Source: Tetramitus jugosus
Taxonomy: Eukaryota > Protista > Heterolobosea
Direction of reading: 5' to 3'
Length of the DNA stretch: 64,000 nucleotides
Assembly: GCA_937625935.1 (NCBI GenBank)
Contig: OW569366.1
Location: forward strand, 310,001-374,000
The position numbers were made by a program, and so were the translations under genes. The notes under the pieces were generated by a model that saw nothing but the letters and a program-made list of their open reading frames with translations, was not told where the DNA came from and made no database searches. How positions within the stretch are numbered: the first letter of the stretch is position 1; every line of letters starts with the position of its first letter. Of this stretch, positions 1 to 64,000 are shown piece by piece.

Positions 1-615
1 AATTCCTGCACCCATTTTTTGTTGTTATGATAGTTGTTGATGTTGTTGTTTTCGTTGGTTGTTGTTTGTTTTCGAACGAGATTCACACACTCACAGAGAG
101 AAAAAATGGTTTTGCTGGTTGCGCTTGGAGCGTTTCGTTACTTTTTACTGCTTTCACTGATGGTGATGAGAGTCAACAAGTGTGGAGTAGTTTTTTCGTT
201 ATGATGGACAAATCTTCGTATTCAGAGGCTCAATAGGGTGGTTGGCCTGTCGTTGGCGGCGTCTGTCTTCGCCGGGTTATTCACCGAACATCCTTTCAAA
301 ACGGATTTAATGACATGTGACAGTTTACAATGGCGGGACCTATCAGCAAAACAGCGGAGAAAAAATCTGACAAACGAGCGAGGGACCGTTCATGCGAACC
401 AACCAGCAAACTCTCTGATTTCTTCCACACATTGTGTGATGGATGATAGGATGCATTGTTCCACAGCTCAATGTTTTTGTGAATGGAATGGCTCCCTAAC
501 GTCACAAATATCAGTCGGAGTGTAATTCTCTCCGAGCTGAAACATAAAACACCGAATACACGCAAAAACAAAAACTCGGACTTTTTGAAAGAGCGCCAAC
601 TTCAACCTGCAAGAC

Positions 616-2190
616 ATGTCATTTTTGGATAACTACGTTGATTGTATGTGCATACAACAGTATTTTTTTGTTTTCTTGACAGTTCACTCACATTCTGATC
701 ACTTAGCGATTGACTTTCTCCCGATCGATATGCCAAAAAATTTGGCGTTGATGAGACAGTTGGATCAAGGATGCGCTGAACTGATACGGAGTGCTCATCT
801 ACAATGTGAAGCTTTCAAGCAACAACAAGAGTTGATGGATCAAGAGGATCATGAAACTGATGACGAAGATCATGATGAGAAAGAACAAGAAGAAACAACG
901 GCTGATCCGAGCCAAAGGAACAAGTCAGTAAAGAGGAAGAATAAGAGACTGAGCAAGCGTCAAGAACGTCTCAAGAATAATATCAATCAACAGTTACAGA
1001 AAGCTGTTGATATAAGTGAAGAAAAAGTTCAATTGTCTGTCCAGTGCTATGAAATGATTGACAAATCCATTCGTCGTCTGGATGAGCAATTAGCGAAATT
1101 TGCGCAACAATTGGCTGCTGAAAAAAATTCTGGTTTCGTGCCTCCTGTGGGCACAAACAGTCAACTCTTTTCATCTGATGCCATTAACACGCCTTTCAAT
1201 GAGAGACACTTGCTGACTGTGAATGTTCCTGCACACAGTGGGGAGTCCAGGGTATCTGCTCTCAAGTCAGCCACTTCACTGAGAAGTCCCGCATTGAGTG
1301 GTACAACTCGTGCGACTAGACTCACATCTTCATTGTTTGATTCCGATATGGATCAGAGTAGTCAAGACAGTAAGTCTACGGGATTATCAACAAGTGATGA
1401 GCAGTTGAGTGCGCAAATGGGATCTTCCACTGTTGTTGCAGGTGAGAACGTGAAGGAGGGAGAAACCCCAAGTAGCGGTCTCAAGAGAGGACCGAGCTCT
1501 GCTCGCTCCGCCAGGAGGCAGCACGCCACCAGTACATTGGTTGCGGAGGAAGCAGATGACATATTTGTTGTAAATAATGTTGTGACTACCCAGGAGACAC
1601 CTATGCTTGATATTAAGGTACAAAAGGCGCCCGCACAGGTGCAGTCAACTTCAAGCCAACCAGTTCAACAAAAGAGTAAGGGAACGAAACGAAGTAGAAC
1701 AGTTTCTAGAAATTCTGACGGACAGTCATTATCTCAGAGGAGAAGAATTGATCTATCTCAAGAGAAACTGCAGACTTCAAAGAGTTTAGCAGTTCCTCCT
1801 AGAGTGACCAAGGATACAGCCACACAGGATGATCATGCCCTGGTGAGTGCAACTCATTCAGCAGTCATGAGTATCGGTGCGTCCACAAAGGGACAAGAAA
1901 TACTTGGTGCTAAGGGATCAGTCATTGGTTTGAGAACGAACGGAGCTCAAAAAGCCCTCAAAACCAAGAAAAAGAAGGGTCATGTGGATATATTAGAAGC
2001 TGATATGCCTGTTGATCCAAACGAACCTGTTTATTGTTACTGCAGGCAGGTGTCTTATGGTCAAATGGTTGCTTGTGATAATGACAACTGTGAAAGAGAA
2101 TGGTTTCATTTTGGTTGTGTGGGGTTGACTGATGAACCCGAAGGCAAATGGTACTGTCCTGATTGTCGCAAAATTATGGGCAAAAAATAA
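616..2190 (+). CDS. ING family (inhibitor of growth) PHD-finger chromatin reader; probable in-frame intron 644-706
   Basis: Removing the GTATGT..TTAG intron at 644-706 gives the ING N-terminus [30 protein letters not shown]. Also has [15 protein letters not shown] and a C-terminal PHD finger [46 protein letters not shown]. Confidence 0.93.
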
Positions 2191-2291
2191 GTTTGGCGCC
2201 AGAACATAGAACTGTAGATAATCAATGGCGCGACAACTGACTTGCAAAAATATTTGCTATTCCTGCGGATTGAGAAGCCAATAAGTTGAAA

Positions 2292-4573
2292 ATGAATCGC
2301 ATAGGAACAGCAGCAGGTGGTCGATTAATGACTGCTCTACCAACAGCTTTTGGTGGTGGTACGATGAGAGGTCGACCTCCAGTCAAGGTGAAGGAGGGAG
2401 ACTTCACTTCGAGTGTCTATAGTTTGATCACTGAGCAAAAGTATGAGGATGTAAAGCTTATATTGCAAAATCAACTTGATTACTTTCCTGATAGCCGTGC
2501 TGCTCTTTCTCTTCTTGCTTATTGTCAGTACATGCTCCAAGAATTTTCTAGTTCGTCTGTAACGTACGTAAGATATCTTTCTTCCCATTGTTTGATTGAA
2601 CACATTAGAGTTCAGTAGGGATTTCTAAAATTTTATTCTTTGATTAGTTATGCGAGACTAGTTAAGCTTTATCCAGATGAGAAAAAGTACAAGATTTATT
2701 ATGCTCAATCTCTGTACAAGGCAGGACTATATCCTGAGGCTATCAAGGCCACCACCGGTATCGAGTCAGTGGAGCATACACAAAGAGTATGTTCATTGTT
2801 AGGACATCTGTCTTGTGTCTCAGAACAACACTTACCGTAACTTCTTTCTTAGCTTCAAAAACTTAAGGCATACATACACTATGAGGCAGAGGATTTACCA
2901 GCAACAAAGGCTCATACCGAGAATTGTTTACAAGATGATCCTGACACAATCGTGCTTCAGGGTTGTATTTTATACAAGGAAGGCGAATATGAAGAGGCGA
3001 AGAAGAAGTTCAATGAAGCATTGAACGTGCTAGGTTACAGGCCCCATATATCTTACAACATAGCACTATGTACATACAGACTAAAACAATACACATCGTC
3101 ACTGAAGATAATGCAAGAAATAATCGAGAAGGGTATACGAGAGCACCCAGAGTTGAGTGTCGGTAGTGCCAATGAAGGATTTGAAGTGAGAAGTGTAGGT
3201 AACAGTCAAATGCTGAGAGATACAGCGTTGATAGAAGCATTTAATTTGAAGTGCGCAATTATGTATATGATGAAGAATTGTATGTTCACATGTAATATCG
3301 CGATGTCAATCACAATGGAGACTAATCTTTTGTTTGAAACAAAGTTGGTGAGGCCAAGGATGCACTGAAAGACATGCCTCCGAGAACAGAACAAGAATTG
3401 GATGCAGTAACATTACATAATCAATCATTACTACAAATGGAGGAAGAACCTAATCTAGGATTTAAGAAATTGAAGTATTTGATTCAATCACCTCCTTTCC
3501 CACCAGAAACCTTTTCGAACTTGCTGATCTTGTATTGTAAGCACTCATATTATTACCTAGCAGCCGATATATTAGCGGAGAATGATCATTTAAGTTATCA
3601 ATTCCTATCACCTGAGTTGTATGATTTCTTGGAAGCTACAATAACCGCTCAAACGTCGCCCGAAGAAGCTTATCGAAAATTTGACGAGTTAGCAACAAAA
3701 CACGTTGATAATCTTCGGAAGTTGACTAAAACAATTCAAGATGCAAGGATCGCAAGAGATGGAGATTCGTTAAAGAATGCTATGAAGGATTTCGATGACG
3801 CATTAGAGGCGTACATTCCTGTCCTAATGTCTTTAGCAAAGATATATTGGGACATTGAGAACTATCCAAAGGTCGAAAAAATTCTTATGGAAAGCGAGGA
3901 ATTCTGCTCTGAACATGACGCCTGGAAATTAAACATGGCCCACGTTCTATTCATGCAGGAGAACAAGTTTAAGGAGGCTATTAGATTCTACGAACCAATT
4001 GTAGAGAAACAGAAAGACAGATTGTTGGATGTTCCGGCAATGGTTCTAGCAAATTTGTGCGTCTCGTATATTATGACGAGTCAAAATGAAGATGCAGAGG
4101 AGTGGATGAGAAATATCGAGAAGGAGGAAGATTTACTCAGCAAAAAGTATCCAGAGAGACAAAGTCTTCACTTGTGCATTGTTAACTTAGTGATTGGGAC
4201 ATTGTACTGCTCTAAAGGACATTATGATTTTGGAATAACCAGAGTGATGAAGAGCTTAGAGCCTTATAACAAGAAGATAATGACTGATACCTGGTTCTAT
4301 TCGAAGAGATGTTTCCTAAGTTTGGTAGAAACTCTGGCCAAGCACATGTTAGTCTTGAAAGATGCTTCCTTCACCGAGATTCAGACCTTTTTGGATTCAG
4401 CCGCACAAGTAGGAGACAAAATTACCACATCAATCGCTCCTAATGCTGCAGGAGCTCTAAATGCCACTGACACATCGTTGTTACTCGACACTGGCGACTC
4501 AAGAGAAGAGCGAACCGTGACAAACGAGGCGCGATTTTTGAAGATGATGTTCTTAATGTTGGCGAACAGTTAA
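2292..4573 (+). CDS. IFT70: IFT70/TTC30 (DYF-1/fleer) intraflagellar transport TPR protein; introns 2564-2647, 2787-2852, 3280-3344
   Basis: Motifs SRAALSLLAYC, YYAQSLYKAG, IIEKGIREHPELSVG, MPPRTEQELDAVTLHN, PPFPPETFSNLL, HLCIVNLVIGTLYC, DTWFYSKRC. Three GT-AG introns join the ORF fragments in frame. Confidence 0.95.
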
Positions 4574-4644
4574 TCAAGCCTGAGAGAAATCTCAATCTGT
4601 AGAATCTTTGTACAGTAAAATGCAGATTTCTGTGATTTATTATT

Positions 4645-7049
4645 CTACATTGTTCCTTCCACAAATAATAGATCGTCTATCAAATAGCAATATTCTGCTA
4701 CCTTTGGGTTATTTATGCCTAATGCAGTTGTTAACCGTTTGATCCTTTTGGAGTCACTCTGATCAAACAAGTTCTTTTCACTTAGAGCCTTTGCTTGTGT
4801 GTATATTCTCTCGAATTCTAGTCCGAACACTTTCTGACACTGGTTTCTGAGAAAGGTTACACGATCTGATAGTCTTCCAAATTGAATGTTATCATCTTCG
4901 TCGTCTTCTTCGCTTTCTTCTTCGTCAACTTCCAAATTCTCATAATCACTGTCATCCTCATCTTGAATGACAGGTTCTGATCCCTTCGCGGCAGCAATGC
5001 TCTTCCGTAAGTTTTCAATTTTTCGAGTTGCATGAAGAAGCCCGTCCTCAAGTTTGTGGATGAGTTCCTCATCTTCCTGATCTTCCTCGAAGGAATAGAT
5101 TCTTTGTTTTGATTGTGTTGGTTGGATCAATGGATAAGGCTGAGATGGTTGATATTGACGTGCATTCAGTTGCTGAGCACTTATCTTCTCCTTCTGAACC
5201 ATCATTCGACCTTCTTTTAGTCTTTGCATGTACTTCTCTTCCTCTTCTTGTTTCTTTCTCTCCTTCTCTAGCAATACTCGTTCCTTATCATTCATTGGTT
5301 TTGGTTCAATTTTTTGGATTGCATAACTAGGGACTGGAAGAGCACTTGACATATTCCGCACTAATCTTCTTCTAGGAGAATGGAGATTTTCTCCGTCGGC
5401 AGCTGAAGTTGAAGGAGCTGCATCTTTGGTATCAACACTCCCAGAGCCCTTCTTCTGAAGCGCGTCAATCTCGTTCTGAAGTCTCCCTACCTCCTTTTGC
5501 CATTTCTCCTTTGCTGCCATGACTTGTTTCAGGTTTTCTACATCTTGTCGGTATTTTGGGTTCGATTGAACTGCTTTGTGTATAACATCCTTTGGAGAGT
5601 TGATTACTTGTGGAGGTGGTTTCAGTTTACCTTCATAAGGTATTCTTAATTCTGATTCCCTTTGCCGTTTCTGCTCTCTCATCTCATGTAACTTGTTTGA
5701 TCTCTCTGCTATTCTCTTTGCTCTTGCGATTTTTTCTTCCTTTAACTTCTCTATTGCCATTTGATACTTTTGTCTTTCTCTTTCCAAAGCATTGATCTTT
5801 GCTTCAACTTTCTGAGCGATAGGCCTTATTCTTCGTGGAACATTAGGAGCTGGATTATGCAATGGTGTATATCGTTCTAAATTACTCGCGGCCGAAGGAG
5901 CTTTTGCTCGCTCAGATGGTTGATCTGAAATATTTGACTCGCTCTTCGATCTAACTGGAGCTGGAGGAGCTTCCTCAAAAGGAATACCCAAGTCTTGGAC
6001 TTGAAGTTTTAAGTTATTCAATTCAATCCTTTCCATGTCGACCGATGTTGTACAGTTCAGATTTTTCATCAATTCTGTCTCAAACTCCTTCATATATTCT
6101 ATCGCGTATTTACTGACATAACTCTTCATTATCTTCGACAATGTGGGCCGTTTTTGTGGATTTGTGTTGAGAGTCACACTTACAAGCTCCTTCATTCTTG
6201 TGGAAAAATTTGATGGAATAGGGCTGTAAATTCCTCGTATAATTTTCATAAATAACCCTGTAAGTAGATGATACATGCATTAGTTTGCAATGGTCGTTCT
6301 CAGTAGAATTTTTGAAGAAGTCGCTTACCATTCAGGTCTCTTGCGTTAAATGGATGCCTTCCTCCTGTGCACATTTCGTACAATATACATCCCAAACTCC
6401 AGACATCACTCTTGAATGAGTAAGGTTTGTTGTTGCAACACTCGGGGCTCATATACAATGGTGTTCCGATGCTCGTCTGAGCCAAATCGACTGTCCGATT
6501 CAATACTCGAGCAATTCCAAAATCTCCTAACTTCACCTGCCCTTCTTTCGTTAGGAACACATTCTGTGACTTTAAGTCTCGATGAAGAATCTTTCTATTG
6601 TGAATAAACTCCAGTGCCAACGTGATTTGGACGAACCTGAGTCAAAACAAATGCAACTATTTCATTAACATCCCGTCGATGTGAGAGAGAAACCAAAAAC
6701 AACAATAATAATGGTACCATTTCATAATCATAGACTCGGGAATTGTTCTCCCATTGAATTGCTTAAGCTTGGATGATAAATCTCCTCCTTCACAATACCT
6801 CATCACAATGCACAAATCTCGATCCTTATTGTCCAGGAAGCTATCTTTGTACCGAACAATATTTGGATGCTGCAACTTGCGTAGAAGAGCAACTTCTTGC
6901 TCCGCTGATTTCTTTTCCTTGGATGACAGAGTGTTTAGAGGTACTCTCTTCAGCACATAACGTTTCTCAGGGTTATTCTTGAGGTGAACAATGAATACTC
7001 CTCCGTACGAACCCTGTCCAATCTTCTTTTCTATGACATACTTTTCCAT
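4645..7049 (-). CDS. NIMA-related (NEK) Ser/Thr kinase with long coiled-coil C-terminus; introns 6637-6717 and 6258-6328
   Basis: [70 protein letters not shown]. Splicing restores [10 protein letters not shown] and DLNGLFMKI. Confidence 0.93.
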
Positions 7050-7584
7050 GGTAGCAACTCTTTTGTCCTAGGACTTGACAGTATGAGAAATCAAGGGTCA
7101 AATTGATTGAAGTCGGGTTTGTTGTCTCGTTGTTCTTCAAACCGCTTTCGCGCGCTGTAGTCGAGCGTTTCCACATGCACAAAAAGAGAGGAACAACAAG
7201 AGAAAACTGAAAGAATGAAACCAACACAAGTGTCATGAGTGTATAGCAAATAAAAACAATTCTTTTTCTTGTAAAAAAAATGAGTGAGAGAGAACAAGGT
7301 GCTTGCACAACACCTCACACAAGGTGCTGTCACCACCAATCATCCTCTACTCTCTCTGGGCGTTGTGTGCATGGGTCATGGTAGAAATAGCGCTCATCAG
7401 ACTTGTTTCATCTTCCTCTGTTCTCTATTTCTTGGGTGTAAACACAAACACCTCTCACACACGAGCGTGTGTTACTCTCTCCAAATCTTCATCCTTTATG
7501 TACAAATCAGAATCAAGAGCGTTGTTCTCTCTGTCACACACACTCTTTCTCTCCATCAGTCTCTTTCTCTCTCTCTCTCTTGAT

Positions 7585-8583
7585 TTATCTATTCTTGTAG
7601 AGACAAGGCTTCATGATGCTCAATGGATCAATCTTATCCACATCTAAGCTCGGTCTATTCTCATTCTTCCGATACTCAAAAATGACAAAATAGTGGTCTG
7701 GATTCAGCTGACTCTGCAAATCGAATCCCAACTTTTGCAACAGCTTCTTAAATGGTTCAAATCGAACGAACCGTGACTCCAGTTCCACAATCTTCAGTAT
7801 GGCACCCTTCTTGAGCACACGGTGAGCCTCCTTTAAATAATCAATAAAATTCGTTCCCATCAAAGATAGAGAAAAGAGGCCAATGTCTACACTGTCGTCA
7901 GGCAATGGAACATGAGCAATATCGCACACTGTGACTCGTTCATTGGAAGCGACTAGATCAAAGCTATGAATTGTTGTTTGTTTGGCTTCCTTGGCAATTC
8001 TGGCATCACCACAACCAAAATCAGCAACCACCAATTTTTTGGGCTTATTCTTCAACCAGGACACTAGGTTACTCACAGGGTCGAATGGCCACTGTTCAAT
8101 CGAGGATCGAAAACCATCGTGATAATCATGGTAGAGCTCTGGATTTTTCTCAAACATTTCTTTCGCTTTTGCACCAGTTGTCGTATACAATTGTTCATTG
8201 ATCATTCTAAATTTGGCACCAACAAGTTTCTTGCTGAGTGTGCTAATGAGTGATGATGATGATGATGATGATGAAGATGTACGTCCATTGGCTTGTGATG
8301 ATGATGAAGATGCAGATGCGGATGGAGATTTGTTATTGTTTGATTGTTGTTGCTTCTTTTGTGCTTTGATTTGTTTCTCCAATTGTTTCGATGGATTGTG
8401 TTGTTGTTGTGGTGGTGGTTGTTGTTGTGATTTCCGTTCGCCATGAGGCTTCATCTTGTGAGGTTGCTTCTTCTTGGCATGCCTATATTTTTTCGCTTTT
8501 TGTTGACGTTGATTGTTTGCAGCAGAGTTGGACACTGATGATGCACCATTGCTCATTTCATTATTCTTCTTCTTTATTACCAT
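7585..8583 (-). CDS. RRP8: RRP8/nucleomethylin rRNA m1A methyltransferase
   Basis: LVGAKFRMINEQLYT, YHDGFR, WPFDPV, VADFGCGDARIA, HSFDLV, LSLMGTN, terminal MKPCLYKNR. Confidence 0.95.
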   Translation of the reverse strand: MVIKKKNNEMSNGASSVSNSAANNQRQQKAKKYRHAKKKQPHKMKPHGERKSQQQPPPQQQHNPSKQLEKQIKAQKKQQQSNNNKSPSASASSSSSQANGRTSSSSSSSSSLISTLSKKLVGAKFRMINEQLYTTTGAKAKEMFEKNPELYHDYHDGFRSSIEQWPFDPVSNLVSWLKNKPKKLVVADFGCGDARIAKEAKQTTIHSFDLVASNERVTVCDIAHVPLPDDSVDIGLFSLSLMGTNFIDYLKEAHRVLKKGAILKIVELESRFVRFEPFKKLLQKLGFDLQSQLNPDHYFVIFEYRKNENRPSLDVDKIDPLSIMKPCLYKNR

Positions 8584-9055
8584 TTTCTTCTTGTTGTTGT
8601 TGTTGTTTGTTCTATCGATGAATCGAGTGTACTTTCTGTATCAAAAAAACTGTGATTTGATACTGTATCAATATGGACTGATGATGTGGTGTTGTGGGTG
8701 TGGTGTGAAAGTGATTATTCGTGGAGTGTTGTCTCACTGTGAGAATACAACGTGCAGTGCTGGAGAGACAAATTGGTTTTAACGCCTTTTTGTGTATGGG
8801 CGCGCGTTTTTTGTGTTGTGGGCCACAACAAAACATTTGATTCTCGTGTTGACTCGAAATCGTTGAAGATTTTGGTGAACGTTCCTGGAATTCATTTACA
8901 AATTGAATCTGTCATCGGCAAAATGACATTTTGGCGCGATCGAACTCGACTCGAACTGGAAGTACCAAAAGATCGTACGTCGATCAAAAAGGCTAAAGCT
9001 TCATCACAAAGACAAACCAAAGCATATTACATTTCACACAAACTCCAGAGACTAA

Positions 9056-10030
9056 ATGGTGAAAAATTTATTAGTGATTGACTACAACTCTTCCAACGAT
9101 TGGTACTCAAAGTTCAGAGGAAAAACACTCAGATCTGGCGAGAGTATCAAGGTAGAACAGGCTGGATGGCAGGATATCGTGATCGTTTCAAATTCGGATC
9201 ACGGACCACTCGTTACTCTGAAGCCTCCACTAAATGATGATACTTTGAGATGTCAACAGCACGAAAGAGACTTTGTACCTGATTTTCTGTTGATTCGTAA
9301 CTTTCCGTCGGCTCTGCATGGAGAGTCCTACCGCAACGTTCTCCTAGGCCTCATGTTTTCCAATGTACCATCTGTGAATAGTCTTCAATCGATATACATG
9401 TGCTCGGAGAAACCTATTGTCTATGGCTCACTCAAATCTATTGAACAAAAACTGGGACGTGACAACTTTCCAGTCATTCCTCAAATCTACTATCCGAATA
9501 TTCGCACGTGTGACATGTTTGTGGAACAGGAAGGCAAGACAATTCCGAAGTCATTCCCTCAAGTGATCAAGATAGGTACAGTTCATGCAGGTTATGGTAA
9601 GAAAAAATTAGATGACAAGTCTTCGTTTGATGACTTTACGACATGCATGGCCCTTCACTCCAATTACTACACATCCGAACCTTTCATTTCTCAGGTGTCA
9701 CATGATCTGAGGTTGCAAAAGATTGGAGATCACATGCGAGTGTACAAGAGATCTTCTGACTCGTCATGGAAGAACAATTGGGGTGCAATCAAGTTCGAAT
9801 CAGTGGAACAAGTGGAACCTAGGTACGTTCAGTGGATGGAGGAAGTTGGAAAGATATTTGGAGGATTGGACATGTTTGCACTAGATGTTATGGTTACCAA
9901 CGATGGAGGAGAGCACATTATTGAAATCAATGACAGTTCGATGGGCCTGATGCATGAGCATGAGCAGGAAGACAATCAATATATAGTGCAGCTGGTCATA
10001 GATTCCATGAACAAAACATTTGCCAATTAA
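9056..10030 (+). CDS. Synapsin-like ATP-grasp protein (C domain only)
   Basis: PDFLLIRN, GLMFSNVPSVNSLQSIY..EKPIVY, FPVIPQIYYPN, FPQVIKIGTVHAGYGK, EPFI, DLRLQKIG, WKNNWG, FGGLDMFALD, IIEIND follow the synapsin C-domain motif order. Confidence 0.88.
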   Translation: MVKNLLVIDYNSSNDWYSKFRGKTLRSGESIKVEQAGWQDIVIVSNSDHGPLVTLKPPLNDDTLRCQQHERDFVPDFLLIRNFPSALHGESYRNVLLGLMFSNVPSVNSLQSIYMCSEKPIVYGSLKSIEQKLGRDNFPVIPQIYYPNIRTCDMFVEQEGKTIPKSFPQVIKIGTVHAGYGKKKLDDKSSFDDFTTCMALHSNYYTSEPFISQVSHDLRLQKIGDHMRVYKRSSDSSWKNNWGAIKFESVEQVEPRYVQWMEEVGKIFGGLDMFALDVMVTNDGGEHIIEINDSSMGLMHEHEQEDNQYIVQLVIDSMNKTFAN

Positions 10031-10031
10031 A

Positions 10032-11792
10032 TTAGCAAAAGTTCTCTAATTTATATTCTGTTTCGGTGCAGCCAAAATCCTGCAACTCTGTAAATTGAGC
10101 AATCTTCACTTTGATGTGCTCTGGCAACCAAAGCCTCAAGGCTCTGCTATCCCTCGTACTTAGGTCATCTGTTCTAATAATCAATTTTTGAAGTCTAGTT
10201 TGACCAAAGCAAGATGGGTCGAGACGAAGAATCTTCTTCATTGTGTGTCTCATCTCATCTCCACAAGTCAACTTTCGAAGACTTGTGTTCCTAAGTAGCA
10301 ATCGAACATCCTCAACTACCCAACCAGATATATCCAATTCTCTAATGGTTTGATTATGCTCTAGTGCATCCAAACCATATGAAATGGGATAACCAATAAA
10401 ACAGGCACAAGAAGCACACAATTCTTGAATTGATGTGCTTGTCAATACCAACTTCAACGTGTCATTGTTCAGATTCACAAACCGCAATGACAAACGTTGT
10501 AAAGTACAATTCCTAGACAATAATCTGTATGCATCCATCGATAAACTCATTCCCTCGAGTGACAATGAAGTCAAACTGGGATGAGAACACACATCTTCCA
10601 CTGTCGACGCACTCAAATGTTTCATGTAATCTAAATCCAAACACTTCAATGAAGGAATACTCATGAAGTATGAAACCACTTGATCACTAGCCCCTGTTCC
10701 ACTCAGATCCACGCGCTCAATCGCAGACAAACCTCTCATGGCTTCATCACCACCATTCATATCTAACTGACTGAGATCAATCGACCTCAAGCACAAACTT
10801 TTCAAGTTTTTAAAACGATTCACAATGCACACAATCGAACGACTGGTGACTAATGGTGCCGAGTGAATGTAGATTGACTTTAGATGATCAATCGCATTTC
10901 TTACGACTGCAACTCCCATCATTGAGCGTTCCCTTTGTGAACTACACTCTCTCTTATTGTTCATCATTTGATCAATCCACGAAATGATAAATGAATCTGA
11001 TTGCAAGAATGCAATGCTCTCTAAATTAGAATTATTGGACAATAGATGAATGATTCGCCTAGTCATCAGTCCTTTTCTGTATGAATCATTCTCGTGATTG
11101 TCATCACTGCCATTAATATGACCACCACTACTCGTATTGGTTCCTAGATGAGTAGTAGCTTGCTCAGATGATGAACAGGCAGAAGATGGAGATGGCAGAG
11201 CCGTAGGGCTTTGAAAACTCACGACATCGCGAGTATTGCTCACAGCAGCTGCAGAGGTAGTGATCGTAGCTTGTGTAAGGTTTCCATCATTGCCACTCAA
11301 ATGACAATCAAAAGCTACACTACGGCAATTTTTTAGCGCGAAAACAACCCGCCACTTTTCCCCGTCAGTAAAAACGGTGCCACCAAACAACAAGTGCCTC
11401 GTAAGCAAATGGACCCTTCTCATGGGATCACTCCTAAAATATCCAATCTCAATGTGGTTCTTTGAGAATTGTTGAGTAATGGAATAAGGATACCAATGGT
11501 CATATTTTTCTGCATCCTTTGCTTGCATAGCAGCCATGTCATAACGACACGACTTGTTGCTGCACTTGTGATCCGCATGTTCATTTTTGTAATTGAAATG
11601 AGAAACAAAGTCAAAAATGTGTAAAATGACAGAGTGAGGCAAACAACTATATTCTGCCTTGAAACTGTTGAATGGAAGAATCGAACAAGTCAGTTTTGTT
11701 CTTTTCCAGTTCAAAATTGACTCTGTTGTGGCTATTGTAGTTGATTCATCATTGTTGTAGCTCTCATAAAAAACTTTGGATGTGCGCTTCAT
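10032..11792 (-). CDS. Leucine-rich repeat protein with N-terminal F-box-like motif
   Basis: LPHSVILHIFDFV near the N-terminus and many LxxLxL repeats (LKSLCL, LKCLDL, LTSLSL, LQRLSL, IRELDIS). Confidence 0.75.
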   Translation of the reverse strand: MKRTSKVFYESYNNDESTTIATTESILNWKRTKLTCSILPFNSFKAEYSCLPHSVILHIFDFVSHFNYKNEHADHKCSNKSCRYDMAAMQAKDAEKYDHWYPYSITQQFSKNHIEIGYFRSDPMRRVHLLTRHLLFGGTVFTDGEKWRVVFALKNCRSVAFDCHLSGNDGNLTQATITTSAAAVSNTRDVVSFQSPTALPSPSSACSSSEQATTHLGTNTSSGGHINGSDDNHENDSYRKGLMTRRIIHLLSNNSNLESIAFLQSDSFIISWIDQMMNNKRECSSQRERSMMGVAVVRNAIDHLKSIYIHSAPLVTSRSIVCIVNRFKNLKSLCLRSIDLSQLDMNGGDEAMRGLSAIERVDLSGTGASDQVVSYFMSIPSLKCLDLDYMKHLSASTVEDVCSHPSLTSLSLEGMSLSMDAYRLLSRNCTLQRLSLRFVNLNNDTLKLVLTSTSIQELCASCACFIGYPISYGLDALEHNQTIRELDISGWVVEDVRLLLRNTSLRKLTCGDEMRHTMKKILRLDPSCFGQTRLQKLIIRTDDLSTRDSRALRLWLPEHIKVKIAQFTELQDFGCTETEYKLENFC

Positions 11793-12596
11793 AAGTTGTA
11801 GTGTGTTTTTTTGGTGGTGTTGTGGTCGTTACTGGTGGTGATGGATTGGAAGGTCGTGTTGGGAGAAAACACAGAGTTGTTGACGCGTCAGTGTGACGTT
11901 GCTTGAAGTGTTTTGGTTTTTTATCTCACACTCTTTTCTGAACAGTGCAATCAAGAAGGAGTGCATGCAATGTGGTCCAATGACAACAAGTCAGGGATAA
12001 TGTGCGATATTCAAGTTGATCATAGAACCGGGCTTTACTCAGTTTGGGCTTTGATTTGATGAAAGATGATTGTCCGGTAGTCCTCGCTCGAGGCGTGATT
12101 TACAGTAAAAAGGAAGAAGAAACGTACATACCGTGTGGGCTTGTCAAATGTAAGCAATGCTGTGAGCTAAGTGTGAGGATCAAAGGGACAAAATCTTGTG
12201 TGCTTGTTGTTTCAGCAGCATCTTGAACCTCTAAACTTGAAATGAGTGAACAGAAATCGAATTCTTGCTTGATGAGAAAGGTGAGTGGTGGATTGGGACT
12301 AGCTAGTACTACTACTGCCCAATATTGGTACTTTTGACACAAGATTCTTGAATTGTCTTGCTTGTATAATATAAACTTGCTTCTATATCTTTACTTTGTC
12401 TTTATGGTCTTGTTCCGGCAGGCGAGAATAGTGTGTGTGCGGCGCACAGCACATTGTCAATGGATCCATTGTGTGGCAGGTCTGTGTTCCAGGAGAGAGA
12501 CAAAGAAGCTCTTGCGAATACGAACAAAACATCATTGGACACCAGGGAGTACTCTCGTAGTAGCACGTCAATGGAAGAGAAAACGGAGAGATTCAT

Positions 12597-13667
12597 CTAA
12601 TCTCGAGGCTCTTGTAAATCGTTGGATGGTCTGTCATTGTTACGAACAGGGGATGCACCACGTGGACTGTTGGTTCTATTGCCTGGAGATCTGGCAGGGG
12701 AGTGGTAACGTGGAGATGCATTCGATGGTGATCTTCTTGGACTCTTGCTGCTTGGTCTTCTTCTAACTGGTGATGCACCACGGCCTCTCTTTGGAGATGG
12801 ACTTCTTCTTCTTCTCCTTGGGCTGTTATCTCTGTAGGAGCGGCGATAACCTGGTGAGGGAGAACGAGGAGAAGGGGATCTTCTTCTTCGTTTGTTGTCT
12901 CTTCTTGGAGAGGGTGAATAGGATCTGCGAGGTGACACTGGACTGCGAGAACCAGGAGAATACGATCGACGTCTACCACCACCTCTATAACCATAAGGTG
13001 AGTGTCTTCTTCTTCGTGGAGGAGATCGTGATCTTCTGCCTCTGCGGCCACCACTACCACTACCAGACTTGACTCTCATTTCAATTGGAGTCTTACGCTT
13101 ACCACGTGCCATTGTCACAGTGATGCGCTTATTGTCCACTTCTTGACCATCCATTGCCTTAATGGCATCATCTGCTTCATCTCTCTTTGCAAATTCAATG
13201 TAGGCAAAACACTTTGGTTCACCATTGAAATAGTTTCTTGGCATGTACACGTCCTTCAACTCTCCATACTTTTCAAACAATTTTTGCAACTCTGCCTCTC
13301 TAGATTCATGTTCGACAATAAAAGATATCGTGTGTGAGTCAAAAAAAAAACTCAAAAAAAAAATTCACAAAAACAGAAGGGAGGTAGATGGTTACCTGAT
13401 GTGAGCTGGCAAGTTGCCAACATAGATACTGATTTGACTTTCGTCCTTGTTGTATATTGGTTTCTTGTTGAATGGTCTGTCGTCTCTACCACCACGATCA
13501 TTTCTATCATTTCTATCATTTCTATCATTTCTGTTGTGTCTATCGTTTCTATCGTTTCTGTCCTCATTTCGATCATTTCTGTCGTTGCTTCTGCTTGCTG
13601 GTGGAGGGCTTCTTCCACGCGCTGGCGAGTGGCCCATGGGTGATTGTGGTGATGGACTGCGAGGCAT
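12597..13667 (-). CDS. SR-family splicing factor (single RRM plus RS/SP domain, SC35-like/SRSF10-like); intron 13300-13395
   Basis: Spliced RRM reads SIYVGNLPAHIREAELQKLFEKYGELKDVYMPRNYFNGEPKCFAYIEF, followed by an RS/RSPSP tail. ATG at 13667. Confidence 0.9.
13496..13586 (-). repeat. Coding 9-bp tandem repeat (plus-strand TTTCTATCA-like) encoding (NDR)n
   Basis: About 10 degenerate 9-bp units encoding NDRNDRNEDRNDRNDRHNRNDRNDRNDRNDR. Confidence 0.85.
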
Positions 13668-13961
13668 TGTCGTTGACAAAAAAAAATGGAGTGTGAGCTG
13701 TTTTTTTGTTTTCGGTTTTTTTTCTCGTTCATGAAACGATCGAGAGTTTTTTTGAAACTTCAACCGCGAAAACTATGGTGGCTGAACGGCAATCTCTGTG
13801 TGAAATTTACGAATAGTTATCGATTTTATTTTTATCTTTCAATTTTACTCTTTGTACAAAAAATTGGTGGTCATTGTTGGTGATCTGGTGGTTTCCGATT
13901 TTCTCTTCTTTGTCATCACTGGAGAGTTAGTGAGTTTTGGCAAGATGATCTCTTGCTGGTT

Positions 13962-14351
13962 TCAATCGAGACTCCTTCTTTCTGATCGACGATCTACGCT
14001 TGGCCGAATGAGTCTATTCCTCTTGCTTTGCTTGCCCTGGGCTGCACGAACAGTTCGCAAATGAGACAATATTCCATTGTTCAAATCGTGATCGTGACTC
14101 CATAATTGCTCTTCGACTTCTCCATTCTTGACAAAGAATTCCAAATCAGAGAAATCCATCAGATCTGGCATCATGAATGCAACCATCTTTTCGAGTAGTA
14201 AAAGGTACCACTCCCACAGACTCACTACCCATTGTTTGGCAGTGTTGAATTGCAAGAGTACGATTGTGACCAACAGGACTGGATAGGAGAGACCATGATG
14301 GTGGTTTTTGTTGTGGAACAATGGTGAAAAACTTGGCTTTGGCGAGATCAT
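13962..14351 (-). CDS. Small hypothetical protein with a hydrophobic segment
   Basis: 129-codon ATG ORF filling an otherwise empty gap in gene-dense DNA. No family recognised. Confidence 0.35.
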   Translation of the reverse strand: MISPKPSFSPLFHNKNHHHGLSYPVLLVTIVLLQFNTAKQWVVSLWEWYLLLLEKMVAFMMPDLMDFSDLEFFVKNGEVEEQLWSHDHDLNNGILSHLRTVRAAQGKQSKRNRLIRPSVDRRSERRSLD

Positions 14352-14803
14352 GGTATTATTGTGGTTAGTCTTAATCGAACAGTATTAGTTAGCTACAGTG
14401 GCTTTTCTTTGTTTTTGAAGAAGCTAGCACTGCTATCACAGGGTGTGGATGTGCATAAGTGCGTGAGAACCTTAAATCTCCATATTTTCCGGGAGAATTT
14501 ACGGGAGATTCTTTGTAGTTCAGATAACGAAACACGCTCAAATTTCTCATCCGATAAAAATTCACACGCAGGTTTCCGCGAATACCTAATATTTGATCCG
14601 ATACTCCGATTTCTTTAGGTATTTTTACAATAACACCGACGAAAAAACTAAAAAAAACACGAAAAAATAAAAAGTCAGCACAATCGAAACACACGATCGT
14701 TGTAGCGGAACTGCAGAAAAGCCCATTCACACATCATCACATCAATTTTCTTCATCATCACACAAACATCACATCTTATCATTATTTCCCTGATGCAATA
14801 AAA

Positions 14804-15940
14804 ATGATGAGCAACGATTTCTCATCTCTCTCCGTCACAATCAAACAACACGATAATCATGACGATGATCAACATGTCAATCATCATGATCAAAAACAAT
14901 CTCTACCAGGATCCAACAACACCAACATGACATCATCGTTGTCGTCACTCTCGATTCAACAACCAAAAACTCCCTTCTCTGCTGCTTCTAAATCGCCCTA
15001 TTTTCCATCAGCTTTCATGTTTAGTGATCACATTTTATGGACTGATATTTTGCTTCATATTGCTCAGTATCATGTGTGCACACTGGGTGATGTGTATTGT
15101 GTTTGGAGTCGTGTGTCTCGTGATTTGTACGATCGTGTTCATCGCTTCACATTCGAACAGGATCGCACTGATTTGAGCATTGAACGCCTCTTTGGCAACA
15201 TTTGTAAAGTCAAGTGTCGGATGCCAGGTGAAGCCCGACGTCGGTCTTCTTCCGCTTCTACGGCAAATGGAATTACTCCGATTTCGAAAGGCAACGTTCC
15301 TTTGCCGCGTGTCGTGGTAAGAAAGCACTCTTCGTCAAAACTTCCCCTGTCGAACAGTGAGGTCAATCTCGTGAGGGAGCACGATGTATTCCATTTTTAT
15401 TTGAAACATCATTTTTTCACGAGGGTCTCTCATTACCCCAACGACGTATCGCGACCCATCTCACGATACAATAGTTCGTACTATTGTGTGATGCGCGATT
15501 TGGACTTTGTATTCAAGACAGATGACGTCGAACAGAGCTTTTTAAGCTTTTTTAAGCAAAAGCAATCACAACAGAATGATATTTATGAAGAAATATTGTT
15601 GCGAGTTCACTTTCATGTTTACTCTGATTTTACGTTTGGTCCATTGCAAAGGGCTGATTTTTCAAAGCTCTATCTGCTGTTGGAGGAGGAAGATGGGAGG
15701 CGAACAGAGCACTCACTGCCTTTTTATGCATCAAAGTTTGCCATTTTTGATCTGACGACAATGATTCGAGGCACATTGACCTATCAGCTCAATGTCGATC
15801 TCATACCCTATCTGGACAAGCCAAATTCCATTCAAGTTGTGTTTGAGTATGGACAAGAGGGTTATTCCAGAGTCACTCTGTTTCGAAATGATCCCGAAAC
15901 AATGCGCAAGTTGTCTCTGAACCTAATGTACAAAATTTGA
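14804..15940 (+). CDS. Hypothetical protein with F-box-like segment
   Basis: 378-aa ORF; LWTDILLHIAQY...VWSRVSRDLY resembles a divergent F-box. Confidence 0.65.
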   Translation: MMSNDFSSLSVTIKQHDNHDDDQHVNHHDQKQSLPGSNNTNMTSSLSSLSIQQPKTPFSAASKSPYFPSAFMFSDHILWTDILLHIAQYHVCTLGDVYCVWSRVSRDLYDRVHRFTFEQDRTDLSIERLFGNICKVKCRMPGEARRRSSSASTANGITPISKGNVPLPRVVVRKHSSSKLPLSNSEVNLVREHDVFHFYLKHHFFTRVSHYPNDVSRPISRYNSSYYCVMRDLDFVFKTDDVEQSFLSFFKQKQSQQNDIYEEILLRVHFHVYSDFTFGPLQRADFSKLYLLLEEEDGRRTEHSLPFYASKFAIFDLTTMIRGTLTYQLNVDLIPYLDKPNSIQVVFEYGQEGYSRVTLFRNDPETMRKLSLNLMYKI

Positions 15941-16030
15941 ATCGATTCGTGTAAAAAAATCAAAACAAACACATACCCTTGCAGTCAACTCTAATCTTGT
16001 TCCAAGTCAAAAGAAGTTTCCTGTGACATA

Positions 16031-17460
16031 ATGTCAGGATCGTCGCAACAGAGCAAGATTGAAAGAATTTTGAATATTTATGGTGTGGGATACTCTACTT
16101 CTTGTCAGACTGGAGTCAATCGTTCCTATTATGAACAGACAGACCCGGGACACGTGAGCGAGTATCTCCTGATTAGTTCAAAAACTGGAGCAATGATGGT
16201 CAAGACATTTACCCATGTGGTTCAATATGGTTCGATCGGAGAGCAATTTGCATCTGATAATGAGTTTTTTGCACTGGATGAATATGTAGTTCAAGTGTCA
16301 TGCGGTTTGAAGCATTCACTGTTTGTGACCAACCATCGGCGTGTGTTTTGTTGTGGGGATAATTCGAAGGGTTGTTGTGCGCTGGATCAAGCAATTTCCA
16401 AGGTGGAACAGGTGACCTTGATACCAGAGTTGTCTGATTGTAATATTGTTGAGACTAAATGTGGAATCGTCATTCATTTTTCATTAGCGAAGGGTATGAG
16501 AGTGTGTATGCTGCCGGGCACAACAAATTGAATGAATGCGGATTACCTAAGAGTACTACGTTGTACAATATATATGGTGTGAGGAAGTTGGGAGATATAG
16601 AAGGCAAGAGGTTAAAGTATGTTGCTCCTGGTGGATTTTACACTGTGTTTGTGACAGTTGATAATTGTGTTTATGTTTCTGGGTGTCTGGGTCAAGGTCA
16701 TGAGAGCAAAAGTGCTATAGTTCCGACAAAGGTAGATCATACCGATCTAAATGGATTGAAGGTGATCAAGAGTGTGGAGTGTGGTAAATGGCATACGATA
16801 GTAATTGTACAGGATGGTGCAGCTTACGCCTGGGGATCTAACATTCATGGCCAATGTGGTTTGAACTCAACATCGGACCAACGAATAGGGAGTCGCACTT
16901 TGGTGTCCGGTATACCCGAATATGAAAAAGTTGCCGAGGTAAGGTGCGGGAGTTACTTTACAGTATTTCGGTCTGAGTCAAACCGGTTTTATGGTTGTGG
17001 AGAGAATTTCCATGGTGCTCTGGGACTTTTGCATTACAGCTACCCCACTGTAGCTCAGATTCCTCTTTCAATTGGAACTGTTCTCAATTTCAGCTGTGGA
17101 GTGGATCTTTCTGTGTTACTACAAAGGAGGGAGGAGTCTATGTATTCGGGGGTAGGAGGTTAGTAGCGATTTTTATTATGTTTCAAATTTGCTCTTACCT
17201 CAATGTAACTCTCTTTGATATTTTAGATCAGCGCCATATTTAGGGAATTCTCAGAGTAAGTTGGAATATGAAATATGTTTGCCCTGGAAGCTTTCTCAGG
17301 ATACTTCTCACTGTGAACTCCATACAACCTGTTCCAAAGTCGGTACCACACATTCCTGTACAGTGTTCCAGCGGTGCATTCAATCTTTTTTAGCCGGTTA
17401 TTCGCTACTCAGCGAAAGAGACTTCTGTGCGATGTCGCTATTGTCACCAATATCTCCTAA
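16031..17460 (+). pseudogene. RCC1-repeat protein interrupted by three single-base frameshifts (about 16465, 17107, 17390); probable intron 17159-17226
   Basis: RCC1 repeats (VSCGLKHSLF..VFCCGDNSKG, VECGKWHTI..AWGSNIHGQCG, VRCGSYFTVF..GCGENFHGALG) are spread over successive -1 frames. Either a pseudogene or assembly errors. Confidence 0.75.
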
Positions 17461-17524
17461 TATGCTGAGAACTTTAGAATTACTCGAAGCTGTTGCGTTG
17501 TAACTTATGGGAGAAATGTTGTGG

Positions 17525-19168
17525 TTATCTGTAACCTGCAACAAATATTTCGGACTCCATCTTTAACTGGCGCTTCATTCTCATCTGTTCGCTGTCTTCC
17601 TGCAACCTACGGCACTCACCTTCCTCATGTGACCAATTTTTTCTTCCTGCTAGTTGATCAATTCTCCTCAACAAATTCGAATAGTCAAGTGGTCGGCGCT
17701 CTGGAAACTCCTTCATCAGGTCTGAGTGTTCTTTAACAATCTGGCGCATAGCATTAAAGTAGATTGTCCTTCCATTTCTCGCTGCCAAATCATTGTGGGC
17801 TTGCACTTGAACAATACTCTCTATACTGGGATTACTTTGGTTCAAGCGATTCATAAGATGCTGTGTATCAAAGGAGTTTGCACTGCCATTTCTCGCTTGC
17901 AGATTATAGTCAGCTTTCACTTGAACAACTCCATCATTCCAGGAGTTGGTTCTATTCAATCGATCGATACTGAAAGCACCGAGAGACTGAGTCGTTTGCA
18001 GTAGTCGTTTCTCCTCCAGTATCATTCTATTCACTGATCTTTGGGTCTCGGGCGACAATTGGCAACGAGCTGCCTCCATACTGTTCACAAGTTCCCATTT
18101 CCTCTTCTTGACTTCCTCATACTTGGAATAGTCGCTTTCTGTTGTAAAAATGAAACCTCGATTCATATTCTTCACTCCATTTGTGTTCATGAAAAGTGGT
18201 TTGTCGCTATCCCCGAGGTATATGATCTCAACCGAGGAGAAGACCGTAGTAATTTGATGCAAGTAGAACTCTACTCTCTTCACATCACTCAAGGCTTCCT
18301 GATTAAGCTTGTGAGGATAAATAGTGAGAAATCTGATCTTTTGTCGAATGCCTCGACTTGTTTGAGCAGCCCCATCCAGAAAGTTTTTCACATCTCCCTT
18401 GATAACCAGGTGAAATCCTCCTTCGGGCCAAGAGATGGATAACGCCTCAAACAACTGAATATTGGCATCACCGCAGTCGAGGACGATCCTTCTAACATGT
18501 GAAAATGGCAAACCTTCTTGATACTTGGGTTGATAAATAACGACAGGTGATTCTTGCCAAAAATCCCTCGAGAAGAGAGGATTGTTTTGCTTGTTGCTTT
18601 CTTCATTAAAAGAACATTGGATGAACTGAACATCCCCATTTTCATTATACTGATCGAATGACAGATCAATGGAAGAACAGTTATCAAAGGTAATTCCATG
18701 AACAAATCTTCGAGACTGAGCAATGAAGGAGGTTAAACTAGGGAGTCCAGAGAAATCAATATCCTTGAAGACAAGATTTTTCAAGTTGTATCCTTTGACA
18801 CGATACATGTCACAATAATTCTTGATAGCAAGCAAAATATTGGTCCCTAATCCATACTTGATAAAGCGACCACCCAGAGTCAGAGATCTATTGTTCCAAA
18901 TCTCAGGACGATACTCGATCCAACGATAAAACTGTTTGGACACAACCTTCATCCGCAACAGACCGTAGAAGCCCTCATTGTCATTGGGGACAAATGACAA
19001 GATGCGAACCCACAGCTCTTCTTCTCCACTCTCCTGGTGAGGAAGGTTCAGTTGGTCCATGCTGGTGGCTGGTGCCAAAGAAAGAGATGCCAAAAACTTT
19101 TCGATTTTATACTTGAGGGCTTGGTTTCTTTGTCTCTCTTGGAGTTGTGTTGCGTATGACAATGACAT
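17525..19168 (-). CDS. F-box-like protein with C-terminal 38-aa internal duplication
   Basis: EELWVRILSFV...LLRMKVVSKQFYRWI is F-box-like; 547-aa ORF. Confidence 0.7.
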   Translation of the reverse strand: MSLSYATQLQERQRNQALKYKIEKFLASLSLAPATSMDQLNLPHQESGEEELWVRILSFVPNDNEGFYGLLRMKVVSKQFYRWIEYRPEIWNNRSLTLGGRFIKYGLGTNILLAIKNYCDMYRVKGYNLKNLVFKDIDFSGLPSLTSFIAQSRRFVHGITFDNCSSIDLSFDQYNENGDVQFIQCSFNEESNKQNNPLFSRDFWQESPVVIYQPKYQEGLPFSHVRRIVLDCGDANIQLFEALSISWPEGGFHLVIKGDVKNFLDGAAQTSRGIRQKIRFLTIYPHKLNQEALSDVKRVEFYLHQITTVFSSVEIIYLGDSDKPLFMNTNGVKNMNRGFIFTTESDYSKYEEVKKRKWELVNSMEAARCQLSPETQRSVNRMILEEKRLLQTTQSLGAFSIDRLNRTNSWNDGVVQVKADYNLQARNGSANSFDTQHLMNRLNQSNPSIESIVQVQAHNDLAARNGRTIYFNAMRQIVKEHSDLMKEFPERRPLDYSNLLRRIDQLAGRKNWSHEEGECRRLQEDSEQMRMKRQLKMESEIFVAGYR

Positions 19169-19614
19169 TGTTGGTAATTGTACAGGCTAGGCTAGATAGT
19201 TCTTGCTTGTGTTTGTTGTTTGTATGTGAGTGAGGCAGATCATGTTGTTGATATTAGCTTAAAAGCAGAGGATGCGGGAGGCCAGGCCATTGTAAAGCGC
19301 CCTCAGGTGAAATTTTTTTGTTTGTGCAGGTGATCGGAGAAATGTTCTTCTGCCGATTGGAGGAGTTCGGTTCATCGACTGCCGGTCCTTGGTCAGATGG
19401 ATTGGGTGATGGATAGTAACATTCTCATTCATCGAAGTTGGCAATTCTAGTTTCGTGCAATTGGTTTTGATTCCACCCTCAAGTCGACCTTTGGTGCTGG
19501 CGCATGTGCTTCTCTGCACTTGCACTGCGAGTTCCTTTGAAGAATTTCATATTGGGTCCCGCACAACCAAAAACACACAACAAAAAATCAAATAGCCACA
19601 GGATTCTTATTCCG

Positions 19615-21492
19615 ATGAATACGTTGCCAGCCAATATCCAACAGACTATGTTGATTGCTTCCCGTGTTGCTCAACAAGAAGCAGGCAAGAAAAAGTACTT
19701 GGAACGAAACAATGTGGCTCTTCTGTCACTAAAGAATCGAGAGTTGTTTGCCACGAGACGATTGATGCGTGACTATAGAGAAATTGTGAGAAATCCGTTG
19801 CCTACGGTGTCTGCTCGTCCTCTGGAGGGCAACTTGTTCGAATGGCATGCCAATATCAAGTGTACGCTCGAGGGAACAGAGTACAATGGATTGGTGTTTC
19901 ATTTGAAGATTGAATTCAATGAATTTTATCCTGTCAAGCCACCAAAAGTGACCATGTGTCACTCGTTGTCTCATCATCACGTGTTCTCCAGCGGGTTCAT
20001 TTGTTTGGACATGTTGGAGACTCATATGACGGGTGATATGACATCTGGTGTGGGTTGGTCCTCTGGTTATACGTTGCAGTCAATCTTGATTCAACTTCAG
20101 AGCTTTTTGACAGACAAGGGCGAGTTGAGTTTGGAGAGTTTTCAGATCCAAAAGACAAGATGTGCCGCACAGAGCTATACTTGTGCTAGTTGTGGTCATT
20201 GTGCTGCTACTGGTGCGTACTATCCTCCATTGATGGGCGACACAAATGATGCCAATCATGACAAGGATCAAACACTCACCAATCGAGGAAAAAAGAAGAG
20301 GAACATGGCACTAATCAAAGCAAGAAACCATGACGCATTGAATCGTGATTGGTTCCCTTCACCTGAGATGAATCACATGTACTTGAAGATTTTCAGCTAT
20401 GTGGATGTGAAAACTTTGAATGGATCTGTGTGGAACTCGTGCTCCAGCTTCAAGGAGTTGTTGGAAAAGAACGAAAGGTATCAAATTCGATCCAAGGTGA
20501 TGTGCTATCATACCAAGATGACGTTCGAAGAGGTTGCTCTCGGATTCGGAGTCAATGTGACATACAATGGAAAAGTACCACAATATGTATCAACGAAGCT
20601 CGATTTAATATCTTATTTTGCAGTGTTCAAGGAGGGCATCGATGTCTCAATGTGGAAAGAACAATTCAAGTTCTGGATGCCAGTGTATATTAACAAGAGA
20701 CATGGTCAAGCCATGTTGGATAATCCAAAGTTTTTTGCTGCCTCTGTAGAGAGAATATACAACCGCAACTTTACTCCAAAGTTGGGACTCGATCTCTTAA
20801 CCAAGTTGATGAATAGTATGATTGTAACGGTCATGCAAGGTGTTGTTCATGCTAGTTTGAGAGCAATTGATGGTTATATAGCATTCCATCGTCTATTGAT
20901 CGCCTTACTGATCAAGTATCCAACCCTTCAGCAGGTGGTGGACGACAAAATTGAAGAATTTCTCACGAATCCACAAACAAGAAGAAAGTCCGGTACTCCA
21001 TCTCTAGGTGATTTCTTGCCTTACTTGACAGTTAGCTCAAAGTATTCTTGGCCTCAACTTGCCATACCTGTACTGCAAGAGGTGTTGTGTAGAAATGTCC
21101 TCTGGGTTGTGAAGGAAGACAGTAAGTTAAACAAAGTTACCTCTCAGAAAATTTTTGCAGGAAGGGAGCAGATCGAGAGACACAAGTCCTTCTTCAAGCA
21201 CTCAGCTGTCTCTCTCCGCTTGATCATGTTCCATGTTCAATTCCTGAAGCACTTTAGTCCTCGTAAGAACCAAACATTGGCAGAGTTGGCCGAGAAGTAT
21301 GATTCCTACTTTGGTTACGCGACCGAAGAGATGAAGAACATGTTCCAAGAGAGATTGTTCATCATTCAAAAGGTGGACAACTTCACGGACTTTTTCAAAC
21401 ACTGCTGCGTCCACGTCAAGAACAACAATGCCATTGATGAGATCTTGACAGATGCATGGCTCTCTTCCAAACAATATGGATACCACCAATAA
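19615..21492 (+). CDS. Ubiquitin-conjugating (E2/UBC) domain protein fused to an F-box-like motif and a large C-terminal domain
   Basis: RRLMRDYREI, NLFEWHANI, YNGLVFHLKIEF..YPVKPPKV, catalytic ICLDML, GWSSGYTLQSILIQLQSFL; later MYLKIFSYVDVKTL...SCSSFKELL. Confidence 0.85.
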   Translation: MNTLPANIQQTMLIASRVAQQEAGKKKYLERNNVALLSLKNRELFATRRLMRDYREIVRNPLPTVSARPLEGNLFEWHANIKCTLEGTEYNGLVFHLKIEFNEFYPVKPPKVTMCHSLSHHHVFSSGFICLDMLETHMTGDMTSGVGWSSGYTLQSILIQLQSFLTDKGELSLESFQIQKTRCAAQSYTCASCGHCAATGAYYPPLMGDTNDANHDKDQTLTNRGKKKRNMALIKARNHDALNRDWFPSPEMNHMYLKIFSYVDVKTLNGSVWNSCSSFKELLEKNERYQIRSKVMCYHTKMTFEEVALGFGVNVTYNGKVPQYVSTKLDLISYFAVFKEGIDVSMWKEQFKFWMPVYINKRHGQAMLDNPKFFAASVERIYNRNFTPKLGLDLLTKLMNSMIVTVMQGVVHASLRAIDGYIAFHRLLIALLIKYPTLQQVVDDKIEEFLTNPQTRRKSGTPSLGDFLPYLTVSSKYSWPQLAIPVLQEVLCRNVLWVVKEDSKLNKVTSQKIFAGREQIERHKSFFKHSAVSLRLIMFHVQFLKHFSPRKNQTLAELAEKYDSYFGYATEEMKNMFQERLFIIQKVDNFTDFFKHCCVHVKNNNAIDEILTDAWLSSKQYGYHQ

Positions 21493-21568
21493 AGTCAACA
21501 ACAAAAGCCAAATCATGAATGTTCAATAAAACATCCTAAAAAAAGAAATTGCTTCCGCTGCATGAAGC

Positions 21569-22360
21569 ATGAAGCAAGAAAAAACAAAGATCACTCAAGA
21601 GACAATGAACAATAGCTCTGTAGCCTCACTTGAAAAGCTCATTGAATCACTGCGCAAGGTTCAATCATTACAAGCCAAAAGAGCCAACGTGTACCATGAA
21701 CTGAGCACTGCCTTTAAGCAATTCATGTCCACTAGTCAACCAGACTCTACGCATGTCCAAGCCTATACTCTTGCTTGTCAATCTGTAACGTCTCAATTCT
21801 CAAAGATTTCTCAATCGGTTCGATCCATTATTGAACAACAACAAAATGTTGACAACAATGACAGGCATGTTCAAATGTTGCAAAAATTGCAAACGTTGGA
21901 AAAATCAAAGTTGGAGCTCACAGTCACCATTCAGTCACTACAGAGACAGATTGCACTGGAGAGGTTTGTGATTGATCAGGATGAGATGCATGAAAAGAGT
22001 CATGCTTCTTCTTCATCATCGTGTAAACATCACAATTGCTCATTGCATAGTCATGGTGGAGATGATGATGAGAAGGGTGAGAAGGGTAGTGAGACGATAC
22101 GAGGTGAAAAGTTGGCCTATCTCGAGAATGATTTACAAAAATTAAAGAGTTCATTGAGAGTTGTAGTGGAGCAGATTAATGAGCTATTGGAGGAGATTAT
22201 GTATGAGTTGGACGATTTGACTCAATCGTTGGAGGACAAGAGAGAAGAAGAAAAGAAAAATCCAGTTGTTGCGACTGTGACAATTGAGGAGAAAGCGAGC
22301 AACTCTACGACGAGTCATGCTGCCAGTGAATCTGGTGGTGATCAAGGAATCTTTTTGTAA
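21569..22360 (+). CDS. REX1-B family (required for excision 1-B domain) protein
   Basis: Helical pattern VQSLQAKRANVYHELSTAF, YTLACQSVTSQFSKIS, LQTLEKSKLELTVTIQ, VVEQINELLEEIMYE matches the REX1-B family as recalled. Confidence 0.7.
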   Translation: MKQEKTKITQETMNNSSVASLEKLIESLRKVQSLQAKRANVYHELSTAFKQFMSTSQPDSTHVQAYTLACQSVTSQFSKISQSVRSIIEQQQNVDNNDRHVQMLQKLQTLEKSKLELTVTIQSLQRQIALERFVIDQDEMHEKSHASSSSSCKHHNCSLHSHGGDDDEKGEKGSETIRGEKLAYLENDLQKLKSSLRVVVEQINELLEEIMYELDDLTQSLEDKREEEKKNPVVATVTIEEKASNSTTSHAASESGGDQGIFL

Positions 22361-22421
22361 ATTTTTTATACACGATTGTAATTACTGATAAATATCTAAT
22401 TTTTGTATTGGCTGTTAGGTT

Positions 22422-24101
22422 TTATGGTCTGGTATTGGCTGTCATTCTGGTTGTTCTAGGACTGAGCATAGGTTTGAAAGTGAAGTCCTTCATTTCCTCC
22501 TGATCTAGTTTTTCTTGCATTCTCTTTCTCTTCTCGAGCGTTGAGTTGTGCCAGTTCATCAAACTGTGGATCTTGCTCTCTATTGTCTTGGATGGTCGAT
22601 TGATTGTGGGCGATATGGATTTCTGTAGCTCCTTCTCTTCTTCTTGAACTTGCTTCTGTCTGAGACGCTCGAGATTAGCCTTCTTGGCTTCCAGAAACTG
22701 GGTTTGGGTTCGCATGAAGTCATAGGATGTGTCCTTGTACATCTCAATGGTTTTAGGTGCTAAAAAGGAAGCAGGAGGAGTTATCTCTTTCTGTGGAGAT
22801 GACTTCTTCGATCTAGGAGTAGAGAGTCTTTCAAATACACTCTCAAGTTCCTTTCGTGACTTGGGAATCCTTTTCTTCTCAACAGTTTCTATCTTGTCAC
22901 TCAGACTGGAGATGAATTCTCCTGTTGTTGTGGAGGAACGAGGAGTGTGGGTCTCTGTTAGAGGTGATTTCGAGCTGTATGAGAAGGTTTCCCTCATCTT
23001 TTTCTCTTCCAAGATTCTCGGTGAAGAGAGAACACGCGAATCGTGGATCACTTGATGATTCCTCTTTCTGAAAGCCAAAAAATCTGGAGAATTCTCTGAA
23101 GTAGTTGACTCTAGTATTGATGTTTTTAAGCCTCTAAAAGCTTCATCAAACATCGAAGATGCTCTCCGTTCTTTCTCTTCTGCAGTATCGATTGATTCTT
23201 CGCGAGTACATTTTTTTGTTGGCAATACTGGGGGTGGCAATACACTCGAGAGTTCTGCTTTCCTAAACTCTTCACCTGATTGTTTTAAAATTACACCTCG
23301 TTCAAGTTTTCTTCTTTCTTCCAACATTGAACTTGCTTCCTGCTGGCTTTGCTTCTTGAGAGCTGAGTTAATGAGTTGTTCGGCTCTCTTTCGTTGGTTC
23401 TCTTTGTTTTTCTTTCTATTGATTCTAGATACTTCGTCATCTTGTTCAATGAATGAAGAGTACGTTGGAGATCGAGGGGACAAAATTGTTTGTGATACAT
23501 TGGGCGACAATGGGAAGCTCTTCCTTCTCTCTTCTTCCTTATCTCGTTTCTTTTGCTCCCTTTTCTTCTCCCTTCGTATTTTCTTCTCCGATTCATCCTC
23601 AAGTGCTAGATACTCTTCATACAGTCTCTGTCTCTCTATCTCCAGCGACCTAATGATATCATCATTCAAGTTCCTAAATCTGGAATAAGGAGAACCATCG
23701 TTTTTTTTCTCCTCCTTCTCTTTACACACTTTCTCTACTACTTTCCTTTCCCTGCTACTTTCTTTCTTTGATTGGATGAATCTGGGAGAAACCAGAGAAG
23801 AGATCGCAGTTCGTGAATTCTTCTTCTCTGAACTTAGGGGCAGATTTGCAATCTGAGCCACGGGTATTCGTCGAATGGGCTCCCTAGGAGAGTTTGGCAT
23901 CGATGAAAATCCTTCAGAATGTTTCTTAACCTTCTTCTTCTCGAGCAATTGGGCAATACTGCAACTCTTATCAACATCTTGAGACGAAACTTCATCAATA
24001 GATCCTCCTGCCGAAGAAAATGACTTGAAAAGAGAGATTTGTCTTCGGATGACATCTCTTTCAAACTCGTCTCTCGGACCGCGATTCAATGCTCGATTCA
24101 T
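22422..24101 (-). CDS. Charged, low-complexity/coiled-coil hypothetical protein
   Basis: 559-aa ORF, E/K/R/S-rich, with C-terminal TFKP-like short motifs. Confidence 0.75.
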   Translation of the reverse strand: MNRALNRGPRDEFERDVIRRQISLFKSFSSAGGSIDEVSSQDVDKSCSIAQLLEKKKVKKHSEGFSSMPNSPREPIRRIPVAQIANLPLSSEKKNSRTAISSLVSPRFIQSKKESSRERKVVEKVCKEKEEKKNDGSPYSRFRNLNDDIIRSLEIERQRLYEEYLALEDESEKKIRREKKREQKKRDKEEERRKSFPLSPNVSQTILSPRSPTYSSFIEQDDEVSRINRKKNKENQRKRAEQLINSALKKQSQQEASSMLEERRKLERGVILKQSGEEFRKAELSSVLPPPVLPTKKCTREESIDTAEEKERRASSMFDEAFRGLKTSILESTTSENSPDFLAFRKRNHQVIHDSRVLSSPRILEEKKMRETFSYSSKSPLTETHTPRSSTTTGEFISSLSDKIETVEKKRIPKSRKELESVFERLSTPRSKKSSPQKEITPPASFLAPKTIEMYKDTSYDFMRTQTQFLEAKKANLERLRQKQVQEEEKELQKSISPTINRPSKTIESKIHSLMNWHNSTLEKRKRMQEKLDQEEMKDFTFKPMLSPRTTRMTANTRP

Positions 24102-24209
24102 CTCTTTTGTCTCGTTCTTTGTAGATTAACGGACAGATTTTAGCGATTAGCGAGTGAGGCGCCGAAAAGAACACTACGAGAAGAATTCATTTCCTCTGAT
24201 CAACACATC

Positions 24210-25625
24210 ATGGGTGGAGTCACTTTGAAGATGGCATCCAGGGTGATGATTGGATTGTTTATCGTCGCAGTAGGAGCCAATATCTTTGCTCTTGTCTACC
24301 TCAATTCCTCATTTAAACAGAACAAGGAGTTGGAGAAGATTAGTTTGAAAGCTGTTGAGTCTTCAGATTCAGTGAGATTAGAACTGACAGCAACTAAAGA
24401 GCTGCTAAACGCTTACAAGGAGCAAATTGAATCTCAACAACAAGAGATTATGAGCTTCAAATCCATTCCTCCTTCTCCTACTCTATCATGTCCGAATTCA
24501 GATTCCCAACCTTTACCCAAAACTGACTCCCAGACTGATGTACAACCAATCAACCTAAACCAAGAATACATGAAGAATATGGCATACATTACCGCGAATG
24601 AAAAATCGTCGACTTGTAACATGAGAAACTGGAAACCTCAGTACACGAGATTGCATCAAACCATGTTGTCCAACAAGGAGAGTGGAAGGTTCATCGTTTA
24701 TGAGTGTACAACGTTTTGTGCGGGGCTAGCAGATCGTTTGAAGGGGATAGCGACAACGTTCATGATTGCCCTTCTCACTGATCGAGCATTCCTAATCAAT
24801 TGGAAACATCCAGCGAGTATTGATCATGTGTTTAAACCTCATAAAATCAATTGGAAGTATAGAGAAGGAGAATATGAAGGATTACCAAAATTCAAAGATT
24901 ACAGAATGAACACCTATGCTACATCAGTCGACTATACTAACGTTCACTTTGAGGAGCTCTTGTCTTCCGACAGTGACAGTGTGAAAGGACCAAGTCTGAT
25001 TATCACCAAATTTAATGAACTGCTTCCCATCCTAAGTTCAGAAAAGTACAAAGAGAAGCTAGAGTACCTCGGTTTATGGAGGATGAAAGAACAAGATTTC
25101 ATTGGTTGTATCATGGAATACTTGTTCAGACCATCCGAAAAGGTACTCACTAGATACGTTCAGTTCTTTGAGGAGAATCCAATGTTGAAGAGTGCATACA
25201 TTATTGGGATTCAAGCCAGAGTGGGAGGGAATGACGTAAGCGAAGGACCTATGATAGCTCCTGAGAAGCATGGATGGTTCGGTAGTTGTGCCAAGCAACT
25301 TACTGCCAACCTCCATAAGGTGTTTAAACTTGGCGAGAATGAGGAGAGACCTGTGAGATGGTTCCTTTCATCCGATAGCTCCCAGTTTAAACAAAAGTTT
25401 CGAGAACAACACCCCACAGTTAAGATCGTTCAATACAACAAGAAGATTAGTCATATGGACCACAACAGTGACGCAGAAGGAATGATAGACACTGTAACTG
25501 AACACTTTATCCTCCAGCAAAGTAACGAACTCATAATCTCTAGGTCCGGTTTTGGTGAAGTTGCAGGTTTCATGACAGGCAAACGAGTGAATCACTTCCG
25601 TCGGGATTTCTCTCATTGTTCTTGA
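24210..25625 (+). CDS. Type II membrane fucosyltransferase-like glycosyltransferase (GT37/GT23/NodZ-like)
   Basis: N-terminal TM anchor and stem; GLADRLKGI..ALLTDRAFLINW, IGIQAR, FLSSDS, SRSGFGEVA. Confidence 0.75.
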   Translation: MGGVTLKMASRVMIGLFIVAVGANIFALVYLNSSFKQNKELEKISLKAVESSDSVRLELTATKELLNAYKEQIESQQQEIMSFKSIPPSPTLSCPNSDSQPLPKTDSQTDVQPINLNQEYMKNMAYITANEKSSTCNMRNWKPQYTRLHQTMLSNKESGRFIVYECTTFCAGLADRLKGIATTFMIALLTDRAFLINWKHPASIDHVFKPHKINWKYREGEYEGLPKFKDYRMNTYATSVDYTNVHFEELLSSDSDSVKGPSLIITKFNELLPILSSEKYKEKLEYLGLWRMKEQDFIGCIMEYLFRPSEKVLTRYVQFFEENPMLKSAYIIGIQARVGGNDVSEGPMIAPEKHGWFGSCAKQLTANLHKVFKLGENEERPVRWFLSSDSSQFKQKFREQHPTVKIVQYNKKISHMDHNSDAEGMIDTVTEHFILQQSNELIISRSGFGEVAGFMTGKRVNHFRRDFSHCS

Positions 25626-25765
25626 CATTCTCTGTCAAAATCCCGCTACTTTCTCCTTTTTCACATTCGGTATAAAAAAAACAGAAACAATCCCTTCTCA
25701 CACAGCAACACAACAACACCACCAAACACGAAAAACTCCATTTTTTTTGATTAGTCATTTTTCAA

Positions 25766-28700
25766 ATGAGTAATCCTCATCATCATCGTCGTGACAGCAG
25801 TGACGACATTGAGGATCATGGTACCACTCAAGCTGAAGTGAATTATGAGATTTTGAGTTTTGGTGATGACAATATTGCTGCTGCTGCTGCTGCAATGGAA
25901 AAAACTTCTCCTGCTTCTCCTCTGAGCAGCAACAATAACAAGAAGAAAAAAAAGAAGAAGCAAATTCATGTTGTTGCACCAGCAGATCATCATCAGAGCA
26001 ACACATCAAAGAACATTTCATATCTGAATGTGGATGGCAATAACAATAACAATATGACAACAACAGATGACATGTCTCAGACATCATTCACAACTGATAT
26101 GACCGATGATGATTCATCACCTGATATTCAATTTGATTTCGATATCATTAGTACAGTGGGAGGAGTGATTTTGGAATTGGTTACATTTGCATTGGTTTTG
26201 TACTATAATGCCTCTTTGCTTGCAGGTGTGTATTCATGCCATGTTTCTTGATTGAATATGTTGTTTGGGCAACAATTGTTGCGATTGATCATAACATGTT
26301 ATGGATGACTAATCATATGAATTTTTTTCTAAAATCTTTCATCATACCAGGTGGATTGATGCGAGATAATTTTGCTTCTCTGTTTTATTTGTTGCTCTTT
26401 CTGATGAATTTGGCCTTCCCGAGCTATTATCCATACTATCCAATCACAACAGTCAATCGAATCCTGTTCCTGACACCAAGAGTTTTAACCTATGTTTCCA
26501 CTACTATTTATTCTGCCTTGTTCCTCATTACACACATTTCGTTGCAAATTGTGTTCAAGACCAAGGGTTCATCGTTTCATCCACCTCACTGGTTGGAAAA
26601 ATTGGGATTTGTCAAGTATGTTGTTGTGGCGTTGTGTTACATGTGATTTTGCTCTTGTACAAAACTGTTGACTGACTCAAATGGTTGTAGTTTGCTAGGA
26701 AAAAAGTTTTCTGTTGTGATTATTCACATTTTGCCTGATATTACAGTGTTTATCTCTGGTATATTGATCAGTATATTTTTACCTATACTGTGGAGAGCTC
26801 GAGTGCAAATGGAAAAGTCATACTTTGAAATGTTGATAGAGAAGAGTCAACAGAGCGCACCAGCTGATACATCCATGTCAGTCAACAGTTCCTCTGATGA
26901 GAGTGGGCACACATCATCAAATTATCAACAGAACGCAGCGCAAGCTGCAGAGGAGTCCAATGAGCATAACAATCAGGCTTATCCGACAGAGAAACCGATA
27001 TTGATTGCGCCTGATTTGAAACCGAGATCCACTCCGAACATATTTATATTGAAGGAGCTATTGTATGTGCTGTTGCTCATGTTGACAGCCTCCATGTATC
27101 CGAGTTTGACGTCTGCTCCCTATTTGGTACTGTTCTTTGTCTTCGCAATAGTTTACACAACGAAGATCAAGGTGTCCTATCATATTTATTGCTTGGTCAT
27201 GTGTATTTCAAATTTGTACACGGGTGCTCTTATTCTTCTATTCGCGTTGTCGAGATATCCTGGTATTTTGAATACTCAATATTCGACAAAGTTTGGAATG
27301 ATGTTTGGCTTCACTGATTTGTCTGCCTTTCATAGGGACAACTGGCCTGTCTACACGCTATATTCTTTGCTGATATTTTTCTATCTTGTGGTAAGTGATA
27401 ATGCTCTTTTCTTAGTTTGGAAACAATTACTCATGACTGACACGCTTAATTGCAGACTGCCAGCATTATCAATCAATATATTTGTAGGTACATTGAGTTT
27501 CGCAATTATATTGCCCAACTCTCTACGATTAAGCTTGCAGAATTTTATCAGACCATTGCATCTTCTTCAACTTCCACTCGAGAGGTATTCCGAAGATTGT
27601 TGCAAGATTTCCTTTCCAAGTTCGTGTTAGGCTTGCTGCTCATTTCTCTGACTGTTACTGCTTTAAGTGTACCAAGTTTAATGGCAATGCCTTACTTACT
27701 TCTAGTCTTTCTGGGATTATTAGTGGCAACTGATGTCTATGCATATACGCTGCCAGTTGCTTTTGCATACTCAATTTTGAATGTTACGGCACAATTCGCG
27801 TTCAACATACCATCTGTAACTCAAAACTTTATTTATCCAACTAGAGGAATCTTGGAAAAGGTCGGTTTCAGAAACGAGAAGTATCCTAGTCCGATAATCT
27901 TTGGCCAATTGATGCTCACTTTGTTGATTGGGTTGACAATTCGAGTCCAACTCAAGAATCGCAATACTTTATCAAAAATTAGTCAAACCTTATTTGGGGA
28001 GAACAACAATTTAATATCCGAACTGAACTCTGATGAGTATTCATACGATAGTGAGGCAACTGAGAATATTGACAACGAAGATGATGATCCAGAGATTGAA
28101 GAATTAACCGAAATGGATGTGAAAAAGAAAGAGCGTAAAAAGAGACCAAAAACATTTAGGGCATGGGTAAAACTATCTCTGAGAACTGTGCAACAGATAT
28201 GGCAGAAGATGGTAGAGGTTTCAATCAAGTTCTTCACAACATACTCGTATTATTTATCACTACTGGTGGTCTATTTTGCGGATTTGAGCACAGAGAATGC
28301 TGATACCATCCACGTCGTGTATCTATTATTCTTCTTGCTCTTCTTCGTATTCAAGTCCTTGGCCAAGAAACTTTGGATTCTATTAGTCTTCTATGCTCAG
28401 TTTGTGATCATCGCTCTGTACTTCTTCAATGTGTTCTATCCACATATTGTCGGAACACCCTACAATATTTTAGGTCTAGTGAGATTCAGAAAGCAATCAT
28501 TTTGGTTAGGCTTGATATGGCACATTCTCATTTTGTTCTTTACTTCTATCGAGTATCATGTGCAGAATATGACCGAATTTGCCGGTATAAAAATGGAGAA
28601 GGATTATGTGATCCAATTACCAAAGGTAGTGGATGTGGTATTCAAGGGTTTCCAGCAGCTTTCAAAGGTATTTGGCCTATATTTAACATATATAGCAATC

Positions 28701-31700
28701 ATATTACTTTTGCTGTTGTCTCGGGAATCTTCACTCTTTGGAATAGTGTATGTATAGTACAATATTTTGTGTTCCATTGAGGATAGGGTAACTAAGTTTT
28801 TATTTTTCAGGTTCTTCATGATCTTGTTCGGCTGTTTTATTTTGCAAACGTACAAGGTGACAAGAGTACTCTTGTATCCCTTCTGGTACGTTTTGGTGTC
28901 GTACAGTGGATTAGTATTCTTTGCAGTGTACGTTTATCAATTCCCAGATGTTCGATCAGCAATCGTGCAAGCATTGGACAATGTTCCTCCATCGAGACGA
29001 CTCTTTATGGATGTAAATTCGATCGGTTTGGTTACTTTTGAGTACAAATCTGTCAGTTTGCTACCATATACAATCGTTCTACTACTGTCTATATTCCAGT
29101 TGAAGAATTTCCAATATTTCAAACTTCCTTCAAAGAAAGAAAACAATAATACAAACGAGGAACATAAGAGTATAATGTCCGAACTGGCAAATTCAACTCG
29201 ATTTGAAGTGATATTCTCAGCAACTGTTGACGACATATTGGTAGATTTATCTCGATTTTTGAAGCGATTGGCGATTATTCATCAACCAAAGATTCTATTT
29301 ATCTTCTTGTTTGTGGCTGCACAACTGAACGAAACCATGATCGGATTGGTCTATTTTATCATCGTGATATTGTTGGCACCCGTGCCTAACATCGCGAGCC
29401 GCTTATGGTTATTTATCTATGTGTACGCATCAGCTGTATTCCTTGGTCAATACGCGTACCAATTCCCATATTTCATCGATGGTATGAGATGTAATCTTGA
29501 ACCGAGAAATCCAAATGAGCCAAATCCTCATACAGAGGGACCTCACGCTGCTTGTGCTTGGTTCAAATTTGGAGGTTTGAAACTATCGAAAGGGAAGTTT
29601 ATTGGTGATATTCTGTGGGTGCACTGTCTTGTCATGATAGCCGCTCTCTTCCAGAAAAAGTGCTTCCAATGGTTCGATGATCTCACTGCAAGAAATCTCT
29701 ATACTCCAGGTCGCTTGTTTGAGGAGTTTTCAGATGAAGAGCGTGATCAACAGATCGAAGACGCCAAAAAATCAGAGATGCTGAAGATGTTCCCAAAGGG
29801 TGTTCGTATATTCATTACACAGATGTGGTTGGATAGTGTTGATGCCTTAAGATATGCATGTAACCGTTTGTTTGAAGACTTTGGTTATGAGGTTTGCATG
29901 CTTGTGCTATTGATTGGTAGTTTATTAATGATTCAAAGTTTCTGGGGTCTCTTGTACTTGGTATTATTTGGTTTGTGCTTCTTCGCGGGCGAAAAACGAA
30001 TGTCTAAGGTGTGGGTTATTCTGATAGCATTCATGGAGTTGAATATGATTGTACTCTATTTCTTTAAGCTCGAAAAGTTCCCTCTATTTGATCTATACTC
30101 CTGGCTAACAAAGTGGAAAGGATCGATTATGTTTCGCTATGTGATATTGCGTCCTCAAGATTTCGCTGGTGGCACATATGCAGAAGACTTCATCATTTCT
30201 GTATTATACTCAATTTTGTTCTTCATGGCTCTCCAAACAAGGGTTTATCTGAACAAGAGTGAAGCAGCTCGTATATTGTTCCAACGAGAAACTTTCGAAC
30301 CAACAGTTCATATTGGTGCAATGCCAGAAGCAGTTACTAGCAAAACACCGGCCTCTGTCATTTTGTACAAGAGGCAACAAGAAGACAAGAAACTTCACGT
30401 AGAATGTCCTATCATTGGTGCCAAAGGAAGAAGAGACTTCACTGAATCAAGAAAGAGGAGGAATTGGATCGATTGGTTAAGATTGATGGTTGTTTTCCGA
30501 GGATTTCCTTTACTCGTCCTCGTTGTTGTTTTTATAGACGCAACATTGTCTCCTTCATTCCTAAAGCTGATTCAAATGACAATATGCTTGTTCTATTTGA
30601 ACTCGTTGGAACAACTAAGATGGAAATCAAAAAGATATTGGAGATGGTTGGGAATTTTCTATTACTGTGTCTTAATCCTTCAAGCACTATTCCAAATTCC
30701 ACTTGTACTTATTGGTGATCCTACAACCTGGACTCCATCTGGCGAAGAAACGAAAGGATCTCAATGGGCCTCTAGAATCATGAATACTGTCGGACTCAGA
30801 GAGGGGTCCATCAAGACATTAAGTCTATCGATCGTAGTTCTTGCACTGTTCTACATTCAAAGCAAGATATTTGATCTCAATCCTGATTATTTGTTCTTCC
30901 TTAATTTCCTTGTGAGACAAAGAAAGAGAAGGAAGAAGTTACGAACAAGAAATAAGACGTTTAGAGCCGCTCAAATCTTCAGAAGATATCTCGAAATTAC
31001 ATTCAATCAAAAAAGAAGAGAAAAGAACATGGAGGCAATCAAAGAGTACGAACGAATTAACAGTCGATCTATCAGCCAACTTGAACAAGAAAGCAAAATC
31101 CAAAGAAATGAGGATTGGCCAAATGATCCGAAGATCATTAAGGAGTATTTACTTAGGGATCACTTCATTAGTATTCATAGATCCTGTTCTGAGGATGGAA
31201 CTTTGAGCAACAAGAGTGAGCATGATGTGTTTAGAATCGCATTTGAAAATATTCGAAACTCGAAGAGTCTTCAAGATGATATTATCGAACGAGTGGACTT
31301 ATCTCGAATGGAAGAATTATACACCTCGTCCAAGAAACAACTAGAACGTCAACAACGAGTAGAAACAATGAGCAAAAAGAGATCAAAGTCTAACGCCGAA
31401 GAAAAGAACTCGAAGCGATCAGTGAAGATTAGTAGTGATGTACAAGAAATACCTGCCGAAACCAGAGTTATTCTCGGACCCCAAGATGCTGATTACTCTC
31501 CACAAAAGGAAGTGCAAGGAGAAGAAGAATCTCCAAAGTCTTCATTTAAGACTAAAATTGTGGATGTTCTAAAACTTGTTTGGAAATTACTGCGCGGTTA
31601 TATTATCCAAGCTGTTGATATAATCGTTGGATATGTGAGTCCTTTTATTAACATTGCCTATGGCAATGAAGACACCATTGTTGAACTGTTGACTGGTAGT

Positions 31701-34259
31701 ATGACTGTCAGCGATCAAAAGAGTTTATTGGAGAACCGCGAAGCAGAGGAGAAATACTTTAAGAATCTTTTATCTGTTCCCTCTCCACAACAAAAGAACA
31801 CTGATAACATTCAGATGGATGAGCTAGCAAAACCAGAACCATCCTCTCAACCTGTTCCCGATCCATATGCTGATGTTAATGTTCTCTTCAAACTCAGAGA
31901 GCTCAAAACGACGATTGTGCATCTATATTTGAGTAACACAGATCTCATTGTGTATGCAGCTATGGTTCTGAACGTTGTGTCCTCTCCAACTATCTACAAT
32001 GTGATCTTGACAATTAGTGCCTTCATTTATGCCGCTATGCAATATCCTTTCCCACCAAGGCGGTACTGGCTATCAATTCTCGCAATGTCCCAGGCATTGA
32101 TTGCTTTGGAGTATATATTTTATCTGATTCAGGACGGTTTTCCAAACTTGAAAGAAAAAAACCAGTACAGTCCATCAGAGATAATTGGATGGAAGCCAAG
32201 GTCGAATTTGTTTAGAGTGATTGGTGCATATCTTGTTGTGATATTTGCTGTTCTACAACACAGAGACACTTTGAAGAAACGAGGAGACTGGTACTACGCT
32301 GAGGAAAGTAAGAAGAAAGCACTCAAGAAACAACAACGAGAAGAAGCAATCAAGAGGGCGAATGAACAAAATAATGATGAGCCCCAAGACAGACGTCGAT
32401 CCACTTCGTTCAAGAATGAATCTGCTCCGGTAAACATCATCGTTGATGCTGTTGATGGAGAAGTTCAAAGTGTAACAAGTAGGATCACATGGATTCAGAA
32501 TATTTGGGGACAAGTCACTTCTTACTTCAGGAATCTGACAAACGAGAATGGAAAACTTGGAAAGGACTACTTTGTTTTGATGATTGCGTTCCAACTGCTC
32601 GCATTCCTTTTGTTCTTTGTCACTTTCTCATATCTCAGTGGACGAACATCAACTGACATTACTGGTGCCATTCAGTCTAACCAACTCTCGGGCGTCTTCG
32701 TATTTGTACTCTTCCTATTTTTCGTGGAGATTTGCATTGAAAGAATTATCTACCTCTATGCCAAGATCTGGATCAAGTTGGTCTTTCACTTCCTATTGGT
32801 TATCGTCTATCATGTCGTATTCCTTTACATGAATCATTATGTGCTAGTGAGAGGCAACACCAAGGGATCCTACCTATTGAATGTCTTGTATGTAATCAAA
32901 TGCATCTATCTGGCCATTTCATGTGTTCAGATTAGAAGCGGATATCCAACGACTGGTATCTATTCCAGCTACTTTGCAAAGAGCTACTTCTGGCTTCAGA
33001 GTTACATTTATCTGTGTTGGAGAGCAATTCCATTCGTCTTTGAACTCAAGACCTTATTGGATTGGACATTCATTCGTACGACTCTAAACTACAATGAATG
33101 GATGAAGATGGAAGATGTGTACTCCGAACTGTACAACAGAAAGTGTGACTTGGAGTACAGGAAAATATTGGGCAGGAACTATGGTCAGGGACAATTCTGG
33201 ACAAGAAAACTCACCGCAGGTTTCCTAATCTTTGTGGTCATGTGTTTCTTGGTCTTCTTCCCCCTTGCATTCTACTCCACTGCAAATCCAAACTTCATTT
33301 ACAATTCCGTCTTCCTGGTCAGCTCCACGGTAGGAGTCACCGGCTTCCAAGATTTTTACGAGAATCAAATCTATTTTGCCAATCCAAAGGATAACACAAA
33401 AGATTTCTATGACAAGTTTGGTATTTATGCCAAGAATGACTCGTTACGTCAATTGGATCCTGGATCTCCAGTGCAGACATTCTCTCTGTCAACATGGTCA
33501 GAAGTGTACTGGATTATTAGTACTCCATCAAAGGGTGCACTCTCTACTGCATTGCTCAGCTCCACTCGCAAAATGAACCTTACATTGTCGTTTGAGATTG
33601 AGAGAACTGGTCCATCTACGGCTAAGGTACTCAAGGGACAGCAAGATATTCCACTATCTCGTGATCAACGTGAGCATCTTGCACAAATTGTTCAAACAAT
33701 GGACAACTCGACAATCACCGTACCGGATCTCGTTCTTCCTCAAGCATATAATCCATTCCTTATGAACAAGTATGACTCGTTGAGCGAAGCATCAGTTCCA
33801 TCATATTTTAAACCAAATTGTACGATTGGTATTCGAAGTTCTCCGGATAAGTTCTACTATTGGATGATGAGTTGTAATCAGATCAACTTTAGTGGTTCAA
33901 ATTCGAAGCAAAATTATACAGGACCCTACTTCCTCATTCAGTCCACGATGATTGTTAACGGCGAACAATTCTATCTGACCAAGTTTATATCTGGATTTGG
34001 TATTATTGCCTTCTACACAACATTTGTTCTGGCAGTTGGTCAATTCTTGAGAATGAATGTCAGTGGGCTCGTTTCTCGTCTGTTCTTTACAGATGTGGAT
34101 AATGTTGACTTACTTTTGTCCTTTGTGAAGGATATTTACGTTGCTAGAGAAAATGGAGCACTCGACTTGGAGGAAACCATGTACGTTCAGCTCATGCGTA
34201 TCTTCCGAGACACCTCGCTCTTGCAAGTCTGGACGAATATCAACAGGTCAACACTGTAA
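25766..34259 (+). CDS. PIEZO: Piezo mechanosensitive ion channel, about 2,721 aa; introns 26226-26350, 26616-26690, 27391-27455, 28748-28810
   Basis: Many TM helices; PFEW signature AIPFVFELKTLLDW..TTL...EWMKMEDVY; KLTAG..LVFFPL; inner helix GIIAFYTTFVLAVGQFLR; DIYVAREN..LEE. Exon lengths sum to 8166 nt, an open frame. Confidence 0.95.
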
Positions 34260-34431
34260 ACGAAAGATGTTGTAGTTAATAAATTATAAGCTCGTTTACT
34301 TGTTAATTGAAGGAGAACGGAGAAAACTCGTCCACCATAGGGATATATCTTACAAATTGGGGTCAAAACTGATTTCAAAACTGTGCGCGAAAACTGCGAC
34401 TACGACCATCCATGGTGTGCACGGTACGGTC

Positions 34432-36243
34432 TTAGGCATCTTCCTCATTGCCAACGGTCTTTCTCAATCTCACAACTGCGACAGAGATGTTGTCTGTTGA
34501 TCCAGTGGAATAGGCATGGTCTCTCAGCTTCACACTCGCAACTCTTGGGTCTTGTTCATCCTTGATCAAATCGACTGCATCCTGATCACTCACCACATCC
34601 CAAATACCATCGCAAGCAATAATCAAAAACTCATCGCCTGCAGATGTGCTCAACGAAGTGAAACAGGTGTGTGGATCAGATGTGACCATTGGTTGCAAAT
34701 ACACGTCTCCAATGGCACGTGTCACAGCAAGAATTGCATTGACTCTCTGATTGATAATGTGACCCCCAGCGTCCTTCACTCTTCTCTGTTCATCAGGATC
34801 GTTTGGTCTGTGATCCACAGTCAATCGAATAGCTTTTCCATTCTTGCTCAAAACAACTCTAGAATCACCCACATTGGCCACATAGAGTTCCAAGCAATTG
34901 TCATTTGTTTCACTAGCAGAAGCAGCAGTAGCAGCAGTTGAAACAACAGGTCTCAAGTAAACAGAGGATGCAGTGCAACCGTTTTGAATCTTTTCTTCAT
35001 AGCAAACTCGTTCGTTCGTCTCCAAAAAGGCCTCTCGCAACAAGATGGGAATCACTTGTTGTTCAGAGAGTGAATCAATAGAAATGGACCCAACAGATGA
35101 TTCATCAACAGTGGCAGCCTCTTCTGCATGATCACTGTTGTTTCCATGGTGAGCTCTTGCCTTCATACTGTTCAGTGTAGCACCCAAGCTTCTTGGAACG
35201 CATTGCAACATGCGATTACAGGAATGAGAGAGCTCACAGAGCTCTTCCTCAGACAACACTTCCTCACCACTCTCGATCCGTTGTCTCTTTTGTAAGAAGG
35301 CTTGATATTGATCCAATTTTGACTTGAAAACAACGTGAAGTTCTTTGCCAACGAAATGAGCTGCTTCTGTGCCACCGTGACCGTCGTACACACCTACAAA
35401 CACCTCTTCCATATTGTTGTTGCTTGTTTCAGTTGTGGTAGCACTGATGACACGGTAGTGAGCCTCAATCGTTGTGGCATCTTCCATCGTAGGTCTTCTT
35501 CCTTGCATGTCAGCGTGACCAATCTTGACACGATCATTCTTGAGATCGTGAGGGAAAACAGCAGAAATGTTGGACATGGTCACAGATGGAGGCAACTGTT
35601 TATCATCATCACACACACAAGAATGGAGAAAAAAAACGGTGGTTAGCTCAAAAAGCTTTTTTACCTCGTTGGAAAAAAAACAAAAAATCGTAGATGGTTT
35701 CTTGTATCGACCAAACAAAAAAAAGCGCGTATTTTTTGGATTTTGTAAAAATGAGCGCGTGTAAAAAAAAAAGAGTTGTGAACAACATACCCTTGGAGCT
35801 CTGCCAATTTGTCTCTCTCTTGCACGTTGATTTCTACGTTGACTAGCAATCAGCCTAATTTGCTCATCATCTTGATTAGCTACCATTCTTGGAGTGTTAC
35901 TGCTGCCATTGAGGGCAGGTGCTCCACTAGAGCTACGATTCCGTGATAATCCTTCGTACTCTGAAAGACTAGAGGACATGATGGCCCTAGGTGATACGGA
36001 GCATGTGTTTGGTTGAACTGGTAAACTAGAGGAAAGTAGCACTGGAGAGCTACTACTGCTACTATTGTTGTTATCATTGTTATCATCATTGCTGTCATTG
36101 TTGTTGTTCATGTTGTTGATTTTGATGCTGTTTGACCTCTTGACTTCTATTGGTATAGAGGTTGTGGAGGTTGTAGGTGTTGTATCATCAGTTGCTGTTG
36201 TTGGAGAGGTTGGTGTAGTGGGTGTTGTTGTTGTGTCAGACAT
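34432..36243 (-). CDS. PP2C/PPM protein phosphatase; probable in-frame intron 35596-35790
   Basis: GRRPTMED, VYDGHGG, ANVGDSR, DHRP, LAVTRAIGD, ACDGIWD, DNIS. Confidence 0.93.
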   Translation of the reverse strand: MSDTTTTPTTPTSPTTATDDTTPTTSTTSIPIEVKRSNSIKINNMNNNNDSNDDNNDNNNSSSSSSPVLLSSSLPVQPNTCSVSPRAIMSSSLSEYEGLSRNRSSSGAPALNGSSNTPRMVANQDDEQIRLIASQRRNQRARERQIGRAPRVCCSQLFFFYTRSFLQNPKNTRFFLFGRYKKPSTIFCFFSNEVKKLFELTTVFFLHSCVCDDDKQLPPSVTMSNISAVFPHDLKNDRVKIGHADMQGRRPTMEDATTIEAHYRVISATTTETSNNNMEEVFVGVYDGHGGTEAAHFVGKELHVVFKSKLDQYQAFLQKRQRIESGEEVLSEEELCELSHSCNRMLQCVPRSLGATLNSMKARAHHGNNSDHAEEAATVDESSVGSISIDSLSEQQVIPILLREAFLETNERVCYEEKIQNGCTASSVYLRPVVSTAATAASASETNDNCLELYVANVGDSRVVLSKNGKAIRLTVDHRPNDPDEQRRVKDAGGHIINQRVNAILAVTRAIGDVYLQPMVTSDPHTCFTSLSTSAGDEFLIIACDGIWDVVSDQDAVDLIKDEQDPRVASVKLRDHAYSTGSTDNISVAVVRLRKTVGNEEDA

Positions 36244-36652
36244 TTTTTACTATTGTTGTTGCTGTTGTAGTGGTGTGTGTTTTTTTTTGGTGATGGTATC
36301 AAAATTGTGAAAAGAAATTCGGGTGGTTGAATGTTTGTTTGTTGTTGGTGTTGTCTGTAAGGAGTTGAAGTGGTGTTGTGTTGTTGTTTGTCGTTTTTTT
36401 TTGTTGTTTGTGTGTTGATGGTTTGTGTTTGGGGTTTTTTGCTTCTGACGCTGCGTGAAGTGAAACCGGGTTTTGTTGACGATGTTGTCGTGGGGACTTC
36501 TTGATTGGGGTTGATAGCAAACAAAAAATTGTGTGTTGCGGAATTCAAATAATTGAGTGGGTTTAGGCTGATGAAGAGTATTATGGCGTAGAATTACTAT
36601 GATGTGATAATTTACAAGTTGTTATTTTACAATGGCAATTTCAGGTTATGTT

Positions 36653-37840
36653 TTACAATTGGCTTGAGGCTGCGGGTGATGGATGAGGGTGTTTTTGTGA
36701 GGAGTCGCCATGGATTGATACCTTGTGTCTTTTGAGGTGAGAGAGTTGCCTGAATGCTTTATCACAGTGCTCGCAAGTGTAAGGTTTCTTGTTGGAATGT
36801 ATTCTTTGGTGTCTTCGGAGGTTGCTGTTTGTTGTAAAAGTTTTCTCACATTCAGCGCAACTGTACGGTCTTTCTCCCGTATGTGTTCTCCTGTGAGAGT
36901 TCAAATCTCCCTTCCGAGCAAAGCTTCTGTCACAGTCCGGACAAGAGAACAATTTTGGACCGTCTCTGGAGGTGAAATAGGGAGAGTTTTCACTGCAGCT
37001 ACTATCTACACTAGCTCGATGACCAGATTCTGGTATCGAAAACTGGGAGGAGGGAGGTGTCGCAGGGAAATCGTACTGAGATGGAATAGCTATGTTCACA
37101 GAGCTCGAACCAAAGTGAGCTTGTGGTAGATTTTCTTGAGTGTGTCGTGTCGTTGCCTGACTCGGTGCATGTGTTTCACGACTGTTGCCACATATAGTCG
37201 AGTCACTTTCTAGAGGATGCAAGTAGTCTCTTCCTAATGGTGATCGTGGATCACGTTTTCTAGGAGTTCCTTCCAAGGAATCACTTGAAGGAGCAGCACT
37301 CAGATATCCTCCACTCTGAATGCTGTCCGTGCTACTGACACTGCTCAATGAATTCACATTACTTTGGCTGCTACTGCTGCTCAATTGGTCAAAAGAGGGA
37401 ATGGGCACGGGAGAGTGAGGTGACACAAAGTGCGTATGAGTGGGTGTAGATGCAAGTTTCATTGTTCTTGATAGGCAGTCTGCCAATTGTGAGTCACCAC
37501 CAGAGAACGATAGAGAAGATGGATGCGTGTTCATTTGAACTTGTCTCATTGGAGGAGAGGCAGCATCAGCACTGTGTCTTCTTTCAGGAAGGGGTCTGCT
37601 GTTGTTGTGGCCATGAGTGTGACTGTGCTGATGGTGGCTGTTGTTTCTGTGAAGATGGGGAACATCAGCCAAGTTGAGCATGATCGATGGACGATTGGGT
37701 GTAGAAGCATGCCCAACTTCCATCTCTCCATAGTGTGGTGAGAGACGTGCCAATGGGCTGTGACGGGGTTCTGGAGTTCCGATTGGACAATTCACAGACT
37801 GAAGAAGAGAAGAGAAGGATGGAAGAGAGAAGGATCGCAT
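36653..37840 (-). CDS. C2H2 zinc-finger transcription factor (three C-terminal fingers)
   Basis: CPDC..HRRTH, TGERPY linker, CAEC..HQRIH, CEHC..HKVSIH. Confidence 0.92.
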   Translation of the reverse strand: MRSFSLPSFSSLLQSVNCPIGTPEPRHSPLARLSPHYGEMEVGHASTPNRPSIMLNLADVPHLHRNNSHHQHSHTHGHNNSRPLPERRHSADAASPPMRQVQMNTHPSSLSFSGGDSQLADCLSRTMKLASTPTHTHFVSPHSPVPIPSFDQLSSSSSQSNVNSLSSVSSTDSIQSGGYLSAAPSSDSLEGTPRKRDPRSPLGRDYLHPLESDSTICGNSRETHAPSQATTRHTQENLPQAHFGSSSVNIAIPSQYDFPATPPSSQFSIPESGHRASVDSSCSENSPYFTSRDGPKLFSCPDCDRSFARKGDLNSHRRTHTGERPYSCAECEKTFTTNSNLRRHQRIHSNKKPYTCEHCDKAFRQLSHLKRHKVSIHGDSSQKHPHPSPAASSQL

Positions 37841-38565
37841 CTTGATTGGTTGAAACAGATAAATGAATGGCAGTAAATTGGGATGAGTGAAGGATAGTAT
37901 TATTGATACGTCTGTGATTCATACACAAGAGTGAGTAGGTAGTTTATGGTTTGTCGCGTGTTATTCGATCCAATAGTGGTGTGTTTTCTTATCGGATGAT
38001 GAGAGTCGTTCCCATCAATCGATGGAGCTTCGAGAATGTGATCTAACATGTGCTTTTAGTTCACATCCTTATCCAGAAGTTTCAGGTTAAACCAAACGAC
38101 GAAAAGGAACCGAATCATCCGATAAAAGAAAAGCGACCGGGAGATCGCCTCCTTTTTATTTTTCACCCACCCGTTTTGTTAATTCGTTTCTTTGGAAAGA
38201 AGGCTTAATGTGGGCTATTCACTACTCTCGCTTTCTGGATATTTCAGCGAGTTCAAGGAGAAATGATCGCAGAATAGTTCGCAATTCTGGTGGGTACCAA
38301 GAGTATCCACATGACAATCCATGGAGTATCTCGTGTGTTTACAGTAAATAATCAACCACAATATTGATTGATATCTGGGTGTATTCATTCCTTCAGTGCC
38401 GAGATTGTTGTATTCACAACTTCGCCTTGTTCAGGTTCAATCTCTAAAGTGTAAGTTCGTTCAGACTTGAACATTCCACAACAACATCAACAAAAAACAA
38501 ATTTCATTTTGCTCACTCAGGACCAACAAGAATATCACTAGGACTACCATCATCCCACATTTATC

Positions 38566-39327
38566 ATGGTCAAGAAACAACAACCCTCTAAAAACAACAA
38601 CAAGAAGGGAAAAGAGAAAGCATCACATCCGATTGTTCCCTCTGCACACTCGAGTGTAGCACCTGCATCTTCATCGTCGTCATCTGTCACGAGCAGGATC
38701 GAAGCAATTGTTCGCTCTACAAAAGTACTTCGAGTAGCGGTGACACCATTGCCAGTGTTGCCCACATTGGTTGAGAATCAACCATTGAGCATCAATGTCT
38801 ACAGAGGTCCAACAGAGTACAGCAATTGGGTCATACCAGGTGTTTTGCTCGTTGGTGGTTTTCCGAGGCGGTCATCTAACGTGACGGATATTCTGGGCTC
38901 GGGTGTTGATACTGTGCTCTGTTTGGTGGAGTCTTTTGAGATGCAGCGCATCAATCCAAACTATGAGGACATTATTGCTCAGAAATCAAAGAATAGAGCT
39001 CAGTTGATTACATTCCCTATTCGAGATTGCTCAGTGGCACCTGATGAAGAAGTGAGCCTGTTGATTGATCACATGGTTCACTTGATTCAAAATTGTGGCA
39101 AGCGCTTGTTTGTTCACTGCGTGGGCGGTCACGGCAGAGGAGGAACAGTTGTTTGCTTGTTGATGGCAAAGTTGTACCAAATCAATGACCCACATCTAGT
39201 CATGAACTATTGTCAAGCGTTCCATGATACGAGAGTCAAGGGAACAGACCGTAGATCACCTCAAGTACCTGATCAACGCAACCAAATTTATCGGTTAGTC
39301 ACCAAATGGTTCCCACCACAAGAGTAA
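38566..39327 (+). CDS. CX5R tyrosine/dual-specificity phosphatase
   Basis: SNWVIPG.LLVGGFP, FPIRD, catalytic VHCVGGHGRGG, SPQ..DQ. Confidence 0.88.
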   Translation: MVKKQQPSKNNNKKGKEKASHPIVPSAHSSVAPASSSSSSVTSRIEAIVRSTKVLRVAVTPLPVLPTLVENQPLSINVYRGPTEYSNWVIPGVLLVGGFPRRSSNVTDILGSGVDTVLCLVESFEMQRINPNYEDIIAQKSKNRAQLITFPIRDCSVAPDEEVSLLIDHMVHLIQNCGKRLFVHCVGGHGRGGTVVCLLMAKLYQINDPHLVMNYCQAFHDTRVKGTDRRSPQVPDQRNQIYRLVTKWFPPQE

Positions 39328-39530
39328 ATAAATCTGTAATTTAACAATTATTTAGCTATTCCCCTCAAATGCAATGCAATTATATCCAAACATGACAACT
39401 TCTTCAGTCGGAATCAACAGCGAGTTCGATCTTCCCCCGATTTCCTCAACAAAGAAAAAAAAAGCTCTTCGATGGAGTCGAAAAACACATCAGAAAAACT
39501 CTTTCAACAACAACAAACAAAAAGAGAGTC

Positions 39531-41450
39531 ATGTCAAACAACAACAACAACAACATGTCGAACAATCAACAAGATCAACAACAACATGTCGAACAACAAC
39601 AACAACAGTCATCATCACCCAATTTCAGTCATCGATCCATCAAGGGCATGACCAACATTACAAACACTTGTTATCTCAACTCTGCTCTACAAGCTCTCTT
39701 CTCCTGTCACCAACTCTACCACCTCTTTCAATACGATACTCGTTTTTTACAGCGACTCGATCGGAATTTTCGGCACGCTAAAACTCCGATGCAGGCATGT
39801 CGGACAAAATTATGCAGTGAATTAGTGAGGTTACATGGTGAATCTTGTGATGATCACAATGACGATGATGACGACAGTGATGATAACAGTGATAATGATC
39901 GAGTCATTACTCGTCGTTCCATGTTTGTATTTGCCCGCTATTTATGGAGAGTTTTTCCCGCCAATTTTTCGCACTACACTCAGGAGGATTCTCAAGAGCT
40001 CATTCAAATTTTGTTGGACACGTTGTACGAGGAGTCCAAAACGGAGGTTTTTATTGAGACGACGACAACGACGAGTGGTGATGCCGCTGTTCAACCTACG
40101 AATACAAGAGCTAACAATAATCATAGCTCTATACAAACCAATGAAAATGTAAATAATACGAATCGCAATGATGACAATGAAAGTGAAAATAATGACGATA
40201 ATGATGACAATGGAACAGAAATGGACCAAGAAGAGTACTTTATACTCAAATGGATCAAGAAACAACAAGAGGATGACATTTTGAAAGAATGGACCAAAAA
40301 ACAAGCATCGAACCAATCCACTACAACAAAAAGAAGTAAAAAACTGGTCAAAAATCATCATGACAGTGATAGTGATACGAATGACAGTGATACCGATACT
40401 ACTAGTGATACTAATAGTGATACTGATGATAGTGAAAGTGAAGAAGAAGAAAAAACAATGCCAAAACCATACAAGCAATATGTGAGTCCCATATCCGATT
40501 TATTTGGTGGTTATTTGTTGAATGAAGTGACGTGTGAAACATGTGGAAACGTATCAATGACAGCACAAGCGACATTGGGAGGTATTGCAATCGAAATTCC
40601 ACAACGAGAAGAATTGGAAGAGGCACAACAATTGAAACAAATCAATGTGACCGATGCGTCGAGTGATGACGAAAATGGTGAAAAGAATGAAAATGGTGAT
40701 TTATCGAACCTAAAGAATGAGAATAGTGGTGATCATCATGAGCAGAAAAAGATGACAAGGAAACGACAGCAAGCAATGGATCTCGAACAACAAATTTCGT
40801 TTGTTTCTTCATTGTTGCGCTACGATATTTGTGAATGTTTGAATCCGTTGAATTTGCCTCAATGGATCATGAACATGTACCGCAATTCTCTCTCGTTCAG
40901 TGGTAATAACAATAGTAACAAGTCTGTTCACTTGTTTGACTGTTTGGATTCATTTTTCCGGGCGCGATTCCTCGATGGATGTGACTCGTATCACTGTGAA
41001 CACTGCAATGCAAAGAGTGCGGCTACCCAAAAGCTATCTCTGTTGAAACTGCCAAAGATTCTCTGTTTTCACATCAAGAGATTCTATACGGCTCGTTCTT
41101 CATCGTTTCTGTTCAACATGCTATCGAGTGGATCCAACTGTTATAAGCGAACGGAGAACGTATCGTTTCCGAACGAGTTTGAAGTGAGGGAGCTGTGGGA
41201 ACGTTACATGAAACAAGGGTTCATGCCAGAGTCTGTCAGTACCAGTTCGCAAATGCATCACTCGAAATATAAGATTCGGGCCGTGATTAATCATCATGGC
41301 TATGTGCTGTCGTCTGGTCATTATACGAGTTTTGTGCGGCATAATGATGAGTGGTATCTGTGCGATGATTCCTACGTGAGACGAGTGAGTGACAAAACTG
41401 TTCACAACTCGGAAGCTTATGTACTGTTTTATGAATTGGTTCACGAATAA
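39531..41450 (+). CDS. Ubiquitin-specific protease (USP, peptidase C19)
   Basis: Cys box GMTNITNTCYLNSALQAL, QEDSQE, LPKILCFHIKRF, His box HHG..SSGHY, WYLCDDS, AYVLFY. Confidence 0.93.
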   Translation: MSNNNNNNMSNNQQDQQQHVEQQQQQSSSPNFSHRSIKGMTNITNTCYLNSALQALFSCHQLYHLFQYDTRFLQRLDRNFRHAKTPMQACRTKLCSELVRLHGESCDDHNDDDDDSDDNSDNDRVITRRSMFVFARYLWRVFPANFSHYTQEDSQELIQILLDTLYEESKTEVFIETTTTTSGDAAVQPTNTRANNNHSSIQTNENVNNTNRNDDNESENNDDNDDNGTEMDQEEYFILKWIKKQQEDDILKEWTKKQASNQSTTTKRSKKLVKNHHDSDSDTNDSDTDTTSDTNSDTDDSESEEEEKTMPKPYKQYVSPISDLFGGYLLNEVTCETCGNVSMTAQATLGGIAIEIPQREELEEAQQLKQINVTDASSDDENGEKNENGDLSNLKNENSGDHHEQKKMTRKRQQAMDLEQQISFVSSLLRYDICECLNPLNLPQWIMNMYRNSLSFSGNNNSNKSVHLFDCLDSFFRARFLDGCDSYHCEHCNAKSAATQKLSLLKLPKILCFHIKRFYTARSSSFLFNMLSSGSNCYKRTENVSFPNEFEVRELWERYMKQGFMPESVSTSSQMHHSKYKIRAVINHHGYVLSSGHYTSFVRHNDEWYLCDDSYVRRVSDKTVHNSEAYVLFYELVHE

Positions 41451-41934
41451 AATGAGCGTCTGGTTTGTCCAAGCTGTCAATTGCAAGTTACCATCCCCCA
41501 CAAAAAATGTTGGAAGTTTCAGGAGAACCATATTGGTCGGGAGTAGAAATCTTTTGACACAAACAAGTACTTCTCGTTCTTCTTCCATACTCAGAGCAAG
41601 ATTGAGAGGACATCCAGCAATTAATCAGATGGCCAACTTTCATCTTCCAGTCAGACCAAGTCTTCTGTCGTTGCTCGAGTCTGGTTGAGCGGGTGTGAGT
41701 TTTTTAGTCAGGGTGCATTCCAATATCACCCCCCACATCGAAGACTTGCGGTCTGGTTCAAAGGGCGCCATGGATTCTATGTTTCTTTATTGTGGGTAGT
41801 TCTTAGATCAGGGTATGAAAGTGGCTGAATAGCCTTTTTCTTCTTGAGTCGAGGCCTGTGTTTCGTATTGTTTAGAGCGATGGATTGCAATGAATCGTGA
41901 AAGAATTCCGAACAATTAGTACCGTACAAAATCA

Positions 41935-42130
41935 CATATCAAGTGTGAATGCCAGACAAATGAGAAAATGCCTTGTTTGCATTTTTTCATACTTAGTGTG
42001 TGGATGCCTTCCAAGAATTGGAAATGGTCCACCACACTTGTATTATCCAAGTTAACATTGAACAATGTTCCTGGAAAAAGTTTTCATAAGACGTCTATTT
42101 CTTCCACAATCAGATCCCTGCAAGATAAAC
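41935..42130 (-). pseudogene. Decayed GIHTL-type LRR gene fragment
   Basis: Minus-strand translation DVL*KLFPGTLFNVNLDNTSVVDHFQFLEGIHTLSMKKCKQ, then a frameshift, then AFSHLSGIHTLDM*. Same repeat family as 43608-44042. Confidence 0.65.
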
Positions 42131-42459
42131 CTGGGAAAGTACAATGTCAGCAAAGACGCATCGAAGCAATAAACTGATCAACACCAAAAGAAAATTCATA
42201 TGCCATGATTAACTTACACAAAAGCCGATGCCAAAAGCCCAATCTAAGGTCTCTTTCCTCGGCATTCAGTAGGTAGTTTTTTGAGAGAAGTACAAAACAA
42301 ATCTAAGATCCCAAGACACCAAGACTACGAACTGGTTTACACCCTTAAGAAGGACCCCACACTCTCGCGGAACTTCATCCTTGTCAGAACTTGAAAGAAC
42401 AAAAAGTAATTGTTGACACTAAACCATTTCTTGTCAAACTTGCCAGAAACAAACAAAAA

Positions 42460-42578
42460 GCCTACATTACTGAGGGTTCTCGAGTAGTCTCCTATCTCAA
42501 TACTAACTCAGCCAGATGGCGCTTAACTTCTCTATTCGAAATGGGAAGAGGTGGTTCCACCATTGTATGAACGTAGAC
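42460..42578 (-). rRNA. 5S rRNA gene (copy 1)
   Basis: 119 nt: GTCTACGTTCATAC...GAAGTTAAGC...GTTAGTA...GGAGAC...GAA...GTAGGC, followed by a T5 Pol III terminator (42455-42459). Helix I ends pair and the conserved 5S motifs are correctly spaced. Confidence 0.92.
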
Positions 42579-42626
42579 ATTAAACATGTTTTTTCACATA
42601 TTTTGGCCGCTTTGAGGTCCCACCGA

Positions 42627-43293
42627 GGGGTGGACTTTAGTTTTCTAAAGTACCCCCACAAGATTGACAGAAAGCTGGAGTGGTTCTATGCACAAGTGCG
42701 CAGTGGTACTATGCACACTCGAGAAGTCATGAGGGTATTGTATGGAAAAAATGAAGCTCCAGCCGTGTGTGAAAGATGTAACAAGGAGTCAGAGACTATT
42801 CTACATTGTCTCATTCGCTGTCCACGAGCCATATTGACTAGAAGAAGACCGGCTATGTCGGTCGGTGATGAACTGAGTGGTCTGGGAGTCCACCCAAAAC
42901 ACAAGATAGACCTATGGTTCGACTCGGTGTGTTGGAAAGGAGGTAAGATGAGTGTGCAACCAAACCGAAAATCGAGCAAAGAGTTCCTCCTAGGTATGAT
43001 GGGTGTAGAGAAGGAAGCAGTGGATCAAATTATGAGAGGGATGAGGAAGAACGGAATCAAGAAAGATATTGCGGAAAAGAGCCAGAACATTTGTGAACAA
43101 AGTGAAAAGGAGGTGCGTCGAAACCCTTCACCAATTGTACACCTCCTATAAGGAAGGAACAAAACAATGATGCCCTACGGGCACCATTGTTAGAATTAAG
43201 AAGTAATGGAGGAGATAACGCTCTTTGAGCGTTATCCATTGTAAATATTCAGATAATAAAACAGAGCAACCAGTTGGTTGTATTAAAAAAAAA
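42627..43293 (+). mobile_element. 5'-truncated non-LTR retrotransposon (LINE 3' end with zf-RVT-like CCHC motif, 3' stem-loops, A9 tail), flanked by a 15-bp TSD
   Basis: ORF remnant RSGTMHT...CERCNKESETILHCLIRC; AATAAA at 43255-43260; A9 at 43285-43293; identical TTGAGGTCCCACCGA at 42612-42626 and 43294-43308. Confidence 0.85.
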
Positions 43294-43607
43294 TTGAGGT
43301 CCCACCGAAATTGAGCTACTTCCGCGTTTTCACCTGCTACATGTAAATAGTGTGAAACGGAGGTGTCTCACGTGAACAGTGTCAGGGGGAGATTCTCAAA
43401 ACTCTCCACCTGTTCGCGACGACGAAGAATAAAGGTAGTCAATAGCATTGCAAGTATAGAATGGTTGCAATTGAGTTACACTTGCAAAGGAATCAATCAA
43501 TTGAAATTCAATCGATGGCTCTATGTCCAACAAGAAGAGAACACTAGAACGAGCTTTGGAAGAGAAAGAAATTGAACACTGGTTTCAATTAGGAAACAGT
43601 TTCTTAC

Positions 43608-44042
43608 TTGTCTGGCATTCATACGCTCTCCATGAGTGGTTGCCACCAAGTCACTGACCATACGTTTTCTCATTTTGCTGGGATACATTCACTCCACATC
43701 GCAGACTGCAAACAAATCACCGATGATGCATTTCCATACTTCTCTGATACTCATAAACTCTCTATGGGTGGTTGTGAGAATATTACAGACAATGCCTTCA
43801 CTTATTTAGCTGGCATTCACACACTCTTTATAGGTCATTGCAAACAAATCACCGATAATGCTTTTACTCATTTGGTTGGTATTCAAACACTTAATATGAG
43901 TTTTTGTACGGGCATCACAGACTTTGCATTTCAGTGTTTGACTGGCGTTCGGACACTTACACTGGATGGATGTGATCAAGAATCCATCCCAGAGAAAGGA
44001 TTCCTTTTCTTGAAGGGTATTCACACACTTCGTTGGGGTTAG
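43608..44042 (+). pseudogene. GIHTL-type leucine-rich repeat fragment (about six 25-aa repeats) lacking an ATG start
   Basis: Repeats L.GIHTL.M..C.QITD.AF..L. Starts at TTG with a broken upstream frame. Confidence 0.7.
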
Positions 44043-44348
44043 GTACGATATCGTAGCCGAAGAGACAATGCCTTTAAAAAGAAGGAGATTGGTTGTTGCG
44101 AGTCCAGTTCGATAGCTCTTTATGGCATGGATGGGGAATGACAGGATAAATACATTATCAGTACAGTAAAAGAGAACCAGCAACAGATCCAATGGCAACT
44201 TGGTCTATATTCGAGGCGAGTGTGCTTGGTTGTGGTACGCTTAATATCAACCTTGTTCAGAACTCAAGTGAGTCTTACTTCTCTCTCCCAATGGGTACTC
44301 AGATCCTAGGATCCTGTTCCCCGGCTAAATCACAAAACAAGGCCAAAA

Positions 44349-44467
44349 GCCTACATTACTGAGGGTTCTCGAGTAGTCTCCTATCTCAATACTAACTCAG
44401 CCAGATGGTGCTTAACTTCTCTATTCGAAATGGGAAGAGGTGGTTCCACCATTGTATGAACGTAGAC
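44349..44467 (-). rRNA. 5S rRNA gene (copy 2)
   Basis: 118/119 identical to copy 1, with a T4 terminator at 44345-44348. Confidence 0.92.
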
Positions 44468-45072
44468 ATAGATCAGCGTTGTTCACTATGTTTGACACCG
44501 GAGGCGAAAATCGATTGTTGTTTGGTTTCCACAGTTGTTTTAACTGGTCTCGAGGAGTACTCTTATCGTCATCTTGTTCAGTATCTTCTGCTACTGCAGG
44601 TTCTCTCAGTTTCTTCTTGCTAGTGTCGATTCTATCCGCATGCAATGCTCTCAATGCAATAGATGAGTATTTTGAGAATTTCTTGCTGTTTTTCAGGGCA
44701 GCCTGAGCACTCATGGCAATCTTCAACAGAGTTTCATCACTTCCATGATAGATGGCTTGTTTTTGCAATACATCCTCCTTCCGCTTCTTCTCCTCGCTTC
44801 AGATTTGTTCGTCCCAATTTCTTGGGAGCACTGGGCAAGGCGTAGCTAACTCCCAGAGGATCCAACCAGTAATTGACTCCACTACTGGTTCGGTATTCTC
44901 TCTTCTCCGATCCACAGTTTTGTTGAACATGTTACTTTTCAAATCTTTGGTACTTGGATCAGTTGTACTCTTTTATTTGGACTTGGAGTATTGAGTGGAG
45001 AGAAGGTTTTATAGTCCTCACAATACAAAAATACAAAAACTAAGCATAGCTATGAAGAAGAATTGGAGATCT

Positions 45073-46142
45073 TTATTTCTGATAAATGAATTGAGTAAGC
45101 TTTAGGTTCAGTGGCAAAACCAAGGTGTTGAGCAAAAGGGTGTAAGCGGCAACAAAATTGTTGACACCACTGTTGATGGTGTAAAGCTGACCAGTCATCA
45201 TCTGAGGATATGTCTCATTGACAAAAGTATCGACGGGACACTTGACCATGTGCTTAAGGATACGAGCTTCGACCTTTGCTCTGTCAAAGAACTCTGTAGC
45301 AATCATCCCTGGACAAACAGTTGTTACAGTGATACCGTGATGTTTCACTTCTTGTGCTAGTGCAGTAGACAAGGAGTAAACAAAGCTCTTTGTAGCACTA
45401 TAAGTAGCACCGTTAGGAGTAGGCAAAAATGAGGCAATAGAAGCAATGTTTGAAATCCTGGGAGTAATAAACTTGTGTTCCTCCATCTTCTTCCACTGAA
45501 TCATTTGATTGGCATAGTAGTGACTGATCTCCATCAATGAACAAATGTTCAAGTCAACCATGTTCAACTCTGACTCGATATCGAGCTCCAAGAATTCACC
45601 ATGACTTCCATAGCCAGCATTGTTCACAACATGAACAACAATTGCTTGAGGATCCTTCTTCTTGATTTCCTTGTCGAGAGACTCTGCAATCTTTCCTCTG
45701 ACACTCAAATCCTTTTCAATGACCAATACTTTGACGCCATAGGTGCTCTCCAGTTGCTTCTTTGCCTTTTCCAATCTTTCTCCATTTCTGCCCACGAGAA
45801 TCAAATTGTAGTTGTCTGCCGCGAATTTTTGGCAATATCCATAGCCAATTCCGTATGCCGCGCCAGAAATGAGCGCGTAATAGCGGTGATCGGCATTTTT
45901 AAAAGTAACATCCTTGAGTGGGGAACGATGACATAGGGAAGCAATAGCACATGTCTCACAAACAGGGCAACAACATAGGAACCAACGAGGCAATAAGGGA
46001 GACTCCAGAGTGAGAAAAACTTGAGTGAAATAACAAGAAACAAACTTGTCAAGTAAAGTGGTTGGGCAATCTTGTTCAACAGAGCCACATTCTCGGGAGT
46101 GAGATATGGAGACAGTGCAGTGGGTTTTTTGGATGAAGACAT
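45073..46142 (-). CDS. Short-chain dehydrogenase/reductase (17beta-HSD/ketoacyl reductase-like) with N-terminal TM segment; apparent 1-nt frameshift near 45922
   Basis: ALISGAAYGIG, VNNAG, IASIAS, YSATK, VCPG. The hydrophobic leader from ATG 46142 (MSSSKKP...) is in a different frame and joins if one C is added to a C4 run. Confidence 0.85.
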
Positions 46143-46239
46143 TTTTCGCGCTTTTGTTGTTTTGTTTTTGATCACTAACGGAGATTACATAATTATACAA
46201 GAGGAAGAATGGTGATATGCCAATCCGGAGAATTTGGAT

Positions 46240-48550
46240 TTACTTGATGTATCCGAGAAGGAATAGTTTGATAAACTTGAAAAATTTGGTCAACCTTTGT
46301 AAGAGTGGATTCAGTGATATCGTATAGGAGAATAATGTGTATACATCGAATAATGTCACTGCAACGGTAGTGTTGTGATCGTGCTTCCACTTGCCCTGGC
46401 ATGACTCAGCATACAAGTCAAGAAATAGCCAAACACGAAACAGATCGCAACCCCAATTTGTTTCCACTGGTACACGGTACACATTAGAAAAAGAATAATC
46501 CTCCATTCTCTTCCATGAGTATTCGATTGACAACCGAGACCGAGGACCCATTGAAAATAAATATAATTGTTCGTAAAATCTACTTAGAAACAATGACTTG
46601 TAGCGTGTCACGTTGATTGGCCAATAGTTACGGATTGAACTCTCTGCAGTAGCAATTTGAATATCAATAAAATAGCGCAAGGCCTTTGAAACTTGATGTA
46701 CAATATTTCGGAGGGTATCAAAGTACCGAACTACAATTTTGATAATGTGACCGATCGACCGGTAGGTAATATCACTCGTGTTCAATGTTCCCGATTCATC
46801 AGAATGAAATTTCGAGAGTAACATTTCGGGTGGTAGTGCGCTCGTGAAAACTGGAGGAGGAGGCAGTTGAATTACTTCTTCCTGTTCATAATGACGTTTC
46901 CATTCTTCAAGATATCTTTTTCGAGTCTCCTTTGAAAAGGGTGTCCAATATGATCGCTTTGACAAAGATATTGCGTTTCTTCCATTAAACCTTCGGTACT
47001 GTACAGCAATACTGCGGATGGCAGCACTGATTCCACCTATTCGATTCGCTGATTGAGGATTGATCACTGACGCAGTCACATACAAGGGACGCTTGGCAAG
47101 TGGCGCAATAAAAAATTTTCTTCTACACATTAATTTGGATGACAGGCGCGTCGATCTCGTATTAAATCCCAGATTAGCACATATCTTATTATTTCCGAAT
47201 ATCATACTTAAATGATTCATTAATATTGTTTGTGGGATGAATTGAAACAAGGTTGATAGGAGCGGCATGTCTACCATATTGCGCGGATTGATCAAATCTC
47301 CATTTACATCATCTTCTGATGGAGTCATATTTTCATCTGCATCCATCGTCTGTGTGCCAAGAATATCTTGTTGCCGTTGTTGTTGCTGTTGCTGCTGTTG
47401 TTGGCTCGAAATGTAAGGTTTTTGAACATGCACCTTAAAGATACCTTGGACCGACTTTAGATCAATAAAATCAGCGAGTTTTCGTCTCCAGTAAGATCCT
47501 TCATTCTCTTCACTTCCAAACTCCTCAACTTCATGATCCGATATCACCAAATCTCTAGCATCTTGAAACACAATCGAATGAGGAAACGATTCCATGGAGT
47601 TTGACTGTTGTGACATCATTCGATTCGGCGAAAAAGAACTCTTTCTATTCACATCGTACAACAGATCGCTCATTTGAGCTACAGGGACCAATGATCGCTG
47701 TTCATCTCTCCTCACGTTTGATCTCGTATCATTGAAAAAAGACTGTTCACTCCTATGACCTTCATCAGTGAATTTTCCCGCACTACCACCAGCACTACCA
47801 CCTTCTTCAAACTCTCTTTGCTCTCTTTCATATCTCTCATGCTGTTGATATTGCTCTTGCTGCTTATAGTAATAGGAGTCTTGATAGTTTGTACCACTGT
47901 TCTTTTCTTGTTGCTTTCCTTGTTCTTCTCCTTTAAAATCTTGACCATGGCTATTTGGATGAAACTTTTGATGATGAGTACTACCACTACTGCCAGCACC
48001 ACCACCGCTAGAACCACCACTGAATTGTTCATAAAACGAGTTCCATTCCCACTGAAACTCATCCTCTTGTTCTCTTTGCATCTGTTCCATATCGTCGTCT
48101 TCTTCATGCATACGATAGTAACGATTGAAAACATCATTGTTGTTATGATTTGGATTGTTTTGCTGATTGTGTGATGCTAGAAACAAATCATAACTGTACT
48201 CTGCACCAATGGAATACCCTCGTTGACCATCCAACTGCAACAAGCTAAAAAACACAAACAAAAACAATTGTTTTGGTTCACCAATAACCAAAAGAAAAAT
48301 TCCAACAAAAACAACATGTGTGTAAGATTGAAAGCTCTACCACCAAAAACACTCAACAAGAACTTGTTGATCTCAAGATCAAAGCAAAGTGGAACACAAA
48401 GAACACGATGACATACTTGATTGGTATTTGGAGAGAATCAGTTGGATAGCACCGCATGGCAAGATCAATGTCAGCAAAGTTGAGATCCCATGGATTGGCA
48501 TCAAATTTGCTGTCCCAGTTCAGGGCTGCATTCAGTTTGTGAACTTCCAT
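46240..48550 (-). CDS. Hypothetical protein with Q/E/G-rich insert; probable intron 48245-48416
   Basis: Exon MEVHKLNAALNW...IPI splices (GTATGT..TTTTAG) in frame into the 683-aa ORF. No family recognised. Confidence 0.7.
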
Positions 48551-48734
48551 GCTCTAAATCACCATCACGCTTGGTTGAATGTTCTTCAAATTTTCTTGCT
48601 TGAGTTTTTTTGGCGGTGAATTTGAGCGCGCTTTTAAAAAACGTGGCCGTTACCAAATTTACGTCAATACCGAGAGCAAACGGAAGAAAAACGAATTAAG
48701 ATCTGGGATTGTTTTAAACTTGTTTATAGAAAAT

Positions 48735-50777
48735 ATGCAACAGCGACCTCGTTCTGCAAGTGTTGGATCTCGGTATGTTCCTGTGCGAATGAATGCTTAT
48801 GTGCCTGACACTGTGCAACCAGCAGTGTTCTATGTACCAGACAACCGAACGGAATCTAGGAAGGGAGAAGTCAAAGTGTCGGAGAATCAAAACTTAAGAT
48901 CATCCAGTGTAAAAGAGAGAGGAGAAGATTCTCCTCAGAGAGTAGCGATGCCTAGTGAACAGAGACAGGAAGAGATTGTGGAATGGAGTAAATTTCACAG
49001 AAGGAAACCGGTTTGGATGTCTGAGAATCGAAGAGACTATCCGATTAAAGTTTTCTCGGTCTCCGATCGTTGGGTAACGGAACAAAAGGATAGTTATAGT
49101 TTCTATGTCAATAATACTAACGAAACTCACACAGAAGATGGTATCGAACAAAACGAAACAAACGACGATTTATCGAGGGAACGGAAGTATGAGGAAGTTA
49201 ACTACGTACCCAAAGTTCCTAAACTAGCTACATCAAACTTACCCAAAAGTATCTCATCAGAATTGAATACGCCCATCCCTGTGTCTGGAAAATCTCCAAC
49301 AACTACTCACTTTGTAGCAAACAGTACAAATGCCCAGGACGGAAATCAACAAAGGTTCGAGAGTGCGAATCCACAAGTATCTCAATATACACCTAGAATA
49401 CCAAAGCCTGAAGTCCCTATTGAAAAAGAGAAAAATGAGGATGTTCAAAAGAACAAGAGCGGCTCGACTTCCAACACTCCTCGTTCATCTCGAGCTCAAA
49501 AATCAAGCAGGAACATTGTCGATACAAGTTATGTGCACGTTCCTCTCTCTAATCTCCAAAAAGACGAAGAAGAGAAGTCAGATCCAATAGAGGATGATCC
49601 AAACAAGAAATCTCAACAGCTCAAGCAACATGAGAAGTTTAGAGATACAAGAAAGAAGATCAAAAAACAACAGAAGAAGAATGACCAATTGAGGAACAAG
49701 TATATCGACGACTACTACAGACAGCAATCTGATGCCAAAATGAACACACTTCTCACTGACTCTCAGAACTTTGATAGGTATTTGCCGTATGAAGGAAGAC
49801 CTCCCTTCCATAACTATGGGTGGGCGAATCAAAATCCTGTCACAGAAGAGAACCGAATGAAATCTCATAACATTAATCCGAGAGATGTACACGATGTCTA
49901 TCCAAATGTTATTAGTCGAAGAGAAAGAAGTTCAACCTATGAAGGATGGAAAAGGTTCCTGGAGACCACAATTGGATACAAGCAATATCGACCTGTTTCG
50001 TTCTATAAGAGAGATGTCGTCAGAGATCCATCCAGAAATAAGAATAGGAGTTCAGACGCCCTTCGAAAAGCGTTGTCAGGTGTTCATGATCAAATTCCAG
50101 AGGCAGCTCCTGTCCAAGGTAAAAAGAAGTTCACACGCGAGGTTCCCTCCTTACCAATCAAGGTGAATGAATTCACTGTCTCGGAAACAAAACAAGAAGT
50201 TGAGACTCCTGCTGCTGTGTCATATGAAGGAAGAATCTCTCCACCAAATGTTGGCACAAAACCTGTAACTAATGAAAGACTGAAGATCCGCCCAGATGAA
50301 GAACCTGATTATCAAAAGAGTGTGACAAGAGACACACCAATGTACAATCAGCATTTAATTCAATCACAGATCAATCCATCACATGTGTATATTCCTACTG
50401 ATGAATCCCACATCAGATCTTCGAGATATCTGGAATATCCCTTGGATCAGGGATCACAATCCAAAGTACCTGACTTTAAACAAAGAAGGAATTCGATTGG
50501 AGCTGTTCCACAATTCTCTCGGATCGATTCAGAATACAATGAGTCCACAGGGAAACGGTATGTTTTTGCTCCCAATCGAAATGAGGGAACTTATGAAATG
50601 TTCGTAGGCATGCACAATCAACCTGAGCTACACCCCATACCGATAGTCGAGCATGAGGAACTCAACCCCAGGTATTACAAAAACCTTCCACCCTCCTTCA
50701 CCAACTTCATTCGACCAGCAGGGAAGCCCACAGCTCAATCAATCACGACGGCTGATTGTTTTGATTATTTTGACTGA
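48735..50777 (+). CDS. Low-complexity protein with a CCSAP-like motif (candidate microtubule/cilium-associated protein)
   Basis: Long ORF. PFHNYGW..T....KSHNI...VHDV resembles the CCSAP conserved block as recalled; WMSENRRDY and WVTEQKDSY resemble Mn-type motifs. Confidence 0.6.
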   Translation: MQQRPRSASVGSRYVPVRMNAYVPDTVQPAVFYVPDNRTESRKGEVKVSENQNLRSSSVKERGEDSPQRVAMPSEQRQEEIVEWSKFHRRKPVWMSENRRDYPIKVFSVSDRWVTEQKDSYSFYVNNTNETHTEDGIEQNETNDDLSRERKYEEVNYVPKVPKLATSNLPKSISSELNTPIPVSGKSPTTTHFVANSTNAQDGNQQRFESANPQVSQYTPRIPKPEVPIEKEKNEDVQKNKSGSTSNTPRSSRAQKSSRNIVDTSYVHVPLSNLQKDEEEKSDPIEDDPNKKSQQLKQHEKFRDTRKKIKKQQKKNDQLRNKYIDDYYRQQSDAKMNTLLTDSQNFDRYLPYEGRPPFHNYGWANQNPVTEENRMKSHNINPRDVHDVYPNVISRRERSSTYEGWKRFLETTIGYKQYRPVSFYKRDVVRDPSRNKNRSSDALRKALSGVHDQIPEAAPVQGKKKFTREVPSLPIKVNEFTVSETKQEVETPAAVSYEGRISPPNVGTKPVTNERLKIRPDEEPDYQKSVTRDTPMYNQHLIQSQINPSHVYIPTDESHIRSSRYLEYPLDQGSQSKVPDFKQRRNSIGAVPQFSRIDSEYNESTGKRYVFAPNRNEGTYEMFVGMHNQPELHPIPIVEHEELNPRYYKNLPPSFTNFIRPAGKPTAQSITTADCFDYFD

Positions 50778-50971
50778 AAACTCTTTTTGTAAAACTTTTC
50801 TGGTTTTCCTTTACAATGTATTACAATTTCGAATTCCTCGCACTTTCCGAGACTCCGAGGTTTGAGCGCAAATTATCCACGTTGCCCCAGGTTAAATACC
50901 GAGCGATACCTATAAGAATTCCCACAAAGCAAACAACCAAAGCAAAGTACCAACCCTCCTATCAAACTAAG

Positions 50972-52087
50972 ATGACCATTCTAAAGAACACTCGTGTACT
51001 TCTCGTGAGCAGACCAACTGGAAATCCAACCAAGGACAACTTCAAGATTGACGATCAGAGCACTGTTGACACTGAATCCTTGAAAGAGAATGAAATCCTT
51101 GTCAAGACTCATTATCTTTCATTGGATCCCTATCTGTTGATGCCAATGGGCAAAGCCGGTGTTCACGGGGTCAAGGTTGAAAATCAGAGTTCCTATCCAT
51201 TGAAACAATTCAAGGGTGCCATGAATGTGACCGATCTGGGTGATTGTTTTGGTGGACGTGGTGTGGGTCGTGTTATTGCCTCAAAACACGACTCTGTGTC
51301 TGTTGGTGACTGGGTAGCTGCGGATTGGGGATGGCAAGAGTATGCCCTGTTCAATGTCAACGAGGAATTTACATTTGAGAAATTGGAGAGTGAAATCTTT
51401 GGTAGTGGACAGGTTTCTCTTTCTACGGCTCTAGGTATTTTGAGTGTGTCTGGTTCTCATGCCCTGTGGGGATACAACTTTTGTGAAGCAAAGCCTGGAC
51501 AGACAATGGTGATTAGTGCTGCAGGAGGCAACATTGGCATCATTGTGAGTCAATTGGCAAAACTGAACGGAGTTAGAGTCGTTGGAATTGCAGGAGGAGC
51601 TGACAAGTGTGAAAAATTGAAGAAGGAATTGGGTATTGATGCTGTTGTAGACTATAGACAAGGTAATAACGATGTACAAAAGTTGACTGAATTGATTCGC
51701 GAAGCATGTCCAAACGGAATTGATGCTTATTTTGACAATGTAGGAGGAATCGTAACCAATGCAGTTGATAATGTGATCAACGAGAATGCACATGTGTACA
51801 TCTGTGGTGCTGTATCTCAGTATGCTCATGGACAGCCTGTCCAAGTTGCTCCCAGAAGTGCTGGTATTTACAAGGAGAAGAATGTGGTTGTTACAACGTG
51901 CATGACTGCAGACTACATCTCCAAGATTCCAGAAGCAAGAAAGGAGTTGTTTGCATTGATAAAGGAGGGCAAATTGAGACCTGTCGAATGGATTGTTGAT
52001 GGTATTGAGAATACACCTGCTGCGTTCGTTGACATGTATGGTGGCAAGAATTTTGGAAAATCTCTCATCAAGGTGTTTAGCGAGTAA
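50972..52087 (+). CDS. NADP-dependent alkenal/prostaglandin reductase-like MDR oxidoreductase (PTGR/CurA family)
   Basis: YLSLDPY, GWQEY, SAAGGNIG, VVGIAGGADKC, CPNGIDAYFDNVGG, CGAVSQY, GIENTPAAF..GKNFGK. Confidence 0.92.
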   Translation: MTILKNTRVLLVSRPTGNPTKDNFKIDDQSTVDTESLKENEILVKTHYLSLDPYLLMPMGKAGVHGVKVENQSSYPLKQFKGAMNVTDLGDCFGGRGVGRVIASKHDSVSVGDWVAADWGWQEYALFNVNEEFTFEKLESEIFGSGQVSLSTALGILSVSGSHALWGYNFCEAKPGQTMVISAAGGNIGIIVSQLAKLNGVRVVGIAGGADKCEKLKKELGIDAVVDYRQGNNDVQKLTELIREACPNGIDAYFDNVGGIVTNAVDNVINENAHVYICGAVSQYAHGQPVQVAPRSAGIYKEKNVVVTTCMTADYISKIPEARKELFALIKEGKLRPVEWIVDGIENTPAAFVDMYGGKNFGKSLIKVFSE

Positions 52088-52463
52088 TAAACAATCATGT
52101 AACTATTAGATTCAGTATCGTGTCGTGGCATTCCTGTCTATCAAATAAAAATGCGGTTTATCGGATAACCGATAACGAAAGGAGTCCAACAATCAGGACT
52201 CATTGTATTCCACACAACACACCCTAAAACAGACAACATTCGTGCACACGCACCAGGAATTCGCATCCTGATGCTCCCGAAAAACGAATCGAACCCATTC
52301 CCTAAAAATATCCAATAGCTAAACACATGGTTGTGCACAGAAGAGAGCAATTTTTTATTAACCAACAACACAAAAACACCAAGTCGAGTTCCCATCAGAA
52401 CCCCATCAAACAACAACAAGGTGAACCAATCCCACAGAAGCTGAAACAACAGACAAAGCAACC

Positions 52464-53540
52464 ATGATCATTCCAATGGCCAATTCACCGGCCACCAGTT
52501 TCTTCTCTACAAACACCTCACCTCGAGGTGATTATGGCTCCTCTCCACTACTCAAGAAGAGCCGAAAGAGTAGTCCCACAAGTGCAGTTGCCAAACAATT
52601 GACTCAGTTGTACTATAGGAGACCTGCGCTTCTCATCTGTTTGTCTCTCTTGGTTTTTGCTTCGATTGTGCTTTGTTTGAAGCGATTTAGTGGTGCGAAG
52701 CGCTCGTCAGCTACGGCTGATTTGCTTGCGAGTGATCTGACTATTGAAAATTCAAGAACAGAAAGGTTGTCTGCTGCCGGTGGTCGTTCTCTCGTTGACC
52801 CATCGACGTACATGACTCAACTCAGTTGGTCTCCGCGCATCTTTCAATTCAAGAATTTCTTGACTCCGGAAGAGTGTGACCGTATCATTGATATGGCAAA
52901 AAAACGTCTCAAGTTGTCCACGCTCTACGCCGGATCGGGCAACTTTGCAGATGATAAGACACGCTCCAGTCAGGACATGTTTTTTGACCCTTCGGAAACC
53001 GCTTGGATCGATGAGAGAATTGCAAGAGCGACGCGAATTCCTGCCTCTCACGGAGAATCTCTAACGGTGATTCACTACGGTCCAACACAGCAATATCTAC
53101 CACATTTTGACTACTTTGCTCCGAATCAGGACGCGAGCACGGATCAGCTCTTGGAAACGTATGGTAATCGTATTGCGACATTTATCATGTACTTGAACGA
53201 TTTACCAGAGGGAGCAGGAGGTGAGACAAAGTTTCCTCGTTCCAACACAGCTATCAGACCAAAGAGAGGAGATGCTGCCTTCTTTTATAATTTGTTGCCT
53301 GATGGCACTCCTGATCCAATGTCACTTCACACGGGTAGCCCTGTGATTCACGGAGAGAAGTGGATTGCCACAAAGTGGATGAGAGAGAAGAAGTGGCAAT
53401 ACACGGAAGACTATGTGCCAACGTTTGGAACACCAGCAAAGGACGTTGACAAGAAAAATCCTGTAAATGCCGGTTATGTGCCCACTTTTGGCACTGCTGC
53501 CAAGGACATTCCTAAGGAACAACAAGTCCCCAAGCAATAA
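52464..53540 (+). CDS. Type II membrane prolyl 4-hydroxylase (plant/algal type, 2OG-Fe(II))
   Basis: TM anchor; LSWSPRIF..NFLTPEEC, PHFD, RIATFIMYL, GGETKFP, SLHTGSPV..GEKWIATKW. Confidence 0.92.
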   Translation: MIIPMANSPATSFFSTNTSPRGDYGSSPLLKKSRKSSPTSAVAKQLTQLYYRRPALLICLSLLVFASIVLCLKRFSGAKRSSATADLLASDLTIENSRTERLSAAGGRSLVDPSTYMTQLSWSPRIFQFKNFLTPEECDRIIDMAKKRLKLSTLYAGSGNFADDKTRSSQDMFFDPSETAWIDERIARATRIPASHGESLTVIHYGPTQQYLPHFDYFAPNQDASTDQLLETYGNRIATFIMYLNDLPEGAGGETKFPRSNTAIRPKRGDAAFFYNLLPDGTPDPMSLHTGSPVIHGEKWIATKWMREKKWQYTEDYVPTFGTPAKDVDKKNPVNAGYVPTFGTAAKDIPKEQQVPKQ

Positions 53541-53993
53541 TAATTATTGTCATTGTATCATACATTCAACAACCAACCGTTCTCCTTCTGATGTCCTCGC
53601 GATCGAATCTCTCCGGACTCGTGAATATTCGTTGTCAGAACGGATCACAAACCGAAGGCTCGAAGGACGAGCGAGTGTGTGAGAATCCCGAACGGAAATC
53701 TGTAGTTCCTCAAGGAACACACCAGATTCAAGGAAAAATCGAATAGCCTGGTGGTCATAAAAACGCTCATTCTGTTCACACACCACCAGTTGAATTCAAC
53801 AAACAACAAACACAACAACAACCAACGACCAACCCAACCAAAAGCAACCTCCTCCAACAAGGCTCTAGTAATCGGTCTCATCTTACTATCAACACAACCT
53901 GTTGCTTCAAACTCATACTCCACACACCACCAGAGAACCAAACGCCCCACTCAAGCCAAGATCCCAAATTTTTTTCCAATCCCGACAACAAAA

Positions 53994-54320
53994 ATGAACG
54001 CCACAACAAGCTCCATCGTCAGACTCACCGCCAGAAGAATCGTCGCTAAACCAGCCGTTGAAACTTCCTCCTTCCAGAGAATTGTTCTCATCAATGAAAT
54101 GTCAAGAAAAATGCAAGAAAAAGCAACAGCAGTTGCTCAAAGCAATGTCGCCAAGAGCATGAGCTTCAACGACAACACATCATTCAAGAGAATGGTGCTC
54201 ATCAATGAGATGGGAAGAAACATGGAACAAAAGGCAAAGCAAGTTCCATCAAGAACCTTGACATCGTCATTTGCTCAAACTCAACAAACAGTTGCCAAAG
54301 CAGAGAGAACAAGTGCATAA
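53994..54320 (+). CDS. Small basic protein with duplicated SFxRxVLINEMxRxMxxKA motif
   Basis: 108-codon ATG ORF after an A/C-rich leader, with AATAAA downstream. The internal repeat is conserved at the amino-acid level. Confidence 0.7.
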   Translation: MNATTSSIVRLTARRIVAKPAVETSSFQRIVLINEMSRKMQEKATAVAQSNVAKSMSFNDNTSFKRMVLINEMGRNMEQKAKQVPSRTLTSSFAQTQQTVAKAERTSA

Positions 54321-54596
54321 AAATGCTCATCTAGGAAACCAATAAAACACTTAGGAAAATTTTGACATACAGAAGCTTATTGTGTTGTGCGTTGCTCGCT
54401 AACAACTTGATTGTTCATCAATCTCCGATTTGAAAAAAACCGCGAAATTACAAAACCGACTTCAATTGGTCAATTGAATCCACAAATTCGCTTTTTCACA
54501 CAAATTCCACCGACTGTTGAATCCCCCAACACAAAAGCTTCCAGCTTCAACACAACAACAACGGAAAAAAACAAAAACTCATTCACACCCACAACA

Positions 54597-57158
54597 ATGG
54601 ACCCAACCACAACCACCACCACCACCATCAACAACAACGACCACCATCAAAATTCCGATGAACCACCAATGAAGAAACCAAAATTGGATTCTGTTGAAAT
54701 TTCAACTGAAAACAATGATAATAACAACAACAACAACAACAACAATAGAAGAAACAACAAGAGAAACAAAAAAAAGAAGCATCAACCAAAGAGATCAAAC
54801 GAATGGAAACAAGACTCCAGCAACATGTGGGTCCAAGTACGTGAACGCTCCAACAATCTCCTTGAAAAGTACTATGACTTGCAATTTAAGGACACTATAC
54901 CGAATTGGAACGAAGAGAGAGAGGCATTTTTCATTGCATTGAAGACTCCTTTGCCTCAAACTTTCCGTATCTCTGAGGCAATTGAACCAGCTGTTCATGA
55001 TCAAATTCGTCAACGTATTGAGAATGAATTTGTTCCTGATATTGCATCTGTTTTGATTGAGGATGAAGTAGAGGATGATTCTGAAGAACAGACTAGTGAT
55101 GCTACTGTTGCTGCTGCTGCTGCTGTTGAAAATGATGGTGCAATTGATGAAAAGAAGCGAATTATGAAAAAGGTGATTAAAAAGGTGGAGCCTCCAAAGC
55201 CTATTCAATGGTATCCAAACAATACTGGTACAGAAACCGCTTCAAAGTTCCAAACGAGAAACTCTGCATGGTACTTTGGTGTTTCAAAGGCACTCTTGAG
55301 AAAGAATACGACATTGCAAAAGTTTAGAGCATTTTTGATGTCTCAGACGGAACGTGGTAACATTTCTAGACAAGAGGAAGTCAGTATGATTCCACCAATG
55401 TTCTTCTTCTCTGGTATGAAACCAGAGGATCGTGTGTTGGACATGTGTGCCGCACCAGGAAGCAAAACGGCTCAATTGGTTGAGATGCTCTCTGCCAGTT
55501 CACGAAAGTATGGCAGACCAATCTCTGGTTATGTCGTTGGTAATGACAATGACGTCAAGCGTGCCTATCTGTTGGTTCATCAGATGCAAAGACTTGCTGA
55601 CATTTTCCCCTACATTTTGATTACGAATCATGATGCCACACAGTATCCACTGCTCAAGATTAATGGTCAAAAGCAAAAGTTTACCAAGATTTTGTGCGAT
55701 GTCATGTGTACTGGTGATGGTACATTGAGAAAGTCTCCTGACTTGTGGAAGAGATGGAAACCAAATTTGGCTTGGGCATTGCACGACTTGCAAATCAAGT
55801 GTGTCACTCGTGCTTTTGACATTCTTGAAGTCGGTGGAACAATTGTCTATTCTACTTGTTCTTTGAATCCAATTGAAGATGAAGCTGTTGTTGCTGAGAT
55901 TATTCGTCAAACCAATTACAACTTGGAATTGGTTGATGCATCCAAGGAATTACCAAATCTCAAGTACAGCCCTGGAATGACTCATTGGACTGTGACCAAC
56001 TCAAAGTCTGAGCCTGTTGCACTGGAGCAATATCAAGACTTCTTCAAGTTGAGCATCAATGAACAGGAGAGATACAAGGAGAAGTTGTCACCAAAGATTA
56101 CCAAGAGCATGTTCCCACCTTCCGAGGAGGAGATTAAGAGAATGAACTTGCACTATGGTATGAGATTGTTGCCAAACAGAATGGATACTGGTGGATTCTT
56201 TGTCGCTGTTTTTAAGAAGGTTGGTGATATCGAAAAGAAGGTCAATGCATCAGCATCCACCCCTGCCACAACCACTACCTCTGAATCCACTGCTACAACT
56301 GAATCCACTACTCCTGCAGCTGCTTCCGATAAGATGGAAGACGTTGCAGAAGAAGAGACTCTATCAAAGGAATTGATTAAAAAGTACAAGGGTAAGGCCA
56401 CTCAAAACGAGCAGTTTGTCCCTGCTAATGAGAAGGTATTGGAGCGTGTCTACAACTATTACTCAATTGATAAGAACTTGATTCCTCCTGAGCAAATGAT
56501 TATCAGAGTGTCTGAGGCAGCACAAGAAAGCGGCCACACCACTGTGGATACCATTACTGACGACGACATTAAGAAGATTTACTACGTGTCCAAGGGTGTT
56601 CGCGATATCATTGCAGCTAATGCCACACAAAACAAGTGGAAGATCATTAACTTAGGTGTGCGCATGTTTGAAAGAAAGAAGTCAACTGACTTTATGCCAA
56701 GGGAGTGTCCATTTAGATTCACTCAGGACTTTGCTGATCAATTCGCCAGTGCTCTCGGTGGAGAAAGAGTCATCAAGTTGCACAAGGACGATTTCATCAC
56801 CTTTATCAAGCAATTGACCACACTGACCGAGGATATCAAGGCAGAGAAGGTCAGAGAACAAATCAAGGGACTCAGTGGAGGTAGTGTGATTGTAGAGTAC
56901 GTTCCAGATGTCCAGAACGAGACCACAACTGGTATCTTTATTGCTGCATTGAAGACTCAAAACAATTTGATGAGACATTGCTCCAGAGAACATGTCAGAG
57001 CTATTGTGTACAGAGTTGATCCAAGCTTGGAATTGGAGGAGCACGACAAGCCAAACATTCCAAAGCAGAGGAAGAATAAGCAACTCAAGAGGAAGCTTGC
57101 TCAAAAGGCAGCTGCCGAACAAGCCACAAAATCCGAAGAAATTATTCCACAAGAGTAA
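54597..57158 (+). CDS. NSUN2: tRNA cytosine-C5 methyltransferase NSUN2/Trm4
   Basis: GNISRQEEVSMIPP, VLDMCAAPGSKTAQL, ILCDVMCTGDGTLRK, VYSTCSLNPIEDEAVV, DTGGFFVAVF. Confidence 0.95.
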   Translation: MDPTTTTTTTINNNDHHQNSDEPPMKKPKLDSVEISTENNDNNNNNNNNNRRNNKRNKKKKHQPKRSNEWKQDSSNMWVQVRERSNNLLEKYYDLQFKDTIPNWNEEREAFFIALKTPLPQTFRISEAIEPAVHDQIRQRIENEFVPDIASVLIEDEVEDDSEEQTSDATVAAAAAVENDGAIDEKKRIMKKVIKKVEPPKPIQWYPNNTGTETASKFQTRNSAWYFGVSKALLRKNTTLQKFRAFLMSQTERGNISRQEEVSMIPPMFFFSGMKPEDRVLDMCAAPGSKTAQLVEMLSASSRKYGRPISGYVVGNDNDVKRAYLLVHQMQRLADIFPYILITNHDATQYPLLKINGQKQKFTKILCDVMCTGDGTLRKSPDLWKRWKPNLAWALHDLQIKCVTRAFDILEVGGTIVYSTCSLNPIEDEAVVAEIIRQTNYNLELVDASKELPNLKYSPGMTHWTVTNSKSEPVALEQYQDFFKLSINEQERYKEKLSPKITKSMFPPSEEEIKRMNLHYGMRLLPNRMDTGGFFVAVFKKVGDIEKKVNASASTPATTTTSESTATTESTTPAAASDKMEDVAEEETLSKELIKKYKGKATQNEQFVPANEKVLERVYNYYSIDKNLIPPEQMIIRVSEAAQESGHTTVDTITDDDIKKIYYVSKGVRDIIAANATQNKWKIINLGVRMFERKKSTDFMPRECPFRFTQDFADQFASALGGERVIKLHKDDFITFIKQLTTLTEDIKAEKVREQIKGLSGGSVIVEYVPDVQNETTTGIFIAALKTQNNLMRHCSREHVRAIVYRVDPSLELEEHDKPNIPKQRKNKQLKRKLAQKAAAEQATKSEEIIPQE

Positions 57159-57352
57159 AGCTTTTCCATTTTAGATGCATTCACCCTCCTTCCCCAATGA
57201 TTGTTCTCATCGAAAGCTACACAGTTTGACTTCTCAGGGCGGCGGATGATTCGTAAATTAGGAAACGTTAAAACCGGCGCGAACACTGAGAAAAGTTTTA
57301 TTCTTCGTTGTGTGTGGCATTGCGAATCTCACCAATAGATCCTTATAGTTGA

Positions 57353-59053
57353 ATGTACAATAGCTCTCCATCCATCCATGAGCTGATCACTCGCAGGGGA
57401 CCATCGGTCAGGTACTCTTCCTCTGAGAGAACAACCTCAAAGAGGCCTTCCACTCCAAAATCCTCCATAAGAAAGAGTAGTAATGGTCTCAGTACATCTT
57501 ACAATGAAATCCCAGCTCTACTTCCTTCTAGTTCTGTGAATTTTGCTTCAGCTCCACCCACTTCTAGAGCAGACAGCCATATAGAGGATCAGTACATTAA
57601 GAATCTTCAACAACAGGTTCAGTTTCTGGAGATGGAGCTGGACTTGCAAAAGAAGGTTGGTGAGCAAGTGAAAGAACAAATATTACAAGATGCAAAACCT
57701 TTAGAAGAGTCAATGCATGAACTGAAGCTAGCATTCATTCAAAAGGAGCAAAAATTTGACAACGAACTGAAGCAGTACAAGGACAGGATAGTAGAGTTGG
57801 AGAAGGCACTTGAAGGCAAAGATGCCGAGGCAGAATCCTTGCGAGATCAACTACGGAAAATGAAAATGGATTTTGATGACCAGATCATGAAAGTCACCTA
57901 CGAATACTCTGGGAAAGTTGTCTCGATGGAAAAGACCATTCGAATGTTAACAGAGGAATTAGATCGAGAGCGAAATATGGTACAGAGAGACCTATCGACG
58001 AGATTAAATGATTATATGCAAGAAACCATGGAGATTTCAGCTCAACTTAAGTCCTACAAGTCAACCACCGAGGATCTTACGAACCAAGTAACGAATTTGG
58101 AGAATGAAGTGGAAGGATGGAAGACAAAGAGCGGTCAACAACAAGAACGTTTAGTAGCTATGGAACAATCAGATAAAAGCGATAGAGAAGCTCTAATGAA
58201 TTCTGAGAAAAAGTACGAAGATTTGAAGGCAGAAACATCTCAACTCAAATTAACGCTCAAACAATTGGAGTTCGACAAGGAGCAACTTCAATCAATTCGA
58301 GACAAAATGGAGAAGCATATCCAAGGGATGATGAACAAACAAGTTGAGTCAGAATCTCATATCGATATGTTGAAACACAAGGTAACTTCCGTTGAAACGC
58401 AGCGAGATCGATTGCAGAAGGAATTGGCGAACCTTCAACAGCAAATGGAGTCAGCAAAGTTGTATGAGAAGGGCTTCGAATTGGAAAAGGAACAGATAAA
58501 GAAAAAGTACAATGATGTGGATACAAGATTGAGATTAGTTGATAAGGAATTCTCAGCTCTTCAATTGAAATACAAATCTTCTCAGATAGATGTCGAAGAT
58601 TTGCAACGCGATTACAATCTAGCACGAAAGCAAATTGGAACATTAAATAAGGAGAATGAGGAACTAGCATCTCAACACCGCCTTGTGGATGACAGGTTGA
58701 AACAGTTCATGATCAGAGATGAGAAGCGACAAACTGCCTATGAGGAACTGTTTGATCAAGTCACGAAGCTAAAGGCAGAGAACAGAAAGTACCGGAAACA
58801 ACTGAAACTAAGTGGACTGCTTAGTGGCTTGCTTCGTTCAGGTGAACTTCAAACAATCATGAACACCAACATGAATGTGGCCTCGAAAATCAATGATATG
58901 ATCAGTACAATGAAGGAAGATACCGATATGGACTTGTCAGACATTGATCTTGCAAATGTTAACGTGGATACAACGTCGACCAAGAGTGAAAACCCAGTCA
59001 AACGGAAATCCTTTGGAGAATGGATTGCAGAACAAAAGCCCTCACAAAAATAA
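57353..59053 (+). CDS. Long coiled-coil protein
   Basis: 566-aa ORF with heptad E/K/L/Q composition beginning at YIKNLQQQVQFLEMEL. Confidence 0.8.
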   Translation: MYNSSPSIHELITRRGPSVRYSSSERTTSKRPSTPKSSIRKSSNGLSTSYNEIPALLPSSSVNFASAPPTSRADSHIEDQYIKNLQQQVQFLEMELDLQKKVGEQVKEQILQDAKPLEESMHELKLAFIQKEQKFDNELKQYKDRIVELEKALEGKDAEAESLRDQLRKMKMDFDDQIMKVTYEYSGKVVSMEKTIRMLTEELDRERNMVQRDLSTRLNDYMQETMEISAQLKSYKSTTEDLTNQVTNLENEVEGWKTKSGQQQERLVAMEQSDKSDREALMNSEKKYEDLKAETSQLKLTLKQLEFDKEQLQSIRDKMEKHIQGMMNKQVESESHIDMLKHKVTSVETQRDRLQKELANLQQQMESAKLYEKGFELEKEQIKKKYNDVDTRLRLVDKEFSALQLKYKSSQIDVEDLQRDYNLARKQIGTLNKENEELASQHRLVDDRLKQFMIRDEKRQTAYEELFDQVTKLKAENRKYRKQLKLSGLLSGLLRSGELQTIMNTNMNVASKINDMISTMKEDTDMDLSDIDLANVNVDTTSTKSENPVKRKSFGEWIAEQKPSQK

Positions 59054-59107
59054 ATAACTTATTGTACATTTATAAAAAGTTGGCATTGATTGCTATGATT
59101 ATGATGC

Positions 59108-60765
59108 TTAGTTGCGCGCTGGCTTCCTAGGAGGGGGCAATGGCTTTGTTGGATTTGCTTCGACAGTTCGCAGAGTCACAGGATCAGCATGATGATTGTC
59201 ATTATTGAAATGAGACAGTTTCTGATCAACTTCCACCAGGAATGCTCCAGAGGCACGAGGAACAGGCAAACTGGCTCGAGATCCTCGAGGACTCTGAGGT
59301 GGAGGTGTAGGCAACACTCGCTTATCTCCCGTCACTGGAGATGTAGGCAATGACTGTGGTGCCAACCTGAATTGTGAAATCGAGGAAGAAGAAGATGACG
59401 ACGACGATGCCGATGCCGACGATGACGAAGATGCTGATGCTGGAGGCCACCTTGGTGGAGGCAACACTGAATTCACACCACCCACATTTTGCTTAATCAT
59501 TGCTGATTTGCGAGGTGGTGGAACAGGCTTTGATTCCATGACTGGCGAAGAAATTTCGTGCCTTGTCGTGGGAGTACTTGGGAGTGGCAACGGTCTCGTT
59601 GGCGAAGTCACTGCATACGGTGAGGGATAATGCACCGTATCCGTTGATTCTTTGGAGGGAGGAACAATGGTCAGTGGTCTTGATGGAGTCGATGGCAACA
59701 CACGTTGTTGTTGTTGTTGTCTCATGGAAGCTTGATAATCTTGTTCTTCATCTTGTTCTGCTTCTTCACTGTCATCTTCATCTTCGTCATCGTCATCAGA
59801 GCTATGAGCATTGCTACTGCGACTACCACCAGTAGCTGAGCTATGACTGGCTTGTTGACGATGACCTACACCTTTGGCAGGCCTTAGCTCTTCCTCTTCC
59901 AAGTCATCACCACTCTCAAAGATCAACTCATACTCTTCAATCAATGTTTTCATGAGTCCGTTGGCGTGTGGTGAGTCACTCATCATGGTCACTAGCTCGT
60001 CGCCCTTGGGTCTCAATAAATTTGGCGCGAAAACAATGGCCAAATTGGATGAAGTCATCTTGTTGATGGATGCGAATTGCATGACATGGTGCAGGAATTT
60101 GCACAATGTTCTTAGCAGTTGCATGTTTCTTCGAGGGAGAAACCGCAGAACTTTTTTAATGACGATGATACGAGTTTCTCTATCAGGAACACCTATTTAT
60201 TTTTGAGTTGTTAGTCATTGTAAACTTTTGTATTCATTGGCAGTTGACTGCCTCGGAGAAAAGACATGAAGCACAAAAAAGGCGCCAAAAAGCTAGGCAG
60301 AAAAAGCTTTTTGACTTGTCTCTCATGAGAGAAAAGAAGATAGATATGGTGGAAATGAAAAAAAAACATACCATGTGCAGCAATAAACATATCATAGTGA
60401 TCAAACGTCAACAACGGTTCTGCCATCTCTCTAAAATACATTTTGAACAGACCAGCTACATTATTCACATTATTCTTTGCAATTTCATTGATTGTTAAAC
60501 GACTCATTGCTTCTTTATCATCATTGAGCATTTGTTTGGTACGATTGATGTGAGTGACGTCGCCAGAGACACGAAACAGACCCTCTTGTGTGATGTTGTC
60601 CTCTTCAGACATGTATTCTATGCTTTGAAGCACAAAAGGATGAATTTGCTCTGTGATGAAACCACCAAACATTTTTTCATTTTGTTGTTGAGTGCTGGTG
60701 CTACTGCTACTGGACTTGGATGAGCTCTTCTTGCCCTTCTTGAGCTTTTTAAAAGTGCTTTTCAT
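59108..60765 (-). CDS. RhoGAP with proline-rich C-terminus; intron 60193-60371
   Basis: Arginine finger EGLFRVSG, VAGLFKMYFREMAEPLL, NKMTSSNLAIVFAPNLL, and a PxxP/PPPRK tail. Confidence 0.92.
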
Positions 60766-61271
60766 TTGTCAAAAAAAAAGAGCCTTTTTGTCAATGTTGT
60801 ATGTGTGGATGGATGATGATGATGCGTGTTGTTGTGCCGTTCGTCGTTCGTTGTTTGTTGTTCGCGGCGAAGATGGGTTTTGTTTGCGACAGACAGTGTG
60901 TTTTGTCTTTTTGGGTGTCAAGAAGGTCGACTTTGTTCTCTTGGGATATTTTTTGTCGAGAGTTCTTCGTTGAAATGGAAAATGGGGATGAAGAAATACA
61001 CGCCCAATGTTTGCACTTGTTCGCAGTGATAAGGAAGAAGGATTGCACAGTGATCTTGAATCAGATTGGCAATGAATCAAAACAACAAAATCAATTCCTT
61101 TTCCTTCCTATAAAATACTGCAGTTGACAGCTGCCAAAAAATAAATATATGGTTTTTTGAGGAATTGTTAGCTGTACTTGAGCGAACAGTCACAAACCGT
61201 TCGGAGATTTCAGGTCAGCCATCGTATGTCAAAAAATTGTAAATTGATATGAGTGATGTGTATTTGAGTGA

Positions 61272-63344
61272 CTACTCTTCTTCGAGCAGTGAATAGTGTT
61301 CGTGTGCGAGTCTACCTCCGGTTTGGATTGAGGTATCATGAGGTGCTTCTTGTAATGCTTGATCAATATCCATAGGTATTTCTGTGCGCTGTTCGTCACG
61401 GACGCGCTGTTGAAACTCTCTCGTCCTGCAAACATAGATATACGATTCATACAATTGTGATATAACTGTACTATACAGTGATTGCGAATGCTCGTTCCAT
61501 TCTGTGTCTTGCTCGGGAGAATTCAACATGTGCTCCTTCAGAGAACGCATGGAGTTATTGGATCGTTTCGATTGTGCTGTCTTGAAGATGTCTGTTGCAA
61601 AATACAACTGCCATCGCTCATGAAAATCGTCATTCGATGTCACATTACCACACTTAATGTCATACAATCGTTTCCACATTAAACAATACTTTAACGTGAA
61701 TTCATTAATGCAAAATGTGATCATCAAGTGGTGCTTTTCATCGTCCAACATCACTTGCTCGACTATTCGAGTCTTTTCCTCAAGGTCAATGTCACGTTTT
61801 GGTCTCACACATGAAACCAAACGCATTATTCGTTGAATTACAAGAACTATGCCACCCATTGGCACAACCCAGAATGCAAACGTAAGAAATGGAGAGCTAT
61901 TGAAGCTTCGATTGGAGAATGAGCCCGTATGTCTGAAGTTGATAGCTCCTCGTGTCACTTCGATACAAAGAACTACAAAGAACACAAGTGATGCCACGAT
62001 CATTTCTGTCTTGTACATCAATGGATCTGATAGCCTTGATAGATACCGCAGTCCATAACTGTTTGCTTTGCTACTGAATGCATCATTCAGCAGTATCAGC
62101 GTAATGAATACGAAGAGAATCGCTGAGATGAGCGTCGATAGAATCCAGGACGTGTTTGAAGACCACGAGTAGCTAAAGATCACAGAGATCACTGCTATGG
62201 GAACAAGTATCAATATCGGAGTACAAATGGCGATGGCTACAGCAGTCTTTGAGGACAAGTATCTCAACATCACAATCGTCTTCCTCAATGATTCGTTTGG
62301 TTGGACATAGTGATCATAAATAGCTTGATAGTACCGTCTGGCGGCAATGAATCTAAGTACCTGTACAATGTATATGACACACATGCATATAAATGGCAAC
62401 GGCCATGCAATAGAGTACAATAGCAAGTTATACTGACTCACATCCAACATGTTAGACAGAGCGTAGAGATTCTTCGATGTTTGCTTATAGTTTCTCGACA
62501 ACATGGTCAGAGAAAATACTCTCTGAAACAATAGGGCTACTGATCCAAGCATCAATCCAACATATCTCGGTTTTATGCGTCTCTTTCTTCTCATTACAGT
62601 TAGCATGAACGTATGTACTAAACAGAGCAATGAGGAGATGCTAACGACCACGATCGGAAACACCTTGATTTTTCTGTTGTACTTCCAGTAGGCCACCGTA
62701 GCTTCAGTGACATTTGGAGCACTGTTCAAGCATCTCAGTGGCATTGACTCTTGCGAGAGATCAATCGATAGAATCGATACATTTGTTGGCATTTCCAGTG
62801 TTTGTTCTTTGGCCCCTGCTCTAATTTCTTCGAATGAGTGACTCAACACGATCAATTTGACAATTGATACCTTGTGGTCCCATTCCTGATGATGCCTCAA
62901 GTTACTCAATCGAAACATTCGATACTTGGAGAGAGGAGACCAAGTGTCCAATCTGCCACTTTTTGCCACACTCACATTCAGATTCAAATTCCGAACCAAC
63001 GGCAACAGCTCATCATCTCCCATGTCAGCAGCATTCAATGACGGAGTCACTTCAGCTTCGAACAATTCTTCTCTCATCTCAAGCTTATAGTGACTCCTAA
63101 ACACATGAAAGAGGCTACTTGTTGTCGATGAGTTCTGCGACGAGAGATGAACACTGATCCAACCGTCTGGAAAAGGCTTTTTTACAATAAATATGAAGGA
63201 GTTCGGATTAATATCGCTCCAGTGAAATTCCATTCGATTATTCATCAAATGAACACACTTTGGAGACACGTAGCTCATAACAATCAACAACAACAGGAAA
63301 ACATGCACCACAACAAATGAGGTCCTCCATGACAGATGTGGCAT
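61272..63344 (-). CDS. Multi-pass membrane protein with extracellular N-domain and degenerate RGS-like C-terminus
   Basis: Signal-like N-terminus, about 7 hydrophobic helices, then LMITFCINEFTLKYCLMW, resembling the RGS FxxFxxxEFSxENIxFW motif. Confidence 0.65.
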   Translation of the reverse strand: MPHLSWRTSFVVVHVFLLLLIVMSYVSPKCVHLMNNRMEFHWSDINPNSFIFIVKKPFPDGWISVHLSSQNSSTTSSLFHVFRSHYKLEMREELFEAEVTPSLNAADMGDDELLPLVRNLNLNVSVAKSGRLDTWSPLSKYRMFRLSNLRHHQEWDHKVSIVKLIVLSHSFEEIRAGAKEQTLEMPTNVSILSIDLSQESMPLRCLNSAPNVTEATVAYWKYNRKIKVFPIVVVSISSLLCLVHTFMLTVMRRKRRIKPRYVGLMLGSVALLFQRVFSLTMLSRNYKQTSKNLYALSNMLDVSQYNLLLYSIAWPLPFICMCVIYIVQVLRFIAARRYYQAIYDHYVQPNESLRKTIVMLRYLSSKTAVAIAICTPILILVPIAVISVIFSYSWSSNTSWILSTLISAILFVFITLILLNDAFSSKANSYGLRYLSRLSDPLMYKTEMIVASLVFFVVLCIEVTRGAINFRHTGSFSNRSFNSSPFLTFAFWVVPMGGIVLVIQRIMRLVSCVRPKRDIDLEEKTRIVEQVMLDDEKHHLMITFCINEFTLKYCLMWKRLYDIKCGNVTSNDDFHERWQLYFATDIFKTAQSKRSNNSMRSLKEHMLNSPEQDTEWNEHSQSLYSTVISQLYESYIYVCRTREFQQRVRDEQRTEIPMDIDQALQEAPHDTSIQTGGRLAHEHYSLLEEE

Positions 63345-63484
63345 GTTTTCTGTTGCAATTTTTGTTCGGGATTTTACGGGAGAACGAAGACGGACAAATA
63401 AAAAATGGCGATATTATTTCAGTTATTGCCTCGAATCGTTGTGAATGAAAGTTTACGATTTTTTACTGTCCTCGATGAATTGAC

Positions 63485-64000
63485 TTAGTGTTCATAAGCG
63501 TAGGAGAAGAGTCCCTTGTCCTTCTTTTGCTTCATTTGGATGAACTCTGGCTGCATGAGGAACGCAGACTTGTTCATACCAAACACCTTTTCAAACTCAG
63601 CATCAGACAAGTATTGCTCTCTCTTGTCACCCTTGACATCAGATGGAAGCTCGCTTGATTTCTTGTCCTTGAGTTCTGCGTACGTGTAGGTCTTCAGATT
63701 TTGTTGTTCAATCTGTGGGCCAGAAGCAGTCTTGGACTTTCCGGCAGTGTCAGTCAATGAGTCGAGCTTGGCTCTGAGCACAGGTGACACCATCTTTGAT
63801 TTCATTGCTTCGAACTTCTTGTCATCTTCATCTGCTTGAGATGGTTTCTTGCCCCATTTCTTGTCTCCTTCAGATGACTTTTGCCATGTTGGGATATACA
63901 TTGAGTCGAACTTTGGACCTTGAGTGGCGTAGGATGGCTTTGGTTGATCACCTCTTCTTTCAGCGGCCTTCAAGTAACTGCCAAAGTTCAATTCCCATGG
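63485..64000 (-). CDS. Villin-headpiece domain protein, 5'-partial (frame open to the window edge)
   Basis: KREQYLSDAEFEKVFGMNKSAF...KQKKDKGLF. Confidence 0.88.
   Translation of the reverse strand, partial: PWELNFGSYLKAAERRGDQPKPSYATQGPKFDSMYIPTWQKSSEGDKKWGKKPSQADEDDKKFEAMKSKMVSPVLRAKLDSLTDTAGKSKTASGPQIEQQNLKTYTYAELKDKKSSELPSDVKGDKREQYLSDAEFEKVFGMNKSAFLMQPEFIQMKQKKDKGLFSYAYEH

What the first reader, a model, noticed from the sequence alone, without database searches (positions are those of the whole stretch)
42460..43308. Non-LTR retrotransposon inserted head-to-head 48 bp upstream of a 5S rRNA gene: candidate Pol III-gene-targeting LINE family
Seen: a 667-bp element (42627-43293) with a CCHC motif typical of the C-terminus of LINE RT ORFs. 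It has an A9 tail and a perfect 15-bp TSD, TTGAGGTCCCACCGA (42612-42626 and 43294-43308). It is 5'-truncated, as expected from target-primed reverse transcription. Exactly 48 nt (42579-42626) separate its 5' junction from the first base of the minus-strand 5S gene (42578), and the two are divergent. Known: Dictyostelium TRE5 non-LTR elements integrate roughly 45-50 bp upstream of Pol III genes, with their 5' end facing the gene and similar-sized TSDs, via TFIIIB interaction. This is a safe-harbour strategy in compact genomes. Inference: this flagellated, non-dictyostelid, gene-dense protist may carry an independently evolved or related Pol III-tethered retrotransposon. This rests on one insertion only.
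Basis: partly seen in the sequence, partly recalled or inferred. Interest (0 to 1): 0.9.

Follow-up and report, generated by a model that had tools for sequence, protein, structure and literature searches.

The report
LINE family targeting 5S/tRNA genes
The 667-bp insert is a truncated copy of a 5.3-kb jumping gene (LINE) whose copies land at one fixed spot and in one direction just upstream of 5S rRNA and tRNA genes. This is the 'safe-harbour' habit known from Dictyostelium TRE5 elements, seen here in a protist related to Naegleria.

Summary
A 5S gene lies at 42459-42578(-). The 667-bp insert (42627-43293) has an A9 tail and a perfect 15-bp target-site duplication (TSD), and its 5' end faces the gene 48 nt away.

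The insert is the last 13% of a ~5.27-kb non-LTR retrotransposon. ORF1p has tandem RRM-like domains and a coiled coil. ORF2p has an APE endonuclease, a reverse transcriptase (RT) and a CCHC zinc finger.

I examined 29 loci and could resolve 18. All 18 map head-to-head upstream of a Pol III gene. TSDs are 10-20 bp and all differ, with no consensus at the nick.

The gene-proximal TSD edge, where reverse transcription is primed, is fixed:
- -34 to -37 at 5S genes.
- -37 to -45 (mode -41) at tRNA genes.

Stacks with overlapping TSDs show repeated hits on the same site. At least 10 of 24 sampled 5S genes carry antisense LINE remnants.

In a one-gene tree the host groups with Naegleria, not with dictyostelids. 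ORF1p and ORF2p have no close named relatives. Descent from TRE5 could not be tested.

The scan has already reported this family on other pieces of this genome. No paper describing it was found.

The parts
42459..42578 (-). 5S rRNA gene, the target. Its +1 is at 42578. A run of 5 T on the minus strand (42455-42459) serves as the Pol III terminator.
   Evidence: RF00001, 99.3 bits, model 1-120. Sequence read. It differs from the majority 5S sequence by one base (42520, table 3).
42579..42611 (-). 33 nt of native 5S upstream sequence left between the gene and the insertion. It holds the conserved upstream box (gene-sense CGGCCAAAA, -31..-23, at 42601-42609).
   Evidence: Alignment of 24 5S upstream regions anchored at +1. 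Conserved cGg.gAAA at -31..-24 and AAT at -3..-1.
42612..42626 (.). Gene-proximal copy of the 15-bp target-site duplication (-34..-48 of the 5S gene). Its gene-side edge (42611/42612) is the inferred first nick of target-primed reverse transcription (TPRT).
   Evidence: Exact repeat of 43294-43308.
42627..43293 (+). 5'-truncated LINE copy, 667 bp, equal to the last ~13% of the 5.27-kb element.
   Evidence: At least 53 matches in the own genome: 88-100% identical (subfamily A) and ~73% (subfamily B). Aligns to positions ~4591/4599-5259/5267 of full-length copies.
42627..43151 (+). C-terminal remnant of ORF2 (174 codons plus stop), with the CCHC zinc knuckle at 42768-42821.
   Evidence: zf-RVT PF13966, E 1.1e-3. 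64-66% identity to residues 1109-1293 of an open ORF2.
43152..43284 (+). 3' untranslated region of the element.
   Evidence: Conserved in all copies that keep the 3' end.
43285..43293 (+). Poly(A) tail of 9 A.
   Evidence: Other copies have tails of 7-24 A.
43294..43308 (.). Distal copy of the 15-bp target-site duplication.
   Evidence: The junction is spanned by a contig of run X1 with no mismatch (record 5).
44348..44467 (-). Second 5S gene with no LINE sequence within 2.5 kb upstream. It serves as an unoccupied comparison site.
   Evidence: RF00001, 100.4 bits. No blastn or tblastn hit to the element library.

Best explanation
The insert is a recent, dead-on-arrival (5'-truncated) copy of an APE-type non-LTR retrotransposon family. 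The family integrates by target-primed reverse transcription at a fixed position and orientation upstream of RNA polymerase III genes.

Shown:
- The element's 5' end always faces the gene.
- The gene-proximal TSD edge is the nick that primes reverse transcription on the poly(A) tail. It lies on the strand that is the sense strand of the Pol III gene. It is fixed at -34..-37 for 5S genes and -37..-45 (mode -41) for tRNA genes.
- The distal edge varies with TSD length (10-20 bp).
- The target sequence itself is not conserved.

Inferred:
- 5S genes and tRNA genes have different internal promoters. They share TFIIIB and Pol III bound just upstream of the transcription start. The ribonucleoprotein is therefore most likely positioned by a protein contact with TFIIIB or Pol III, as for TRE5-A, and not by DNA sequence.
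- The ~6-nt offset between gene classes fits a distance measured from the transcription start, since tRNA genes have a short 5' leader.
- Here the nick fell just outside the conserved 5S upstream box, so the 5S gene probably stays functional.
For: Anatomy
- 5.27-kb copies carry ORF1 (~435 aa) and ORF2 (1293 aa).
- ORF2 domains: Exo_endo_phos at residues 24-220, RVT_1 at 552-770, zf-RVT at 1124-1180. No RNase H.
- The ORF2 ATG overlaps the ORF1 stop (ATGTTAA).
- The ORF1p model shows two beta-alpha-beta domains plus a long helix. Its best matches are tandem-RRM proteins.

Targeting
- Aragorn and Rfam place a tRNA or 5S gene on the opposite strand next to the 5' junction in L005, L014, L016, L018, L020, L021, L025, L030, L031, L032, L034, L035 and L038.
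- TSD mapping gives the proximal edge at -34, -35 and -36/-37 for 5S genes.
- For tRNA genes the values are -41, -41, -41, -42, -41, -42, -41, -43, -39 and -37.
- The two classes differ (Mann-Whitney p = 0.014).
- No base is conserved within 12 nt either side of the nick.

Repeated hits
- In L036, L037, L038, L040 and L042 a younger element lies between the gene and an older copy of this family.
- In these stacks the TSDs are overlapping pieces of one original target, at reconstructed -39..-45.

Gene-centred sample
- At least 10 of 24 5S genes have LINE remnants upstream.
- Every ORF2-like hit is antisense with its N-terminal side nearest the gene.

Chance
- Even with 2,400 Pol III genes, a random site falls in a 20-bp oriented window with p of about 1e-3.
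- 14 direct cases among 29 loci gives p far below 1e-30.

Related organism
- A metagenome contig only ~80% identical to anything in this genome has the related ORF1 68 nt from an antisense tRNA-Gln.

Known parallel
- TRE5 sits 40-54 bp upstream of tRNA genes and 37-41 bp upstream of 5S genes.
- TRE5 ORF1 protein binds TFIIIB (PMC5911963).
Against: - 11 of 29 loci could not be resolved. Their 5' ends lie outside the fetched DNA (L002, L003, L023, L033) or the copies are fragmentary.
- Only three 5S insertions of this family have mapped TSDs.
- No protein contact is shown. The one complex prediction gave no verdict.
- No empty-site allele or expression data were obtained.
- None of the five full-length copies inspected has both ORFs open, so current activity is inferred only from 98-99% identical copies with intact TSDs.
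Confidence: 0.9

Rival explanations
1. Sequence-specific targeting. The endonuclease recognises a DNA motif that happens to lie upstream of Pol III genes, as Tx1-clade and R-type LINEs recognise sites inside multicopy RNA genes (for example Mutsu in zebrafish 5S genes).
For: 5S genes here share an upstream box at -31..-23. A weak A/T-rich patch sits near -29..-25 of tRNA genes.
Against: All 13 aligned nick sites differ, and no column reaches 60% within 12 nt either side. TSD sequences are all different. tRNA genes for at least 13 different amino acids, plus 5S genes, are hit.
Confidence: 0.04
2. Random integration followed by selection. Copies insert anywhere in this gene-dense genome and only those in harmless Pol III upstream regions survive.
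For: The genome is gene-dense (22 ORFs of 350 aa or more in 64 kb), so selection against genic insertions must be strong.
Against: Selection cannot explain a nick position fixed to about 3 nt, a single orientation in 18 of 18 resolved copies, or re-insertion into the same few bases with overlapping TSDs. Other intergenic DNA is not used.
Confidence: 0.03
3. DNA-level duplication. The 5S-plus-element unit spread by segmental duplication, so the association reflects one or a few events.
For: Some 5S upstream regions are near-duplicates of each other (L044 and L054, 93% over 170 bp).
Against: Each copy has its own TSD, its own truncation point (598 bp to 5.27 kb) and its own flanks. The copies sit next to many different tRNA genes. 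The window's flanks match no other locus.
Confidence: 0.01
4. Question of origin, not of mechanism. The family is a true relative of the dictyostelid TRE5 lineage, by deep common ancestry or horizontal transfer, rather than a convergent invention.
For: Same ORF2 architecture (APE-RT-zinc finger, no RNase H), same two-ORF layout with ORF2 in the -1 frame, same distance and orientation, and the same shorter spacing at 5S genes (PMC5911963).
Against: Spaller et al. found no TRE-like elements in the other Amoebozoa they checked (Physarum, Acanthamoeba, Protostelium), and Pp_NLTR-B shows this habit can arise independently (PMC5006619). Beyond unnamed fragments, the best ORF2 matches are at most 30% identical. 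The ten clusters looked up were arthropod, algal or unnamed, none dictyostelid. The ORF1p profile found only three unnamed metagenome proteins. These searches list only top hits, so absence is weak evidence.
Confidence: 0.25

Closest known systems
TRE5 (TRE5-A/B/C) non-LTR retrotransposons of Dictyostelium discoideum and other dictyostelids
   Same: - Two ORFs.
- ORF2 has APE, RT and a zinc finger.
- Oligo(A) tail and variable TSDs.
- Integration about 50 bp upstream of tRNA genes in the opposite orientation.
- 5S genes are also hit, at a slightly shorter distance.
- Frequent 5' truncation and ORF1-only derivatives (PMC5911963, PMC5006619).
   Different: - The host groups with Naegleria (Discoba), not Amoebozoa.
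- No sequence relationship to TRE5 could be shown or excluded.
- The 5' UTR is only about 12 nt, with no counterpart of the TRE5-A A/B modules seen.
- ORF2 has its own ATG overlapping the ORF1 stop.
- ORF1p is predicted as tandem RRM plus coiled coil, whereas TRE5-A ORF1p is described as of unknown function.
Pp_NLTR-B of Polysphondylium pallidum
   Same: A LINE unrelated to TREs that independently sits 39-64 bp upstream of tRNA genes. It is the precedent for convergence (PMC5006619, PMC5911963).
   Different: NLTR-B carries an RNase H domain in place of the zinc finger and has three ORFs. The family here has zf-RVT and no RNase H.
Mutsu and other Tx1-clade sequence-specific LINEs (zebrafish 5S rRNA genes)
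   Same: LINEs associated with 5S rRNA genes (PMC5340908, title and abstract as listed).
   Different: By my own knowledge of the family, those elements insert at a specific sequence inside the RNA gene. Here the insertion is upstream, leaves the gene intact, has no target consensus and also uses tRNA genes.
Yeast Ty3 and Ty1 LTR retrotransposons
   Same: Pol III-gene safe-harbour targeting through the Pol III machinery: TFIIIB for Ty3 and a Pol III subunit for Ty1 (PMC5911963; PMC7459421, abstract).
   Different: They integrate by integrase rather than TPRT, at different distances, and Ty1 follows nucleosome periodicity.

Membership tests
TRE5-like (Pol III-upstream, head-to-head) targeting LINEs, as a functional class | Non-LTR retrotransposon with APE endonuclease and RT, a poly(A) tail and variable-length TSDs | tested here: met
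   Pfam domains on the 1293-aa ORF2. A tails of 7-24 and TSDs of 10-20 bp.
TRE5-like (Pol III-upstream, head-to-head) targeting LINEs, as a functional class | 5' end about 40-60 bp upstream of the mature tRNA coding sequence | tested here: met
   Element starts 49-61 nt from tRNA +1. The proximal TSD edge is at -37..-43 in 10 direct cases and -39..-45 in 4 reconstructed stacked cases.
TRE5-like (Pol III-upstream, head-to-head) targeting LINEs, as a functional class | Orientation opposite to the Pol III gene | tested here: met
   18 of 18 resolved copies. All ORF2-like hits upstream of 5S genes are antisense.
TRE5-like (Pol III-upstream, head-to-head) targeting LINEs, as a functional class | Other Pol III genes (5S) are also targeted | tested here: met
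   The window copy, L018 and L020. At least 10 of 24 5S genes carry LINE remnants.
TRE5-like (Pol III-upstream, head-to-head) targeting LINEs, as a functional class | No target sequence consensus (position-specific, not sequence-specific) | tested here: met
   Alignment of 13 nick sites shows no conserved column.
TRE5-like (Pol III-upstream, head-to-head) targeting LINEs, as a functional class | Element protein contacts TFIIIB, and targeting depends on TFIIIC/TFIIIB loading | not testable with these tools
   One complex prediction (host TBP core with the ORF1p N-terminal half) returned no verdict. This needs two-hybrid, pull-down or B-box mutant assays.
TRE clade of dictyostelid LINEs (phylogenetic membership) | RT/ORF2 groups with TRE5/TRE3 in a tree | not tested
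The top-hit lists contain no named dictyostelid protein, which is only weak negative evidence.
TRE clade of dictyostelid LINEs (phylogenetic membership) | Host is a dictyostelid | tested here: not met
   The host NSUN2-like protein has its best named hits in Naegleria (36-40%). It is sister to Naegleria (SH-aLRT 96), and Heterostelium falls on the other side of the tree. This rests on one gene and a quick tree.
Sequence-specific 5S-inserting LINEs (Mutsu type) | Insertion at one defined sequence inside the 5S gene | tested here: not met
   The insertion is 34-48 nt upstream of an intact 120-nt 5S gene. Target sequences differ between copies.

The most novel reading that the evidence does not exclude
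The family arose independently of TRE5 in a discoban, and targeting serves expression as well as safety. Full-length copies begin only about 12 nt before the ORF1 start codon, so they carry no room for an upstream promoter. Their 5' ends lie roughly 25-30 bp from the A/T-rich box upstream of the Pol III gene, pointing away from it. That box may be where TFIIIB/TBP binds, though this was not tested. The bound TBP could then act as a divergent promoter that starts transcription exactly at the element's first base. A LINE would thus rebuild its own promoter by choosing its landing site.
Probability: 0.2. Interest if true: 0.85.

Novelty: new member of a known kind. Interest (0 to 1): 0.7.

Why it matters
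LINEs that target the region upstream of Pol III genes have been described only in dictyostelid amoebae (TRE5, NLTR-B). The LTR counterparts are in yeasts and dictyostelids.

A large, recently active family with the same geometry in a relative of Naegleria would be a further, distant case of this solution to living in a gene-dense genome.

It offers a second system for asking how a TPRT machine is positioned by the Pol III apparatus. The nick is fixed to a few bases, and it shifts by about 6 nt between 5S and tRNA genes. That is a concrete handle for the question.

It also matters for annotation of heterolobosean genomes. A 2026 survey of their transposable elements does not mention tRNA genes.

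Tried and rejected
- Complex prediction, host TBP core (L063 ORF, residues 60-254) with ORF1p residues 1-215: no verdict (score 0.01). This is not evidence either way.
- Read laying on 41800-44300 with the organism's own run and three metagenomes:
  - Only short contigs were available, and no joint 42626>43294 appeared, so there is no empty-site allele.
  - The other joints fall in repeats and I read them as repeat artefacts.
  - No run on record as RNA holds the stretch, so expression is untested.
- A census of all 47 listed 5S genes and of full-length 5' junctions was cut short.
- TRE5/TRE3/NLTR sequences could not be obtained by reference, so no clade tree was built. Typing sequences from a paper's supplement was left out on purpose.
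- PDB sequence search does not discriminate. R2 proteins and human L1 ORF2p all score around 1e-19.
- ORF1p has no Pfam family, no usable Atlas look-alike and only three unnamed metagenome homologues.
- ENA contig L066 looked like independent support. It is 96-98% identical to this genome, so it comes from the same species or a close strain and was not counted.
- I first read all copies as starting at element base 1, which suggested a SINE-like unit. That was an artefact of the query's own boundary.
- The AAAAACGC motif seen in several TSDs appears to be the 5' end of neighbouring stacked elements, so I did not count it as a target motif.

Full report
**1. The observation**

The region reads exactly as described.
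- Rfam finds two complete 5S rRNA genes on the minus strand, at 42459-42578 and 44348-44467. Aragorn finds no tRNA in the window.
- The first 5S gene is followed by a T5 terminator.
- Upstream of its +1 (42578) lie 33 nt of native sequence. Then comes the 15-mer TTGAGGTCCCACCGA (42612-42626), a 667-bp insert (42627-43293) ending in A9, and the same 15-mer again (43294-43308).
- The insert reads as 174 codons from its first base, with a C-x2-C-x8-H-x4-C motif. Pfam zf-RVT matches weakly.
- A contig from the source organism's own sequencing run crosses the 3' junction without a mismatch.

**2. What the insert is**

The 667 bp has at least 53 matches in the 26.35-Mb genome. They form one group at 88-100% identity and another at about 73%.

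Comparing the loci with each other shows that many copies run further 5' by different amounts. Five extended loci define a full length of about 5.27 kb.

The anatomy is as follows.
- The 5' UTR is about 12 nt.
- ORF1 is about 435 aa.
- ORF2 is 1293 aa, in the -1 frame. Its ATG overlaps the ORF1 stop as ATGTTAA.
- ORF2 holds an APE endonuclease, an RT and the C-terminal zf-RVT zinc knuckle. There is no RNase H.
- ORF1p has no Pfam family. An AlphaFold model has pLDDT of about 70-90 over most of residues 10-225. It shows two beta-alpha-beta domains and a 40-residue helix, and it matches tandem-RRM proteins such as HuD, Sxl and the SFPQ/NONO group.

The window copy is the last 13% of the element. 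It is a true 5' truncation. Its nearest relatives are 98-99% identical and its TSD is perfect, so the insertion is recent.

**3. Is the position next to the 5S gene meaningful?**

Element-centred sample. I examined 29 loci found through the 3' end alone.
- tRNA or 5S genes lie on the opposite strand next to the 5' junction in 14 loci.
- TSDs are 10-20 bp and all different.
- The gene-proximal TSD edge is nearly constant. At 5S genes it is -34 (window), -35 and -36/-37.
- At tRNA genes it is -41 six times, -42 twice, and -43, -39 and -37 once each.
- The 5S and tRNA values differ (p = 0.014).
- The distal edge, and so the distance to the element's first base (48-61 nt), varies with TSD length.
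- No base is conserved around the nick.

Stacks. In five further loci the family's copy lies behind a younger element.
- The junctions show overlapping TSDs cut from one original target.
- In L038, for example, the older TSD of 14 nt is split by a newer insertion that duplicated its last 9 nt.
- The four newly reconstructed stacks (L036, L037, L040, L042) give original sites at -39..-45.
- These are independent hits on the same few bases, which selection after random integration cannot produce.

Unresolved loci. Eleven loci were not resolved, because the 5' end lies outside the fetched DNA or the copy is fragmentary. No resolved copy lies anywhere else.

**4. Gene-centred sample**

The genome has at least 47 dispersed 5S genes. 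For 24 of them I had 2.5 kb of upstream sequence.
- At least 10 carry LINE remnants close upstream.
- Every ORF2-like match is antisense with its N-terminal side nearest the gene.
- Exact TSDs next to T-runs were found at five genes. They lie at -34 and -35 for this family's type of site and at -23 to -26 for other fragments.
- So several related families share the habit with slightly different set points.
- The second 5S gene of the window is empty.

**5. Mechanism**

The geometry is shown directly. By the logic of target-primed reverse transcription, the proximal TSD edge is the priming nick, and it lies on the sense strand of the Pol III gene.

The way the nick is placed is inferred.
- 5S and tRNA genes have different internal control regions. 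They share TFIIIB and Pol III just upstream of the start site.
- A common set point without sequence consensus therefore argues for a protein tether to that complex.
- The 6-nt shift fits a distance counted from the transcription start. tRNA genes here show a conserved ATA(T) at about -7..-5 that may mark it.
- TRE5 shows the same shift: 40-54 bp at tRNA genes against 37-41 bp at 5S genes. Its ORF1 protein binds TBP, Brf1 and Bdp1 (PMC5911963).
- My one complex prediction (TBP core with ORF1p) gave no verdict.
- In the window the nick lies just outside a box conserved upstream of the 5S genes, so the gene's promoter context is probably intact.

**6. Host and relatives**

Host.
- A host NSUN2-like protein from the window has Naegleria as its best named hits (36-40% identity), then a jakobid.
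- In a quick maximum-likelihood tree it is sister to Naegleria (SH-aLRT 96). The dictyostelid sequence falls with opisthokonts.
- This is one gene. It supports 'not a dictyostelid, probably a heterolobosean' but not a genus.

Element proteins.
- An exhaustive HMMER search found a few short unnamed fragments at 39-89% identity to ORF2p. Everything else was at most about 30%.
- The named clusters I looked up were arthropod or algal.
- ORF1p found three unnamed metagenome proteins.

Metagenome contigs.
- One contig is from this species or a close strain.
- The other is only about 80% identical to anything in this genome and shows the related ORF1 68 nt from an antisense tRNA-Gln. The habit therefore extends to at least one related organism.
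- Element sequence also occurs in groundwater and soil metagenomes.

**7. Comparison with what is known, and novelty**
- Spaller et al. 2016 describe TRE5, TRE3, NLTR-A and NLTR-B in dictyostelids. They found no TRE-like elements in Physarum, Acanthamoeba or Protostelium.
- Full-text searches for Naegleria or Heterolobosea together with retrotransposons and tRNA genes found no description of such a family.
- A 2026 preprint surveying transposable elements in heteroloboseans never mentions tRNA.
- The kind of system is known. The lineage and the family are new.
- Whether the family is convergent or related to TRE5 remains open, because no TRE sequence was available for a tree.
- The scan has already reported this family on at least ten other pieces of the same genome. 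This report adds three things: nick-based mapping, the 5S/tRNA offset, and the overlapping-TSD stacks.

**8. Limits**
- The survey is a sample.
- Only three 5S insertions of this family have mapped TSDs.
- There are no expression or polymorphism data.
- No protein contact has been shown.

Noticed in passing
window 42601-42609; L043-L062: 5S genes share an upstream box (gene-sense cGg.gAAA at -31..-24) and AAT at -3..-1. This may be an upstream promoter or TFIIIB element. tRNA genes show only ATA(T) at about -7..-5 and a weak A/T patch near -29..-25.
   Followed up: partly
G000, at least 47 places; L048, L056: 5S rRNA genes are dispersed singly over most contigs rather than in tandem arrays. 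Some form divergent pairs 0.7-1.0 kb apart with LINE fragments between them.
   Followed up: partly
L038, L039, L042, L066; at least 74 matches in G000: A ~1.4-kb poly(A) element carries only an ORF1 homologue (about 30% identical to this family's ORF1p). It is more abundant than the 5.3-kb family, with copies 91-98% alike to contig L066, and it sits closest to the tRNA genes in stacks. It is probably a non-autonomous rider on the same targeting system.
   Followed up: partly
L031-L035, 5' ends: Full-length copies start with a short A-run. ORF1's ATG lies only about 12 nt from the first base, so there is no room for an upstream internal promoter.
   Followed up: no
L065 (ENA ERZ27263115, contig k141_250749): Environmental contig with a related ORF1 (about 80% DNA identity to this genome's copies) 68 nt from an antisense tRNA-Gln. 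This is evidence for the same habit in a related organism.
   Followed up: partly
window 43396-43600 and 43600-44040: Read depth jumps about 100-fold at 43396-43563, and many contigs end at 43458. This marks the start of another multicopy sequence. It is followed by an ORF made of leucine-rich repeats (C..ITD.AF..L.GIH.L).
   Followed up: no
G000 contigs C54 and C56: The two contigs carry tRNA genes at identical coordinates (941, 12773, 14364, 14438, 44585). They are probably the same organelle genome assembled twice.
   Followed up: no
window 27450-34259 (+): A large Piezo-type mechanosensitive channel homologue (Piezo cap, anchor and THU domains).
   Followed up: no
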